This document shows positions 1 to 64,000 of a stretch of 64,000 nucleotides of DNA, piece after piece. The stretch comes from an uncultured bacterium (GTDB taxonomy: Bacteria; Actinomycetota; Acidimicrobiia; Spongiisociales; UBA5794). Every line of letters begins with the position of its first letter. The first letter of the stretch is position 1. The stretch lies in the NCBI GenBank assembly GCA_963801165.1, contig CAWDDT010000013.1, positions 64,001 to 128,000 of the forward strand, given 5' to 3'. The translations under genes and the position numbers were made by a program. The notes under the pieces were generated by a model. It saw nothing but the letters and a program-made list of their open reading frames with translations. It had not been told where the DNA came from and ran no database searches.

Positions 1-2027
1 AGGCGGGTGACGGTTTCGGTGCTGTTGGCCATGAGCGCCACCGTCTCGCCTTGGCTGCGGGCTTGCTGCCAGGCGTCGGTAATGTCGGTTTCCATCTGCT
101 CGAGGGTGCCGCCGTGCAGGCGGCCATGTCGCTGGTATTGGGTGAGGGCGGCGGGGTCGCCGCTGCGGAGCTGGAGGCTGGCTCGACGTTCCCAGTGGTG
201 CTGGAAGCGGTGGATACGGTCGAGTTCGACTGCTCCAAGGCTGCTGACAAGGTGACCGAACATGCCTCCCCTACCGACGGCGGAAAACTGGCGGGGATCA
301 CCAACCAGGACGACCCGCCACTGGTGTTGGTCGGCGAGACGGGCCAGTCCAGCCAGTTTTGGTGTCGAGGCGGTGCCAGCTTCGTCGACGATCACCGTTG
401 TCCCTCTCGGCAGGTCGTAACCGGGTTGGGGCGGCCGGGTGGGGTGAGTGTGTTCGATGAGCAGCTTGTCCAACGTGTCGGCGCGCATCCCAGCTTCGGT
501 GGCGAGGACTTCGGCTGCCGCCGCGGTGGGTGCTACCCCGAAGGCCATGCGTCCCCTGGCGGTGACGTTGAGGACAGCGGTCGCGAGGGTGGTTGTCTTG
601 CCGGCGCCCGCGGGCCCGACGATCAGCTCCAAACCGTCACCGTCGGCGACAGCGGCCACCGCGGCAACTTGTCCTGGGGTGAGGTGTTCGGCGAAGCGGA
701 TCGTCCGCGGTTCCGCCCTCGCCGCCTGGTCCCTGCGATGATCGGCCCATGCGATCAGTTCCTCTTCCTCGTCGAGGATCCCCCGAGTGGTGAGGGCCCG
801 ATCCACCGCCGGTTCGGTGATTGGCCGACCGTCGCGCCGCAGCCTGGCTCCGGCAGGGACAGGGCGGGATATGTCGACACAGCGGCTGTCGGCAACCTCG
901 TCGGCAAGCCTGTCGAGAGCGCTGGTCAGTCCGGTGGCGTCAACCGCCACCGTGGTCGGTACTGCTGCGGCGAGTTCTCGAACCAGCTCCGCGGTTCGCC
1001 AGCTCGATTGGCGGTCACCCACCGCAGCGAGTGCAGCCTCGGTCAGCGCGTCTGCTGTCAGTTCGTCGACGCGGTCGAGTCTGCGGTGTGCGTTGATCGC
1101 CTCCCCTACGACGAGGCGTGGGTCGTGACCCAACGCAACAGTGCGCTGCCACCATTCCCGACGCAGATCGGCAGGCGTGACCCTGTGCCTCTTGGCGGGT
1201 CGGCTATCGACCGCGGCTTCACGTTCCAGTCGCCACCGTTCCCGTGCGGTGGGTTCCCACCCCAGACCGAACCGGAAACGGTCGAGCTTCTCTTCGAGGC
1301 GCCGGTCGAGGTCGCGGGTCCTTTGGGAGAACTCGGCCAGAACGTCGTCGTCGACGCCGGCGATCTCGGCGATCCCGTGTTCGGGTTGATGCCAGGTCAC
1401 GCCGAGACGACGGGTCAGCTCGGATCGCAGGCCGGCGTGATACAGCGCCGACAGGGTGCGCTGGTCGATCTTGATCGTCCGGGCGTCGAGGGCCAGCCAG
1501 CGACCGTCTGGGGCTGGGACCCGGTTGGCGATCACCGCATGGGTGTGTAGTTGCGGGTCGAGTCTGCGGCTGGTGTGCTGACGAAACAGAGCCGCCACGA
1601 TCCCTTCGGCGTCGACACAGACCACCTGCCCGCGATGACGCATCCGAGTGTGCGCATGGGCTTGGACCCAACTCAGCACCGCGTCGACCGCCCGGTCGTG
1701 AGCCGCAACCACCTGATCCCGAACCGGTTGGTCGCCGAGGCCGAAGAGGACCGACACGGACTTGGGTGCCGAGAAGGTGGCGTCATAGCCCCGCACCGAC
1801 CCCTCCCCGAACCGGCGACCCAGATCACCGCCGGTCACCGGATGTTGACCGGCCATCACCGCAAGGAACACGTTCGGATCGACCTCACCGGTCAGACCGA
1901 GACCGACCGCGGCTAGACCCCACCATCTGCCCGGCGGCTCGTCACCCTCGAGGTAGTACCGGGGCAGGTGATCGGTGTAGTAGCGACCCGCCTCGACACC
2001 CTTCAACGTAGTCACCCGCACCGTCAC
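1..2027 (-). CDS. MOBF (TrwC/TraI-like) relaxase-helicase, running off the left window edge
   Basis: Manual minus-strand translation from GTG 2027: GRYYTDHLPRYYLEG (YY-x6-YY), YDATFSAPKSVS, HTSRRLDPQLHTH (HUH), Walker A GPAGAGKTT near 600, Walker B VIVDEAG near 385, LVGDPRQ. Absent from the ORF track because no stop lies in the window. Confidence 0.93.
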   Translation of the reverse strand, partial: MTVRVTTLKGVEAGRYYTDHLPRYYLEGDEPPGRWWGLAAVGLGLTGEVDPNVFLAVMAGQHPVTGGDLGRRFGEGSVRGYDATFSAPKSVSVLFGLGDQPVRDQVVAAHDRAVDAVLSWVQAHAHTRMRHRGQVVCVDAEGIVAALFRQHTSRRLDPQLHTHAVIANRVPAPDGRWLALDARTIKIDQRTLSALYHAGLRSELTRRLGVTWHQPEHGIAEIAGVDDDVLAEFSQRTRDLDRRLEEKLDRFRFGLGWEPTARERWRLEREAAVDSRPAKRHRVTPADLRREWWQRTVALGHDPRLVVGEAINAHRRLDRVDELTADALTEAALAAVGDRQSSWRTAELVRELAAAVPTTVAVDATGLTSALDRLADEVADSRCVDISRPVPAGARLRRDGRPITEPAVDRALTTRGILDEEEELIAWADHRRDQAARAEPRTIRFAEHLTPGQVAAVAAVADGDGLELIVGPAGAGKTTTLATAVLNVTARGRMAFGVAPTAAAAEVLATEAGMRADTLDKLLIEHTHPTRPPQPGYDLPRGTTVIVDEAGTASTPKLAGLARLADQHQWRVVLVGDPRQFSAVGRGGMFGHLVSSLGAVELDRIHRFQHHWERRASLQLRSGDPAALTQYQRHGRLHGGTLEQMETDITDAWQQARSQGETVALMANSTETVTR

Positions 2028-2381
2028 TACAACCCCCCAACGAGCCGGTGACCGCAGGTGTGCACTCGTCTGTCGCTCTCGATGCGGTGGTCGAGGTCGA
2101 TGGGCCGTTGGCGTCGGGTCGGTTGGCTTCGACGCTGTGTGTTCCCGCGTCGGGTGGGATCACATCGAATTGGCGTGAAGGAGTTGCCGTGTGGTCTGTA
2201 GGCGTGTGTCGGGTCCATTACCGCGTATCAGACAACGGCACCCTGTCATTGGATGGTCATCAGATTGCCAACCAGCAATGCACTTGGTGCCAGATCGGCC
2301 GTAAACGCCTACGGCACAGGCGATTACAGAACCCAGACAACCCGCCCAGAATCTCGACGTTCCCGCGAGCCGCCACAGCAA

Positions 2382-2425
2382 TGACAGGGTTGCTGACAGG
2401 GTTACGGACAATCTGGTGACAGGGT
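2382..2425 (+). repeat. TGACAGGGT direct repeats upstream of xis
   Basis: Exact copies at 2382, 2394 and 2417, with a degenerate copy near 2405; period about 11-12 bp. Confidence 0.7.
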
Positions 2426-2445
2426 CCCATTCGACAATGAGAGCC

Positions 2446-2673
2446 ATGGATACCCTCGATCGGCTCCTCAGCGCCCAAGACCTCGCCGACTATCTCCACA
2501 TACCAGTCGCCACCATCTACAACTGGCGGCACCGCGGCCACGGCCCACCCGGCTTCCGAGCCGGCCGCTACCTACGATTCCGCAGCAGCGACGTCACCAA
2601 CTGGATTACCCAACACATCAACAGCAACGACAACACCGGAATCGGCCAACGTCACGTCACAGACGACCAGTAG
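2446..2673 (+). CDS. Excisionase-like helix-turn-helix protein
   Basis: LLSAQDLADYLHIPVATIYNWRHRGHGPP..RAGRYLRF is a typical Xis/AlpA HTH; directly upstream of the integrase. Confidence 0.88.
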   Translation: MDTLDRLLSAQDLADYLHIPVATIYNWRHRGHGPPGFRAGRYLRFRSSDVTNWITQHINSNDNTGIGQRHVTDDQ

Positions 2674-2721
2674 CGTTGACACGAGAGAACCCTGGTAGTC
2701 GAGAGATGGGAGGAGGTTCTC

Positions 2722-3795
2722 ATGGCAGGGTGGATCATCAAAACCGACCACGGCCGGTGGAAGGCCCGGCTTTCCATCACCGGCCAAGGTACCCGCAACA
2801 AGACCTTCGATCGCAAGATCGACGCCGAGAAATGGTTGCGCAACGAGCAAGCTCGCCGCGACCGCTCCGAATGGACCGACCCGCGTCTCGCCCGGACCAC
2901 CTTCGTCGAGTGGGCCATTCCTTGGCTCGACACTCGCCGCCACCTCAAACCAAAGACCCTCGCCGGCTACGAATCGCTCCTCAGAGTTCACCTGCTCCCC
3001 CGCTTCGGACAGCAACCCCTCGCTGCCATCGACCCCCTCGGCATCGAAACCTGGGTCATCGAACTCACCGACAAGGGACTCTCCCCCAGCCGCACCCGGC
3101 AGGCGCATCAGCTTCTGTCGATGATCCTCAAGGCGGCCGTACGAGCCCGGCGACTGGCAACGAACCCGGCGGAGGGGACACCGTTGCCACGGTCCATCCG
3201 GCGGGCGCCTCGGTTCATCACCGCCGACCAGGTCGACGAGCTCGCAGCTCTCGTGCCAGATCGCTATCGGGCGCTGATCTACGTGCTGGCGTACGGCGGG
3301 CTTCGCTGGGCCGAAGCGGTCGGCCTCAAGCTAGAGCACGTTAGCCTCCTGCGCCGTCGTATCGTCGTCGCCGAGACGCTATCCGAGGTCAACGGCCGGC
3401 TGTATCCGGTGGCACCGAAGACCTGGGAGTCGCGGACGATCGCGATCCCTCCGTTTGTCGCCGACATCCTCGGCGAGCACATCGGAGGGTTCACGGCCGA
3501 CAGCGAGAGCGGTCTGGTCTTCACGACCGACGCGGGCACGCCGCTCCGCTCATCCAACTTCCGCCGCTGGGTGTGGAACCCGGCGATGGCGCAGTTGGAT
3601 GAGAAGGGCCTCCGGGTGCACGACCTCCGGCATACGTGCGCCTCGCTACTGATCGCCGCCGGCGCACATCCGGGACTCGTACGCGAACACCTCGGCCACT
3701 CGAGCATCCGCGTCACGATGGACGTCTACGGACACCTCTATGAGGACGTAAGGGATGAGATCGCCGAACGGTTGGAGCAGCAACACGCCCGGTGA
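2722..3795 (+). CDS. Tyrosine recombinase / integrase
   Basis: GLRWAEAVGL, HDLRHTCAS, LGHSSIRVTMDVYGH catalytic motifs; N-terminal arm-binding region present. Confidence 0.95.
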   Translation: MAGWIIKTDHGRWKARLSITGQGTRNKTFDRKIDAEKWLRNEQARRDRSEWTDPRLARTTFVEWAIPWLDTRRHLKPKTLAGYESLLRVHLLPRFGQQPLAAIDPLGIETWVIELTDKGLSPSRTRQAHQLLSMILKAAVRARRLATNPAEGTPLPRSIRRAPRFITADQVDELAALVPDRYRALIYVLAYGGLRWAEAVGLKLEHVSLLRRRIVVAETLSEVNGRLYPVAPKTWESRTIAIPPFVADILGEHIGGFTADSESGLVFTTDAGTPLRSSNFRRWVWNPAMAQLDEKGLRVHDLRHTCASLLIAAGAHPGLVREHLGHSSIRVTMDVYGHLYEDVRDEIAERLEQQHAR

Positions 3796-3851
3796 AATCG
3801 ACCATGTGGATCTCTATTCCGAAGGGCACCGCCTCAAGCGGATCGGCTACC

Positions 3852-3924
3852 CAGCGTTGTTTCCAGATAACGGGATTAGCGGGATAATGCCGGATCTCGG
3901 GCGGCTGCGGGTGCGCGATAACGC
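3852..3924 (+). repeat. Conserved non-coding element, copy 1 (inverted copy at 53225-53296)
   Basis: Identical 15-mer AGATAACGGGATTAG (3865-3879) plus shared CAGCGT, ATGCCGGAT and GTGCGCGATA blocks in the same order in both copies. Confidence 0.8.
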
Positions 3925-4697
3925 GCGGCGTGGGTGTTGTTATGGGTGGTTGGTAGGCCCTGCGTGCCTACAGTGCCGGCGCTCTGGATGAGGATGTTCA
4001 GGTTCTCGATCAATGCGCTCAAACTTAATGCTACGAGGTCCGGTCAGCGGTGGTGCACAAGGCCGTCCGGTTGCTTCGCGCATCCGAAGTGGTAGGCCAC
4101 TACGCCGACGGTTGGCTGGAGTGGTTAGATTCCGGTGATGCAATGTCCCTTCGAGTGCTGCTTGCTGCAAGCGACACGGGCCTCGATCGTGACTCGAGAG
4201 CTCGGGCTGAACAGGTCGGCCCGTTTCTGTAGAAGGGACTTCTCGCAAGGTCGGTACAGTGTCGCCGGACATCAGGGCTGCAGTCGGTGACGTTTTGATT
4301 CTTCGCCTCAGGCTCTGACGATCCGGTGGACATGCGTTGAAGCGCAGGATGTGTGCGACAACACGGGTCGGCCACAGAGACCACACTCGAGGATTGTTGG
4401 ACATCATGCAGCCATTCCAACCGCGCAGTTTTTGATCGGCGATATGGAGTGAGTAGTGACATGTCGTCGACACATGAGCTATGTCCTAGTCCGGACGTTG
4501 TATGTCCTTGATTACCAAATCCTACTGAGGCATCGTGAAGTACAAGCGGTGGCCCGAGTGGAGATTCGCCAGCCGAGGTTGGCGTTCCAGCGGCGCTAGA
4601 TGATCACGATGGTCGTAGCCGAAAGGGCTGGCGTGAACGGGTGATCTTTGACCGTGGCGTACGCAGACGCACGCTCGATTCGAAGGAGGGACAGTGT

Positions 4698-5999
4698 ATG
4701 GAAAGGTACGCAAGGTCTCAGCGGCACCGGGGATCGTCGCTGGGGTTCCACGTTGGTGCTGGAATCCTCGTGGTGGCGCTCAGCGGTTGCGGTCTCCCAG
4801 CCGATGGTGTCGATGCTGGTGCTTCTGCCCCGACGGCGACAGCGATCACGACGACGTCGATCGTGATGACGACAGCACAGACCCCATCGTCAGAATCCAC
4901 GCTGGTGGCAGGTGGATCTGCGGAGACCGTTCTACCAGTCTTCTTGGAATCCTTGGGGTCACAACCTGCAGGTTTCGTTGTCACCGACCGAACCACAAGT
5001 TTGAAGGGTGAGGCTGTCACTCTCTCCGCTCCGCCTCGAGATCCCTTGGCTGGGAGCTTCGTGCCGTGGGCTGTACCGACATCAGACGGCGACGCGGTGT
5101 ATTACACCACCTGGACACAAGAGACCGATCTAGATGAGCTCGACGTTGGAGACCCTGGTGGCGTCCCAGTACTACGGAAGGTCGATTCTTCGGGCGAGGA
5201 CTCCGTCGTCAGATCGGGAGCCCACGCGCCGGCCCTAGCGACGGATGGCAGGCTGGCCTATGTGCAGGATCTGGATGGGGTCTATCTGTACAGCGTCCCT
5301 AATCCAAACCAGATCAGAGTTGTCTCGGCCGATGGCGCCAGCGACGAGGTTTGGTCAGAGGACAAAGAGGCAAGGTATGTCACAGTAGGTTGGGCAGGAG
5401 AAACCCTCCTCGCCTATGAGATCGGCGAAGGTGAATACGCAAAGACCTACGCCTTCGATGGGCCCGGTAGGACCAGACTTCTTTCGGATGGAGGAGTAGT
5501 CGGCGCAATCAGCCCCGACGGCGAGTGGGTGCTGCTTGTGGAGACGGGAGACCCTGGCGAGGGAAGTCAGTTCCGAGTCGTCCGAATTGCTGACGGTGAG
5601 ACAGTTGGGCCGGTCTATCTGTCAACCGAGGTTGGGCCCCTGAACGGCACCTATCAGGGAGACTGGAGCGGGGACACAATCATCATCGGGCCAGGGGCCG
5701 GGAACGGTGTGGATACACCCTATGTCTTTGGGTATGCGGTCCTCCACTTCGACGGCAAGCAATTGACGCTCGACCACTTCGTATCCCTGAGCGTTGTCGA
5801 GGACCTTGTCAGTCTCGAATACCCCAGATTCACTCCTTCCGGAGACGTCTGGATGCGCCTAACGAGAGCGGGTGGTTCTGGACTCGAGTATCAAGATGTG
5901 ATTTGCAGCGAGGACGCCGTGAGCTGTCAACCCGTGAGCGAATTGGCTCCCATCGGCGAGACTACAGCGATCATGGACAACAAGAGTGGGGGTAGCTAA
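4698..5999 (+). CDS. Predicted lipoprotein, possible beta-propeller
   Basis: AGGAGG RBS before ATG 4698; hydrophobic stretch and lipobox VALSG-C; Thr/Ser linker; TolB-like repeats (ALATDGRLAY, AISPDGEWVLL, FTPSGDVW). Confidence 0.75.
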   Translation: MERYARSQRHRGSSLGFHVGAGILVVALSGCGLPADGVDAGASAPTATAITTTSIVMTTAQTPSSESTLVAGGSAETVLPVFLESLGSQPAGFVVTDRTTSLKGEAVTLSAPPRDPLAGSFVPWAVPTSDGDAVYYTTWTQETDLDELDVGDPGGVPVLRKVDSSGEDSVVRSGAHAPALATDGRLAYVQDLDGVYLYSVPNPNQIRVVSADGASDEVWSEDKEARYVTVGWAGETLLAYEIGEGEYAKTYAFDGPGRTRLLSDGGVVGAISPDGEWVLLVETGDPGEGSQFRVVRIADGETVGPVYLSTEVGPLNGTYQGDWSGDTIIIGPGAGNGVDTPYVFGYAVLHFDGKQLTLDHFVSLSVVEDLVSLEYPRFTPSGDVWMRLTRAGGSGLEYQDVICSEDAVSCQPVSELAPIGETTAIMDNKSGGS

Positions 6000-6001
6000 C
6001 C

Positions 6002-6616
6002 ATGTCAACGTTATCTCGTCGACACCTGGCGTTGGTTGCCGCAGTAATTGCAGCGCTCGTCCTCGCGGTGGCACCGCCGCCGGTTGAGGCCACCCCGGGT
6101 CTGGCCTATGGAAACTACGCCTGGTACAACCCAGGGACGACAGCCACGAATGGCCTGCTGAAGACTTACGTGGGCTATGCCTCGTATTCGTCAGTTACGG
6201 CGGGGTCGGGTAATGGGCCGAACTGGAACAACCCCTGCATCTCCAACGTGGGCCGACTCCCGAACGGCTGGTACAGCACCCACAACGACAAACACGTCAA
6301 CAACAAGAACGACACGATCAAGGGCCGAGTGTGGGGAATATCAGATAAGAACTGCGGGAACGGCACCATCAGAAGCGAGCTGTTCATTCATACGGAAGAG
6401 ACATCGACAAACGGCCAAACGTGCACCGCGGCTCCGGACGACCCTTATTGCTGGGAGGGGACCTTCGACTACGAGTCACAGGGTTGCGTCAAAGTCTCGC
6501 ATCCATCTGGCATCAGCACAGTGCACTCTTGGTGGCATAACGCAGTTGTGGCCGGAGGCCACGGCATTTCGTATACCAACATACTGTGGGTAGGCGACGG
6601 GAGCCCGCCGATCTAG
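6002..6616 (+). CDS. Secreted L,D-transpeptidase-fold (YkuD/Tlde1-like) protein
   Basis: Signal peptide with SRRHL twin-arginine motif and VEA cleavage site; GRLPNGWY, RSELFIH and SQGCVKV match the H...SxGC catalytic signature; starts 2 nt after the lipoprotein stop. Confidence 0.7.
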   Translation: MSTLSRRHLALVAAVIAALVLAVAPPPVEATPGLAYGNYAWYNPGTTATNGLLKTYVGYASYSSVTAGSGNGPNWNNPCISNVGRLPNGWYSTHNDKHVNNKNDTIKGRVWGISDKNCGNGTIRSELFIHTEETSTNGQTCTAAPDDPYCWEGTFDYESQGCVKVSHPSGISTVHSWWHNAVVAGGHGISYTNILWVGDGSPPI

Positions 6617-6986
6617 CTACAAGGTTGATGCGGGGATGTGAATTGCCTCGAGGAGCCAAGCGTGACGGCGCTGATCATCGCTGGCCTTGCCGACGGCTCA
6701 CCCGGTTCGTACTAGCTTGACGATCGAAGCCTGAGACGGATCTCCACGTAGACGTCACGTAAGGCACGTCGCGCCGTTGTGAGCCCGCCGAGCAGGTCCA
6801 GGGAAATCCAATGAGCGCGGTCAGCCTCTTGTCCAATCGCTGTAGGCCGCACGATGTGGCGCGGTGTCCTCCTCCGTTGGTGTCTACTTCGGCAAGATGG
6901 GAGGCCAAGTGGTCGCAACTCTTATCAGCAAAGCCACACCTAGTGACTGGTCCCGCTTTTCTATGAGCATTGCGGAGCCCTGCAGT

Positions 6987-7682
6987 TCAGTCCTTTGCGG
7001 GCGTGGGATTCGGCTCCCAACCCCGTTCGAGCACTCCTGCCTTTGCGGCGCCTACAAGTGCCTCGCGCATAGAGGTGGCGCCCAATCTCCCGTATAGGAT
7101 TTTCAGAATGCGCCGGAAGTGGCGCGGTGAGTAGCCGGCGTTCCTGGCAATGGTTTCTGCGCTCGTGCCGCCTGCCAGCGCCACAAGCCAAGCGATTTCG
7201 GTTGTCGTCAACTCGGCAACTGGATGTGTTGCCGTCTTGACGGCCATGTGTACGGCAATCTCGGTGGGGAGCACCGAGTGCCCGTGAAGGGCTCCCTCGA
7301 TGGCCATGGCGACGTCGGCGCTGAGGGCATCGGGTCCTAACACTGCAGCTGCGCCCGCACCGAGAGCACCCGCGCAGACTTGGTGATCGATGACAGAGGA
7401 GATGCAGATCACGACCGCGCCTGGACGGCGTTCTCGGATCTCCTGAACTTGATCGACGGCCGAGGAGGACTGGCCGGGGACACGAAGCACGACAACAGGT
7501 GGAACGACTCGTAGCTCGTCGAGCCACAATGCGATGTCGCTGGGAAGATGCACGCTGTAATCGCGGTTCCGGAGCGCCGTTGCCAGCGATTCTCGCGCTG
7601 AGCGAATGCCATCGACGATCGCCACATCTGGCGATCCCCCTGCGCTTGGCTCGTTCGTCGTGTTATGTGATGGTGTCCCCAT
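6987..7682 (-). CDS. NarL/LuxR-type regulator with degenerate receiver domain
   Basis: C-terminal LTTTEIAWLVALAGG..AETIARNAGYSPRHFRRILKILYGRLG HTH; start codon uncertain. Confidence 0.75.
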   Translation of the reverse strand: MGTPSHNTTNEPSAGGSPDVAIVDGIRSARESLATALRNRDYSVHLPSDIALWLDELRVVPPVVVLRVPGQSSSAVDQVQEIRERRPGAVVICISSVIDHQVCAGALGAGAAAVLGPDALSADVAMAIEGALHGHSVLPTEIAVHMAVKTATHPVAELTTTEIAWLVALAGGTSAETIARNAGYSPRHFRRILKILYGRLGATSMREALVGAAKAGVLERGWEPNPTPAKD

Positions 7683-8121
7683 AGCTGACCGTCCCCGAAT
7701 CAACGCTTATCAACTGGCCTACACGGGTCCCATACCAAGACCGAGAGGACTGACCCCTCGGGAGCAGGATAGCTCCTCCGCGCATCAAGCACGTGTGGCA
7801 TGACGGCAAATCCCGAGTGATAGCATCGCTGGTGGATGACGCGGTCGAAACAGCAATAGCCAATCCGCCCAGATCGTCGAATATGTTGCGAGAACACGCA
7901 CTTCGCACCGTGCGCTAGAACGAAGCCTCTTTGTGTCAAGGGGGAGGTTCTGTGCCTTGTGTGGCGCGTTGGGGTGTGCCCTGTGGCGGGACGGTCTGAT
8001 CGGTCGTATGGTTGTTGTTGGGTCCGGGAAGTGACTTGTCCGAAGAGCCGGCCTTTCAGGATGTTGAGCCGGTCACGCTGGATTTAGAGTCGTTCCTGAT
8101 TGTCCTCCCGGACCCGTTTGG

Positions 8122-9150
8122 TTAGGCGGATGCTGTCTTTTTGGTGTCGGCGATGAGACGCCGATAGATAGCGTCTGAGATTCGGCGTTTCAACGCTCGG
8201 ATGGCTTCTTTGCTGGTTTTGCCTTCTGCGATCTTCTTGTCGTAGTAGGTGCGGCCTTCGCTGGGGTAGCGGAGTTGGCAGATGGCTGCGATGTGGATGG
8301 CGTGGTTGAGTTTGCGGTTCCCTCTTGGGTTGAGTCGATGCCGTGGCCGGTCGCCTGAGGACGCTTCGATTGGTGCAGTGGCGTTGTAGGTAGCGAAGTG
8401 TCCTTTGGTTGGGAAACGGGTGATTTCACCGGTGAACCCGATAATGATCGCGGCGCAGATGGGACCGATTCCGACGATGTCTGTCAGGGTCGTTCCGGAT
8501 GCGGCGACTGCCACCTTGATTCGTTTCTTTGAGGCTTTCAGCGCCGTGTCGAGTCTGGCGATGTCATCGACCAGTTCACCGGCGATGAGGACCCGATGCC
8601 GGGTCACCTCACCATCGACAACGATCCGGCTGAGTAGCCGATTCGCTTTGCTGACAGTGATTTCTGAGCCGATTCCGCCCGGTTCAAGCTCCAGCAACAA
8701 GGCGTGCAGCCGGGTGCAGTGCTTGTTCTTGAGTCGGGCCATGTCACGGTGTCGTTTCGCCAATATTCGCAACACGCGGACGTGGTCATCGGGACGGACC
8801 TGGGCAAGCCGATCAGAACGTAGCGCAGCTATCGCCACCGAGCGGGCATCATTCGGGTCGTTCTTCTGAGACCTTCCTGATCCCAATACTCGAACTCTGG
8901 ACGCCAGCACTGGCGGCACATCAAACACGGTTTCGCCGGCCGCAACCAACTGCTGAGCCACCAGGTAGCCGAGCCCGTTGGCGGACTCGACAGCCCACTC
9001 CCGCTTCTCGAAACCGGCCGCCCATTCCCGCAATCTTTGCGCCTGGAGGGTTGACGCCTTGAGCTTGAACTCGTCGAGTACCACTTCGTTGTCGTCGACC
9101 GCCACTGCAGTGTGGGTTGCCTTATGCGGATCGATACCGATCATGGTCAT
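8122..9150 (-). CDS. IS110 DEDD transposase (bridge recombinase)
   Basis: GIDPHK, AVES, KNDPNDA (DEDD RuvC-like), GIGPICAA, ASSG serine motif, GNRKLN. Confidence 0.96.
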   Translation of the reverse strand: MTMIGIDPHKATHTAVAVDDNEVVLDEFKLKASTLQAQRLREWAAGFEKREWAVESANGLGYLVAQQLVAAGETVFDVPPVLASRVRVLGSGRSQKNDPNDARSVAIAALRSDRLAQVRPDDHVRVLRILAKRHRDMARLKNKHCTRLHALLLELEPGGIGSEITVSKANRLLSRIVVDGEVTRHRVLIAGELVDDIARLDTALKASKKRIKVAVAASGTTLTDIVGIGPICAAIIIGFTGEITRFPTKGHFATYNATAPIEASSGDRPRHRLNPRGNRKLNHAIHIAAICQLRYPSEGRTYYDKKIAEGKTSKEAIRALKRRISDAIYRRLIADTKKTASA

Positions 9151-9179
9151 GACAATGCCTTCCTAGTCGATGGTGAACC

Positions 9180-9355
9180 GAGGTGGGCACTCCTGATTTG
9201 GGTCGATGTGTTCTCGCCTCTTTCGAGCCACACCCCAGTCGGGCAAACCGGCCGGCAAGCAGCTCGTTAGAAAGCCAACCCAGACGGGCGGCAGGCACGT
9301 CAAGAGCCCACCAGCCGAGTCACCCAAACGCTACGGAACCACCGCAACGCATGCC
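9180..9355 (-). ncRNA. Putative bridge RNA of the IS110 element
   Basis: Left non-coding end contains, 5' to 3', GACGTGCCT, AACGAG, AAAGAGGC and AATCAG, matching left target, right target, left donor and right donor. RNA ends are approximate. Confidence 0.8.
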
Positions 9356-9486
9356 ACCAGTATCAATCAGGCACGTCCGGGATCGGGTCTGAAACCACTT
9401 GGAGTGACGGCTTCGAGGTTGAACGGCACTTTGTTTCCCCACCGAGACGCCGGTTCCGGCGTACCGCCCGTTGTACAGTTTCGGAC

Positions 9487-10152
9487 ATGAGCGTGAATTC
9501 CGTCTCGTTTGATGATCCGGATGACGGCGACCTCTTCGTATTCTCCGGAGACGACATGTTGATTGCGCATTATGACCTGATCGATCTCGACTGGCAGGAG
9601 GTGGCCGAGAGATCAATGCTCGACGCCAGGAGAGGTCTGGTGATCACTCAGGTCGTTGTTCTCGAGGACCTGCTCGACGAGTTCATCCTTTACCTGGCCG
9701 ACAGCGCTGACCAGGTTACGTTCATGGCCCGACTCGATCGGGAGATGACCGGTCAGCGGCTTAAGCGCTTCAGGCTAAGTCTGGAAAAGGCCGACCTACT
9801 AGACGACCGCGCGTTCGGTCTCGTCGAGGACCTTTCGAAGGTGGTGCGACGACGGAACGAGCTAGCTCACGGAACGATCCATATTCGCCCTGTTGGCAGA
9901 CACCGCGTCGTACCGCTTGGCGGCGACGTTGACTTGGAGTGGGTGATCACGTCTCGTCGGAGCGACGAGACGAAACGGATCACTATGCGGATGCTCCGCG
10001 AAGACCTTGAGAAGGCGATCGGCGTATTCACGGCCCTCCTCGGCTATGCAGAGTGGTTTGTCGAGCACGCACCTCAGCCCGTGCACTTCTCCGGTGGTCG
10101 CTATCTGAGTGTCCTCGGTGGTGACATCTCATCGGCGCGACCCGGGAGTTGA
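9487..10152 (+). CDS. Hypothetical protein with HEPN-type RxxxxH motif
   Basis: Helical-looking protein with KVVRR-RNELAH-G. Confidence 0.6.
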   Translation: MSVNSVSFDDPDDGDLFVFSGDDMLIAHYDLIDLDWQEVAERSMLDARRGLVITQVVVLEDLLDEFILYLADSADQVTFMARLDREMTGQRLKRFRLSLEKADLLDDRAFGLVEDLSKVVRRRNELAHGTIHIRPVGRHRVVPLGGDVDLEWVITSRRSDETKRITMRMLREDLEKAIGVFTALLGYAEWFVEHAPQPVHFSGGRYLSVLGGDISSARPGS

Positions 10153-10207
10153 GCAGAAACACAGCAGGTTTCGCCGAATCCAATCGCTGCAGAAAAGCGG
10201 TATCTGG

Positions 10208-10236
10208 CGCGCCCTTTCGCGCCCTCTCCGCGCCCT
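10208..10236 (+). repeat. CGCGCCCT x3, candidate integrase arm-type sites
   Basis: Copies at 10208, 10218 and 10229, about 75 bp from the tRNA 3' end. Confidence 0.55.
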
Positions 10237-10277
10237 CGGGGCGAATTCGTAGCCTCGCGGAATCGCAGCGCGAACCT

Positions 10278-10306
10278 TAGAAACCCCCGGAAAACGGGGG
10301 TTTCTA
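10278..10306 (-). terminator. Hairpin downstream of tRNA-Asn
   Basis: Perfect 12-bp stem TAGAAACCCCCG/CGGGGGTTTCTA with a 5-nt loop. Confidence 0.75.
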
Positions 10307-10308
10307 CG

Positions 10309-10385
10309 TGGCTCCGGGGGCGAGACTTGAACTCGCAACAAACGGATTAACAGTCCGCTGCTCTGCCGAATTGAGCTACCCCGGA
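10309..10385 (-). tRNA. tRNA-Asn (GTT)
   Basis: Cloverleaf TCCGGGG...CCCCGGA-G-CCA; anticodon loop CTGTTAA; T loop TTCAAGT. Confidence 0.97.
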
Positions 10386-10501
10386 ATGGGTTCTGCCTCT
10401 GGGCCGGGCGATGGTATCAGACGTGCTACAGGATACATAATGCCCGTCGGTCGGGTTCGTGGTGCTGTGCGATCGACCGCCGGGCGTGGCACAATGCCCT
10501 C

Positions 10502-10753
10502 ATGAAGCTTCGCACCGCTCTCTTTTTCGGGATCGGCTACCTGCTCGGCGCCAAGGCCGGAAGGGACCGTTACGAGCAACTCCGCCGCCTCTACCTGCGC
10601 ACCGCGTCGAACGATCACGTCCGCCGGATGATCGATCAGGGCCGAGATCTGATCGACACCGGAACGATCCAGGCACGCGAGGTCGTGGCTCAGCAACTGT
10701 CGCAAGCCGGCGACATCATCCGGCAACGTGCCGGCAGTACCGACCCCGGCTGA
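10502..10753 (+). CDS. Small membrane-anchored protein (YtxH-like)
   Basis: GIGYLLGAKAGRDRYEQL is a common actinobacterial small-protein motif. Confidence 0.8.
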   Translation: MKLRTALFFGIGYLLGAKAGRDRYEQLRRLYLRTASNDHVRRMIDQGRDLIDTGTIQAREVVAQQLSQAGDIIRQRAGSTDPG

Positions 10754-10761
10754 GGCTGCGG

Positions 10762-12249
10762 TCACCCGACGAGCCGGAGTGTCAGTTCGAAGACGTTCCC
10801 GTCAGGAGCGCGCCGGTAGGAGAGCTCCCCGTCCATCAACCGGGCGAGCTGTCGGGAGATAGACAGACCGAGTCCCATCGAGGCCGTGACCCCTTCGACG
10901 CTGTGGGCACGCTGGTACGGCTCGAAGATCCTGTCACGATCCTCCAGATCGATGGGAGCACCCCGGTCTTTGACTGCGACCACGGCCATCGTCTCCCCCG
11001 CCCTCACCTCGACGGTGATCGGTTCGACCCCGTAGCGAACGGCATTGGAGATCAGATTGCGCAGGATCTGCCGAACCCGCGCCGGGTCACCCCATGCCTT
11101 GGGTGAATCGCCTTCCAACTCCATACCAACGGTGTCGCCCCGGTTCCACATCTCGAGAATCTGCGCAGCCTGAGCCCGCAAATCGACAGCGACGTGAGCA
11201 ACCGATAACGCTCCGGATTCAGCCTTCGCCGCCACCAGTAGGTCCTCGACGATGTTGGTCAGGTCAACCGACTCGGTGACGATCGACTCGATCATCTCGG
11301 CACGCTCGCCGGCGGTGAATCCTGATTGACCTTCATGCAGCAGTTGTGAGAACCCGACCAACGAAGTCAGGGGAGTCCGCAGCTCGTGGGAAATCGACGT
11401 GATCAGCTGATCCTTCGAGCGGATCAGCTCCTCGAGCCTGGCCCGTGTCTCGATCCTGTCGGTGACATCGATCGCCTGGCCGATCATGTAGTGCGGGCCG
11501 CTGCCCGGATCACCGGTCGTGGCCATGAATAGGTCGACGACGCGCACTTCCCCGTTGCTCCGAACGTAGCGCAGCTCAACCTGAGCGGTGTCCTCGGTAC
11601 CCGCGACTAACGGCGCCAACTCAGACATCAGCACCGGTCGATCTTCCTCGCAGACGATGGACCCGAGCCACTTGCCTTCGAGATCGTCGTGTGAATAGCC
11701 GGTCTGTTCGAAGAACGCCTTGTTGCCCGTGGCGAACTCACCGTCGAACCGGATGAGCACCATGGCCACCGGGGACTTCTCGAAAGTCGCCCGAAAACGC
11801 CGCTCGCTTACCGCGAGGGCGCGTTCGGTATCGACCCGAGCCGAAACGTCGCGCAGGGCCGCGGCGAACAGCGGTTCGCCGTCCACCTCTAGCGCGGACA
11901 GACTGACCTCCGCCGGGAAAACCGAGCCGTCACTGCGGCGTGCCTTAACGGGAGCCCGCTCCCACGCCGGCGTGTCGTGGCCGTTACCCCGGGCCACGAA
12001 CGTGCTCATCTGGTGGGGATGGGTTGCATGATATTCGTCGGGTATGAGCAGGTTGAGGTCGTTACCGAGGACTTCGTTGACTCCGTAGCCGAAGACACGC
12101 TCGGCAGCCCGGTTGAACAGCACAATGCGTTGGTCGCGGTCGACCACGATTAGTGGATCGGCAACAGCGTCCGTGAGTGACTGGTACAGCTGATCCGATA
12201 CGCGCGCAACAAGCGACCCGCCCTCACCGGGGCGCGAATGAGCTATCAA
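10762..12249 (-). CDS. PAS-PAS sensor histidine kinase (orphan)
   Basis: Two PAS domains, SHELRTPL H-box, NLISNA, GLGLSI. Start set at TTG 12249 after GAGGAGG; the longer ORF only reads through a tandem repeat. Confidence 0.9.
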   Translation of the reverse strand: MIAHSRPGEGGSLVARVSDQLYQSLTDAVADPLIVVDRDQRIVLFNRAAERVFGYGVNEVLGNDLNLLIPDEYHATHPHQMSTFVARGNGHDTPAWERAPVKARRSDGSVFPAEVSLSALEVDGEPLFAAALRDVSARVDTERALAVSERRFRATFEKSPVAMVLIRFDGEFATGNKAFFEQTGYSHDDLEGKWLGSIVCEEDRPVLMSELAPLVAGTEDTAQVELRYVRSNGEVRVVDLFMATTGDPGSGPHYMIGQAIDVTDRIETRARLEELIRSKDQLITSISHELRTPLTSLVGFSQLLHEGQSGFTAGERAEMIESIVTESVDLTNIVEDLLVAAKAESGALSVAHVAVDLRAQAAQILEMWNRGDTVGMELEGDSPKAWGDPARVRQILRNLISNAVRYGVEPITVEVRAGETMAVVAVKDRGAPIDLEDRDRIFEPYQRAHSVEGVTASMGLGLSISRQLARLMDGELSYRRAPDGNVFELTLRLVG

Positions 12250-12365
12250 TCGCTGAACCTCCTCGCCACCATCCTGGCCCGGCGCTCCTCTGTCATCGAC
12301 TTTGTCAACAATAATCGACCGTCTGCATCGGCAAACCGGACAGATTCCTTGAATCTGAATCCACC

Positions 12366-12470
12366 GTTGCAGATTGTCGGGTTGCAGATTGCCAGGTTGC
12401 AGATTGCCAGGTTGCAGATTGCCGGGTTTCAGATTGCCGGGTTTCAGATTGCCGGATCGCATATTGCCCG
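12366..12470. repeat. 15-bp tandem repeat, 7 copies
   Basis: Unit GTTGCAGATTGCCAG with variants, intergenic. Confidence 0.92.
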
Positions 12471-12479
12471 TGCGTCGAT

Positions 12480-13385
12480 TCAGGCGCAGATTCTCTCCAG
12501 GGCGAGATTTCCGCACTCCGCCCAACGAGCATCGTCGATCCGACCGGCATCCACCATGATCACGGCAAAGAAGATTGCCCAGCCGATCGCCCGCTCCCAC
12601 GTGGCCTCGGACACCTCCCCGTACGCGGACCGGAACTGTGCGTGCCATGCGGTCGGGAAGAAGAGCCACGCTGCCGACAGGTCGGTAGCCGGATCGCCGG
12701 CGCCGAGGTCGCCCCAGTCGATCACCGCCCGGATCTCTCCTGCGGCAACGATGACATTGCGAGGATGCAGATCGCCGTGCAGCCAGCGACGATCGGCGAC
12801 GTCGATCGGCACGTCCTTCACCCGGTGCCAGACGTCCCGGACCCGATCGACCGGGACGCTCATCTCGCCGGGCCCAATCCGATCGAGACGCTGCTCGACC
12901 GAAAACGAGCGGTCGGCGAGCGGCCCGCCCCGCCAGGGATTCAACGGTGCGTCGTGCGGTGCCACCGAATGTAAGAATCTGAGAAAATCACCGAGCTTCG
13001 CCGCCTCGTGCGGATCGGGAGGCGCCAGCTCTGCGCTCTCTCCTTCGATCCACGGAACGATGCTCCACGGCCACGGGTAGCCGCGCCCCGGCACACCGGT
13101 ACGGATCGGCGCCGCAGTCGGAAGCGGTAGGCCGGGTGCCAGCTCGGGCAACCACCGTTGCTCCTTGACCAGCATGTCTGCGCCCAGCTGACGCCGCGGG
13201 AGACGGATCGCCATCTCGTCACCGAGCCGGTAGGTCGTGTTGTCCCACCCGCTGCCATAGAGACCGATCGGCTCATCGGCCATGTCGGGGTGCTGGTCCT
13301 GCAACAACGACCGGACGAGGTCGACGGTTATCTCGACTTCCGCAGGGGGTATACCAGGTGGCCGGATACGTCCGAGATCAGGCAC
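12480..13385 (-). CDS. Aminoglycoside phosphotransferase family protein
   Basis: [25 protein letters not shown] motifs. Confidence 0.9.
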
Positions 13386-14520
13386 CCTCGAGATAGCCTT
13401 CGAGCCGCTTCGCCCGGGCGGGCTGGCGTAGCTTGGCCAGCGCCTTGGTCTCGATCTGGCGGATCCGCTCCCGGGTCACATGGAAGTGGCTACCCACCTC
13501 TTCCAGGGTCTTGACCTTGCCGTCGGCGAGGCCGAAGCGCATGACCAGCACTTGTCGCTCCCGCTCGTTGAGGCCTTCGAGCACGAGCGACAGGTACTCC
13601 TGGAGGAGCTTGAACGAAGCAACCTCTACCGGGACCTCCGCATCGGTGTCCTCAACGAAGTCGCCAAGGGTGGAGTCGTCCTCCTCCCCGAGCGGGGTCT
13701 CGAGCGAGACCGGATCCTGGGCGATCCTGCGCAGCTCGGTGACCTGTTGCGGCTCCAGCTCGAGCTCCTGGGCGATCTCGGTGATGGTGGGTTCCCGACC
13801 CAGCTCCTGCATCAGCGTTCGCTGGGCGCGGGCGAGCTTGTTGATGGTCTCGACCATGTGCACCGGCACCCGGATGGTACGTGCCTGGTCGGCGAGAGCC
13901 CTGGTCACCGCCTGCCGGATCCACCAGGTGGCGTATGTGGAGAACTTGAATCCCTTGCGGTAGTCGAACTTCTCAACGGCACGGATGAGCCCCAGGTTGC
14001 CTTCCTGGATGAGATCGAGAAGCGACAGGCCCCGCCCGACATACTTCTTGGCGATCGACACGACGAGCCGTAGGTTGGCCTCGACGAGTCGTTTCCGGGC
14101 GCGATCGGCGTTGCGGGCGGCGCGTTGCAGTATCACCCGCTCCGCCACGGGCAGCTCGACGGCGGTCTCTCCCTGCAGTTTCTCCGAGGCCCGCCCACCC
14201 GATTCCATCTGCATGGCGAGCTCGACTTCTTGCTGTGGAGTCAACAACGGGTAGCGCCCGATCTCCTGGAGGTACATGCGAACCGGGTCGGAGACGTGCA
14301 CCAGCTCGTCACTGCTGAGCGCGGTGGCCTCCAGCGCGTTTTGGGAGTCCTCTCGGACGGTTACCTTCTCGGTCTGCAGCGCCTCGACGACCTCGTCAAA
14401 GGCCTCAGGCGGTGCCTCGACATCTTCGAGCTCCTGCAGAATCTCGGTCACAACTAGAAAGCCGCGCTGCTTCCCACGCTTGGTCAGCATCTCGAGAACG
14501 CCTGTGGCTGCTTCGTTCAA
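13378..14520 (-). CDS. rpoD: Primary sigma-70 factor
   Basis: [46 protein letters not shown]; follows dnaG. Confidence 0.95.
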
Positions 14521-16286
14521 TCGCGGCTCCGTAGTTGCTTCTTCTGCTGCTGCAAAGCTACCAACTCTGCAAACCTGTCGGAATACTCCTGTGCGTCCGG
14601 TCCCAGGTTGGCCAGGAGCCTCTCCAATTCGGTGATCCGGCGGGTCAGCCGATCGACTTCCAGTCGGTTGATCACGTCCGCTGCCTCGTACATGTCCCTA
14701 TCGACGAGAGCCAGCTCGGCCAGAAGGGTAGCTTCCTCAGAGTCGTTCGCTCCCAACGCGCCGCCGAGGTCGGGCACCGCCCCGGGTTCCAGCGACTCGA
14801 TCGTGGGTCGAACCAGAAGGTAGGCCGAAAGGTGCCGCGGATCCGAGAAGAGGTGCTCCAGATCGCCAAACGAGCGAACCTGCCGGTCGTTGGCGAGCAC
14901 GAGCCGCAGTAACTCTTGCTCGGCTCTCTCGGTCCCGCTCAGACGTCGTCTCCGCGCAGGCGGTGGGGGCGACGCCGGCGCCGCCCGGTCCTGCTGACGG
15001 TTCCGACTCGCGGTGGCGATCGCGTCCTCGACAAGCCGCTTCTCGACTCCGGTGCGCTTCGAGATCAGGTTGGCGTACTCCTGGCGAACGAGCGAATCGG
15101 TGTAACGCGCCACCATGGCCGCAGTGGCTCGCACCGCCCGGCCCCGCGCCTCTACCTCGTTCAGATCGTGCCGGATCAGCTCGCGATCGACTGAGAACTG
15201 GAGCAGCGGCTGGGAGCTTTGCATCGCCTCGACCAGCCGGTCCGTGGCCCCCTCGGCAACCAGATCGGCCGGGTCCCTTCCCTCCGGCAACACAACAACC
15301 CTCATGTCGAGGTCGGCCGGTATCGCCAGATCAAATCCGCGCAACGCCGCTCCCGCTCCCGCCTCATCAGCGTCAAACGCCAACAGCACCCGCTCGCTGA
15401 ACCGCCGCAACAAATCGAGATGGTCCTCACCAAGCGCCGTTCCGCAGGTCGCCACGGCCACCGGGTGACCCGCCAGATGAAGCGCGATGACATCGGTATA
15501 TCCCTCAACAACGACGGACTCGTTGCGTCGCACCACCTCGCTCTTCGCCCAATTGAGACCGTAGAGGAGCCGGGATTTCCTGTAGATCGTCGTCTCGGAC
15601 GTGTTCAGGTACTTGGGCCCGTCACCGTCGAGCCGGCGTGCCCCGAAACCCACCGGATCACCACGCAGGTCGAAGATGGGGAACATGATGCGACCGCGAA
15701 ACCGGTCGATCATGCGGCCACGGGAGCTCTTCGACGCAAGACCCGCATCATCGAGGGTCTTGTAGTCGAAGCCCCTGGACTTGAGGTATCGGGTGAGCTC
15801 GTCCCATCCTGTGGGCGAGTAACCAATCTCGAACCGGTCGACCACTTCGCCGCCGTAGCCGCGCCCGCGCATATAGCTGCGAGCCTGCCCGGCGTCGGGC
15901 CCCTTCTTGAGACGCTCCCGATAGAAGTCCACGGCCTCCCGGGTCGCCCGCACCAGCTCTTCACGCTGGCTTCGTTTTCTCGCCTCACCCGGCGCCTCTG
16001 TGAGGGTGATGCCGGCACGCCGCGCCAGCAGTTCGATGGCCTCGCGGAAGTCGAGGTTCTGGGTTTCCTGGACCCAGGCGAAAATGTCTCCACCCTTGCC
16101 GCAGCCGAAACAGTGGTACAGCCCACGGGCCGGGTCAATCGAAAGCGACGGCGTCTTCTCCTGGTGGAATGGGCACACCGCCATGACGGTCCTCCCCGAC
16201 CGCTTCACCTTGGTCACCTCGGCAGCAAGCTCGACCAGATCGGTCTTGTCGCGGATGCGCTCGATGTCCTCACGGGGGTATGCCAC
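14517..16286 (-). CDS. dnaG: DNA primase
   Basis: [10 protein letters not shown] zinc finger, PKYLNT, VVEGYTD, FDADEAG; start GTG 16286. Confidence 0.97.
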
Positions 16287-16338
16287 GGGCGGAGTGTACC
16301 GGGGTGGGGTGACCAGCCGTCCTTGGCCGCTGCCAGCC

Positions 16339-16394
16339 ACCTCACACGGAAATGAACGACCTCACACAGAAATGAACGACCTCACAGAAATGAA
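16339..16394. repeat. 20-bp tandem repeat, about 3 copies
   Basis: ACCTCACACRGAAATGAACG twice plus a shortened third copy. Confidence 0.85.
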
Positions 16395-16440
16395 AAAGAA
16401 GGGAAGCCCGGAGGGAGGGGAGGGAGATGGGCTTCCCTTC
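16393..16440 (-). terminator. Intrinsic terminator with C-rich loop
   Basis: 12-bp perfect stem GAAGGGAAGCCC/GGGCTTCCCTTC followed by TTTTT on the minus strand; loop ATCTCCCTCCCCTCCCTCC. Confidence 0.8.
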
Positions 16441-16469
16441 TATTTCAATGGGGGCAAGCCCCCGAATCT

Positions 16470-16545
16470 GTGCTTTTTGTTCAGTGCTTTTTGTTCAGTG
16501 CTTGTTGTTATCTGCGCTTGTTGTTATCTGCGCTTGTTGTTACCT
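16470..16545 (-). repeat. Five AACAA(C/A)AAGC repeats (16- and 14-nt units)
   Basis: Three 16-nt and two 14-nt units in tandem. Confidence 0.9.
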
Positions 16546-16620
16546 GCGTCGTCCGATCGCTGCAGCCGCCTTGCGACGTGCAGTATCCATCAGGAACGCG
16601 ATATCTGGGTGAATTGTCAT
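16540..16620 (-). CDS. Putative 26-aa small protein MTIHPDIAFLMDTARRKAAAAIGRRR
   Basis: ATG with GAGG 5 nt upstream, just after a consensus-like promoter; below the ORF-track size cutoff. Confidence 0.5.
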   Translation of the reverse strand: MTIHPDIAFLMDTARRKAAAAIGRRR

Positions 16621-16644
16621 TCTGGCCTCGAATTCGATAGTCGC

Positions 16645-16685
16645 ATCATGCATGATATCGACTCAATTGTCAAACAATATGTTTG
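16645..16685 (-). promoter_or_regulatory. Sigma70 promoter with overlapping palindromic operator
   Basis: TTGACA (16673-16668)-17 nt-CATGAT (16650-16645); palindrome CAAACA-ATA-TGTTTG at 16671-16685. Confidence 0.7.
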
Positions 16686-16718
16686 TATTATCGGCCATTG
16701 CTGATAATCTTTTAGCCA

Positions 16719-17168
16719 ATGGACCATATTGACTATCAAATCGTTGAGTTGCTGTCTGAAGATGGAAGACTGGCCTACGCCAAGATCGCCGAGCGCATCG
16801 GAAAGTCGACCGCGACCGTCCATCAGCGAGTTCGCCGCCTCCGTGAACGCGGCTACATCAACTCCTTCCGTGCCGATCTGAACTGGGAAGCCCTCGGCTA
16901 CCCGCTCGATTCCTACATCAGCATCCGCGATACCGAATCGCGGGGTCTCGGCCACCTGTGCGACAAGCTCCGTTCGATCCCCTTCATCGTCTCGGCAGCC
17001 GCCGTTACCGGCGAGTTCGACCTGCTCCTGCACATTCGAGCCCGCTCCTCGAGCCAGCTCGGCGAGATCCTCGACGAGATCCGGCGCATCGCCCCCGGCC
17101 CGACCCGCACTGTCGTCACGCTCACTTCCTACATTTCGGGGCAGACTCCCCCGCTCCCGGCGGACTGA
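16719..17168 (+). CDS. Lrp/AsnC family regulator
   Basis: IDYQIVELLSEDGRLAYAKIAERIG..ATVHQRVRRL HTH; VTGEFDLLL. Confidence 0.93.
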   Translation: MDHIDYQIVELLSEDGRLAYAKIAERIGKSTATVHQRVRRLRERGYINSFRADLNWEALGYPLDSYISIRDTESRGLGHLCDKLRSIPFIVSAAAVTGEFDLLLHIRARSSSQLGEILDEIRRIAPGPTRTVVTLTSYISGQTPPLPAD

Positions 17169-17186
17169 CGCGTATACTCCGGCCGC

Positions 17187-18260
17187 ATGATCTGGCTGGT
17201 CGTCGTGTTTGTCTTTGCTCTTGCCGTCGCCGCCGCAACCGTGGTCAGCAAAGGCGACCCGTTCCAGACAGCAGCCAAGGAGTTGGGGCTCAAGCTGAGC
17301 CGCAGCGTCCCGGAGCTGACTCCTCGACTCGACGGCATGATCGACGGACTCGCTACGAAGATCGACATCGTCGGCGGCCATCAGGCTACGGTCCGATACC
17401 GCGTCTTCTACCCGGCGCTTGGCATCGCGTTGCGGCTTGATCGGGAGACGACGATAACCCGCACTCTGGGCCAGTTGGGCAGAGGCGACCAGCAGATCGG
17501 GGATGCAACCTTCGACGCCAAGTTCCGGGTGAATACCTCACGACCCGATGCGCTCAAGACGATGCTCACACCTGAGCTCCGTCGCAGCCTGGTCGATCTC
17601 ATCGATCGCTACCCCGGCGTTGTCGTCACCGACGGTGAGATCTCCCTGTTCAATGTCAACGTGGAACCACCCGCCACCGAACTGGTTACTACGACCCGTG
17701 ACCTCGTCGCCGTCGCCCGGTTGCTTGTCGCCAACCGCCCCGCACCGGCAACCGCGACGGATCCGCTCCAGACACGGCCGGCAGCTGCGACGCCGCGTGC
17801 CCCCGAAGCCGGGAGAGACGAGACTCCCGGAGAGACGGTGAACCAGGCAAGGCCGGCACCGGTACCTGTGGCGCCTCAACTGGAGGAGTCCGCACCAACG
17901 ACCGGGAGCGGTCTTCCCCAAGGATTCTTCGAGGAAGCATTCGGGACGAACCGGCTCAGCTTCGAGGACCAGGGCACGTTCGACAACGAGATCAAAGGCA
18001 GAATCGTTACCTTGTCGGGGGTGGTGAGACAGGCGAGCGAGGCTGCACCGGACTACGACGGGTCGGGCCAAAGCAAGGTCGTCGTCACCGTCGCCCGGAT
18101 CAATAACAGCCTGTACGGCGCTACGGACATCGATGCCGTGGTCTACCTGAAGACCCATGTCGATGTCGAGCGCGGCGCCAACATCACTTTCACGGGCACC
18201 GCAGACCGCATCGACGCCTTCATGCGCAGCGTTTACATCACCGATGCCCGGCTCGCTTGA
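17187..18260 (+). CDS. Hypothetical membrane-anchored protein
   Basis: N-terminal TM segment, Pro/Ala linker, C-terminal domain with possible OB-fold pattern. Confidence 0.7.
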   Translation: MIWLVVVFVFALAVAAATVVSKGDPFQTAAKELGLKLSRSVPELTPRLDGMIDGLATKIDIVGGHQATVRYRVFYPALGIALRLDRETTITRTLGQLGRGDQQIGDATFDAKFRVNTSRPDALKTMLTPELRRSLVDLIDRYPGVVVTDGEISLFNVNVEPPATELVTTTRDLVAVARLLVANRPAPATATDPLQTRPAAATPRAPEAGRDETPGETVNQARPAPVPVAPQLEESAPTTGSGLPQGFFEEAFGTNRLSFEDQGTFDNEIKGRIVTLSGVVRQASEAAPDYDGSGQSKVVVTVARINNSLYGATDIDAVVYLKTHVDVERGANITFTGTADRIDAFMRSVYITDARLA

Positions 18261-18530
18261 GAGCGGAGAAGAAGACCCGCCCCGATTGCCAGCCCGCTGT
18301 CAGGCCGGCCGCATCGGAAGCAGTCATTCCCTCGAACCCGCACCGGTCAAGCGCCGCCACCAACTCGGCAACCTCATAGCAGTGCTGGGTGAGCGTCACT
18401 CCGCGCCGTGTCCAGCCGTCTTGGCTCTCCACGAACCACGTGAATCGCGGAAATCCAGCACCTCGATCACCCGAACTGCGAAACCACCCCAACGGCGGTT
18501 GTAGATGTCGGCGAAATCGTCGTAGCTCAA
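18238..18530 (-). pseudogene. Internally deleted class I SAM methyltransferase remnant
   Basis: N-terminus [15 protein letters not shown] (TTG overlapping the glyQS stop) joined out of frame to a C-terminus ..LTQHCYEVAELVAALDRCGF..RVFFSALK; SAM-binding core missing. Confidence 0.55.
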
Positions 18531-19834
18531 CGACCCAGACGTTCCACTAGATAGTCGACAACCTTGTCGATCGACACCCTGTCCTGCGCCATCGAGTCCC
18601 GGTCACGCACCGTCACCGCCTGATCCTCGAGAGAGTCGAAGTCGACGGTCACGCAGTACGGCGTACCTATCTCGTCCTGACGGCGGTAGCGACGCCCGAT
18701 TGCCTGGGTTACGTCGTGCTCCACCGGGTAGAGCGGGCGTAGGTCCTGGGCGAGCTTGGCAGAGACCTCGATCAACTCGGTCTTCTTGGAAAGCGGCAAC
18801 ACCGCGACCTTGACCGGAGCGAGACGCTTGTCGAGACGCATCACGGCGCGGGTCTCCCCCCTCACTTCCTCCTCGTCGTATGCGTCGAGAAGAAAAGCAA
18901 AGGTCGTCCGGGTGGCGCCGGCGGCCGGCTCAATGACATAGGGAACGAAGCGCTCTCCGCTGTCCTGGTCGAAGTAGGTGAGGTCCTTGCCCGACATCTC
19001 CATGTGGGCCTTCAGGTCGAAGTCCGTCCTGCTGGCGATACCCTCCAGCTCGTCGAAACCCCAGGGGAAGTTGTAGTCCACGTCAAAAGTGCCGGCCGAG
19101 TAGTGCGACAGCTCCTCGGGCTCGTGCTCCCGGAACCGGAGGTTCTCCTCCTTCATCCCGAGATCGATGTACCACTTCTTGCGTTCGTCGATCCAGTACC
19201 GGAACCACTCGTCGGCTTCCCCGGGCCGGCAGAAGAACTCCATCTCCATCTGCTCGAACTCGCGGGTGCGGAAAACGAACTGACCGGGGGTGATCTCGTT
19301 GCGGAACGACTTCCCGATCTGGGCGATACCGAAGGGCAGCTTGAGCCGGGCGGTTCGCCGTACGTTCTCGAAGTTGATGAAGATGCCCTGCGCCGTCTCG
19401 GGGCGGAGGTACACGGAGTTGTCCTCGCTCTCCACCGGGCCCATGTGCGTCTTGAACATCAAGTTGAAGTTCTTCGCCTCGGTGAAGGTACCGCGCTTGC
19501 CACAGGACGGGCATTGGTCGGGGTCGTCTAGCTTGTCCTCGCGGAACCGGTTGTTGCAGTTGGTGCACTCGACCAACGGGTCCGTGAACGACGCCAGATG
19601 CCCGGACGCCTCCCACACCAACGGGGACTGGATGATCGCCGAGTCGAGCCCCACGACGTTGTCACGCATCCGCACCATCGAATGCCACCACTGCTCCTTG
19701 ACGTTGCGGAGCAACTCGACACCGAGCGGTCCGTAGTCGTAGGCCGAGCGGAGACCACCGTAGATCTCCGACGACTGGAAGACGAAGCCGCGCTTCTTGC
19801 TCAGATTGACGATCGTGTCGAAGTCGCTAGGCAT
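18527..19834 (-). CDS. glyQS: Glycine--tRNA ligase (alpha2 type)
   Basis: [39 protein letters not shown]. Confidence 0.97.
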
Positions 19835-19901
19835 ATCACGTCCAGATAGGGATTTGGTCCGGAATGATAGGTCGGCTCCGGCGGGCTCGGGATGACGGGT
19901 A

Positions 19902-20672
19902 TCAGCCGTCGGTCGCGGCGTCGCCCGCATCCGCTCCTGACGTGTCCCTGGCGCTCCCAAACCGTCTGTCCCGCGCTTGGTACTCGGCAACACAGGCGAC
20001 GAGCGTGTTGCGGTTGAAATCGGGCCACAGCACCGGTGTAAAGACATACTCGGCGTACGCAGACTCCCACAACAAGTAATTGCTCGTCCGCTGCTCGCCG
20101 CTGGAGCGGATCACAAGGTCGGGATCGGGCATCTCCGGGAGGTAGAGACGGGCAGCAACCGCGGCGATGTCGACTTCTTCCGGGTCCAGATCACCCGCGG
20201 CTGCCTCGGAAGCGATTCGGCGCGCCGCGTCTGCCAGCTCCGCCCGTCCCCCGTAGTTGAACGCAAACACCAGATGCAGCGTCTCGTTAGCCTTCGTCAG
20301 CGCCTCAGCGGCGCGAATCTCCTCACGCAGCTCGTCGGGGACCCTCGGGTCGTCACGATCACCGATGAAGTGAATCCGCACGCCCTTCTGCTTCATCTCG
20401 TTGCGGCGACGGCGCAGCAGGTCGATGTTGAAGTGCATCAGGAACTCGACCTCAACAGCGTCCCTGGCCCAGTTCTCGGTGGAGAACACGTATGCGCTGA
20501 GCCACTCGACACCAAGATCCAGGGCACCCTCGATGACGTCAAATAGCGCCGGCTCACCGGCGGCGTGGCCCTGCGTCCGATGCAGGCCCCGAGCGTTGGC
20601 CCAGCGGCCGTTGCCGTCGAGGATGAGCCCGACGTGTCGGGGCACGCGGCTGCGATCGACATCGTCATGCAT
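19902..20672 (-). CDS. uppS: Polyprenyl diphosphate synthase
   Basis: [34 protein letters not shown]. Confidence 0.95.
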
Positions 20673-21384
20673 CGAGCACCGCCAGCGATTGGATCTGCCG
20701 CTCCAGATGGTATTCGATGAATCGCCTGGCGACCCCTCGTGCCTCGCCGGCGAACGTCGCGTCGGGCAGTGGGAGCTCCGCAAGGTCCGCCGCCGCCAGG
20801 ACGGCCATGTACTCGGTGAGCCCCGTACGCAATGCGTATGCCCCTGCGGTGCGGCATCGCTCGCAGAGCACGCCACCCGCATCGAAACTGAACCGGGTGA
20901 GGTCGGTAGTCGTGCCGCAACCGGCACACCGATCGAGAGCCGGGGCGACTCCGATGACCTCGGCTGCTTTCAGCAGGAACGCTGAGATCAGGTCGGGGTG
21001 GGGCGGAGCGGCGTCGAGCGCTCGTAAGCCGCGCTGGAGCAGCAGGAAGAGCCGCACCGATCCCTCGTTCTCCTGAGCTACGGCATCGGCCACCTCGACC
21101 ATGGCGCCCCCGGCCATGACCCGATCGAGGTCCGACCGCAACGCAGGGAACGCCTCGATCAGCTCGACCTGGGTGATCGTGTCGAGGTTCCTTCCTTCGT
21201 AGAGGATGAGATCGACGTGGCTGAACGTCTCGAGACGCCCGCCGAAGCGACTCTTCGTCTTCCGGATGCCCTTGGCAACGGTGCGCAGCTTGCCGTGGTT
21301 CGGGCTGAGCAGGACGATGACCTTGTCCGCCTCACCGAACGGGAACGAACGCAGCACGATCCCCTGGTCGTGACGGATCGCCAT
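20665..21384 (-). CDS. recO: DNA repair protein RecO
   Basis: GEADKVI, AKGIRKTKSRFGGRLE, CxxC...CxxC. Confidence 0.96.
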   Translation of the reverse strand: MAIRHDQGIVLRSFPFGEADKVIVLLSPNHGKLRTVAKGIRKTKSRFGGRLETFSHVDLILYEGRNLDTITQVELIEAFPALRSDLDRVMAGGAMVEVADAVAQENEGSVRLFLLLQRGLRALDAAPPHPDLISAFLLKAAEVIGVAPALDRCAGCGTTTDLTRFSFDAGGVLCERCRTAGAYALRTGLTEYMAVLAAADLAELPLPDATFAGEARGVARRFIEYHLERQIQSLAVLDA

Positions 21385-22256
21385 CAGAACCCGAGCCTGT
21401 CGAGCGTGCCCTCACGTGTTTGCCAGTCATCCTCGACGCGGACGTGAATGTCGAGAAAGACGGGACCGGCAAAAAAGCGTTCCAGGTCGCTTCTGGCCGC
21501 ACCGCCCACCTCCCGCAGCAGCGAACCGCCCTTGCCGATCACGATCCCCTTTTGCGACTTGCGCTCCACGTACGCAGTTGCGGCGACATAGGTGGTGCCG
21601 TTGGCACGCACTTCGATCTCGTCAACAACGATCGCGAGGGAGTGCGGCAGCTCTTCCCGAAGCCTGTGGAGGAACTTCTCCCTGATCAGCTCGGCGGCAT
21701 ACAACTGGTCGGGCTGATCCATGTGGACGTCGGTGGGGAAAAACTGCGGTCCCTCCACGAGCAGCGGTGCAATCTCGTCGAGAATCAGGTCTACCCCGTC
21801 ACCCGTTCGGGCCGACACCGGAACGTAGCCCGCAAAATCCCATTTTGCAGCCGCGGCCAGTTGTCCCAAGATCTGCTCATGACTGGCGACGTCCGTCTTG
21901 TTGGCAACGACGATCACCATGGCCTTTGCGGCGATGAGCCGCTCTGCGATCAGCCGGTCCCCAGGACCGATCTTCTCTGTAGTGTCGAGGACGAAGAGGA
22001 CGCCGTCTGTGTCCTCGAGCGAGCCGTAGACGAGCCGGTTGAGCCGGTTGCCCAGCGCGGTCTTCGGCTTGTGGAGCCCGGGAGTGTCGACGAACACGAT
22101 CTGCCGGTCCGGGTCGTTGCGGATGCCGCGGATGGTGTTCCGCGTCGTCTGCGGGCGTGGCGATGTGATGGCCACCTTCTCCCGCACCAGCGCATTGACC
22201 AGCGTCGACTTACCGACGTTGGGCCGCCCCACGACAGAGACAAACCCGGTCCTCAT
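21384..22256 (-). CDS. era: GTPase Era
   Basis: GRPNVGKST, QTTR, DTPG, NKTD, KH domain VIGKGG. Confidence 0.97.
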   Translation of the reverse strand: MRTGFVSVVGRPNVGKSTLVNALVREKVAITSPRPQTTRNTIRGIRNDPDRQIVFVDTPGLHKPKTALGNRLNRLVYGSLEDTDGVLFVLDTTEKIGPGDRLIAERLIAAKAMVIVVANKTDVASHEQILGQLAAAAKWDFAGYVPVSARTGDGVDLILDEIAPLLVEGPQFFPTDVHMDQPDQLYAAELIREKFLHRLREELPHSLAIVVDEIEVRANGTTYVAATAYVERKSQKGIVIGKGGSLLREVGGAARSDLERFFAGPVFLDIHVRVEDDWQTREGTLDRLGF

Positions 22257-23419
22257 GGGTGCAGCCGGATCTGGGCGACACGGCGGCCCTGGACCTTCTC
22301 CACGGTGAGGGTGTGTGCGTTGAACTCGAATGTCTCGCCTTCGTCGGGCACCCTTCCGGCCAGGCCGAGGATCAAACCGCCGACCGTGTCCCAGTCCTCG
22401 TCGGGGATGGTGGATCCGATCAGATCACCGAGATCGTCGATGTCGAGGCGAGCGTCGATCAGGTAGGTGCCGTCGGCCTCCGAGACGATCATCGGCTCCT
22501 CCTCGTCGTACTCGTCTGCGATCTCGCCCACCAACTCCTCGAGGAGGTCCTCGATGGTGACCAGCCCGGCGGTGCCACCGAACTCGTCGACGGCGATGGC
22601 CATGTGCACCTGGTTTGCCTGCATCTCGCGAAGCAGATCCGGGACACGCTTCGTTTCCGGAACAAAGTAGGCGTCGCGCATCAAATCCCTGGCAAGACGC
22701 GGGCCGGAATGGTCGTCCCACAGCTGTAGTAAATCCCGAGCGTAGAGCACCCCGAGGATGTCATCGGTGTCGTCGCCAAAAACGGGGATACGCGACTTGC
22801 CACTCTCGAGGAAGAGATCGAGCGCGTGCTCGCTCGATGTGTCGGCGCCAACCGTGACCATGTCGGGCCGGGGGACCATCACCTCACGGACGATGGCGTC
22901 GGTGAAGTCGAGCACCTGGGAGATCAGCTTGCGCTCATGTGCCTCCATGAGGGTGCCCTCGTCTGTCTTGTCCTCCTCCTCGTCGAGATCCGCCACGAGG
23001 TCGGCGGTCGTCTGACCGAGGCGGATCATTGCCGCGAGCAGCCCGGCAAAGCGATAGGCGATGGTCCGGGGGCGATTGCGGCCGAGGGTTCGCGGGATCA
23101 CGTCGCCGAAGACGATCACCACCAGACCGAGGACGACGATTGAAACCACCAACACCGGCCCATCGTTGAGCCTGGTCAGCGCCCACGCCGCGGGCAACAC
23201 GGCCAGCACCAACAACCCTGTGCCGACGAGGCCCAGGGCGGGCTGAATCAACGCCCGGTTGGTGAGCAGATCGGCGATCCGCTCGGCGCGGGGGTCGTTG
23301 TCACGGGCGTCGTGGAGCGCATCGGCACGCGGGGTGCGCACCAGCGAGGCGCCTGCCGCCCGCAGCACCGCAGTGAGCAGTATGAGTATGGCGGAGAGGA
23401 TCAACGCCGCGGTGGTCAC
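22253..23419 (-). CDS. HlyC/CorC (CNNM-CBS) transporter family protein
   Basis: TM region, VREVMVPR, SRIPV, VDEFGGTAGLVTIEDLLEELVGEI; start GTG 23419. Confidence 0.92.
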   Translation of the reverse strand: MTTAALILSAILILLTAVLRAAGASLVRTPRADALHDARDNDPRAERIADLLTNRALIQPALGLVGTGLLVLAVLPAAWALTRLNDGPVLVVSIVVLGLVVIVFGDVIPRTLGRNRPRTIAYRFAGLLAAMIRLGQTTADLVADLDEEEDKTDEGTLMEAHERKLISQVLDFTDAIVREVMVPRPDMVTVGADTSSEHALDLFLESGKSRIPVFGDDTDDILGVLYARDLLQLWDDHSGPRLARDLMRDAYFVPETKRVPDLLREMQANQVHMAIAVDEFGGTAGLVTIEDLLEELVGEIADEYDEEEPMIVSEADGTYLIDARLDIDDLGDLIGSTIPDEDWDTVGGLILGLAGRVPDEGETFEFNAHTLTVEKVQGRRVAQIRLHP

Positions 23420-23490
23420 CGCCGCCCCCTCCCGTCGACCGCGGCGACGACCAGGATCACATCGAAGATCAGAGCCACACCGACAATCAC
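23416..23490 (-). CDS. 24-aa hydrophobic mini-ORF coupled to both neighbours
   Basis: MIVGVALIFDVILVVAAVDGRGRR; GTGA overlaps with the ybeY stop and with the next start. Confidence 0.45.
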   Translation of the reverse strand: MIVGVALIFDVILVVAAVDGRGRR

Positions 23491-23948
23491 TGTCGAGTCC
23501 TCCCCACGAGTGCCAGGATCTCACGCTCGCGCTGTTCCATTGCCTCGGCTTCCTCCTCGATCACGTGATCACGACCGAGCAGGTGGAGGATCCCGTGGAC
23601 GACCATGAGCGCCATCTCATCTTCGAAGGGTACCCCGGCGCCGGCAGCGTTGGCACGCACCACGGCGGGACAGATGAAGATATCGCCCAGCAACAGCGGT
23701 GGGCCGTCGTCGCCTCGCAGCGGGACGCCATCGGTAAAGTCCTCGATCGGGAAGGACAGGACATCGGTCGGACCGGTCTTACCCATGTGCTCGCCGTTGA
23801 GACCGGCCATCCGGGCCCCATCGATCAGGGTGACGGCAAGCTCGGTCGTCTCCGGCAACGACTCGGCACGCATGGCTACGGCGGCGAGGTCGACCAGCCA
23901 GTCGCTGGGGAGCGGGTCGTCCTGTTCGTCTGTAAAGGCAACTTCCAT
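23487..23948 (-). CDS. ybeY: rRNA maturation RNase YbeY
   Basis: PTDVLSFP, HGILHLLGRDH. Confidence 0.96.
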   Translation of the reverse strand: MEVAFTDEQDDPLPSDWLVDLAAVAMRAESLPETTELAVTLIDGARMAGLNGEHMGKTGPTDVLSFPIEDFTDGVPLRGDDGPPLLLGDIFICPAVVRANAAGAGVPFEDEMALMVVHGILHLLGRDHVIEEEAEAMEQREREILALVGRTRQ

Positions 23949-26420
23949 CAGGCGGGCTCTACCTGGGGGCCCGGGAAGCCCGGGTATGGAACCCGGGTGT
24001 GGTAGTAGCCAAGAAGGGATTCAACGAGGGCCGCCTTCACGCGGGTGAGGTCACCGAAAGTGAGTGCCGACTCGTCTAGCTGATGGTCGTCGAGCTTCTC
24101 CCCCACAACCGCGTCGACCACCTTGGTGATGCTCTCCGCCGTCGGCTCCTGCTGCTGGGCATGCGCCCGAGCGGCGCCCTCGACGGCGTCGCAGAGCATC
24201 AGGATGGCCATCTCCTTGCGCTTCGGCTTCTCCCCATGGTGCCGGAATAGCTGAGGGTCGACCTCAGGATCCGCCTCGAGCGCCTCGTGGTAGAAGTAAC
24301 GCATCAGACCTGTGCCGTGGTGACAACGGATACCTTCGGCGATCTCGGGCGGAAGTCGGTATTGACGGGCCAGCTTCAGCCCATCGGTGACATGGGAGCG
24401 GATGATGCGGCAGGAATCGACCGGATCCAGATCGTCGTGTGGGTTGGTGATGCTGAACTGATTCTCGATGAAGTAGACCGGGTCCTCGACCTTGCCCAGA
24501 TCGTGATAGAACGCCGCTGCCTGCGCCAGCAGCGGGTCCGCTCCGATAGCGCGCGCCGCTTTCCCGGCCAGGGTACCGACCAGAATCGAGTGGTTGAAGG
24601 TCCCCGGGGCTTTGTCTTCGATGAGCCGCAACGCTGGGTGGTTTCTGTCGACGAGATCGAGCAAGGTGAGCGTGGTCGTCATCCGAAACAGGTTTTCGAA
24701 GAACGAAACCAGGCTCTGGGCTATCAACCCGGCAACAACACCACCAATCAGAGCGAAGAGGGCCGCCTCCCACCGGGTTGCCTCGCCACGAAACAGCCAC
24801 GCGATGGCGAACGCCAACGGAGCGAGCACCATTGCCGACCAGGCGACCGCAACCCGTAGCTCGCGCCGGCTGGATACAGATGACACGAACGCAACCGGAG
24901 CGACCGTGGCTGCGGCGGCAAACACTGTGATGGCGGGATCTGCGGTCGACATGCCAACAAACGTGGTTACCGGTACGGCCATCAGGACTGCGGTACGTGG
25001 GTCGTAGAGGATCGCAGCCACATACCCGAATAGCATCGCCGGTATCGCGAACCCGAGCGATGCGAAACTGCCGTCGGTGCCGTCTACCAGCTCGGGAATG
25101 CGGGACGCGAGCGCGGCCAACACCAGCAAGATGCCCAGCAAGGCGAAATGCTTTGGTGCCGACCACTGACCAGGAGCCAGCCGCCATAGGAAGAAGGCGG
25201 TCAATCCCACTGCAAGCGCTCCAAGCAGGACGATCGCCTTGCGCGACGTCCCGGGAGCCTTCTCAACGAGATCGAGCTTGTTGATGGCGTCGACCTGAAC
25301 CTGATCCAGCGTTTCCCCCTCGTTGGCAATCACCTCCCCCACCACATACGTCTTCTGCTGGGTCTCAACCTGAGCCTCGGCCGCTACCCGGGTCGACTCG
25401 GTTGCAGCATCGTCGACTGCCTTGTTTGGAAGCAACTCATCAGCGACCAACTCGCCGATCGCGTCGTGGGCAAGCTCCTGCTCCTCGACCGATAGCACCG
25501 GCACGTAGATCAACGAGGTCGGCCCGCGCAGCTCCGCCTGCAGTGTGGGCAGATCGTCCTGCGTTATCCCTTGCGACATGAGCTTCTCGGCCAAATCGCT
25601 CGTCGCGCTCGATGATCGCGTCGAAGCGAGATGCCTCTCCGTTCTCGATCCGATCGAGATCGTTGCTATACAAGGTGACAAAGTCAGGGACCGATTGGAG
25701 ATCGGGGTAGTCGACCTGCAACTTGGCAACCCAGTCGTCGATGCTGCGCCGGGGCAGCGTGGTCGTGGTCACCTCGGGAATGGTCGTCGTCGTTGTTGTC
25801 GTGGTGCTGCTGGTGTCGCCCGTGCCGCTTGACGTGGAGGTCGACGTCGACGTGGAGGTCGTTGTCGATGCGGCCACGCTCGCATCGACAACGAGACCGG
25901 TGTCGTCAACCGCCCGCTGATCCATGCCGGCAAGCGTGTCGCGGATCTGCTGCCGAGTAGCCTCGTCGGGAATCGTACCGACCAGTATGATCTTCTTCGG
26001 GCTGTCCTGTACCTGAACCTCCCCTCCGGTGACACTGATGATGGCGTCGACGGCGGTCTGTAGATCCGACTTGGCCGCCTCCAGATTCAGCTCGTCCACC
26101 GTCATCGTGGAGAGCCTGGCGAGTTCATCGAAGAAAGCGGCAAAGCGCCTGCGTACACCGGTGAGCACGGTCCCGTCGATCTTCCACACGGACGCTTCCG
26201 CCAAGCGCGCCTGCTGACGGGCTTCTGCCGTCGCGGCATCGTCATCCACGTTGATGGTTTGCGTGGCGACGTACTGGGCGGGTGACGGTGATCCAACTTT
26301 GACTACAACCGCCGGGGCGGCGCCCGCCCGACCCACGACCAGTACCGCACCGACGAAGACGATCGTCACCGCGATGACCAGGAGATTCAACGGAATCGCA
26401 TAGCGGCGGTAGAAGTTCAT
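23948..26420 (-). CDS. 7TM-HD phosphohydrolase (PgpH-like), split by a frameshift near 25605
   Basis: APGTFNHS, YHDLGK, YFIENQ, HHGT, CDAVE and several TM helices; ORFs 25440-26420 and 23948-25729 are two halves; conserved phoH-HD-ybeY order. Confidence 0.85.
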
Positions 26421-27406
26421 TGCTGGCCCTCCCGCAGCTTCTCCTCGTAGCGGCGGTAGGCCTCGACGATGGCGGCGACGATCCGATGCCGGACGACGTC
26501 GCGACCGGTCAGTTCGATAAACGCAATCCCCGGTACGTGGCGCAGCACCTGGCGGATCGTTCGGAGACCCGACAGCCTGCCGCCGTCGAGATCCACCTGC
26601 GTTACGTCACCGGTGACGATCATCTTCGAGTTGAAACCCAGTCTCGTGAGAAACATCTTCATCTGCTCTGGCGATGTGTTCTGCGCTTCGTCCAGCACGA
26701 CGAACGCATCGTTGAGGGTTCTCCCTCTCATATAAGCGAGCGGAGCTATCTCAATAGTTCCCTTCTCCATCAGTCGCGAGGTTTCCTCAGGCCCGAGCAT
26801 CTCATATAGGGCGTCATATAGCGGCCGCAGATACGGGTCGACCTTGGCGGTCAAATCGCCTGGGAGAAAACCCAGCCGCTCCCCAGCCTCCACAGCCGGC
26901 CGGGTCAGGATGATGCGCCGCACCGATCCCGCTTGCAGCGCCTCGATGGCGCAGGCCATCGCCAGGTAGGTCTTGCCGGTGCCGGCGGGACCGATCCCGA
27001 AGACCATCGTGTTGTCCCGCACCGCGTCCACGTAAATCTTCTGACCGTGCGTCTTGGGCCGCACGTGTTTGCCCCGCCCCACGTTGATGGATTCCGTGAA
27101 CACCCCGGAGGGCGAGGGGACGTCCTTCTTGACCATGTCGATGACCCTCGCCACACGGTCCTCATCGAGCGACTCCCCCTCCTGGATCAGGATGAGCAAC
27201 TCGGCGAAGGCAGTACGGGCCATCTCGCCGGAGCCGGACGACCCGTCATCGTCGATGACGATCTCGTTGCCGCGGGCGACGATGCGCGCCTCGGGGAACG
27301 CGTCGTCGACCTGGGACAGGTAGACGTCACGTTCGCCCAGCAGATCAACCATCAGGTGGTTGCTGGGAACGCGAATACGGATCTGGGTGGTAGGAGGGGT
27401 GGTCAC
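26417..27406 (-). CDS. phoH: PhoH-like ATPase
   Basis: GPAGTGKT, RPAVEAGERLGFLPG, LDEAQN. Confidence 0.95.
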   Translation of the reverse strand: MTTPPTTQIRIRVPSNHLMVDLLGERDVYLSQVDDAFPEARIVARGNEIVIDDDGSSGSGEMARTAFAELLILIQEGESLDEDRVARVIDMVKKDVPSPSGVFTESINVGRGKHVRPKTHGQKIYVDAVRDNTMVFGIGPAGTGKTYLAMACAIEALQAGSVRRIILTRPAVEAGERLGFLPGDLTAKVDPYLRPLYDALYEMLGPEETSRLMEKGTIEIAPLAYMRGRTLNDAFVVLDEAQNTSPEQMKMFLTRLGFNSKMIVTGDVTQVDLDGGRLSGLRTIRQVLRHVPGIAFIELTGRDVVRHRIVAAIVEAYRRYEEKLREGQQ

Positions 27407-27512
27407 GGAGAAATCAATCGGTCGACTACCGCGAAAGAATCACAGTTACGCAAGGCAGCAGTATATCCAGGCTGGGAGCAAGCGGATGAATTGGCAGTAG
27501 GTACCAAACGGC

Positions 27513-27983
27513 CTAATCGCCGTCCGAGGTGACGCCGAGCTCGGTGAGACGCTCGCTGAAACCCTGTTCGGATTGGTCGAGGAGCATAGCGAGCATCCGC
27601 AGGTCGTTGGCCCGAATCGTGAGCACACGGCCGTTGAAATCCTGGCGCAGCATCTGGATACCCCTCAGAAAGCGCTCGACGACCTGGCCGTCCTGACCGG
27701 AGAGACGCTCGACCTGGTTGAGGTCGATAGTCACACCCTCGGCGGCAGCATGTGGCGTCGGGCTGTCATCCTGCGGAAGCAGCTGCAGGATCGGCACACT
27801 GAAGAACTGCGCCAGCCGCTGCAATCGGGGCAGAGACAGGCTGCGCTCACCCCTCTCGTATGCGCCAAGCACCGCAGCCTTGAACTCTTGATCAGACAGC
27901 TTCTGCACGTCCTGTAGCGACAAACCCCTCTGTCGCCGGATCGAGCGGAGCCGTTCTCCCACCATCTCGTTGTAACTCGGCAT
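27513..27983 (-). CDS. bldD: BldD-like XRE regulator
   Basis: LRSIRRQRGLSL..FKAAVLGAYERGER N-domain; C-terminal RQD-FNGRVLTI-RAND equals RxD-x8-RxxD. Confidence 0.85.
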   Translation of the reverse strand: MPSYNEMVGERLRSIRRQRGLSLQDVQKLSDQEFKAAVLGAYERGERSLSLPRLQRLAQFFSVPILQLLPQDDSPTPHAAAEGVTIDLNQVERLSGQDGQVVERFLRGIQMLRQDFNGRVLTIRANDLRMLAMLLDQSEQGFSERLTELGVTSDGD

Positions 27984-28042
27984 CAATATCTCCTCAGCCC
28001 TCCACGGAGCCCAGCGCATCGCGACCGCTCTGCGTAGCCAAC

Positions 28043-28059
28043 ATCATAACCGAGCGTTA
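28043..28059 (-). promoter_or_regulatory. Candidate BldD box overlapping the -10 of bldD
   Basis: TAAC-CGAGC-GTTA (28047-28059) fits TNAC-N5-GTNA; TATGAT on the minus strand at 28048-28043. Confidence 0.6.
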
Positions 28060-28150
28060 CCTCTCTGTCTCAATTCACTAGCCAGATTTGCCCCTACATC
28101 GCCAAAACATGACCTGTCGCCGATCTGACGGCTCTCACCGTCGCAGCGTC

Positions 28151-28819
28151 CTAGCCGTCACCAGAGCCGTACAACATCAGTGCGGCCCCCACAATCGCCG
28201 CCGTTTCCACCCGGAGCACAGGGTCTCCAAGGTGGACGCGCGGTGCTCCCTCCGGAATCTCCGCAGGCGCCCACCCACCCTCAGGGCCTATGCACAACAC
28301 CGGATCAGCGACGTCATCGAGATGGTACGGCTGTCTGCCGCCACGCTCGGCAAACACGGGAGTCCCCCACCCGCTGAGCTCGCCGATCGTCACCGGGCCG
28401 GCGATTGCCATGAGCCACACCCCTCCGGACTGCTCGAGCGCCGCCCGGGCCCAGGCACCGGCCTTTTCCGGTCTGGGAGGCTTGCCCTGGCCGTGCTCGG
28501 TACGAAGCCAGAGCAACCGGCCGATCCCCAGCTCGCCGAGCTTCTCGACGAGAAATCTGACCCGAGAGCTGCTGTGGGGAGGAGCGACGGCGACGGTGAC
28601 CGGGCCGGAGCGTGACAGCGTTCGCTCGTCGCCTCGCACCAGCGAGGCCCCCTCCCACGCGCCGTTGCCGAGAAGGCCGGCGCCGTCGGTGTAGGTGACA
28701 GAACCGCCGTCCGGGTAACGGAGCACCTTCTCGAGGTGCCGGCGCGTCTCGACATCTACCTCGATTGCCCCATCCGGTCCCGGCGGGGGCACCAGCAGAT
28801 GAGGTTGGTGCCTGCCCAC
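28151..28819 (-). CDS. rsmE: 16S rRNA m3U1498 methyltransferase
   Basis: HLEKVLR, EKLGELG, IGPEGG, LRVETAA. Confidence 0.92.
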   Translation of the reverse strand: MGRHQPHLLVPPPGPDGAIEVDVETRRHLEKVLRYPDGGSVTYTDGAGLLGNGAWEGASLVRGDERTLSRSGPVTVAVAPPHSSSRVRFLVEKLGELGIGRLLWLRTEHGQGKPPRPEKAGAWARAALEQSGGVWLMAIAGPVTIGELSGWGTPVFAERGGRQPYHLDDVADPVLCIGPEGGWAPAEIPEGAPRVHLGDPVLRVETAAIVGAALMLYGSGDG

Positions 28820-28821
28820 GA

Positions 28822-29925
28822 CTACCGCTTGCGTCGTTTGTGCAGGCGCCGCTTCGGCTCCATCGGCTGTTCGCCCAGGATGGCGGCATAGTCCCGAAGC
28901 GCGTCCTCGGCCTCGGCGGGAAGATCCTGCGGGACGACGATCTCCGTCTCGAGTAGAAGGTCCCCGCGACCGCGCCGTTGCAGCCGGGGCATCCCCTGCT
29001 TGCCCAGCCGGAACACGGTTGCCGACTGGGTGCCGGGCGGTATGTCGACCTCGGTGCTGGACCCGTCGATGAGAGGCACCTCCACCTTCTTCCCGAGGGT
29101 GGCTTCGGCGAGCCCGAGCCGGATCTTGTGATGAAGGTCGTCTCCGATCCTCGTGAAGTTCGGATCGGGGGCAACGCGCACTTGCACGTACAAATCACCC
29201 GGAGGCGCCCCCCGCTCGCCGGCACCACCGCGCCCGGAAAGACGCAGCCTCGTGCCGTCGTCGACGCCTGAGGGTATTTCCACCGTGAACGTGCGTTGGG
29301 CGTCGACCCGCCCCGATCCTGAACAGGTCCGGCACGGACTGTCGATGATCTCGCCCCTACCCCGGCAGGTAGAGCATTGGGTGACGGTCATCATTTGGCC
29401 GAGCATGGTTTGGCGCGCCACTTGAACCTGGCCGGCGCCGTTGCAGGTCGGGCAGCGGCGGGCTTCGTGACCGGGTTCCGCCCCGCTGCCCGTGCACGAT
29501 GGGCAACGTTCCGGCGCAGACACCTCGATGTGCCTGCTGATGCCGGTCGCCGCCTCGGCGAGAGTCAGGTCGACATTGACGCCCACGTCGCTGCCCCTGG
29601 TCGGCGACCGACGTCTGGCACCTCCAAACCCGCCGAAACCGCCGAAACCGCCGCCAAAGAACTGCTGCAGGATCTCGTCGAGACCGCCAAAGCTGCTGAA
29701 CAGGTCGCCGGTTCCGAATTGCTCACCCCGATCGTACGCGGCCCGGCGGTTCGGGTCCGAGAGAACCTCGTAAGCCTCGGCGATCTCGCGGAAACGCGCC
29801 TCTGCTTTCGGATCGTCCGGGTTGGCGTCGGGATGGGTGTCCCGGGCGAGACGGCGGAACGCTTTCTTGATCTCTTCCTGGCTCGCGTCGCGCGCGACAC
29901 CGAGGGCTGCGTAGTAGTCCTTCAT
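28822..29925 (-). CDS. dnaJ: Chaperone DnaJ
   Basis: HPD, G/F-rich region, four CxxCxGxG repeats. Confidence 0.97.
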
Positions 29926-30926
29926 GCCCCGAGACTGTCCTCGAGCCCGTCCCCGACTTCTTCGACAATCCGGATCGCTCGCCGGTAGTCCATCCGCATC
30001 GGGCCCAGCACACCGATTCGGCCGCGCCCGGTTCCGCCCACGGTGAACGCGGTCGAAACTACCGCAAAGTCGGCGTCTGGCACATCCGTCTCGGCACCGA
30101 GGCGTACGGATGTCCCTTCACCCTCACTGTCCAGGAGTTGCCGGACGTGCTGGTGCTGTTCGAGGAGCTCGAGCATGGTATGCACCTGAGCCAGGTCCTG
30201 CCACAGCGACGCAAGCTGGCTGGTGCCGCCGACGTACAACTCACGGGTAGCGTCCACAGATGCGCCCACAGCCGCCGAGAGGGCGGTAACGATCGCCTTG
30301 ACCCGATCGGTGAGCTGGTCGGGAGGGATCTCGGCGATCCGCATCACACCGTCGCTGATCGTGGCGCCACGCAGCGCGTCGACGAGCACTTCCTCGGCTT
30401 GATCGAGCTCGTCGCCGGTGGGAGTGATCTGCAGCCTGACGACTTCCTGCCCGACACGGGCCGTCGTCGACGCGATGGTCACCACCATCACCACGGGGCC
30501 GCCGAGCTGCACCAACTGCAGACCCTGGATGATCTCCTCGCCGAACCCTGGTCCGATGACGACCGCCGGGTAGTGTGAAATGTCTGACAGCAGACCACTC
30601 GTCTGGCGCAGCAATTTGCCCAATTCCTCGTGGAAACCGCGGAAAAACACCTCGATCCGCTCCCGCGTCGAGCTCCGCAGCTTGGTAGGAGAGCAGTGGT
30701 CGACGTAGTAGCGGTAACCGGCAGGCGTGGGAACCCGACCCGCGGAAGTATGCGGCTGGGTAACAAACCCGTAGGACTCGAGCTTGGCCAGATCGTTGCG
30801 GATGGTTGCGCTGGAGACATCGACAGAGCATCGCTCCAGGACCGCGCGCGAACTCACGGGCTCCCCGGTTCGGATGTACTCCTCTACCAGCGCCCGGAGA
30901 ACGATGGATCTGCGGTCATCGATCAT
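29922..30926 (-). CDS. hrcA: Heat-inducible repressor HrcA
   Basis: [25 protein letters not shown]. Confidence 0.97.
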
Positions 30927-30935
30927 CTACCGAAT

Positions 30936-30962
30936 TTAGCACTCTCCCACTGAGAGTGATAA
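30936..30962. promoter_or_regulatory. CIRCE element
   Basis: TTAGCACTC-N9-GAGTGATAA, one mismatch, 10 bp upstream of hrcA. Confidence 0.93.
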
Positions 30963-31041
30963 GAACCCCGTCCGGATATGGGCTTGTTCTTCGGGGCGAA
31001 TGTCGCACTGAGTGCCCACGGCGAGGTACCGTCTGTGGTTG

Positions 31042-33076
31042 ATGGCAAAGCTTCAGGAAAGGGCCTTCGGGCAGATTCAACGGGGCAGCCCGAGCAGGTT
31101 CGTCGGTGCGTCGCTTGTGGTCGGGATACTCGTCGGCATAGGGGCCGCGGCCCTCGTGAGGACAATCGAGGGTGTGGTGACGGTCGTCAACCACCTCGAA
31201 AAGGCCGCAGGCACCAGACTGGTCGTCGCTGCCGCCGTGATCATCGGTCTCGTCCTCACCTGGGTGGTCGACCGCTTCCTCGGGCCCGGGGTCGCCGGCG
31301 GTGGTGTCGGCGAGGTGCTGACGTCGCTATCGCTCGAGGCCGGCTACCTCCCGAGCCGACTCGTCCCCGGCAAGGTCATCGCCACCGCGTTGAGCCTGGG
31401 GACCGGTGCATCTGGTGGCCGGGAGGGCCCGATAGTCCTCATCGGTGCCGCCATCGGATCTTCGTTCGCCCGCTCCAGCCGCTTCGGGCAGGACGAGATG
31501 CAGGCTCTGGTGGCGGCCGGCGCGGGTGCGGGCATCGGTGCTGTATTCAACGCCCCGATCGCAGGCATGCTGTTCGCTCTCGAGGTGCTCCTGGGATCGG
31601 TAGCTCTGCGCCACCTCAACTCTGTGGTTGTTGTATCAGTCGCCGCGTCGGTCACTACCCACGCCATCCTCGGCGAGGACTCGTTCCTGCGCAGCCCCGC
31701 TTACACCCTCGGCAACCCGTCAACCCAATCGAGCGTCTCCTATATCGTCGACCCGCAACAGCTCGTTCTGTTCGCGTTGCTTGCCGTCGTCATCGTGGCT
31801 TTTGGCTACGGCTTTCTGGAGATGATGCACCTCGCCGAAACCAGAGCGAATCGGTTCAGCCTCGGCTGGGTGAAGCCTGCGCTGGCCGGGCTCATCGTCG
31901 GAGTCATCGGGCTGGCACGACCCGAAGCACTCGGAACCGGTCAGGAATTCCTGCGCACGATGCTTCGCTCGATCGAGCCGGGGAGTCTCAGCTGGACCTT
32001 GTTGACGGTAATCGCAATCAGCAAGATCGTGACGGCGGCGATCACCCACGGTGGCGGTGGCAGCGTCGGCGCTTTCATGCCATCGATGGTCATCGGTGGC
32101 ACCATCGGAGCGGGCTTTGCGCTCGTCGCCGCCCACTTCTGGACGTCATCGGTCGTGTACCCCGGTGCCTATGCCCTCATCGGCATGGCGGCGATGCTCA
32201 CCGTTGTGGTGCGGGCACCGCTGACGGCGATCCTGCTCGTGTTCGAGCTCACCGGCTCATACGGGATGGTGGTTCCGCTGATGCTGGCCTCGATCATCGC
32301 GACCATCATCGCCGACCGGATCCACCCTGGAAGCACCTACATATCGGCGTTGCGCACGAAGGGGATCCACCTCCCCCAGCATGAGGACCGCGACGTGCTC
32401 GACACCGTGCAGGTCCGCGATGTGATGGCGTGGGTGCCGACGGTCAGCTCGACCTCGAGCGTTGCCGAGCTCCAAGCGCTGCTGGCCGAGACGAGCCACC
32501 ACGGTGTCCCGGTTGTCGACGCCACGGAAGCACTCGTCGGCATCGTCACTGTGTCGGACGTCGAAGCGATGTCGTTGATGGACGACACCACCGAAATCCC
32601 GGTGGCGTCGATCATGACCCACCAGCCGATCTCGGCGTCTCCCGCCATGCCGGTGTCGGCTGCACTGGCCAGGATGGCCTCGCTGGGTCTGGGCCGCCTC
32701 CCCGTCGTCGACGAGACCGGCAAGCTCGTCGGGATGTTCCGTCGCGAGTCGGTCGTACGCGCCTACCACCACGCGCTCGACGCGGTCAACGAGCAACGAG
32801 CTGTACCGGGCGCGGGTCAACCTGCGCACAAATCGTCATGCCGACTTCTTCGAGGTCACCGTGCGCGACGGATCGCCGGTGGCCGACAAGATGGTGCGTG
32901 AGATCTCCTGGCCACCGGAGGCGACGCTCGTTTCGATCCGGCGTCAGCAGAGCGTGATCATCCCGCATGGCGAAACGGTTGTCCGAATGGGTGACGAGCT
33001 CACGATCTTCTGCCAGGTGCCCAACCGAACGGCCGTCCGCAACATGATCCGACCCCCGGTGATCGGGGATAAGTGA
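31042..33076 (+). CDS. ClC chloride channel with CBS and TrkA-C domains, frameshift near 32790
   Basis: GREGP, FNAPIAG, GAFMP, CBS pair; the TrkA-C part continues in another frame (32861-33076). Confidence 0.88.
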
Positions 33077-33110
33077 GATCCCATCCGGTCCGAGATCCCA
33101 TCCGGTTCGC

Positions 33111-34256
33111 TCACCACTCTCCCAGCAGCTCACGGGCTACCGCATCGGTAAGCAGGGGGTTGGGTACGACCAGCCGATCACCGGCGAGCGTCACAACACC
33201 GGCGTCGAGGAGACGCCGCCCGGGTGCCGCGTCGAGGAACCGACGCCCCAGCTCACCCGCACGCACCCCGGCGCTGCGACGAAGACCGACGAAGAGACGC
33301 TCCCTTTCCATTTCGACGCCGGTGAGCATCTCGGTGCCGGCGATGGGTCGCAGCCCGGCTTCGATTGACTCGAGATACCGGTCGAGCCGGCGTACGTTGC
33401 GCGACCGAACTCCATCCCGGAACCCGTGGGCACCGGTGCCGAAGGCCACGTACTCGCCGTGCGCCCAGGTCGTCTGGTTGTAGCGGCAGGTATGGCCGGG
33501 TCGGGCCCAGTTCGACACTTCGTAGCGGACCAGCCCTGCGGACGGGGCAAGGGCGGCGAAGTGCTCGTACTTGTCGGCCTGGTCGTCGTTGTCCGGGCCC
33601 GGGGCACCGGCATCCACCGCCCGCGATAGCTCGGTGCCCCGCTCGACGGTGAGCGCATATGTCGATACGTGATCCGGCTCCAGCTCGAGCGCACTCGCGA
33701 CGGTGCCTGCCCAGGACGCGACAGACTCAACCGGCGACCCGAAGATCAGGTCGATGTTCGTCGAGGGGATCCCCGCGTGCCTGGCGGCCATGACGGCCCG
33801 AGCCCCCTGCCCGGGCGTGTGCCGGCGGCCGAGATAGCGCAGCACATCTTCATCGAACGACTGCACGCCGAGCGAGACCCGGTTGACCCCGGCTCCCGCC
33901 AGCGCGACCGCATACTCGCTGTTCCAGTCCTCGGGATTCGCTTCGATGCTCACCTCCGCCCCCGGAACAAGCCCGAAGCGATCGGCGACGGCATCGAGCA
34001 GCGACGCTATCTGGCGTGGTTCGAGGGCGGAGGGGGTACCGCCGCCCAGATTCACTGCATGCAAAGGCCCCCACTCCGGTTCCATCTTTATCTCGTCCCG
34101 CAGCGCACTGACATACCGGTCGAAATCGTTTGAGCCTCGCGATAGGTCGACCACTGCAAAGTCGCAGTACGGACACTTGCGCCTGCAGAACGGGATGTGG
34201 AGATAGGCGGCTCGCTCGGTGGCGGCGGCGTCGACCGGGTGCCGCCCGCTATTCAT
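33111..34256 (-). CDS. hemW: Radical SAM heme chaperone HemW
   Basis: [28 protein letters not shown]; downstream of lepA. Confidence 0.93.
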
Positions 34257-36051
34257 CTATGCGCAGCGCAGAGATGAAGGCCTCCTGGGGAACCTCCACC
34301 TGACCCACCATCTTCATCCGCCGTTTGCCTTCCTTCTGCCGTTCGAGCAGCTTGCGTTTCCGGGTGATGTCACCCCCGTAGCACTTGGCCGTCACGTCCT
34401 TGCGCTGGGCCTTGATCGTCTCTCTCGCAATGATCCTGCTCCCGACCGCAGCCTGGATCGGTACGTCGAAGAGTTGCCTCGGAATGAGCTGACGCAAACG
34501 CTCCACCATGGCCTTGCCGTACCGGTACGACCTCTCCCTGTGGACTATCGACGAGAACGCATCGACCGGTATGCCGTTGAGCAAGATGTTGACCCGAACC
34601 AGATCGGACGTCCGGTAGTCGCCCGGCTCGTAATCCATCGACGCGTACCCGCGGGTCCGCGACTTGAGCTGGTCGAAGAAGTCGAAGACGATCTCAGCCA
34701 GCGGCACCTTGTAGTGCAGCTCGACCCGTTCGGGGGTCAGATACGTCATGTCGCCCATCTCGCCACGTCGCTGCTGGATGAGCTCCATGACGGTGCCAAC
34801 GTACTGTGCCGGCGTGATGATCATGACCTTGACGTACGGTTCCGCGATGCTCTCGAGAACCTGTGGTCCCGGCAGGTCCTGCGGGGACCGAATCTGGAGC
34901 GTCGCGCCGTCGGTGAGATGTGCCTGGTATTCCACAGAGGGGGCGGTCGACACCAGGTCGAGGTCGTACTCGCGCTCCAGACGCTCCCTGACGATCTCCA
35001 TGTGGAGCAGACCGAGGAACCCGCAGCGGAACCCGAAGCCCAATGCACGTGAGGTCTCGGGCTGGTAGACGAGGGAGGAGTCGTTGAGCCGTAGCTTCTC
35101 GAGCGCTTCTCGTAGCCGCTCGAAGTCATCGCCGTCGGTCGGGAACAGGCCCGAGAACACCATCGGCTTCGGCTCCTGGTAGCCGGGCAGCGCCTTGTCG
35201 GCATGCTCGGCGACCCCGGTAACCGTATCGCCAACCCTGATCAGGTCGATCTCCTTCACGCCGGTGATCAGGAAACCTACCTCGCCGGTCGTGAGTCGCT
35301 TCACCGGTATTGGGCGGGGCGTGAGCACGCCGATCTCCTCGGACGACTCGACGAGGTCTGCGGCCATGAACCGGATCTGCTGATCGACCTCCATTTCGCC
35401 ATCAACGATACGGACCGAGCAGACCACCCCCCGATAGGTGTCGTAGTGGCTATCGAACACGAGCGAGCGCAGCGGGCCGCCGGGATCTCCAGCGGGAGGC
35501 GGCAGCTTGGCCACGATCGCCTCGAGAAGATCGGCCACACCCTCGCCGCTTTTCGCCGACACCCGGATGACGTCATCTTCGGACCCGCCCACGATCCCGA
35601 TCAACTCGGCCGCCACCCGATCCGGGTCGGCCGAGGGAAGATCGATCTTGTTGACCACGGGGATGATCTCGAGCCCGTTTTCGATTGCCAGGTATGCGTT
35701 TGCGAGCGTCTGCGCCTCGACACCCTGCGCCGCGTCGACCAGCAGGAGGGCCCCTTCGCAAGCCGCCAGGCTGCGCGACACCTCATACGAGAAGTCCACA
35801 TGCCCGGGTGTGTCTATCAGGTTCAGTGTGTAGGTATGGCCGTCCCTGGCCCGGTACTGGAGACGCACGGCGTTTGCCTTGATGGTGATGCCGCGTTCTC
35901 GCTCCAGATCCATGGTGTCGAGAAGTTGCTCTCGCATGTCCCGCGCCTCGACAGCGCCGGTCGCTTCGAGAAGACGATCGGCCAGAGTCGACTTGCCGTG
36001 GTCGATGTGCGCAATGATCGAGAAGTTGCGAATGCGCGATTGGTCAGTCAT
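34249..36051 (-). CDS. lepA: Elongation factor 4
   Basis: [36 protein letters not shown]. Confidence 0.98.
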
Positions 36052-36158
36052 GGATTCCTGGGGTCGCACGGCGAGCTGAGGGGAGCGGGCATTGTACCTG
36101 TTCAGCGGTGCTGCTATTGTTCCGGCGTTCCTCCCAAACCTCAGAGGTCTTTTTTCGC

Positions 36159-36425
36159 ATGGCCAACATCGAATCACAAAAGAAACGCAACCGGCAGAAC
36201 GAGATTGCACGTCTTCGCAACCGTGGGATGCGATCCGAGCTCAAGACTCGTGCCCGCACCACCCTCGAAGCCGCCGGAGCAGGCGATGCCGAGGCTGCCG
36301 AGACCGCACTGCGCCAGGCGCAGCGGCGCATCGACATGGCTGCCAGCAAGGGACTCCTTCACAAGAGGACCGCGGCCCGTCGCAAGTCTCGTCTTGCCAA
36401 GCAGGTTGCCAAGAGCCGCGACTGA
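36159..36425 (+). CDS. rpsT: 30S ribosomal protein S20
   Basis: [26 protein letters not shown]. Confidence 0.97.
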
Positions 36426-36435
36426 CTCGACATCT

Positions 36436-36909
36436 ATGAGTGAGACAACCTGGCTGACACCGGCCGCTCATGCCAAGCTGGTGGAAGAATTCGAACACCT
36501 GACCACCGACGGTCGCATTGCGATCGAGAAGCGGATCGCTGAAGCGCGCGAGCACGGCGATCTGCGCGAGAACGCTGAATACGACACGGCCAAGAACGAC
36601 CAGGGTCTCATGGAGGCCCGGATCCGTCAGATCAAGCACATCCTCGAGAACTCCGAGGTGCGCAGCGCCGAGGACTCCGGAAAAGTGGAGGTCGGCACCG
36701 TGGTCACGGTTGTGGACGAAGACGGCGATGAGATGGACTATTTCATCGCCCCGGCTGAGAACAAGGTGGCCGGATTCATCCTCGCCTCACCGACCAGCCC
36801 GGTCGGCTCGGCGTTGCTCGGCGCGGTACCGGGAGACACCCGGTCCTACCAGGCCCCGGGCGGCACGTTCACCATGACGGTCAAGAGCGTCCGCGTCTTC
36901 GATGGCTAG
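36436..36909 (+). CDS. greA: Transcription elongation factor GreA
   Basis: AREHGDLRENAEY, SPTSPVGSALLG; real start ATG 36436. Confidence 0.95.
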   Translation: MSETTWLTPAAHAKLVEEFEHLTTDGRIAIEKRIAEAREHGDLRENAEYDTAKNDQGLMEARIRQIKHILENSEVRSAEDSGKVEVGTVVTVVDEDGDEMDYFIAPAENKVAGFILASPTSPVGSALLGAVPGDTRSYQAPGGTFTMTVKSVRVFDG

Positions 36910-36975
36910 TGACTCGAACGGCATCGTTGCCGAGTTCGGCGAACTAGTCACGAGGGATCATTCCACAATAACCCT

Positions 36976-37002
36976 TTAACCACCGCGTCGAACTGCCGAC
37001 AG
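36976..37002 (+). promoter_or_regulatory. Candidate sigma28 (FliA/WhiG-type) promoter
   Basis: TTAA-15 nt-GCCGACAG against consensus TAAA-N15-GCCGATAA. Confidence 0.5.
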
Positions 37003-37037
37003 GTCTCCTGAGAAGACATCACGATACAGGTGGCCTC

Positions 37038-37646
37038 ATGACACGGTTCCTCCATAGGCTACGCAGCCAAACCGGCGCATCCCTCGTTGAGTACGCCCTG
37101 ATCGCATCGCTCGTGCTTCTCCCTTCGGTTGCCGCGATGAACGCCATCGCCAGCACCATGAACACCCAGTTCGACAACATCGAGGACAACGCCGCCAGCG
37201 CCGGTCACGGCACGACAACGACCCTGGGCGCGGGGACCACGACGAGCACCAGCACTACGTCGGCTCCGAGCAGCACCACCTCGACGACCACCACTACAAC
37301 GACCACCCTGCCGCCGACGACCACCACCACTACAACGACCCTGCCGCCGACGACCACCACCACTACAACGACCCTGCCGCCGACGACCACCACCACTACG
37401 ACGACGACAACCGCCGCCCCCAACCAGGAGCAGACGGTGAGCACCTCGGCAGGGGCCTTCACCATCAAAGTCGTCAACGGCACGATCACGCTGGCGGACT
37501 ACAGCCTCAACTGGGGCTGGACCGGCAGCTACTACTACCAGACCGACGGCACGATGGTCATCAACCTGTACCGCAACTACGGCGGTCACGTCACGGTAAA
37601 GTCGTGGCTCGACAGCTACGGCACCCTCCATATCGACACCTGGTAG
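37038..37646 (+). CDS. Flp-type prepilin fused to a Thr/Pro linker and C-terminal domain
   Basis: G/ASLVEYAL cleavage motif, hydrophobic helix, poly-Thr linker, aromatic-rich C-terminus. Confidence 0.8.
   Translation: MTRFLHRLRSQTGASLVEYALIASLVLLPSVAAMNAIASTMNTQFDNIEDNAASAGHGTTTTLGAGTTTSTSTTSAPSSTTSTTTTTTTTLPPTTTTTTTTLPPTTTTTTTTLPPTTTTTTTTTTAAPNQEQTVSTSAGAFTIKVVNGTITLADYSLNWGWTGSYYYQTDGTMVINLYRNYGGHVTVKSWLDSYGTLHIDTW
37308..37406 (+). repeat. 33-bp coding tandem repeat x3 (LPPTTTTTTTT)
   Basis: CTGCCGCCGACGACCACCACCACTACAACGACC at 37308, 37341 and 37374 (third copy slightly diverged). Confidence 0.88.
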
Positions 37647-37649
37647 CCG

Positions 37650-38636
37650 TTACCGGCGCCGCCCCCCGTACCAGCGGCACATCGCCACGGTCAGCCGTTC
37701 CATGGTCACCCGATGAGTCGTTTCTGGTGCGGTCTTGAGTTGCAGATCGGCTCGCGCCAGGGCACCGAGAGCCAGCTTCAGGTCCGACCCGCGGATCCTG
37801 CTGCGTTGCTTCCACACCTTCTCCATCCCCCAGCCGGCCCTCCCTCCATCCCACTCGAGAAAAGTCTCATAGTCGGGGGCAGCCGCCGCCAGCGCCCGCC
37901 GTCTCACATCGTTCTGCAGAAACGCCAGCAGCTGCAATGGGTGGCTGTGCTCGAGGAAGTCCGCCAGCCGGCGCAGGGCGTCCCCCTGGTTCCCCCCGAC
38001 CACCGCATCTGCGTAGTGCCACATGGGCTCGTCGGGACGGTTCTTGAAACGGCTGCGTACCAGGTCGGCGTCGATATCCGGGCCCTCCACCGCCAGCTGG
38101 TCGAGGGCCTGGCCCAGGGCAGCAACATCGGTCCCGAACCGCTGCAGGAGGATCGACGTTGCCTCGGAATCCATCCTGAGGCCACGATCGCGGGTGGCAC
38201 GTCCCAGCCACTCCCCGGCAGTGCGCTCATTGATGCGCTTCACCTCGATCGTCTCTCCACGCTTTCGCAACAGCGACCCCAGCGGGGCGGGAATCGAACC
38301 GGCGGCCAAGAACACGGCGACGGCCTCGGTGGACATCTCCAGCAGTTCGGCGATAACGGTCGCCTCGGCCTTCAGCAGCGCCTGCGCATCCACGACCAGC
38401 ACCCCGGCGGCGCCGCCGAACAGCGAACCACTCTGCAGGGCAGGGACGATCTCCTGGACCGCCACCCGCATTGTGGCGTCCTCACCGTCGCCGGTGGCAC
38501 CCTTGGCGGGGACATCGATGCGGATCGGGTCGTCGACTCCGAGCTGACTCAGCGCCCGGGCCGCTTGCTCCATCATGATGTCGCGCTCGCCCGGCCCCAT
38601 CTCTCTCGGCCCGGCAATGACGACCAGTGGCTTCAT
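37650..38636 (-). CDS. holA: DNA polymerase III delta subunit
   Basis: SLFGG, GTDVAALGQALDQL, ADLQLK; comEA-comEC-holA order. Confidence 0.85.
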   Translation of the reverse strand: MKPLVVIAGPREMGPGERDIMMEQAARALSQLGVDDPIRIDVPAKGATGDGEDATMRVAVQEIVPALQSGSLFGGAAGVLVVDAQALLKAEATVIAELLEMSTEAVAVFLAAGSIPAPLGSLLRKRGETIEVKRINERTAGEWLGRATRDRGLRMDSEATSILLQRFGTDVAALGQALDQLAVEGPDIDADLVRSRFKNRPDEPMWHYADAVVGGNQGDALRRLADFLEHSHPLQLLAFLQNDVRRRALAAAAPDYETFLEWDGGRAGWGMEKVWKQRSRIRGSDLKLALGALARADLQLKTAPETTHRVTMERLTVAMCRWYGGRRR

Positions 38637-38671
38637 GGCGCCGAGCGTAGCTGGCACAGGTGACACGAGTG

Positions 38672-40750
38672 TCAACCCAGGGGAATGACGATGTCGCCCA
38701 GATCCCAGGTGGTGAGTACCCGGGCCCCGCTCGTCTCGAGAACGGCCAGTGTCTCCGGTGCCGGGTGGCCGTACGTGTTGGGCCCGACGCTGATGACGGC
38801 CACCGGGCCGACCGTCTCTGCCAGCCACTCCGGGTCCGTGGTCGCCGCCCCGTGATGTGGCACCAGAAGTATGTCGGGATGCTGCGGCCCGATGGTCTTC
38901 TGTGCGGTCGCCTCCATGTCGCCGGGAAGGAGCACGGTGAGCCCGCCGCTGCTGACGAACAGGGCCACCGACCCGTCGTTGTCCGTTGCATAGCGACGGA
39001 CCGGGTTGAGAACGTCGAGCCGGAAATCCCCGATCCTGGCGCCGTCCCCCGCTTGCACGTGGTCCACAGGCACACCGTGCTCGACGGCGGCAGCGATGAT
39101 GTCGTCGAGTATCGCCCCCGTCGTTGCGAACTCGGGGACCCAGAGGCGACCGACGGTGATGGTGCCGGGAAGGTCGGCCAGCCCACCGACGTGGTCGGCA
39201 TCCCCATGTGACGCGACCACCAGGTCGATACGACCGATGCCGTAGCGGCGCAAGGCCTCGCGCAGAACCTGCGGCTCCCGCCCCCCGTCCATGAGCACCA
39301 CTGCTCCAGTCGGGTCGCGCAGCAGCACCGCATCACCCTGACCGACGTCGATGAACACTACGGTCGGTACCGGAGGGAGCCCGGGCGGCAACATCGCTAC
39401 GACCGCCACGATGATGACGACGACAGCGGCCGCCCATTTCACCTTCGCCCAACGCACTGCTCCCACGAGCACCGCCAGGCCGGCCGTCTGCGCGGCATCT
39501 AGCTGGGGCCACTCTCCCACCGTTCTCGCTACCTCGAGAATCCATCCGGCAACCAGGCCGGCGAGGCGAACGGGCACATCCCACCCGAGCACCGCGCCCA
39601 CGCCTGCGAACGCGGTCGCCGTGGTGACCAACGGTGCCGCGATCAGGTTGGCAACCGGCGCCAGGAGAGGCACAGTTCCGAAGTGCAGCAGCACCAGCGG
39701 GGCAACTGCCACCTGAGCCGACAGCGTTGCCGCAAGCAGGGTCCACACGAATTTTGGAGAGCGGCCGGGCCACAGCCTCGCTCCGACGAGGACACCAGCC
39801 GTTGCGGCCGCCGACAGTTGGAAGCCGACGTCGTAGCTCAAATCCCCCGACACTGCGAGCAAGATGGCGACCGCACCGCCCAGAGCTATCCATGCGTCTA
39901 CGACGATGCCGAGCGCACGCCCACCGAGAACGAGCGAGGCCATCGTCGCCGCACGGATCACCGACGGTTCCCATCGGGTGGCGACGACGAACACGGCGAG
40001 TACGACGAGACCGGTGACAGCCCTGATGCGGGTGCCGGCCCCGGTCGGCCCCAGCACCAACCACCAGGCACCAAGGACCAGAGCCACATTGCTGCCGGAG
40101 ACGGCGACGTAGTGGGTCAAGCCGGCCCGTCGTAGCGCTTCGGTGTCCGATCGCGGCAGATCGGCGACATCACCGATCAGGAACCCGCGCAGCAGCGCTG
40201 CCTCCGCCGACGCGCCGAGCGGTCCGATCTGTGTCTGCACGCGGCGCCTGATCGCGTTGCCGGCAACCATCACCGGCGACGACGACGCTCCCAGCACAGT
40301 GACGGATCGAGCCGCGATCGCCCCGGCGACCGGGTCACCGCGGATGAGATCCGGCTTCGGGCGCACCATACCCGAAACCGAAACGTGGTCTCCGGCGACG
40401 ACGTCGCCCACATCGGTGGTCACGGCAATCGCCGGACCTGCCCAGCTGCTCTCCGCCCACGCCGTCTCCCAGCCGACGGGATGGAGCACAAACCGGTACG
40501 ACGAGCCGTAGGGCATCGCATCGGTGACGGCCACACCGGTCAGGACTCCCCGTCCAGACGGCAAACCCGCCTCGAGCGTCGCGGTGCGCCGCTCCGCGGC
40601 CGCAACCCCCGAGAGCATCCCGACACCGAGCACCCCGATCAGCAACAGCACCCGGCTACGGCCGATGAGAGAGCCCGCCAGCCCGAGCCCGATCAGCGCC
40701 CACCCCACGCCTGGACCCAGAAACGCACCAGCCAGTGCTCCGACCCACAT
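38672..40750 (-). CDS. comEC: Competence channel ComEC/Rec2
   Basis: HYVAVSGSN, PSVIRA, GFQLS, DVGQGD, SHGDADH, PHHG, NTYGHP. Confidence 0.95.
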   Translation of the reverse strand: MWVGALAGAFLGPGVGWALIGLGLAGSLIGRSRVLLLIGVLGVGMLSGVAAAERRTATLEAGLPSGRGVLTGVAVTDAMPYGSSYRFVLHPVGWETAWAESSWAGPAIAVTTDVGDVVAGDHVSVSGMVRPKPDLIRGDPVAGAIAARSVTVLGASSSPVMVAGNAIRRRVQTQIGPLGASAEAALLRGFLIGDVADLPRSDTEALRRAGLTHYVAVSGSNVALVLGAWWLVLGPTGAGTRIRAVTGLVVLAVFVVATRWEPSVIRAATMASLVLGGRALGIVVDAWIALGGAVAILLAVSGDLSYDVGFQLSAAATAGVLVGARLWPGRSPKFVWTLLAATLSAQVAVAPLVLLHFGTVPLLAPVANLIAAPLVTTATAFAGVGAVLGWDVPVRLAGLVAGWILEVARTVGEWPQLDAAQTAGLAVLVGAVRWAKVKWAAAVVVIIVAVVAMLPPGLPPVPTVVFIDVGQGDAVLLRDPTGAVVLMDGGREPQVLREALRRYGIGRIDLVVASHGDADHVGGLADLPGTITVGRLWVPEFATTGAILDDIIAAAVEHGVPVDHVQAGDGARIGDFRLDVLNPVRRYATDNDGSVALFVSSGGLTVLLPGDMEATAQKTIGPQHPDILLVPHHGAATTDPEWLAETVGPVAVISVGPNTYGHPAPETLAVLETSGARVLTTWDLGDIVIPLG

Positions 40751-40806
40751 GACGATCGCCGTGGCGACTACCGCCCGTGATCGACCCTGTGGCAGGTTGA
40801 GCCGGC

Positions 40807-41349
40807 TCAGGGTATCGCCACCGAGTCACGGAGCATCTCGAGCTTGCTCTCGCCGATCCCCGACACATCGAGAAGATCCTCGACCGAGTCGAACGGCCCA
40901 TTCTCATCACGAAACGCCGCAATCCGCTCGGCGAGCACCGGCCCGACACCGGGTAGCTGCTCCAGCTCCGACGGAGTTGCCGTGTTGATATGAATCTTTG
41001 CGTCCGTCACCGGTTCTGCTGTCGCGCCGCCCTCCTCGATACCGGGAATGACCACTTGCTGGCCGTCCTGAAGGGGCGCCGCCAGGTTCACCCGCTCCAG
41101 ATCGGCGTCCCTGGTGGTGCCACCAGCGGCGGCCACCGCATCTGCCAACCGTGAGCCTGCGCGCACCACAACGAGACCGGGAGCCATGACTTTGCCGGAG
41201 ATGTGCACCGTGATGCGGTCGTCGTTGGTCTCGGCCACCGTGTCGACAAACAGCGGCGCAGGCTCGGGTGTGCTCCGCCCATACCAGGCACGGGCGGCGA
41301 GCACCGCCAACACCAGAACGGCAACGGCAATCCAGTTTCGACCAGGCAA
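40807..41349 (-). CDS. comEA: Competence DNA receptor ComEA
   Basis: SLBB domain plus HhH INTAT..LEQLPGVG, VSGIG. Confidence 0.93.
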   Translation of the reverse strand: MPGRNWIAVAVLVLAVLAARAWYGRSTPEPAPLFVDTVAETNDDRITVHISGKVMAPGLVVVRAGSRLADAVAAAGGTTRDADLERVNLAAPLQDGQQVVIPGIEEGGATAEPVTDAKIHINTATPSELEQLPGVGPVLAERIAAFRDENGPFDSVEDLLDVSGIGESKLEMLRDSVAIP

Positions 41350-41439
41350 TGCGCCCCCATCACCGCCGCCGAACCTGCGCAGCTCAATACCTAGCAGCTA
41401 GGGACGATGGAGTGAAGGGCCTTGGAGAGCCCTTCCGCC

Positions 41440-42294
41440 TCACCCCGCAGCTTGTACTCGAAACAGGAAGGACACCCAGGACCGGTACGGCGACCAGTGC
41501 TCGGCCCGTACGGCGAGTGTGTTGACGGATGCGTCGGTGAGACCGTATGCGGAGCGCATCGCCCGGTGGAGGCGATGCTCGTGCCGCGGAAACACATCCG
41601 GGTGGCCGGCTCCCCTCACCAGGATCAGCTCCGCGGTGAACGGGCCTACTCCTTCGATCTCCCGGAGACGTGCGAGCGTCTCCTCGACACCGCTCGATCG
41701 CAGCCGACGGGAATCGAGCCGCCCGGCGAGGGCAGCACCCGCAACCGCCCGCAACCGTTCGATCTTGACCTGCGGGAGACCCGGGAAACTCTCCAGTTGC
41801 TCGAGACGACTCGGACCGGGAAATGCATACCCGTCCCCAATCCGGTCGCCGAGCTCACGCGCCATGTGCTTCTTGACCCGCGAAGCCGTGACCCTGGACG
41901 ACCTTTGCGAGATCACGCCCCAAACGGCAGCCTCGTAGGGAGTCCAGAAGCACACCGGTCGCAACCCCGGAAAGTCGGCCAGAATCGATCCGGCGATGGG
42001 GTCGCGGTCACCGACGTCGTCGAACCCTCTGGCGTCGACATCGAGCGACAGAACCCGAGCCACGTGTACGGCCACATCGTCTTGGTCCGCACTCCCGACA
42101 TACTCGAACTCGATGCCGTCGGCGCCCTGGACCGCGGTCACCCCGATCGGCTCCCACGAACTCTCCAGACACATCGACCAGCGCAATGTCGATCGCTGCC
42201 GATTCTCGCCTGCCGTTGGTGGCCAGCCTTCGAGGAATCGGATCGCAGCCCCCAGGTCGTAACGACCGCTCACCTCGAGAATATTGCCGCTCAT
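41440..42294 (-). CDS. AlkA-family DNA-3-methyladenine glycosylase
   Basis: PYEAAVW, IEGVGPFTAE HhH, WSPYRSW. Confidence 0.88.
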   Translation of the reverse strand: MSGNILEVSGRYDLGAAIRFLEGWPPTAGENRQRSTLRWSMCLESSWEPIGVTAVQGADGIEFEYVGSADQDDVAVHVARVLSLDVDARGFDDVGDRDPIAGSILADFPGLRPVCFWTPYEAAVWGVISQRSSRVTASRVKKHMARELGDRIGDGYAFPGPSRLEQLESFPGLPQVKIERLRAVAGAALAGRLDSRRLRSSGVEETLARLREIEGVGPFTAELILVRGAGHPDVFPRHEHRLHRAMRSAYGLTDASVNTLAVRAEHWSPYRSWVSFLFRVQAAG

Positions 42295-42656
42295 CGAGTC
42301 TGATGAGCGACGATGGCGTACCCGTCGGGATCCAAGAATCCGAACTGGCGACCAAACGCTCCGTCTGAGACCGGCTGGGTGATCGTCGCCCCCGATGCGG
42401 TCACCCGGGGGAACAGCTCGCCGACGTCGTCGCACCCCACCCAGAGCACGATGCCCCAGCCGAGACGAGCGACCTGATCGAGGTCGACCAGAGGCTCCCT
42501 CACCGCAAACGGGATGGGTCGCGAGTCGAACACAACGGCGTGCTGCGGCCCGTCAGGGTTCACCTCCAGCCCGAGGACGTCCTCGTAAAAACCCCGGGAT
42601 TGTCCGAGATCACGCACCTGGATCGCAATGAAGTCGGGCCCGATTACTTTCGACAT
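42291..42656 (-). CDS. VOC/glyoxalase family protein
   Basis: FYEDVLGL, FGRQFGFLDPDGY. Confidence 0.9.
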   Translation of the reverse strand: MSKVIGPDFIAIQVRDLGQSRGFYEDVLGLEVNPDGPQHAVVFDSRPIPFAVREPLVDLDQVARLGWGIVLWVGCDDVGELFPRVTASGATITQPVSDGAFGRQFGFLDPDGYAIVAHQTR

Positions 42657-42671
42657 TTGCAACGCTCCTTC

Positions 42672-42708
42672 TATCAGCATGCTTACACATTATAAGTATG
42701 CTTATAAT
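42672..42708. promoter_or_regulatory. Tandem MarR-type operators
   Basis: ATTATAAG-TATG-CTTATAAT (42689-42708) and related TATCAGCATGCTTACA (42672-42687) between divergent genes. Confidence 0.7.
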
Positions 42709-42714
42709 GTGTCA

Positions 42715-43143
42715 ATGACGGAGACCCAGCGGCGACTCGGATACCTGCTGAAGCGGGCCCAGAGTGCGTTCCGGCTTCGAATGGATCGTGCCCTCGACGA
42801 CATCGGGCTCACGACGTCGCAGTACGCCGTCCTGGCCGCTCTCGAAGAGGAGCCTGGCCTGTCCAACGCTGACCTGGCACGCCGATCGTTCGTTAGCCCG
42901 CAGACCATGATCAGGATTGTGGCGGCTCTCGAGGATCGCTCCCTGCTCACCAGGCAAGCCCGAACGGACAACGCAAGGGTTCGTGCAGCCACGGTCACCG
43001 ACGAGGGGCGGCGGCTGCTCCGTAGCGCTCACCTGGTGGTCGAGGAGATTGAGACGGCGATGACGCAGGGGCTCACGCGCATTGAGCTGGACCAGCTCAC
43101 CACGAGCCTCGACAGCCTGACAAAACGGCTCGAGGATGGCTGA
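42715..43143 (+). CDS. MarR family regulator
   Basis: GLTTSQYAVL, SNADLARRSFVSPQTM, TDEGR. Confidence 0.92.
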   Translation: MTETQRRLGYLLKRAQSAFRLRMDRALDDIGLTTSQYAVLAALEEEPGLSNADLARRSFVSPQTMIRIVAALEDRSLLTRQARTDNARVRAATVTDEGRRLLRSAHLVVEEIETAMTQGLTRIELDQLTTSLDSLTKRLEDG

Positions 43144-43153
43144 GCGCACCTGA

Positions 43154-43873
43154 TCAGATGTTGAGGTTGAAGAGAATCGCGATGGAGGCGAGCATGTTCA
43201 CCCCGGCGTGCGTGGCGACTGACAGGCCGATCCGCCCGGTGTACAGCGCCTGGTAACCGAGAACGAGACCGATCACGAATAACCCCGGCACCGCAAAGGC
43301 GGCGTTCGGATCGATCAGGTGGATGCCGGCAAAGACGGCTGCCGAGATCACAACGGCGGCGTGCGGCTTGAAATCGCGCCGCACCCGCGACAGGAGGACA
43401 CCGCGAAAGAGCAGCTCCTCGGTGAGCGGCGCGACCATCACCAGCACGACGAACACCAGGATCTTGGTCAGTGGCGACGACGCCTCCCCGGCGATGGTCG
43501 CGACGTCCTGCTCGGGCGGGTTCTCGAGATGCAGCAGCCAGGCGATGGGTATCTGGACCGCCACAACGACGGCGAGCTGCAACATGACACCGTAGAAGAC
43601 CCCGATGGCATCCCGGGCCTCGAAACGGAACCCGAAGTCGAGGTCCCACGAGGAGGTTCCCCGCGATTTCGACATGTAGGTGAGCATGGCGAGCTCCACC
43701 AGCGCCTGCCCGCTCGACGACAGCAGCAACAGCGGGACATCGGCGAGCTGGTTGCCGCCGTTGAGCGGTATGGCCAGCGTGATGATGATGAGCGACCCGA
43801 CCAATCCCCCGAAGAACACTGCAATGGCATCCGGGTAGGTCCACACGCTCGACGGGAGGTATGTGTCCTTCAT
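43154..43873 (-). CDS. CPBP (CAAX/Abi) intramembrane protease
   Basis: EELLFRG, FAGIH, HAGVN. Confidence 0.9.
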   Translation of the reverse strand: MKDTYLPSSVWTYPDAIAVFFGGLVGSLIIITLAIPLNGGNQLADVPLLLLSSSGQALVELAMLTYMSKSRGTSSWDLDFGFRFEARDAIGVFYGVMLQLAVVVAVQIPIAWLLHLENPPEQDVATIAGEASSPLTKILVFVVLVMVAPLTEELLFRGVLLSRVRRDFKPHAAVVISAAVFAGIHLIDPNAAFAVPGLFVIGLVLGYQALYTGRIGLSVATHAGVNMLASIAILFNLNI

Positions 43874-44304
43874 GTCGCGCCGCGCTCGAGAACAGCGGCA
43901 GCGACACGGCGTGCCTCGACCTCGAGACGGATCGCCCGATACGCCTCCCAATGACCGAGCCGATGCCAGCGTCCCCGGAGATAGTCACCTAGATACTGGG
44001 CCAGATGACGAGCGGCCCCCAGACGCCGCCATTGCTCTATGTGCATCAACTCGTGAACGATGAGCGTGGCCGACCGCTCGGGCTCAACACCCATGCGGAG
44101 CCGCTCCATGACCTCCGGTTGCACGAAGACGCCGAACGGCAACGAAACGGCGGCGATCCCTTTCGCCCAGAACCTGCGGAACAGTGGTGAGGCCACCCGC
44201 ACGGCCACGGTGCCGGGGTCGACCCGCGGCATGCACGCACGCAACGCATCGGGGTCGACACCGGTGGCACGCAAGAGATCGGCTGCGGGGGCGACTTCGT
44301 ACAT
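43870..44304 (-). CDS. Small HExxH metallopeptidase-like protein (DUF4157-like)
   Basis: HELMHIEQW..Y..IRLEVEAR; ATGA overlap with the next gene. Confidence 0.7.
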   Translation of the reverse strand: MYEVAPAADLLRATGVDPDALRACMPRVDPGTVAVRVASPLFRRFWAKGIAAVSLPFGVFVQPEVMERLRMGVEPERSATLIVHELMHIEQWRRLGAARHLAQYLGDYLRGRWHRLGHWEAYRAIRLEVEARRVAAAVLERGAT

Positions 44305-44405
44305 GGGGTTGCAGCGTACCCGCGATTCGCCGGCTCGGAGTCCGGAGTCTGGTCGACGTATGGCACCGCGCCTACCATGGCGCCTTCGACCGCCCGAGGC
44401 AGGGA

Positions 44406-47150
44406 ATGGACTACCAACACCAAGAGATCGAGCAGCGCTGGCAGCAGGATTGGGAGCGGGACGGCCTCTACCGCAGCGAGGTCGATTGGTCGCGGCCGAA
44501 GCACTACGCCCTGACCATGCTCCCCTACCCGTCCGGCGATCTCCACATGGGCCACTGGTATGCGATGACGCCCTCCGACGCCAGGGCCCGGTTGATGCGG
44601 ATGAAGGGCTACAACGTTCTGTTCCCGATCGGGTTCGACGCATTCGGCCTCCCTGCCGAGAACGCGGCGGTGCAGCGCAACGTCCACCCGGCGAAGTGGA
44701 CGTACCAGAACATCGAGCGAATGCGGCAGCAACTGCGGTCGATGGGGGCGATGTTCGATTGGGAGCGCGAAGCGGTCAGCTGCGACCCCGAGTATTACGA
44801 GTGGACCGAGTGGTTCTTCAAGCGGATGTTCGAGAGCGACATCGCCTACCGGGGCGAGGCGATGGTGAACTGGTCCGAGACGCTGCAAACCGTGCTGGCG
44901 AACGAGCAGGTCATCGACGGCAAGGACGAGCGCACCGGCCAGCCGGTGGTCCAGAAGATGATGGAGCAGTGGTTCTTCGCCCTGACCGGGTACGCAGATG
45001 AGCTGCTCGATTTCGAGGGCATCGACTGGCCCGATCCCATCCGGATGATGCAGACCAACTGGATCGGCCGCTCCGAAGGCGCCGAGGTGACCTTTGCCAC
45101 CACGACCGGCGACGACATGGTCGTATTCACCACCCGGCCCGACACCCTGTGGGGCGCCACCTTCATGGTGCTCTCCCCCGAGCATCCCCTCGTCGACAAG
45201 CTCACCACGAACGAGCACCGAACCTCCGTCGAGGAGTACCGGAGGATGGCGGCTGCCCAGACCGAGCTGGAGCGAATGGAGGAAAGCCGGGAGAAGACCG
45301 GCGTCTTCACGGGAGGGTACGCCGTCAACCCGGTCAACAAGGAGCGCATCCCGGTATGGATCGCCGACTACGTGCTTGTCTCGTACGGGACCGGGGCCAT
45401 CATGGCGGTCCCCGCTCACGACGAGCGAGATTTCGAGTTTGCCCGCAAGTTCGGGCTGAGCATCGTCCCTGTGATCCATCCGGCCGGCTCTGGTCCCCTC
45501 GACGAGCCGGCCATGACCGGGGCATACGTCGGCGCCGGGGTGATGGTCAACAGCGGCCCGATCGACGGTATCGAGACCACCGAGGGCAAGGGCCGCGCCA
45601 ACCCGTCAGTCGCCGCGGCCATCGACTGGCTCGAGGAGCACGGCGCCGGGAAGGAGGCGATCAACTACCGCGTGCGTGACTGGCTGATCTCCCGCCAGCG
45701 GTACTGGGGCTCGCCTATTCCGATGATCCACCGCCAGGACGGGCGCATCGAGGCGGTCGCCGATCTACCGGTGATCCTCCCCGAGGATGTCGAGTTCTCG
45801 GGTAGGAGCCCGCTGGCGGAGCTGCCGGAGTTCGTCGACACCGTTGATTCCGATGGGAACCCGGCGCGGCGGGAGACCGACACGATGGACACCTTCATGT
45901 GCTCGTCGTGGTACTGGTTCCGCTACCTGTCGCCGCACTACAACAGCGCCCCCTTCGACCCCGAAGAGGCGGCGTACTGGCTTCCCGTCGACGTCTACAC
46001 CGGTGGCGCCGAGCACGCCGTCATGCATCTGCTCTACGCCCGGTTCTTCGTCAAGGCGATGCGTGACATGGGTGTGTTCGATGACACCGCGGCTGCGATG
46101 CGCGAACACGATCGGGATCCCGATGGATTGTTCGACGAGCCGTTCCTCATGTTGCGTAACCAGGGCCAGGTGCTCGGTGCCGAGCGTCTCGGTGATCGGC
46201 TGGTCATCAACGGCGGGTGGGATCAGGGACGGCTGGTCGCCGCTTCGGTGCGCGTCGACGACGCCGCTGCGCACGATGCGGGCGACGTCGTCGGTGAGCT
46301 GATGCGCCGCACCGAGAACCTGCTCCAGGTGGCCACCGACAATGGCCTGGTCGGTGTCGAGGTACCCGCCGCGACGCCGGTCGAGATACCGTCCATCCCC
46401 GGCACCAACGACGTAACCCAGCTCAAGCACCATCTCGAGATCCAACGGATGTCGAAATCGAAGGGCAACGTGGTCAACCCCGACGAGCTGGTCGTCGAAT
46501 ACGGTGCCGACACGGTCCGGACCCATCTCATGTTCGCTTTCGAGTGGCAGAAAGGCGGACCGTGGGACAGCCGCGGCATCGCCGGTTCACGCCGTTTCAT
46601 CGAGGACGTATGGAGGCTCGGCACCTCCCGGTACACCCCCGGTTCGGTCACCGACGAGGCCTCCGGTGATCTGCGCCGCACGGTGCATCAGACGATCGCC
46701 AAGGTCGACCGAGACATGGCCGACTTCAAGTGGAACACATCGGTGGCGGCGCTGATGACGCTGCGCAATACCATGCTCGATTCGTTACGGGCCACCGACG
46801 TGACGACAGGCGTGTGGACCGAAGCGCTGGAGACGCTGCTGAAGCTGCTGGCGCCGATCGCCCCGCACATCACCGAGGAGCTGTGGCACCAGCTCGGCCA
46901 CACCGACTCGATCCACGTCCAGCGCTGGCCGGAGTCGGATCCCGAGGTCGCCGCCGAGGACGTGGTCACCATGGTGGTGCAGGTAAACGGCAAGGTAAGG
47001 GACCGCGTCGAGGTGTCCGCCTCCATATCCGAAGACGATGCCACCGCCGCTGCCCTGGCCGCCGCAAAGATCCAGCCATGGCTGGAGCAGGGTCAGGTGC
47101 ACAAAGTAATCGCCCGCCCCCCGAGGCTGGTCAACATCGTCGTCGGTTGA
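44406..47150 (+). CDS. leuS: Leucine--tRNA ligase
   Basis: PYPSGDLHMGH, FTTRPDT, GTGAIMAVPAHD, RMSKSKGN, VQVNGKVR. Confidence 0.98.
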   Translation: MDYQHQEIEQRWQQDWERDGLYRSEVDWSRPKHYALTMLPYPSGDLHMGHWYAMTPSDARARLMRMKGYNVLFPIGFDAFGLPAENAAVQRNVHPAKWTYQNIERMRQQLRSMGAMFDWEREAVSCDPEYYEWTEWFFKRMFESDIAYRGEAMVNWSETLQTVLANEQVIDGKDERTGQPVVQKMMEQWFFALTGYADELLDFEGIDWPDPIRMMQTNWIGRSEGAEVTFATTTGDDMVVFTTRPDTLWGATFMVLSPEHPLVDKLTTNEHRTSVEEYRRMAAAQTELERMEESREKTGVFTGGYAVNPVNKERIPVWIADYVLVSYGTGAIMAVPAHDERDFEFARKFGLSIVPVIHPAGSGPLDEPAMTGAYVGAGVMVNSGPIDGIETTEGKGRANPSVAAAIDWLEEHGAGKEAINYRVRDWLISRQRYWGSPIPMIHRQDGRIEAVADLPVILPEDVEFSGRSPLAELPEFVDTVDSDGNPARRETDTMDTFMCSSWYWFRYLSPHYNSAPFDPEEAAYWLPVDVYTGGAEHAVMHLLYARFFVKAMRDMGVFDDTAAAMREHDRDPDGLFDEPFLMLRNQGQVLGAERLGDRLVINGGWDQGRLVAASVRVDDAAAHDAGDVVGELMRRTENLLQVATDNGLVGVEVPAATPVEIPSIPGTNDVTQLKHHLEIQRMSKSKGNVVNPDELVVEYGADTVRTHLMFAFEWQKGGPWDSRGIAGSRRFIEDVWRLGTSRYTPGSVTDEASGDLRRTVHQTIAKVDRDMADFKWNTSVAALMTLRNTMLDSLRATDVTTGVWTEALETLLKLLAPIAPHITEELWHQLGHTDSIHVQRWPESDPEVAAEDVVTMVVQVNGKVRDRVEVSASISEDDATAAALAAAKIQPWLEQGQVHKVIARPPRLVNIVVG

Positions 47151-47156
47151 CAACGG

Positions 47157-47537
47157 TCAAGTCACCAGCGCGACCAGCAGCGCCAGCAAAGGTGCGAGCC
47201 CCTGAAGCAGCGCACCCCGGAGCAGACGTCGATCCGAAACGACCAGGACGATCGCAGCACCGATCATGAACAGGGCGGTGAAAACCAGCAACTCGTCATG
47301 TGATCTCGTGACGACGTCGCTGCTGTAGACGATCCCGGTGAATGCTCCCAGGGCGAGGAAGAGGTTGTAGAAGCCCTGGTTGAGAAGGGCGGGGGCCATC
47401 ACGTCGGCCTGGCCCGGGTCGGTGATGCCAAAGACCCTGTGCACCCGGGGTCGGCGCCACAAGACGCTCTCCATGACGAAGAAACCGACATGGATCGCCC
47501 CGGCAACACCCATCAGGATCAGCGACAACAACGGCAT
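47157..47537 (-). CDS. DUF1304 membrane protein
   Basis: HVGFFVMES, NQGFYNLFLA. Confidence 0.85.
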   Translation of the reverse strand: MPLLSLILMGVAGAIHVGFFVMESVLWRRPRVHRVFGITDPGQADVMAPALLNQGFYNLFLALGAFTGIVYSSDVVTRSHDELLVFTALFMIGAAIVLVVSDRRLLRGALLQGLAPLLALLVALVT

Positions 47538-47584
47538 GTGAGAACCCTAGCCGGGCTCTTTTCCCGCCGCTCCCGGCAGCCCTA

Positions 47585-48436
47585 TCAACGCCAGCTGTCC
47601 CGCGCAGACCCCGCCAGCGGGTAGTCGTCCGCCGACAGGTACAAGAAGCAGGTGAACTCCCTGGCGGCGCCGTCCCACGCTGTCTCATCGACGGTAAACG
47701 GCTCGGCGGTGAACGCCGAGAGGTTTCCCGGGACTCCAACGAATGACGTCACCGCAGAGGCGCACGAGCCGGCTGCGGCCTCCTCGTACGCGTTGTAGTC
47801 GCCTCCCGCTGCCTCACCTGCGAAATAGACCTCGCCGAAGTGGCCGGATTCGCACGGGACCACCTCGATCTGGTCGGGTCGAGCGACGTCTGCGACGAAC
47901 GGGTAGGCAAAGCACGTTCCGACCGGGGCATTTGCCGGCACGATGACGGCTCCTGGATCGGGGACGGTGGCCGCGGTCACCGGCGACAGCGTCAGGAGGT
48001 AGTTGTCGCCGCAGCGACCGTCCACGATTCTGCCCACGTCGCCGCCTACTCCCTTCGCCGACACCCACGCCCCTGAGGAATCGGAGAAGATCGAGGGCGG
48101 AATGTATAGCGCCTCCACGCACCAGTTGTTTGCATCACCGACGAGGAAGAAGGTTCTGGCAATGGTCGAATCAGCCCGCGGTACTGCCGTCGACTCGACC
48201 AGGAAGTCGGGCCCCCAGATCACGTCGCCGTCGCCCGACACCCCGGGCGTCACCGTGACCCTCGGCAATCGGCCGGCGCTCACCACGTAGTCGGCAATGG
48301 CGGTGCCGAGCGCGCCAACATCGGCGCGCGCCGAGCGCTCCGCTGGTGACGTCAGCACGAACCACGACAGGGAAGCGATCACGGCGACCACGGCGACCGC
48401 CGCTATCCCCACCACCGCCATTGTGCCCCGCCTCAC
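47585..48436 (-). CDS. Membrane-anchored protein with septum-formation-like Cys domain
   Basis: N-terminal TM; GTCF..VVPCESGHFGEVY..C..FTC..GSAR; start uncertain. Confidence 0.7.
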   Translation of the reverse strand: MRRGTMAVVGIAAVAVVAVIASLSWFVLTSPAERSARADVGALGTAIADYVVSAGRLPRVTVTPGVSGDGDVIWGPDFLVESTAVPRADSTIARTFFLVGDANNWCVEALYIPPSIFSDSSGAWVSAKGVGGDVGRIVDGRCGDNYLLTLSPVTAATVPDPGAVIVPANAPVGTCFAYPFVADVARPDQIEVVPCESGHFGEVYFAGEAAGGDYNAYEEAAAGSCASAVTSFVGVPGNLSAFTAEPFTVDETAWDGAAREFTCFLYLSADDYPLAGSARDSWR

Positions 48437-48551
48437 CCGGACACCGTCGCAGGAGAACCGGGCAGATCAGCAGTCATCAGGCTCCTCGCCCGATCCAGCA
48501 GGGAATCCGGTCGGGGCCGCCGGTTAGTCGCAGATCCTTTTCACGGGGATT

Positions 48552-48743
48552 CTACCTGAACTCGGGATTGGCGTTCATGCTCGCCAGCGGGTCACGTTTG
48601 GATCCCGGCTTGCCCGTGACGTAGTAGCTCCCGTCAAAGTGCTGGAAGACGATCTCAATCCGGTGATTTCTTCCGATCCTCGCACCGAGTGTCGTGATTT
48701 CGACCACGCCGCCGTCGAGAGCGTTGTTGACTGCCTTGTCCAT
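48552..48743 (-). pseudogene. Truncated deazaflavin-dependent oxidoreductase-like gene
   Basis: EITTLGAR.GR.HRIEI..RD..A.M.ANPEF resembles the Ddn-family N-half and then stops. Confidence 0.55.
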
Positions 48744-48808
48744 ACGGCTTTGAACCGCACCGAGTCAACGTTTTCCTCGACCGCCGGGCCGTCCCTGCTA
48801 ATCGGTAC

Positions 48809-49675
48809 TTAGCCGGCGACAACAACCACAAGGACCCCTGCTGCGACGACGAGAGTCGACACCGCAGCGAAAGTCGTGACGGCATAGTTGTGGTTTCGGG
48901 CGGCTCCCAGCAGTATGAGGGCCGGAATCAGCCCCGCCGCAACCGCCAACCCGGCCCCTGCAGCGATCCCACCCATAGCTACACCCATCACCGCGATGAC
49001 CGCTGCCAATACCAGCATGATGGCGATCAATCGACCCGATCGGGCCTCTCCGAGACGTACCCCCAGCACCCGTTTGCCGGCTGCGGCATCGGACTCGAGA
49101 TCCGGGAGTTCGAAGGCAAGCATCATCGCCATATGAACTGGGAGCAAGATACCGACTGCCCACCACAGGGCCACACTGGCCGGTGCCTGCTGAACCGCCC
49201 ACCCAATGACAGGAACCGCAACGACCACAACCGACGAAGTCGCCATTTCACCCCAACCCGTCCCGAGCAGACGAATCGGGGGCATCGAATAGCCCCAAGA
49301 GACAGCGAGAGTCATCAACCCGACGCCAGCAGCCAGCGGGGACCCAACCGCAACCACCACAGCCAGGATCACCCCGATAGTCGTTGATGCCCACGCCGCC
49401 CGCAGAGCCACCACCGGTTTGAGATCACCCGAAACTAGAACACCGCTCCCCCCGGAGAACATCGTACGCCGGTCGACCGTCCGATCAGCCTCACGATCCC
49501 CGTACTCGTTGACGAAGTGCGCCGTGATCTGCATCGAAGTGACCATGGCCTGTCCAAGTGCGTATTCGAACCAGGCGATATCGCCTGCCCCAGCCGAACC
49601 GAGCGCAAAGAGAAGCGCACCGCCCAGAAGAAAGTGCGGCCGGCTCAGTTTCACGAACGCCAAGAAAGGACCCAT
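48809..49675 (-). CDS. UbiA/MenA-like prenyltransferase
   Basis: NEYGDREAD, FSGGS, YSMPP, PDLESDAAAGKR. Confidence 0.88.
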   Translation of the reverse strand: MGPFLAFVKLSRPHFLLGGALLFALGSAGAGDIAWFEYALGQAMVTSMQITAHFVNEYGDREADRTVDRRTMFSGGSGVLVSGDLKPVVALRAAWASTTIGVILAVVVAVGSPLAAGVGLMTLAVSWGYSMPPIRLLGTGWGEMATSSVVVVAVPVIGWAVQQAPASVALWWAVGILLPVHMAMMLAFELPDLESDAAAGKRVLGVRLGEARSGRLIAIMLVLAAVIAVMGVAMGGIAAGAGLAVAAGLIPALILLGAARNHNYAVTTFAAVSTLVVAAGVLVVVVAG

Positions 49676-49961
49676 CCAGGGATTGTCGCACTTCGTACCC
49701 GCCGGACGCTGCGAACCCAGCAGTGACGGGCAGTGTGGAAGGATGAGACGGTCGCGACGTTACCCGACTAGCACACAGAGGAGGTGACCCGGCACTCGAA
49801 ACCACAACCGGCTAGAAAGAAACCAACGAGGCCGACGCGGTATCACTCATAGACCACGCCGCCAGACGTGACCTACTGCTGATGCTCGGTCAATCGAGCA
49901 GGAACGACGACAGAGACGGTGCCCGTGACATGCAAGGTCTGGAGGTACCGGGAGGAGCACG

Positions 49962-50306
49962 ATGAGCAACGAACAGATGACACCTGAGACGAAAGGTGTT
50001 GCGGTGAAGCTACTTGCAACGGTTGAGCTTGGCCCTGAGATCGAGGATATGGCAGGACATCACCTTCGAATGCGCATGGTGACCATCGAGGCTGGAGGCG
50101 TTTTCGGCCCGATTCACGACCACATCGGCAGACCAGGCACCGTCTACGTACTGCAAGGAACGATCACTGATCATCGAAATGGAGTCGCCACGGACTACGG
50201 GCCGGGAGTCGGCTGGCCCGAAGATAGGAACACGACGCACTGGCTCGAGAACAGAGGAACGATTCCGGCAGTGGAGATCTCGGTAGATGTCGCAAAGCAA
50301 GAGTAA
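49962..50306 (+). CDS. Cupin domain protein
   Basis: GGAGGAG RBS; HDH..RPGTVYVLQG..E....HWLEN. Confidence 0.85.
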   Translation: MSNEQMTPETKGVAVKLLATVELGPEIEDMAGHHLRMRMVTIEAGGVFGPIHDHIGRPGTVYVLQGTITDHRNGVATDYGPGVGWPEDRNTTHWLENRGTIPAVEISVDVAKQE

Positions 50307-50511
50307 GGCTCAGGCCGGTGGGCTCGCAGACCCGGCCGAAGGTGGGCGCAGATGTCGGGATGACCTTGGTTGCGGCCTAGCTCGACGAAGCCGGACGCCC
50401 TTTCAATCTGCTGGAACCTCCCACGCCGGACGGCCGATGCCGCCCACATGGGCTAGACGTCGCATATCACCGAATCGTCCCACAACACGCCGGTGCCAAC
50501 CCTCGATCCGT

Positions 50512-50685
50512 ATGGTCACAACAATCGGAATCGACCCGCACAAGGCAACGCACACCGCGGTCGCTATTGATGAATCCGAGACGGTGTTGGGTCAGTTGAC
50601 GGTCCCCGCCGACCGGTATCAAACAACCCGGCTCCTGGATTGGGCTAGTCAACTCAACGGCAACGGACGTATCTGGGCAGTCGAG
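50512..50685 (+). pseudogene. IS110 transposase 5' fragment
   Basis: TIGIDPHKATHTAVAID..WAVE closely resembles the 8122-9150 N-terminus; similarity then ends. Confidence 0.85.
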
Positions 50686-50743
50686 GTGCTCATTATCGAG
50701 CGGGAATTGTTGACCGGCTTGGTTCGTTGGGCGAACGAGGGTA

Positions 50744-50771
50744 TTGATAGGTCAATATTCTGACCTATACT
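50744..50771 (+). promoter_or_regulatory. TA operon promoter and operator
   Basis: TTGATA-16 nt-TATACT overlapped by ATAGGTCA-N6-TGACCTAT (50747-50768); ATG follows closely, probably leaderless. Confidence 0.75.
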
Positions 50772-50778
50772 GGTGCGT

Positions 50779-51033
50779 ATGAGCGACACTCTCCCCTTCT
50801 CGGAAGTCAAGACACATCTCTCTGAATTGGCCGACCGGGTCGAAGTCCAACACGACCGCATCCTGGTGACTCGGAACGGCCGACCCTCATTCGTACTTAT
50901 GAGCCCCGACGACCTCGAATCCCTCGAGGAGTCACTCGACATCCTCAGAGACGATAAACTGATGAAGTCGTTACGACGATCACGCCGAGAAGCCGCCCAA
51001 GGCAAGCGAATCCGCCTTTCAGACCACGTCTGA
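50779..51033 (+). CDS. Phd/YefM antitoxin
   Basis: SEVKTHLSELADRV..ILVTRNGRP..LESLEESL. Confidence 0.93.
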   Translation: MSDTLPFSEVKTHLSELADRVEVQHDRILVTRNGRPSFVLMSPDDLESLEESLDILRDDKLMKSLRRSRREAAQGKRIRLSDHV

Positions 51034-51042
51034 GGCGACTTC

Positions 51043-51306
51043 GTGCACGAGGTCGAGATTACCCCTGAGGGTCTGCGCCACCTCAACCAACTACCCGAGA
51101 ACGTCCGCAACGCTGCCCTAGCGGCCATCCTCGGGCCTATCGCTGAGAATCCTCAGCGGCTCGGGAAACCACTGCTCGGCGAACTCGAAGGGCTCCACGC
51201 TGCCCGACGCGGTGACTATCGCATCATCTACGAGATCTTCGAGGACGAAGACACCGTCCTAATCCACAGGATTCAGCACCGCCGTGACGTATACCGACCA
51301 AGGTGA
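51043..51306 (+). CDS. RelE/ParE toxin
   Basis: NPQRLGKPL.GELEG..ARRGDYRIIY..HRRDVYR. Confidence 0.93.
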   Translation: MHEVEITPEGLRHLNQLPENVRNAALAAILGPIAENPQRLGKPLLGELEGLHAARRGDYRIIYEIFEDEDTVLIHRIQHRRDVYRPR

Positions 51307-51587
51307 CCGACCACTGCAATGCACGAGGCCGTGTGCATCCTTGGAAGGAGCCAGCGGTGGGCACCCTGCCATCGCCACCCTGAGTGGCCACCGTGCCAAC
51401 ATATCTAGTGATCTGGTGCGGGTGCGTTCGGGTGCGTGCGGCAAGGTCCTGTCACAGGTTGTCGTCCTTGCAGAGGGCGGGGGATCTCTCCGAAGCTGTT
51501 GGGCACGTTCATGTCTGACTCATCGTGCGGACAACCTGCACGCCTTGTCACATTGACGAGCCTCCACGGCGACTATTCACGACCCTT

Positions 51588-52385
51588 CTAGTTGCGGCTG
51601 GCCTCGAACTCGTCGAAATAGACGGTCAGCTGGTCGAGAGCTTCCTGTGTAAGTATGGGTGTCGCCACTTCGTCTTCCGTGATCCGGAATACGGTGAGAA
51701 ACTTACCGGGATGCGTGGAGTCGAGCCACATGGCGAAGGGCGTCCAGACGTTGGGGGAGTACTCCTCGAAAGGGAAATCGTGGATCAGGTCGACGATCTG
51801 GCCACCGCTGATCTGGAACCGGAACGCGCCGCGAACCGGTGGGTACCCGACGATCTGCGACAGCTTCGTATCGAGTTCATAGTCGCAGACGACCTCAGAT
51901 ACCGTTCCCGGTCGAGTTTCGGTACATTCGTAGTCAAAGGTCGCCTCCAACCGTCTCAGGTAGTCGAAGCTGGGCGCCACTTCGTCGAGGCTGTCGACGA
52001 TCGGGACATCACTCATGGTCACCGTTGGGCTTAGAAGCGCCAGCGCCGCATCGGCGTCGTAGTCGTTTCTGGCGTCCATATACGCGGCGGCAATCCTTTC
52101 CGGAGCTGCGCCCAGCGTCGTCTCGTTCGAACTCAACACCGCCCAGGTGCCGACACCTGCGATCAGCGCGATTGCGGCGACCATGGCGGCGACCATGAAT
52201 GCCCGCCGACTGTCGGTTCCCCGTGTCGGTTGTGTTGCAGTCTCTTTGGATGTCGTGCTTTCTGTGGTGGCCATAGCCCCCCCTCGTATCTCCAAATCAG
52301 TGAGTGCCAGCGGCGAGTCGAGCCCATCCGGGTCCGGAACCGGGTTCATCTCCATTAAGAGTTGGAACACTCTCTCGTCGTTCAT
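51588..52385 (-). CDS. Putative anti-sigma membrane protein with NTF2/SnoaL-like extracytoplasmic domain
   Basis: NPVP N-terminus, single TM, AAAYMDARNDYDADAALALL; coupled to the ECF sigma stop. Confidence 0.65.
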   Translation of the reverse strand: MNDERVFQLLMEMNPVPDPDGLDSPLALTDLEIRGGAMATTESTTSKETATQPTRGTDSRRAFMVAAMVAAIALIAGVGTWAVLSSNETTLGAAPERIAAAYMDARNDYDADAALALLSPTVTMSDVPIVDSLDEVAPSFDYLRRLEATFDYECTETRPGTVSEVVCDYELDTKLSQIVGYPPVRGAFRFQISGGQIVDLIHDFPFEEYSPNVWTPFAMWLDSTHPGKFLTVFRITEDEVATPILTQEALDQLTVYFDEFEASRN

Positions 52386-52945
52386 TACCTCTCGCTTCCA
52401 TCCGCACGTGTTCCGAGCGAACTCTCTTGCAGGGCTCGGAACTTGCGCCCGAGTCGCTGCTTAGCCCGATGGAGCCGCTGTGCCGCGGCTTCGGTCGAGC
52501 ATCCCAACACGACAGCAATGGCCTCGTTGGAGAGTTCCTCCCAAGCGGACAACAGCAGCACCTCGCGGTCGCTGTCGCGAATGCCGACAAGCGCCTCGTG
52601 TAGCTGTAGATACTCCGCACGCTGGATGAGTTGCCACTCAGGCTGAGGGACGATCGGCGGCCGAACGCCAGATAAGCGCTCGGCAAGCCGTTGCCGCCGC
52701 TTTACCGACCGGTAGTGGTCAGAGACAACCCGGCGGGCCACGGCGTAGAGCCACGGCAGCGCCTTGTCGTCGGCCGGCATGTCTTCTATCCGACGCCAGG
52801 CAACGGCAAAAACAGCAGCTACCGCATCAGCGGCGTCGTCTCCGATACGGCGGAGACAATACGCACGTACTGCACGATTGTGCTTCTGGTATAGCCGGGT
52901 GAGGCGAGCATCCTGGGAAGACATTCCTCGATCCATTCTTGCCAT
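52385..52945 (-). CDS. ECF sigma factor
   Basis: AADAVAAVFAVAWRR, WLYAVAR, DREVLLL.AWEELS..IA.VLG, RLHRAK; start 52945 or 52924. Confidence 0.9.
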   Translation of the reverse strand: MARMDRGMSSQDARLTRLYQKHNRAVRAYCLRRIGDDAADAVAAVFAVAWRRIEDMPADDKALPWLYAVARRVVSDHYRSVKRRQRLAERLSGVRPPIVPQPEWQLIQRAEYLQLHEALVGIRDSDREVLLLSAWEELSNEAIAVVLGCSTEAAAQRLHRAKQRLGRKFRALQESSLGTRADGSER

Positions 52946-53224
52946 GTCGCAACGTATATGGCCGGCTGAATCGATTCTTGACAGAAAGACCGGGTTGATC
53001 GCTTCGCCGTTCGCCCCCTTTCGAGCTCCGTACTGCTGTTGCCGCCAACCGGATCGGTAGTGGCGGGTCCCGACGCCCGTTCGGCATTGGGGAAGGGCCT
53101 TGACGCCGCGGTGCAAGACCTTGCCGCCGACATCGGTCCGAATGCAGAGATCGTGGCTCTGATTGGCTACCGGCACCGTGAGTGTTTAGCCCAGGACGGC
53201 CGCCCAGATCACTCACCACCCGGA

Positions 53225-53296
53225 GCGATATCGCGCACGCCTACGCGAGAGATATCCGGCATCTCCCACTAATCCCGTTATCTAGGAACGACGCTG
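53225..53296 (-). repeat. Conserved non-coding element, copy 2
   Basis: Reverse complement aligns with 3852-3924; identical core at 53269-53283. Confidence 0.8.
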
Positions 53297-53339
53297 CGTG
53301 GCCAGGTGGGTAGGGCGTGCAGTGCTTGTACTAAGGTCC

Positions 53340-53500
53340 GGACCCTCATCGCCGCCGGAGAAGACCCATACGTAATCTCCGGACGCCTTGGCCACGCCTC
53401 GATCCGCACCACCCCTGACGTCTACGGACACCTCTTCGAGGGCCGCGACCAGGAAGCCTCAGCTGCTCTTGAAGCCGCAAGGGCTCGATCTCTCGCGGAC
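53340..53500 (+). pseudogene. Tyrosine integrase C-terminal fragment
   Basis: LIAAGEDPYVISGRLGHASIRTTPDVYGHLF. Confidence 0.85.
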
Positions 53501-54022
53501 TCTGAGAAAACCGCGGTCAATGTCGCTCGAGCTATAAAACGAGAAGATCCCCCGCAAACACGGGGGATCTGGATGGCGGACCTCACAGGACACTATTTGA
53601 ACTTCTTGGACTCCATCCTGGGCCGAAGAACCGAGGAACTACAACGGAAAACGGCTGAGCTCGAGAAACTCTTACGTCGCACAATGTGATCCGAACCGAG
53701 CCTTCCCCTGTTCACCTGCTCTTACGGAACAAGGAAGCGACATATGCACGCAACCTGCCCACTGGTCCACGTTTCACCATCTCCCCTTCAATAGCCTCCG
53801 TTGTCTCAGCCGTGATTCGGAAGTGACGTTCCTTCGTCGCTCGGTCCCGACGACGACCAGCTTCGACCCGGCCGGCCACGTTGACCTCGTCCGCGTATGA
53901 TGGTGCAATAGGAGGAGCGGTAAGAAACTCGCCCTCCGATATACCACACCCCCGGTGGACCGCACCCATCTCGAGGAGAACGGACTCAATGGCCTGACCG
54001 TCGAAGAGAAGGAGATACCGAG

Positions 54023-54739
54023 GTGACTACTGCATCGAAGAGCGCGCCTAGGACTATCAGCACGATCTTGTTCATCGTCGCAGCTGGCCTGTTGGCGGCC
54101 ACGGTCGCCCTAGGTTGGCTGTACGGGACCCACAGAAGCCCCGATGGCTATGTCTCCAGCCAAGACGCAACCATGTCGTCCGACGGCTACGCCATCGCTT
54201 CGGCCGACATCGACTTAGGAGCACTCCCCGACAAGTGGATTCCCACCAGCCTCCTGGGGACATTCCGTGTCGAAGCCGAGTCGGACGGAGGGACACCCAT
54301 CTTCATCGGCGTCGGCCCCGTCGAGGAGGTCGCCGCATACCTGGCGGATGTCGAGTACACAGAAGTGACCAGATTCGGGAGCTCAGGGCAGTTCTCGCAT
54401 ATCGAACACGCCGGCTCCGCGACTCCCCAACCACCTGCAAGCCTCGGCTTATGGACGGTCAGCACACAGGGAGAAGGCCTCCAGACGCTGGACTGGGACC
54501 CTGAATCGGGAGCATGGACGCTGGTGATCATGAACTCCGATGGTGCCTCCGGCGTCCAGATCTCAACGTCGGTGGGTGTTAACACCCCGTGGATCATGAT
54601 TGGACTGGTGATCCTCGGGCTGATGACCCTCCTGACTGCCATTGGCGCCGTGATCCTCGCTGGGGTCGCTTCGAGACGCCCGGCCCCAGCCGGCGCAACC
54701 GAGTCGACATCGACCCAACCACCACCATTACCGCACTGA
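54023..54739 (+). CDS. Hypothetical membrane protein (two TM, extracellular loop)
   Basis: AAGGAGA RBS; N- and C-terminal TM; IFIGVGP..V.AYL, WTLVIMNSDG. Confidence 0.75.
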   Translation: MTTASKSAPRTISTILFIVAAGLLAATVALGWLYGTHRSPDGYVSSQDATMSSDGYAIASADIDLGALPDKWIPTSLLGTFRVEAESDGGTPIFIGVGPVEEVAAYLADVEYTEVTRFGSSGQFSHIEHAGSATPQPPASLGLWTVSTQGEGLQTLDWDPESGAWTLVIMNSDGASGVQISTSVGVNTPWIMIGLVILGLMTLLTAIGAVILAGVASRRPAPAGATESTSTQPPPLPH

Positions 54740-54810
54740 GCTCACACGCTGTCGACAGAGAGAGTCTTCACTACCCTTTCACGGGAGCCGAACATCGAAG
54801 GAGGATTGTC

Positions 54811-55446
54811 ATGTCGGATTCACCACTCGCTCGGTTTGCAGCGCCCATCGCCATCGTCGGCGGCGCTCTGGTCGTCGTCACGCGACTGGTTAGCCTGACC
54901 ATCCCGGCCGGGGAGCTTGCACTTCTGAAGGCGTACGTCCTGACTGCTACGCATGCAATCAATAGTGTTGCATCGATCGTGGCCTTCGCGCTGCTAGCCC
55001 TTGCCCTCGTCGCGGCGTATGACCGCGAAGCGCGCCCTGCCGGCACGCTGGGCGTCGTCGCTTTCGGAGCGGCAATCGTCGGCACGGTGTTCATGGCCGG
55101 GGACTGGTGGTTCGAGGCGTTCGCCGTACCACGGATGGCGGAGGTCGCTCCTCAGGTGATGGACACCTGGGTCGGCGGCCGGCTGCTCATGGGTGGCCTA
55201 TTGAGCTTCGCGCTCTTCGGGTTGGGTTGGGCCTTCTTCGGCATCGCCAGCCTGCGTGCTCGCGTCTTCCCAGCCGCCATCTCGATTGCGATCATTGCTG
55301 GCGGCCTCCTGTCTGGCGTTCCAATCGGCATCGCCTACCTGATCGGCGGCGCAATCCTTGGTTTGGCCATGGTGTGGCTAGGCGCGTGGATGGGACGGAC
55401 TACCGCGGCCGCCACCGCGGCTGGCAAGGAGGTCGAGGCCCGATGA
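54811..55446 (+). CDS. Hypothetical polytopic membrane protein
   Basis: AGGAGG RBS before ATG 54811; GDWWFEAF motif; multiple TM segments. Confidence 0.75.
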   Translation: MSDSPLARFAAPIAIVGGALVVVTRLVSLTIPAGELALLKAYVLTATHAINSVASIVAFALLALALVAAYDREARPAGTLGVVAFGAAIVGTVFMAGDWWFEAFAVPRMAEVAPQVMDTWVGGRLLMGGLLSFALFGLGWAFFGIASLRARVFPAAISIAIIAGGLLSGVPIGIAYLIGGAILGLAMVWLGAWMGRTTAAATAAGKEVEAR

Positions 55447-55534
55447 ACGCGGGATCCTCCCTCTGCTGAACGTGGCCTTCACCGGCAGGACCTGTGGCTC
55501 AACGACGAGGCGAGACAGAAGCTGGCCAGGCCCT

Positions 55535-55561
55535 TGGTGGAGCTGACGGGACTCGAACCCC
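55535..55561 (-). repeat. Duplicate of the tRNA-Ala 3' end (att scar)
   Basis: TGGTGGAGCTGACGGGACTCGAACCCC against TGGTGGAGCTGAGGGGATTTGAACCCC at 55900 (3 mismatches). Confidence 0.85.
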
Positions 55562-55899
55562 CGGAAGGGACTGTTTTCGCGGTCAATAGGGAGGCTGGAA
55601 ACCATTTGCCGCGGCCTCATCGTGTAGAAGACGAGTCTCCGGTGACTCGGTTGTGATGGACCCGACACCGGCCTGGACGTGTCTTGGACGGTCGAATCTC
55701 GGCACCCAACTGGCGGTGGCACCCGAGCAGCAGCGAGGCTCAGAACGAGCATCGCACGGGCGAAGAAGCGCGAAGCACCCCGCTCAGAATGAGGTGCTTC
55801 GAGCCGGCCCGTTGTGGACCGCCTGTGGAGCGTGAGGCCTCAGGATCGCGCATCGCGCGAACAGGAGAGCGAACCAGAAATCGCCCTGACTAGGGCAAA

Positions 55900-55976
55900 T
55901 GGTGGAGCTGAGGGGATTTGAACCCCTGACTTCCTGCATGCCATGCAGGCGCTCTGCCGAGCTGAGCTACAGCCCC
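55900..55976 (-). tRNA. tRNA-Ala (GGC)
   Basis: GGGGCTG...CAGCTCC-A-CCA with G3:U70; anticodon arm CCTGC-ATGGCAT-GCAGG. Confidence 0.97.
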
Positions 55977-55997
55977 GGGAAACGGGTTGTGATTGTA

Positions 55998-56402
55998 TCA
56001 GGCTTCCGATGGTGTCGGTTCGAACTCGATGACAGGTGCATCGGCCCAGAGCCGCTCCAGCCGGTAGTAATCCCGCGTCTCCTGATCGAATATGTGAACG
56101 ACCATGTCGCCGTAGTCGAGAAGGATCCACGTCGAATATTCCCGGCCCTCACGACGAAGCGGTTTACGCCCGAGCCGTTCGGCGAGCTGCGCTTCGGCCT
56201 CGTCCGAAAGGGTACGCGCGTGACGGCTCGAGGTTCCGGACGCGATGACAAACACGTCGGTGACGACGAGCAACTCGGAAACGTCCAGAAGCACGATATC
56301 GAGGCCCTTTTTGTCATCGATCGCGGCGGCAGCCGCCAGGGCTGCTTCGATGGCTTCGCTTGTGGCGCTAATTGCTCGGGCCCTTCGATAGTGAGCCCTC
56401 AA
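55998..56402 (-). CDS. rsfS: Ribosome silencing factor
   Basis: DKKGLDI, WILLDYGDMVVHIF, YYRLERLW; start uncertain. Confidence 0.93.
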   Translation of the reverse strand: MRAHYRRARAISATSEAIEAALAAAAAIDDKKGLDIVLLDVSELLVVTDVFVIASGTSSRHARTLSDEAEAQLAERLGRKPLRREGREYSTWILLDYGDMVVHIFDQETRDYYRLERLWADAPVIEFEPTPSEA

Positions 56403-56423
56403 TAATAGAGCCCTCGGTTGCGA

Positions 56424-56999
56424 TCAGCGGGCGTAGATCTGGTTGTCCTCAACGTACCGCCACACCGCTTCTCGCACAAGGAATCGGATGCTCCGTCCGG
56501 CGGCGGCTTGTCTACGCAGCATCGTGCCGCTGAGCCGCACGTCGGGTGTGTCCAGCCACACGAAGCTGCGCCCTCTCAGCACACCATCCACCTCGACCCG
56601 CTCGATACCGGGCCGCGGAATGACGACGACAGTCGCGCGATCCAGAATCGCATCCGCCTCGTGCCACGTTGGGATACCTCGAGCGGCGTCGGCGCCAACG
56701 ATGAGATACAGCTCCTCCTCCTCGGGGAAGCTCCGCAGGGTGTCGACCGTGTAGGTCCATCCGTCCCGTCTCACCTCGCGGTCATCGGCCTCGAAATACG
56801 GAACCCCCTCGAGGGCGAGCACGGTCATGTTCCAGCGGTCCTCCGGCTTGCTCACGGGCTGCCCGGCCTTCTGCCACGGCGATCCCGCAGGCAGGAACGT
56901 CACAATGTCGAGCTGGAGATCACGGTAGGCAGCCTCACCGGCAAAAAGGTGCGCAAAATGAGGAGGGTCGAATGTACCGCCGAGAATGCCGCGTCGCAC
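56424..56999 (-). CDS. nadD: Nicotinate-nucleotide adenylyltransferase
   Basis: GGTFDPPHFAH, TYTVDTL, GADA, SGTMLR. Confidence 0.95.
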   Translation of the reverse strand: MRRGILGGTFDPPHFAHLFAGEAAYRDLQLDIVTFLPAGSPWQKAGQPVSKPEDRWNMTVLALEGVPYFEADDREVRRDGWTYTVDTLRSFPEEEELYLIVGADAARGIPTWHEADAILDRATVVVIPRPGIERVEVDGVLRGRSFVWLDTPDVRLSGTMLRRQAAAGRSIRFLVREAVWRYVEDNQIYAR

Positions 57000-57015
57000 C
57001 GCCGCAGCTTAAACC

Positions 57016-57483
57016 TCAAGGAAGCGGAACGAGGGTCAGCGCCGGTTGCGGAGAAGTGAGACACACCAGCCAGTTCGCCGGGTCCTGGTAGACGTCGCCG
57101 ACCCGCACCGAGAAATGAACGGCTGCGATGTCGTGATCGGTGCCGCTCCTGCCTATTGGCGAACCGGTGGCTACCCACTGCCCACGGGTGACGTCGATCT
57201 CGCTCAGATACGAATAGGACGTTCGCAGCCCGCCCCCATGGTCGACAGTCACCGACAGGACCCCGGCAACTTCGCCGGCAAAGGTCACCCGCCCGGCGTC
57301 GGCAGCGCGCACCCCGGTACCGGGCTCAACGGAGAAGTCGACGCCCCAGTGACCTCCGAAGGTCCCCACCGGCGCAAAAGCACGGACGATCTCGCCGGCC
57401 ACAGGCGCCGACAGACCAGGGCAGCCGGCAGAGCCCGGCGGGTATGGGGACAAAAGAGCAAGTGCGATCAGGAAAGGAACCAT
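57016..57483 (-). CDS. M23 family peptidase
   Basis: HWGVD and VHFS motifs; signal peptide. Confidence 0.85.
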   Translation of the reverse strand: MVPFLIALALLSPYPPGSAGCPGLSAPVAGEIVRAFAPVGTFGGHWGVDFSVEPGTGVRAADAGRVTFAGEVAGVLSVTVDHGGGLRTSYSYLSEIDVTRGQWVATGSPIGRSGTDHDIAAVHFSVRVGDVYQDPANWLVCLTSPQPALTLVPLP

Positions 57484-57559
57484 TGTCGAGCCACCAACCG
57501 CATTCTCACCATACGAGATGGATAACCGTCACGGAAGGGGGCCCACTGCGACCCGATGC

Positions 57560-57955
57560 TCAGCCGTTGTTGGCGGCTTCACCGGCGGTGGCTGACAGCA
57601 TGGCGATTGCGGCTTCACGTAGCTCGTCGTTGCGGAACGGCTTGACGATGGCTCCGTCGGCTCCCCTGGTTCTCGCCTCGGCGTGCACGTCCTCGTAGCC
57701 GGAAAGGATGAGGACCTTCACGTTGGCGCCGCCCGGCGACGCCCGGAGCGCCTCGAGAACGTCCCATCCTGTCATGTCGGGTAGCCCGATATCTAACAGC
57801 ACGAGGTCGGGATCGAAAGAAGCGGCGACTTCGATCGCCTCGGCACCGCTGCTCGCCGCGGCAAATTCGAAACCTGCCGGCCGCAGACACATCTCGATCA
57901 GACGACGTAGCACATCCGAGTCGTCGACTATCAGCGCTCGCTGCGTTGACACCAC
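57560..57955 (-). CDS. Single-domain response regulator
   Basis: IVDD, LLDIGLPDMTG, KPF. Confidence 0.92.
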   Translation of the reverse strand: MVSTQRALIVDDSDVLRRLIEMCLRPAGFEFAAASSGAEAIEVAASFDPDLVLLDIGLPDMTGWDVLEALRASPGGANVKVLILSGYEDVHAEARTRGADGAIVKPFRNDELREAAIAMLSATAGEAANNG

Positions 57956-58016
57956 TGCTCCCTCGTAACTAGTCAGGATGAATACCTTGCTAGGGGTTTA
58001 GTCGGCCGCGACGACC

Positions 58017-58064
58017 GTGAGTTAAGCGATTGTGAATTACGCGATTGTGAGTTGAGCGATTGTG
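58017..58064. repeat. 15-bp tandem repeat, 3 copies
   Basis: GTGAGTTAAGCGATT / GTGAATTACGCGATT / GTGAGTTGAGCGATT. Confidence 0.8.
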
Positions 58065-58079
58065 CGCGCTTTTCGCGAC

Positions 58080-59579
58080 CTACCGATGAAGGTCCGGGTC
58101 GGCCTGTCTGGCCCTGGAGCGCACCGTGTAAACCGAATCGCCGCTGAGTACCCCTGCCCGGCCAAACAGCCGGCCCCACTGCCAGTTGGACAGACCCAGC
58201 TCGGGACGGTCGAGGGCGTACTGGCCGTCGATCCACCTGGTGAACCCGTCACCGACAAACGGCGAGTCGATCATCGCAAAGAACGCAGCCTGCGCCTCGG
58301 CGTCTTCCGCCACCAGGCTTGCACCGAAGCGGGGACTCTGCCCGTTGAACAGCCGAACCGCGGTCTCCTCATCCGGCACAACCGTGAGCGTCACCTCGGG
58401 GCTATCCTCCCACTCCCACTCGACGCCGAGACGATCGTCGGCAATGTCCTCAGTCTGCGGCTCCGCCACGTTGCCTTCCGCTCTGGTTATCTCGACAATG
58501 TCAAACCAGGCTTCGGGGACGAACGGGCGGGCAGACAGCGTTACATGCAGCTTCGAGTTCGTACCCAGATTGGCCCCCGCCTTGCTCAACGCGTCCAAGA
58601 ACACCGGCACTAGCTCGGACGCTCGGGAGGCGACGATGCAGCACGTGTTGAGCGTATTGCAGACCTTACGATCGAGCGAGTTCTCGACGACGGCGCCGAA
58701 CCGACCGGCAGCCGCGGTCTCACCGGCGACTATCCAGGCGCCACCCGTGCCGTGCAAGCTGACCGGAATGCCGGCCTGGCGCGCCACAGCACCCAGTTGG
58801 GCGACAGCCGCTCCCGAACCGCGGGCGACGGCGAGCGCAAGACGTGTGTCGGAGAACAGCGCCCACCCCGCGGCTCGCGCCGGGCTGTCCACGAGCGAGA
58901 CGATTCCGTCAGGAAGACCCGCGGCCGTTACGGCGGGAGCGAGGGCGTGCTCGACTATCGCCCGGGCCGTCCCGAGCGCATCCGAGCCGATCCGGAACAC
59001 GACCGCGTTACCGCTGCGCAGCACGCCGGTTGCGTCGGCGAAGACATTTGGGCGTCCCTCGAAGATGAACCCGACGATCCCGAGACCTGAGCGAACCAGA
59101 TCGACGCTCCACCCCTCATGCTCGATGGTCTCAGCGACACGATCGCGACTCGAGGCGGTGCTCGCCCACAGCCCCAACCCGGTAATCATGTCGGCACGCA
59201 TCTTCTCGGACAGCACGAGCCTGGTGACGGAACGACCACGCTCCCTGGCCGCCGCAACGTCACCCTCGTTGGCGGCCGCAATCGGGGCAAAGACCTCATC
59301 ATCTGCCAGACGGTCCGCAAACTCGCCGTAGAAACGCGTGATCTGGCCGTCGGTCACACCTCCAAAAGCGTGAAACGCGGCCTCCGCTGCGTCGATCGCC
59401 CGTGTCGCCGTTTCATGTGCCACTGCGGGCACGTGGAGCAGATCACCGGTGGCCTGCACCACGATGACGTGATCGCCGGGCTGAAAGGCGGCAGCGAGCT
59501 CGGGTGTCACGTAGGTGACGTGATCGCCGCCGTACAAAACGGCCATTCCTGGTTCGAGCTTGATCAATCGGTCCGTCAT
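58080..59579 (-). CDS. proA: Glutamate-5-semialdehyde dehydrogenase (divergent, N-terminally extended)
   Basis: GIVGFIFEGRPNV, SGNAVVFR, VCNTL, FTRWIDG; near proB. Confidence 0.85.
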   Translation of the reverse strand: MTDRLIKLEPGMAVLYGGDHVTYVTPELAAAFQPGDHVIVVQATGDLLHVPAVAHETATRAIDAAEAAFHAFGGVTDGQITRFYGEFADRLADDEVFAPIAAANEGDVAAARERGRSVTRLVLSEKMRADMITGLGLWASTASSRDRVAETIEHEGWSVDLVRSGLGIVGFIFEGRPNVFADATGVLRSGNAVVFRIGSDALGTARAIVEHALAPAVTAAGLPDGIVSLVDSPARAAGWALFSDTRLALAVARGSGAAVAQLGAVARQAGIPVSLHGTGGAWIVAGETAAAGRFGAVVENSLDRKVCNTLNTCCIVASRASELVPVFLDALSKAGANLGTNSKLHVTLSARPFVPEAWFDIVEITRAEGNVAEPQTEDIADDRLGVEWEWEDSPEVTLTVVPDEETAVRLFNGQSPRFGASLVAEDAEAQAAFFAMIDSPFVGDGFTRWIDGQYALDRPELGLSNWQWGRLFGRAGVLSGDSVYTVRSRARQADPDLHR

Positions 59580-59647
59580 GACGGCAACGGTAGCGGCTCG
59601 CCCTTGTGTCGTGAAGCAGAATGGTCGGGCGGGCTAGGCTCCCGCCG

Positions 59648-60445
59648 ATGCCACCAAGCGAGTTCTACACCCATGGCCACAGTACCGCGGTCACGGGTTC
59701 CCACGCCCGCCGGACAGTCGCCGATTCGGCGGCGTTTTTCGTCAACCGTCTCGAATCAGACTCGGTCTTGCTCGACTTCGGGTGCGGACCGGGGTCGATC
59801 ACCGTCGACCTGGCCGACCGGATAGGTCCTGATGGGACGGTGGTCGGCATCGACAACAACCGGGACGTCCTGGCCATTGCTTGCAACGACAGTGCGGCGC
59901 CGAACCTGTCATATGTTCAAGGATCCGTCTACTGCTTGCCGTTTTCGGACAATACTTTCGACCTTGCGTACGGCCATCAAGTGCTGCAACACCTCGCCGA
60001 CCCGGTCGCGGCCCTCAGCGAGGTTCGCCGTGTGCTCCGACCCGGGGGAACGGTCGCAGTGCGGGATGCCGACTACGGATCGATGACCCACCACCCCCAC
60101 TACCCCGAGCTCGACGAGTGGAAAGACCTGTACAGCCGCGTGGCACGTCGCAACGGCGGCGAGCCCGATGCCGGTCGGCGACTCCAGGAATGGGTGGACG
60201 CCGCGGGCTACGCCGATATCTGCTCACGTGCGTCTGCGTGGCATTACTCAACCCACGAACAGCGTGAGACCTGGGCGAGTTTGTGGGCGGAACGGATCCA
60301 GGTGCCACGGTTCGCCGACCGGGCGAAAGCACTCGATGACGACATCGACATCGCACGACTGGCAACCGCCTGGCTCAACTGGGCACATGAGCCCGACGGC
60401 TGGTTCGCCTTTCTTCATGGAGAGGTCACCGCCGTCAAGCCGTGA
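59648..60445 (+). CDS. Class I SAM methyltransferase
   Basis: LDFGCGPGSIT, HQVLQHL.DP, RVLRPGG. Confidence 0.9.
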   Translation: MPPSEFYTHGHSTAVTGSHARRTVADSAAFFVNRLESDSVLLDFGCGPGSITVDLADRIGPDGTVVGIDNNRDVLAIACNDSAAPNLSYVQGSVYCLPFSDNTFDLAYGHQVLQHLADPVAALSEVRRVLRPGGTVAVRDADYGSMTHHPHYPELDEWKDLYSRVARRNGGEPDAGRRLQEWVDAAGYADICSRASAWHYSTHEQRETWASLWAERIQVPRFADRAKALDDDIDIARLATAWLNWAHEPDGWFAFLHGEVTAVKP

Positions 60446-60469
60446 CGACACGACTATCGCCTCACCCGA

Positions 60470-61570
60470 TCACAGAAGAACTACGAGGTCATCGCGATGG
60501 ATGACCTCACCACCCACCTCCGACGTGTGCCGGCCGGCTACCTCTGCCAGATGCGACGATCCGACCCCGGCGAGCCCCTTGCCGACGAGACCACCCTCGC
60601 CATCGACAATCTCTACCGCGTCGCCAACCGAGAACTCGCCGTCGCAGCCCGTCACCCCCACCGCAAGCAGCGAGCCGCCCCGCTCCTTGACGGCGTAGGC
60701 GGCACCGGCGTCGACGTGAATCCGGCCACACGAAGGCAATCCGAATGCAATCCACAGCTTCCTGGCCGACAGGCGGTTCTCCCGCGGAGCGATCCAGGTG
60801 CCGACATCCTCACCTGCTACCGCTTTGGAAGCAGCGCCCGGGTCGTTTGCAGCAGCGATGACGGTCGGTATCCCCGACCACGCCGCCATCCGGGCGGCGG
60901 CGATCTTGGTGGCCACCCCACCCGATCCGAGCGCACCAGTACCGCGATTGAGGTGGAGCGTGTCGAGCACCTGGTCGGTGTCGCGCACGGCTGTGATCAG
61001 CTGGGCCGCATCATCGAGGCGTGGATCGTTGTCGTAGATGCCGCTGGTATCGGTCAGGATGATGAGCAGGGCAGCGTCGACCAGATGCGACACGATGGCC
61101 GCCAATCGGTCGTTGTCGCCGAATTTGAGCTCGTCGACAACAACGGTGTCGTTCTCATTGACGATCGGCACGATCCCGAGACTGAGCATCCTCTCAAAGG
61201 CATCCCGGGCGTGGAGGTACTGGCCGCGGCGGGCGACCACGTCACGGGTGATCAGCACCTGACCGACTATCAAGTCCCTCTTGCCGAACTCGGCCGAGTA
61301 GCTCTCCATCAGCTTGCCCTGGCCGACGGCGGCCGCGACCTGGAGACCCGGCATGTCGGCGGGGCGCTCCGTCAGCCCCATGGTCGCCAGACCAGCGGCC
61401 ACCGCACCGGACGACACCAGCACAGTCGGGTAGCCGCCTCGCAAGAGCGCGGCCACCTGCTCGACGGTCCGCACCAGCCCGGCCAGGTCGATACCTCCCA
61501 AGGGCGAGGCAAGGCTCGACGATCCGACTTTCACGACGATCGGTCTGCCCGTAGCGGCCTTGGTCCTCAC
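60470..61570 (-). CDS. proB: Glutamate 5-kinase
   Basis: VVKVGSS, SSGAV, NENDTV, FGDND, PUA domain. Confidence 0.97.
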   Translation of the reverse strand: MRTKAATGRPIVVKVGSSSLASPLGGIDLAGLVRTVEQVAALLRGGYPTVLVSSGAVAAGLATMGLTERPADMPGLQVAAAVGQGKLMESYSAEFGKRDLIVGQVLITRDVVARRGQYLHARDAFERMLSLGIVPIVNENDTVVVDELKFGDNDRLAAIVSHLVDAALLIILTDTSGIYDNDPRLDDAAQLITAVRDTDQVLDTLHLNRGTGALGSGGVATKIAAARMAAWSGIPTVIAAANDPGAASKAVAGEDVGTWIAPRENRLSARKLWIAFGLPSCGRIHVDAGAAYAVKERGGSLLAVGVTGCDGEFSVGDAVEIVDGEGGLVGKGLAGVGSSHLAEVAGRHTSEVGGEVIHRDDLVVLL

Positions 61571-62856
61571 ACGTCTTCCTCGTCTTCCGGGGCCCCTGTA
61601 GCGGGCTCGTAGGTGAAGACAATATCGCCGATACGCACGTCTTCCCCGGCAACTGCCCCGGCAGCGGCTAGTGCCTCATCAACTCCGAGCCGGCTCAAAC
61701 GCCTGGCGGCGAGATCGGCGGCGGCGCCGACGGTGAGATCGTCGAGGTTGACCGCCCGTTCCGCCACCTTGCCGCTCACAACCCACTGATCCCCTTCCCT
61801 GGCGACCGTGAAGGTCTCGGGTAGCGGGCGATGGAGCAGATAGCCGGCTCGGTCGGGCGCCTCGCGCACATGGGTTTCGACCGCCGCCCCAATCGCATAC
61901 AGCAGGTCGGTGACGCCCACGCCCGTGATGCCCGAGATCCGATGGACGGGCAGGTCGATCCGGCTCCCCAACTCATCAGCAACCGACGCCTCCTCGAGGG
62001 CGTCGACTTTGTTGAGAACGACGATGCGCCGTCGCCCTGCCAGCTCCGGCGAGTGTTTCTCCAGCTCCCTGGTGAGCACGTCATACTGCGCTATCACCGG
62101 ATCGGTCTGGAGTGGCGTTGGGTCGAGGAGAATAACCAGGACCCGCGCCCTCTCTACGTGACGGAGGAACTCGTGCCCCAACCCCTTCCCGTCTGCGGCC
62201 CCCTCGACGAGCCCCGGGATGTCTGCGAGCACGAACTCGTAGTCATCGACCGAAACGACCCCGAGGTTCGGAGTGAGCGTTGTGAAGGGGTAGTCGGCGA
62301 TCTTGGGCCTCGCCTCCGATACCCGGGAGATGAGGGTGGACTTTCCTGAGTTGGGGTAACCAACGAGGGCGGCGTCGGCGATGAGCTTGAGCTCGAGCAT
62401 CACCGAGCGCTCCTCGCCGTACTCCCCCTGCTCGGCATACGTCGGTGCTCGGTGCGCACGTGCGACCAAAGCGGCGTTTCCCCGACCGGCGCGACCACCC
62501 GCTGCGATACGAACCTGCTGATCGGGCTCGACCAGGTCCGCCAGAAGGGTGCCGTCGAGGTCGCGAACCAATGTACCGAGCGGGACGGGCAGGATCAGGT
62601 CGTCACCGGCCCGCCCATGGCGCAGATCGCCCTCACCGTGTGTTCCCGACGAGGCCTTCCAGTGTGGCTTGCGCGCGTAGCGCAGCAATGTGGCCATGGC
62701 AGGATCGGCCGTGACGATCACTGATCCGCCGGAACCACCCGAGCCACCGACGGGTTTGCCGCGCGGTTTGCCCTTCTGACGCTGAAACGATGCCACGCCG
62801 GCGCCACCGGAACCACCCTTGGCGTGAACGACGACCTGGTCTACGAAGGAAGCCAC
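61567..62856 (-). CDS. obgE: GTPase Obg
   Basis: Gly-rich N-terminus, GYPNSGKST, ADYPFTT, DIPG, NKVD. Confidence 0.97.
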   Translation of the reverse strand: MASFVDQVVVHAKGGSGGAGVASFQRQKGKPRGKPVGGSGGSGGSVIVTADPAMATLLRYARKPHWKASSGTHGEGDLRHGRAGDDLILPVPLGTLVRDLDGTLLADLVEPDQQVRIAAGGRAGRGNAALVARAHRAPTYAEQGEYGEERSVMLELKLIADAALVGYPNSGKSTLISRVSEARPKIADYPFTTLTPNLGVVSVDDYEFVLADIPGLVEGAADGKGLGHEFLRHVERARVLVILLDPTPLQTDPVIAQYDVLTRELEKHSPELAGRRRIVVLNKVDALEEASVADELGSRIDLPVHRISGITGVGVTDLLYAIGAAVETHVREAPDRAGYLLHRPLPETFTVAREGDQWVVSGKVAERAVNLDDLTVGAAADLAARRLSRLGVDEALAAAGAVAGEDVRIGDIVFTYEPATGAPEDEEDV

Positions 62857-62871
62857 CTACGAGGCTTCGGT

Positions 62872-63126
62872 TCAGGAGTCTATGAGGACGCTCACCTGGC
62901 GGCGGCCCCTGCGGGTGCCGTACTCGACCACACCGTCGGTCTTGGCGAACAGCGTGTCATCGCTGCCCCGACCGACGTTGAGCCCCGGATGGATCCTCGT
63001 GCCGCGTTGCCTGACCAGGATCGAGCCTGCCGTGACCGTCTGCCCGTCGAATACCTTGGGGCCGAGCCGCTGTGCCGCAGAGTCGCGACCGTTGCGGGTC
63101 GAGCCACCCGCCTTTGTCTTTGACAT
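62872..63126 (-). CDS. rpmA: 50S ribosomal protein L27
   Basis: [16 protein letters not shown]. Confidence 0.97.
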
Positions 63127-63129
63127 TGT

Positions 63130-63504
63130 CTACTTCTCCTCGGCTGTAGCGACTGCTTCGTCCGCCGCGGCCTTTGCCTTCTTCTTGGCGCCGCCCGAGA
63201 CGGTGATCTTCGTCACCTTGATGGTGGTGTACGTCTGCCGGTGACCGGCGCTTCTGCGGTAGCCGGTCTTGTTCTTGTACTTGAAGACGTCGATCTTGTC
63301 ACCGCGGTGCTCGCCCACGATCTCGGCGGTCACCTTGGCCTTTTCCAGCTTCTTTGTATCGGAAATGACGGTGCCGTCGTCCTTGACGATCAAGAGCGGG
63401 GTGAAGGTGATATCGCCGGTGGCCTTGAGACGCTCGACGTCGAGAACGTCGCCTTCACTTACCTTGGATTGTTTCCCGCCGGCGCGGATGATCGCGTACA
63501 TCAT
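63130..63504 (-). CDS. rplU: 50S ribosomal protein L21
   Basis: MYAIIRAGGKQ, GHRQTYT. Confidence 0.96.
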   Translation of the reverse strand: MMYAIIRAGGKQSKVSEGDVLDVERLKATGDITFTPLLIVKDDGTVISDTKKLEKAKVTAEIVGEHRGDKIDVFKYKNKTGYRRSAGHRQTYTTIKVTKITVSGGAKKKAKAAADEAVATAEEK

Positions 63505-63625
63505 TTCCTCCGAGATCCCCGGACAACTAATCGTGCCGGTGCTCCGCCCGGACGCGAAGAGACAGACTCCTCGGCGAGCGATGACGCATGTTAGTACACC
63601 GCCTCCAAACCCGAAACCGAGCTTA

Positions 63626-63827
63626 TCCTTCTCCCCCTGGGAAAAGTGCCAAGCGAAGCGAAGGCGGGCCAACTTCTTCCTTCTCCCTCTGGGAGAAGTG
63701 CCGAGCGGAGCGAAGGCGATGAGGGCCTTGCGAAGATGCGCGCTGGTCGACCCAGCAGATCGAGGCGTTCGAGACCACCGCCACCACCGCCTCGGTCGCT
63801 TCGCTCCTCGTCCCCCTGGAAGGGGGA
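63626..63827. repeat. REP/CIR-like palindromic intergenic repeats (2 direct plus 1 inverted)
   Basis: TCCTTCTCCCYCTGGGARAAGTGCCRAGCGRAGCGAAGGCG at 63626 and 63678; inverted relative at 63787-63827. Confidence 0.75.
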
Positions 63828-63842
63828 ACTAGCGTTGTGTGC

Positions 63843-64000
63843 CTAGTGTCCGTTGCTTGGGAGCGGGGAGCCTGCGGTCGCCGCATCCTCGTACAGGACC
63901 ACGCCACGACCATTGCAGTGGGGGCATAAGTCGCTGAACGACTCGAGCAGACCTGCCGACACGTTCTTGCGGGTCATCTCCACGAGACCGAGGTTCGAGA
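63843..64000 (-). CDS. RNase E/G, 3' end only
   Basis: LGLVEMTRK..CPHCNGRG; usual position upstream of rplU-rpmA-obg. Confidence 0.9.
   Translation of the reverse strand, partial: SNLGLVEMTRKNVSAGLLESFSDLCPHCNGRGVVLYEDAATAGSPLPSNGH

Follow-up and report, generated by a model that had tools for sequence, protein, structure and literature searches.

A conserved small gene linked to an Lrp/AsnC-family regulator upstream of dnaG in Acidimicrobiia, with a predicted micropeptide and an anti-Shine-Dalgarno-like hairpin loop

Between an Lrp/AsnC-family regulator gene and the primase gene dnaG of an uncultured member of the Acidimicrobiia, the minus strand carries what appears to be a conserved, unannotated and autonomous small gene (16390–16640), divergent from the regulator gene and linked to it. 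The window, meaning the whole stretch of DNA that was analysed and to which the coordinates refer, comprises 64,000 nt (CAWDDT010000013.1, positions 64,001–128,000; assembly GCA_963801165.1, UBA5794). The most likely reading, to which we give about an even chance, is that this small unit is a dual-function riboregulator, combining a micropeptide with an RNA that exposes an anti-Shine-Dalgarno (anti-SD)-like loop. A dual-function, Lrp-linked RNA is a reasonable interpretation because the unit is conserved with Lrp, its open reading frame (ORF) is constrained, its loop is kept, and it has no match in Rfam. A sequence-only reading of the same DNA had proposed a dual-function small RNA (sRNA) at this place, and with the ORF, hairpin and loop conserved that part remains a reasonable reading; its additional proposal, that A-rich repeats serve as a protein sponge, was not upheld. 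The features of the locus are collected in Table 1.

Table 1. Features of the glyS–dnaG region of the window
Feature	Position	Strand	Basis or remark
glyS (class II aaRS)	18527–20047	minus	Pfam
Lrp/AsnC-family regulator gene	16719–17168	plus	Pfam HTH_AsnC-type (1.3e-15) and AsnC_trans_reg (1.1e-09), both above cut-off
Palindrome ATTATC-N10-GATAAT	16687–16708		between the two divergent promoters
Small-unit promoter TTGACA-17-CATGAT	16673–16645	minus	promoter scan, 10/12 consensus matches
26-codon ORF	16620–16540 (including stop)	minus	preceded by GAGG at 16629–16626
Two A-rich tandem arrays	about 16466–16548	minus	16-nt x3.1 and 14-nt x2.9
Small hairpin GGGGG-CUUG-CCCCC	16463–16450	minus	sequence and folding
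Terminal hairpin and U-tract	16441–16397 (element 16393–16441)	minus	13-bp stem, 19-nt loop
20-nt x2.9 tandem array	16339–16394	minus	between terminator and dnaG promoter; window-specific
dnaG (primase)	14517–16298 (including -10 box); start GTG 16286	minus	Pfam DNAG_N, Zn_ribbon_DnaG, Toprim
rpoD-like sigma factor gene	after dnaG	minus	TTG start overlaps dnaG stop

Gene order along the minus strand runs from glyS through the Lrp gene and small unit to dnaG and then the rpoD-like sigma factor gene, and the regulator gene contains both the AsnC-type helix-turn-helix and the AsnC_trans_reg domain expected of its family. We compared the window with 80 DnaG-anchored loci (L001–L080), obtained from one genome contig scan with an alignment of 36 DnaG sequences; the closest of them by DnaG identity were L001 (79%) and L002 (72%). 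Those DnaG homologues that bear a name are assigned to Acidimicrobiia. A homologue search also found a DnaG 98% identical to that of the window in one further genome. An Lrp orthologue lies divergent from and upstream of dnaG in 12 of the 80 loci in addition to the window, and we refer to these together as the 13 regions, noting that they represent only about 10 lineages. The ORF, the hairpin or both were present in all 12 Lrp–dnaG loci, and the unit is conserved beside Lrp orthologues, as the earlier proposal required. Across the 81 regions examined, the small unit was found in 13, each with a divergent Lrp/AsnC gene upstream of dnaG. No further unit was detected in the 68 loci without Lrp (61 of which have at least 500 nt upstream) using a peptide profile and a hairpin RNA model, both built from the very loci that were then scanned.

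The distribution of the unit suggests that it travels with the regulator gene. In relatives without Lrp (L010, L017 and L018), glyS directly precedes dnaG and ends about 85–100 nt away, so the Lrp gene and the small unit behave as a two-gene insertion. We propose that they form a module that would have entered the glyS–dnaG interval, ahead of a leaderless dnaG, in a single clade of Acidimicrobiia. In a tree built with FastTree from 63 DnaG rows (the window and L001–L062, with L063–L080 left out), all 13 rows with Lrp fell inside one group of 31 rows with a support of 94. The distribution of Lrp on this tree needs at least eight changes and is therefore patchy.

The small unit is predicted to have its own promoter. 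A TTGACA-17-CATGAT promoter had been claimed on the minus strand and is present there, and the promoter scan gave 2 promoter-like sites in 1.5 kb, compared with 0.3 expected from shuffles. Sites of the form TTGAC(A/T)-17-(C/T)AnnnT occur at a like distance from the Lrp start in 6 of the 13 regions (the window, L001, L002, L004, L006 and L021), including three that have no intact ORF (L004, L006 and L021). The promoter of the small unit lies 45–46 nt from the Lrp start (about 80 bp in the proposed model). From a promoter of the type TTGACA-17-CAnnnT, transcription would yield a minus-strand RNA from about 16638 to about 16393, and the predicted transcription start and end give a length of about 246–248 nt, close to the 250 nt originally estimated. 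A 261-nt stretch of the unit folds with z = -3.5.

On the opposite strand, the Lrp gene of the window has TAATCT at 16705–16710 and no SD sequence, and is apparently leaderless. The motif TAnnnT was found at -16 to -11 from the Lrp ATG in 12 of the 13 orthologous regions, and SD-like words within 18 nt of the Lrp start were found in only two of them (L011 and L019). Since Lrp has this -10 box directly before its ATG, a plus-strand "promoter" at 16614–16641 was rejected as the Lrp promoter. The palindrome between the two divergent promoters is shared by the window, L001 and L004, while L002 has the right half only, and we infer that it is a candidate operator of the Lrp protein.

The RNA would encode a micropeptide of 26 residues, predicted to be helical and to have a basic C-terminus. 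Both the GAGG and the 26-codon ORF reported earlier are in the minus-strand sequence, and the peptide reads MTIHPDIAFLMDTARRKAAAAIGRRR. By inspection, an ORF of 26–30 codons with an SD sequence is present in 9 of the 13 regions, with the shared peptide pattern M..(H/N)PD(A/T)..Q(M/L)V..R..AA....(R/K), and tblastn with the window peptide gave matches at the equivalent position in L012 (3.5e-5), L001 (1.7e-4) and L002 (0.027). The remaining four regions (L004, L006, L007 and L021) have no intact ORF, with a possible remnant in L021. Differences at first, second and third codon positions numbered 2, 5 and 13 between the window and L001, and 10, 11 and 20 between L001 and L002. With differences concentrated at the third position, the ORF is under coding constraint, and it is conserved beside Lrp orthologues in nine regions.

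Searches in large protein collections place the ORF in an unnamed micropeptide family. A profile of the nine peptides had 10 matches at E <= 0.001 among 1.84 billion representatives; nine of these are ORFs of 26–46 aa with the shared motif, of which about six go beyond near-copies of the peptides used to build the profile. In a collection of 5.8 billion proteins, the peptide forms 14 clusters, all unnamed or labelled "hypothetical protein" and with no precomputed Pfam domain. Pfam and NCBIfam returned no family for any of the nine peptides at E up to 10. When run against six-frame translations of the window and the 80 loci, the profile recovered only its nine source sequences, with the next match at E 0.29. 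An AlphaFold2 model of the L028 peptide, based on 17 aligned sequences, shows a single helix over residues 4–29 (pLDDT 82), and we accordingly describe the micropeptide as a predicted single helix with a basic C-terminus. A predicted complex of two Lrp chains with the peptide scored 0.00 in a run without controls, which is evidence neither way. In other bacteria rpsU precedes dnaG, and the ORF was considered as an rpsU (bS21) remnant; no Pfam or NCBIfam match supports this.

The terminal hairpin is the best-conserved DNA of the intergenic region, above the ORF, with identities of 92.7% over 55 nt to L001 and 90.5% over 74 nt to L002. Its 19-nt loop, AUCUCCCUCCCCUCCCUCC (16428–16410), is CU-rich and contains three CCUCC words, and its stem has a purine-rich 5' arm and a pyrimidine-rich 3' arm. 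The folding energy is -23.8 kcal/mol (z = -5.0), and none of 200 shuffles folded as well. The sequence-only reading had described a 12-bp terminator with a U-tract; hairpin, loop and U-tract are all present, and the stem needs correcting to 13 bp, with a closing A-U pair. The GGGGG-CUUG-CCCCC hairpin that it listed is likewise there, and has counterparts at the equivalent place in L001 and L002. The corresponding first hairpin of L011 and L019 has a C-rich loop, giving two successive C-rich-loop hairpins in these regions.

Hairpins of this kind are concentrated in Lrp–dnaG regions. A screen over 639 kb for CU-rich loops of 7–24 nt closed by stems of at least 8 bp gave 13 hairpins with stems of at least 13 bp, and nine of these lie in Lrp–dnaG regions (the window, L001, L002, L004, L006, L007, L011, L019 and L021), 54–130 nt upstream of dnaG; as the screen selected on loop composition, the fair figure is a hairpin in 9 of the 13 regions. 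Within the 64-kb window, the terminal hairpin is the single one with a stem of at least 13 bp and a CU-rich loop. Related hairpins with a purine-rich arm and loops of 4–7 nt were found in L008, L012 and L028, and no significant fold in L009. These four regions keep the ORF without the large CU-rich loop, and only 5 of the 13 regions combine the ORF with a CU loop.

Across about six lineages, a CU-rich loop of 13–20 nt is kept while the stem sequences change. Loop conservation is one of composition (C/U-rich, G-poor) and not of sequence, and the purine/pyrimidine asymmetry of the arms is retained in all lineages. In a model-fitted alignment, 93.8% of cells were paired and 8 of 12 pairs had compensatory change on both sides, values that none of 500 shuffles reached, and slid registers lowered pairing to 42–71%; we note that an alignment fitted to the model favours the structure. 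The U-tract follows the hairpin in the window, L001, L002 and L006, and, taken with G-U pairs in L006, L007 and L021, this places the hairpin RNA on the dnaG-sense strand. The hairpin covariance model (R1), run on the window and the 80 loci, had matches only to the nine sequences it was trained on and to their opposite strands, plus L029 729–776. The latter was rejected as a further unit, being an ordinary short-loop terminator.

The 3' end of the RNA would present a 13-bp hairpin with an unpaired, CU-rich 19-nt loop containing CCUCC words that resemble an anti-SD sequence. In predicted full-length RNAs, the probability of being unpaired was 0.84–1.00 for the loop, and 1.00 in the window, compared with 0.31–0.47 for the whole transcript. 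Such a CU-rich loop is present in 9 of the 13 regions and predicted to be unpaired. CCTCC occurs in 10 of the 13 regions (18 in all) and GGAGG in 2 of 13. Mononucleotide shuffles predict CCTCC in about 5.5 of 13 regions, so the excess is modest and partly reflects mere C-richness. In the 64-kb window, the loop complement GGAGGGAGGGGAGGGAG at up to 3 mismatches matched itself alone, with no extended complement elsewhere. A G-quadruplex reading was rejected because conservation does not extend to the loop's G-rich complement, as the L021 loop shows. Overall, the terminal hairpin probably acts as a terminator, and its loop is a candidate trans-acting seed.

These features suggest a simple scheme for the module. 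The divergent Lrp protein would set transcription of the small unit, as the architecture implies, and the micropeptide may act as a protein on some partner. By analogy with 6C RNA and alpha-r14/NfeR1, the loop would base-pair in trans, with no chaperone needed, at G-rich or SD sequences in mRNAs, and the hairpin, from its position, would both terminate the unit and shield the dnaG promoter. Of the parts expected of a dual-function sRNA, a coding ORF is indicated by conservation (9 of 13 regions, additional profile members and third-position bias); for a putative pairing segment, the loop is conserved, predicted to be accessible and contains CCUCC.

By comparison with described RNAs, the small unit would work most like 6C RNA, alpha-r14/NfeR1 and SgrS/SgrT, and appears to belong to none of them. 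An Rfam scan, suggested when the unit was first described, found no known family matching it: at gathering score, the whole window and the 12 loci contained tRNAs only. A permissive search (E up to 10) of window 16200–16800 and L019 3050–3520 returned noise only (Thr_leader, miRNA models and ar14), and 6C RNA had no match at gathering score or in this permissive search. The likeness to 6C RNA (B11 in mycobacteria), which is from the same phylum, Actinomycetota, lies in a stable hairpin that exposes a C-rich unpaired loop. PMC6486639 describes chaperone-independent binding of G-rich ribosome binding sites (panD, dnaB) by the C-rich loops of 6C, which has two hairpins with such loops (L2 and L3), compared with one in the window, where the first loop is CUUG. 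L011 and L019 resemble 6C in having two successive C-rich-loop hairpins. Unlike 6C, the small unit has a conserved ORF and a link to Lrp, and is confined to one clade of Acidimicrobiia.

A similar presentation of the loop is found in alpha-r14/NfeR1 ("cuckoo") RNAs, in which variable stems present a CCUCC-type anti-SD motif in an unpaired region. As described in PMC10746234, the motif CCUCCUCCC is unpaired while hairpin stems differ, the RNA is Hfq-independent, and a dedicated regulator sets its transcription. These RNAs are from alpha-proteobacteria and have three hairpins with identical CCUCCUCCC and no ORF, whereas the small unit has one CU-loop hairpin and an ORF. The Rfam ar14 model reached 14.1 bits in L019, compared with a gathering score of 58.8, and did not match in the window. 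The arrangement of the locus resembles SgrR/SgrS–SgrT, with a divergent regulator, a 5' small ORF, a 3' candidate pairing region with terminator, and a hairpin that is better conserved than the ORF. In SgrS homologues, conservation is highest in the pairing region and lowest in the ORF (PMC2760817), and SgrS needs Hfq (PMC2760806). Unlike this enterobacterial system, the small unit has a regulator from another family, and there is no sequence relationship between the two.

The main rival to the dual-function reading, which we consider possible rather than probable, is a plain micropeptide gene with an unusual terminator. Under this explanation, the RNA would be only an mRNA, the hairpin only a terminator and an insulator for the leaderless dnaG promoter, and the loop would have no role in trans. 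A conserved ORF under coding constraint is expected here, and the U-tracts, the placement of the hairpin 54–130 nt before dnaG and the four regions that keep the ORF with ordinary short-loop hairpins or none are all in line with it; there is also a proposal, discussed in PMC6486639, that C-rich stem-loops serve high-GC Gram-positive bacteria as alternative terminators. However, loops of 13–20 nt are unusual for terminators, yet they stay CU-rich in about six lineages as the stems change. The better conservation of the hairpin than of the ORF also argues against a plain gene, as does the persistence of promoter and hairpin in L004 and L006, which have no intact ORF, and in L021, which has a possible remnant only.

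Two further explanations, both very unlikely in our estimation, concern the partner of the loop and the relationship of the unit to dnaG. In the first, the CU-rich loop and the pyrimidine-rich 3' arm would be a protein-binding site, with the RNA titrating or recruiting Rho, a cold-shock protein, S1 or a KH protein and not pairing with mRNA. Conservation of C/U-rich, G-poor composition instead of sequence fits such a site, and so does the asymmetry of the arms in all lineages, but at 13–20 nt the loops fall short of the length expected for Rho loading. Known C-rich-loop RNAs, moreover, act by base pairing (PMC6486639).

In the second, the unit would be a cis-acting leader of the dnaG–rpoD operon, in which translation or stalling at the ORF controls intrinsic or Rho-dependent termination and hence read-through into dnaG. 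The order of promoter, short conserved ORF, C-rich and G-poor hairpin tract, U-tract and operon is indeed attenuator-like, and there is a weak resemblance to Thr_leader (20.4 bits, E 0.24). However, that score is far under the gathering score of 55, there are no runs of regulatory codons in the peptide, ORF and hairpin are separable among regions, and the unit tracks Lrp and not dnaG. The dnaG gene itself has a -10 box, TACACT, at 16298–16293 on the minus strand, 6 nt before its GTG, and the N-terminus of DnaG is conserved from this GTG onward. Among the 43 loci whose DnaG match begins at residue 1, TAnnnT (mostly TACACT) was found at -16 to -11 from the dnaG start, 6–7 nt before it and without an SD sequence, in 40, with or without a unit upstream. 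By these positions, the dnaG mRNA is predicted to be leaderless with its own promoter, so the small unit is not a dnaG leader; any read-through RNA would be without a ribosome binding site. On the three points of Rfam Thr_leader, regulatory codon runs and downstream control of dnaG, the unit did not qualify as a leader-peptide attenuator.

The comparison of start regions indicates that, in this clade, lrp and the essential primase gene dnaG, on either side of the unit, both have leaderless mRNAs. There is also a more specific version of the dual-function reading. An amino-acid-sensing Lrp would drive an RNA whose CCUCC loop imitates the 16S rRNA 3' end and competes with ribosomes for SD sequences. 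This would reduce SD-led translation but spare leaderless mRNAs, among them those of lrp and dnaG, and the basic, helical micropeptide would have that same machinery as its target. We consider this version highly speculative and improbable as a whole.

The A-rich repeats look like a recent, lineage-specific tandem duplication without a conserved role. The five AACAA(C/A)AAGC units reported earlier do exist, inside the 16-nt and 14-nt arrays (16470–16548), and the array 16-mer at up to 3 mismatches matches the window 5 times, including 4 times within the array, compared with 0.25 expected. The tandem copies are nearly perfect (96% matches), and the first copy contains the last codons and stop of the ORF, which points to recent slippage products. 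The window has five AAnAAnAA words, and the 12 related intergenic regions, including those of L001 and L002, have none. The 20-nt array, on the other flank of the terminal hairpin, likewise looks like a product of slippage and had no equivalent, by eye, in the L001 and L002 regions. CrcZ binding proteins are Hfq/Crc, and five AAnAAnAA words in a stretch for which little pairing is predicted give the window a likeness to CrcZ-type sponges, but absence of these words from all 12 relatives (even at 79% and 72% DnaG identity), the slippage origin of the arrays and the lack of a CrcZ match in Rfam leave the sponge idea without support and make it the least credible of the explanations considered.

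Acidimicrobiia are known mostly from metagenomes, and to our knowledge most Actinomycetota lack Hfq. In titles and the opening parts of abstracts, we found no apparent riboregulator or dual-function sRNA for Acidimicrobiia, nor this element. The finding is narrow in scope: of the 81 regions, 13 have the small unit, and the peptide accounts for 14 clusters in a collection of 5.8 billion proteins. If the SD-competition version were true, the module would switch between SD-led and leaderless translation with no chaperone, in a phylum that lacks Hfq. If the small unit itself is real, it would represent a new micropeptide family and a new anti-SD-loop RNA in Acidimicrobiia, where none appears to have been described, and Lrp and the small unit would form a clear pair of regulator and target that could be tested in a heterologous host.

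The 357-aa open reading frame downstream of the Lrp/AsnC gene, which had no match to a Pfam family, was conserved among the dnaG-anchored loci collected from related genomes, both in L001, L002, L006, and L012 and in loci that lack Lrp (L003, L014, L024, and L035).

Between the Lrp/AsnC gene and dnaG, the 20-nt tandem array may be a regulator site or simply the product of slippage, given that locus L002 carries two GTTCAG..GGTG words at the equivalent position. The micropeptide open reading frame of the small unit possibly persists as a remnant in L021, where an HPDT word is present and the proper start and stop are both missing. This loss may be an assembly error, since L021 is perhaps, as we guess, a long-read metagenome-assembled genome prone to indel errors.

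We also noted that the complement of the CU-rich terminator loop, GGAGGGAGGGGAGGGAG, which lies on the other strand from the small unit, is a motif of the G-quadruplex type, and that conservation of this motif fails in L021. Separately, Streptomyces loci contain hairpins 1.6–3.4 kb upstream of dnaG that combine a long stem of 13–16 bp with a CU-rich loop, CTCCTCCTC being one example of such a loop.

Coordinates of features in the window and in related loci
Feature	Region	Position	Strand	Remark
357-aa ORF downstream of Lrp	window	17187-18260	+	N-terminus hydrophobic
Lrp/AsnC upstream box region	window	16705-16721	+	TAnnnT
G-quadruplex-type motif	window	16410-16426	+	
20-nt x2.9 tandem array	window	16339-16394	-	unit CGTTCATTTCTGTGTGAGGT; terminator to dnaG promoter interval
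dnaG -10-type box and start region	window	16286-16298	-	TAnnnT box, no SD
dnaG-rpoD junction	window	14517-14523	-	GATTGA
Possible micropeptide ORF remnant	L021	3237-3290	+	HPDT word
Streptomyces long-stem CU-loop hairpin	L073	112-146	+	
Streptomyces long-stem CU-loop hairpin	L075	1927-1884	-	
Streptomyces long-stem CU-loop hairpin	L080	1516-1549	+	

At the other end of dnaG, the TTG start of an rpoD-like sigma gene overlaps the dnaG stop. This dnaG-rpoD coupling is similar to that of the macromolecular-synthesis operon, although rpsU is absent. Across the window and loci within L001–L071, a TAnnnT box (mostly TACACT) ended 6–7 nt before the dnaG start codon in 40 out of 43 loci, and no Shine-Dalgarno sequence was present in the upstream regions of the same set. 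A TAnnnT also occurred at -16 to -11 of the Lrp/AsnC gene in 12 of the 13 regions with Lrp divergent upstream of dnaG, the window included. By these upstream sequences, the Lrp/AsnC gene looks leaderless, as dnaG appears to be across Acidimicrobiia.
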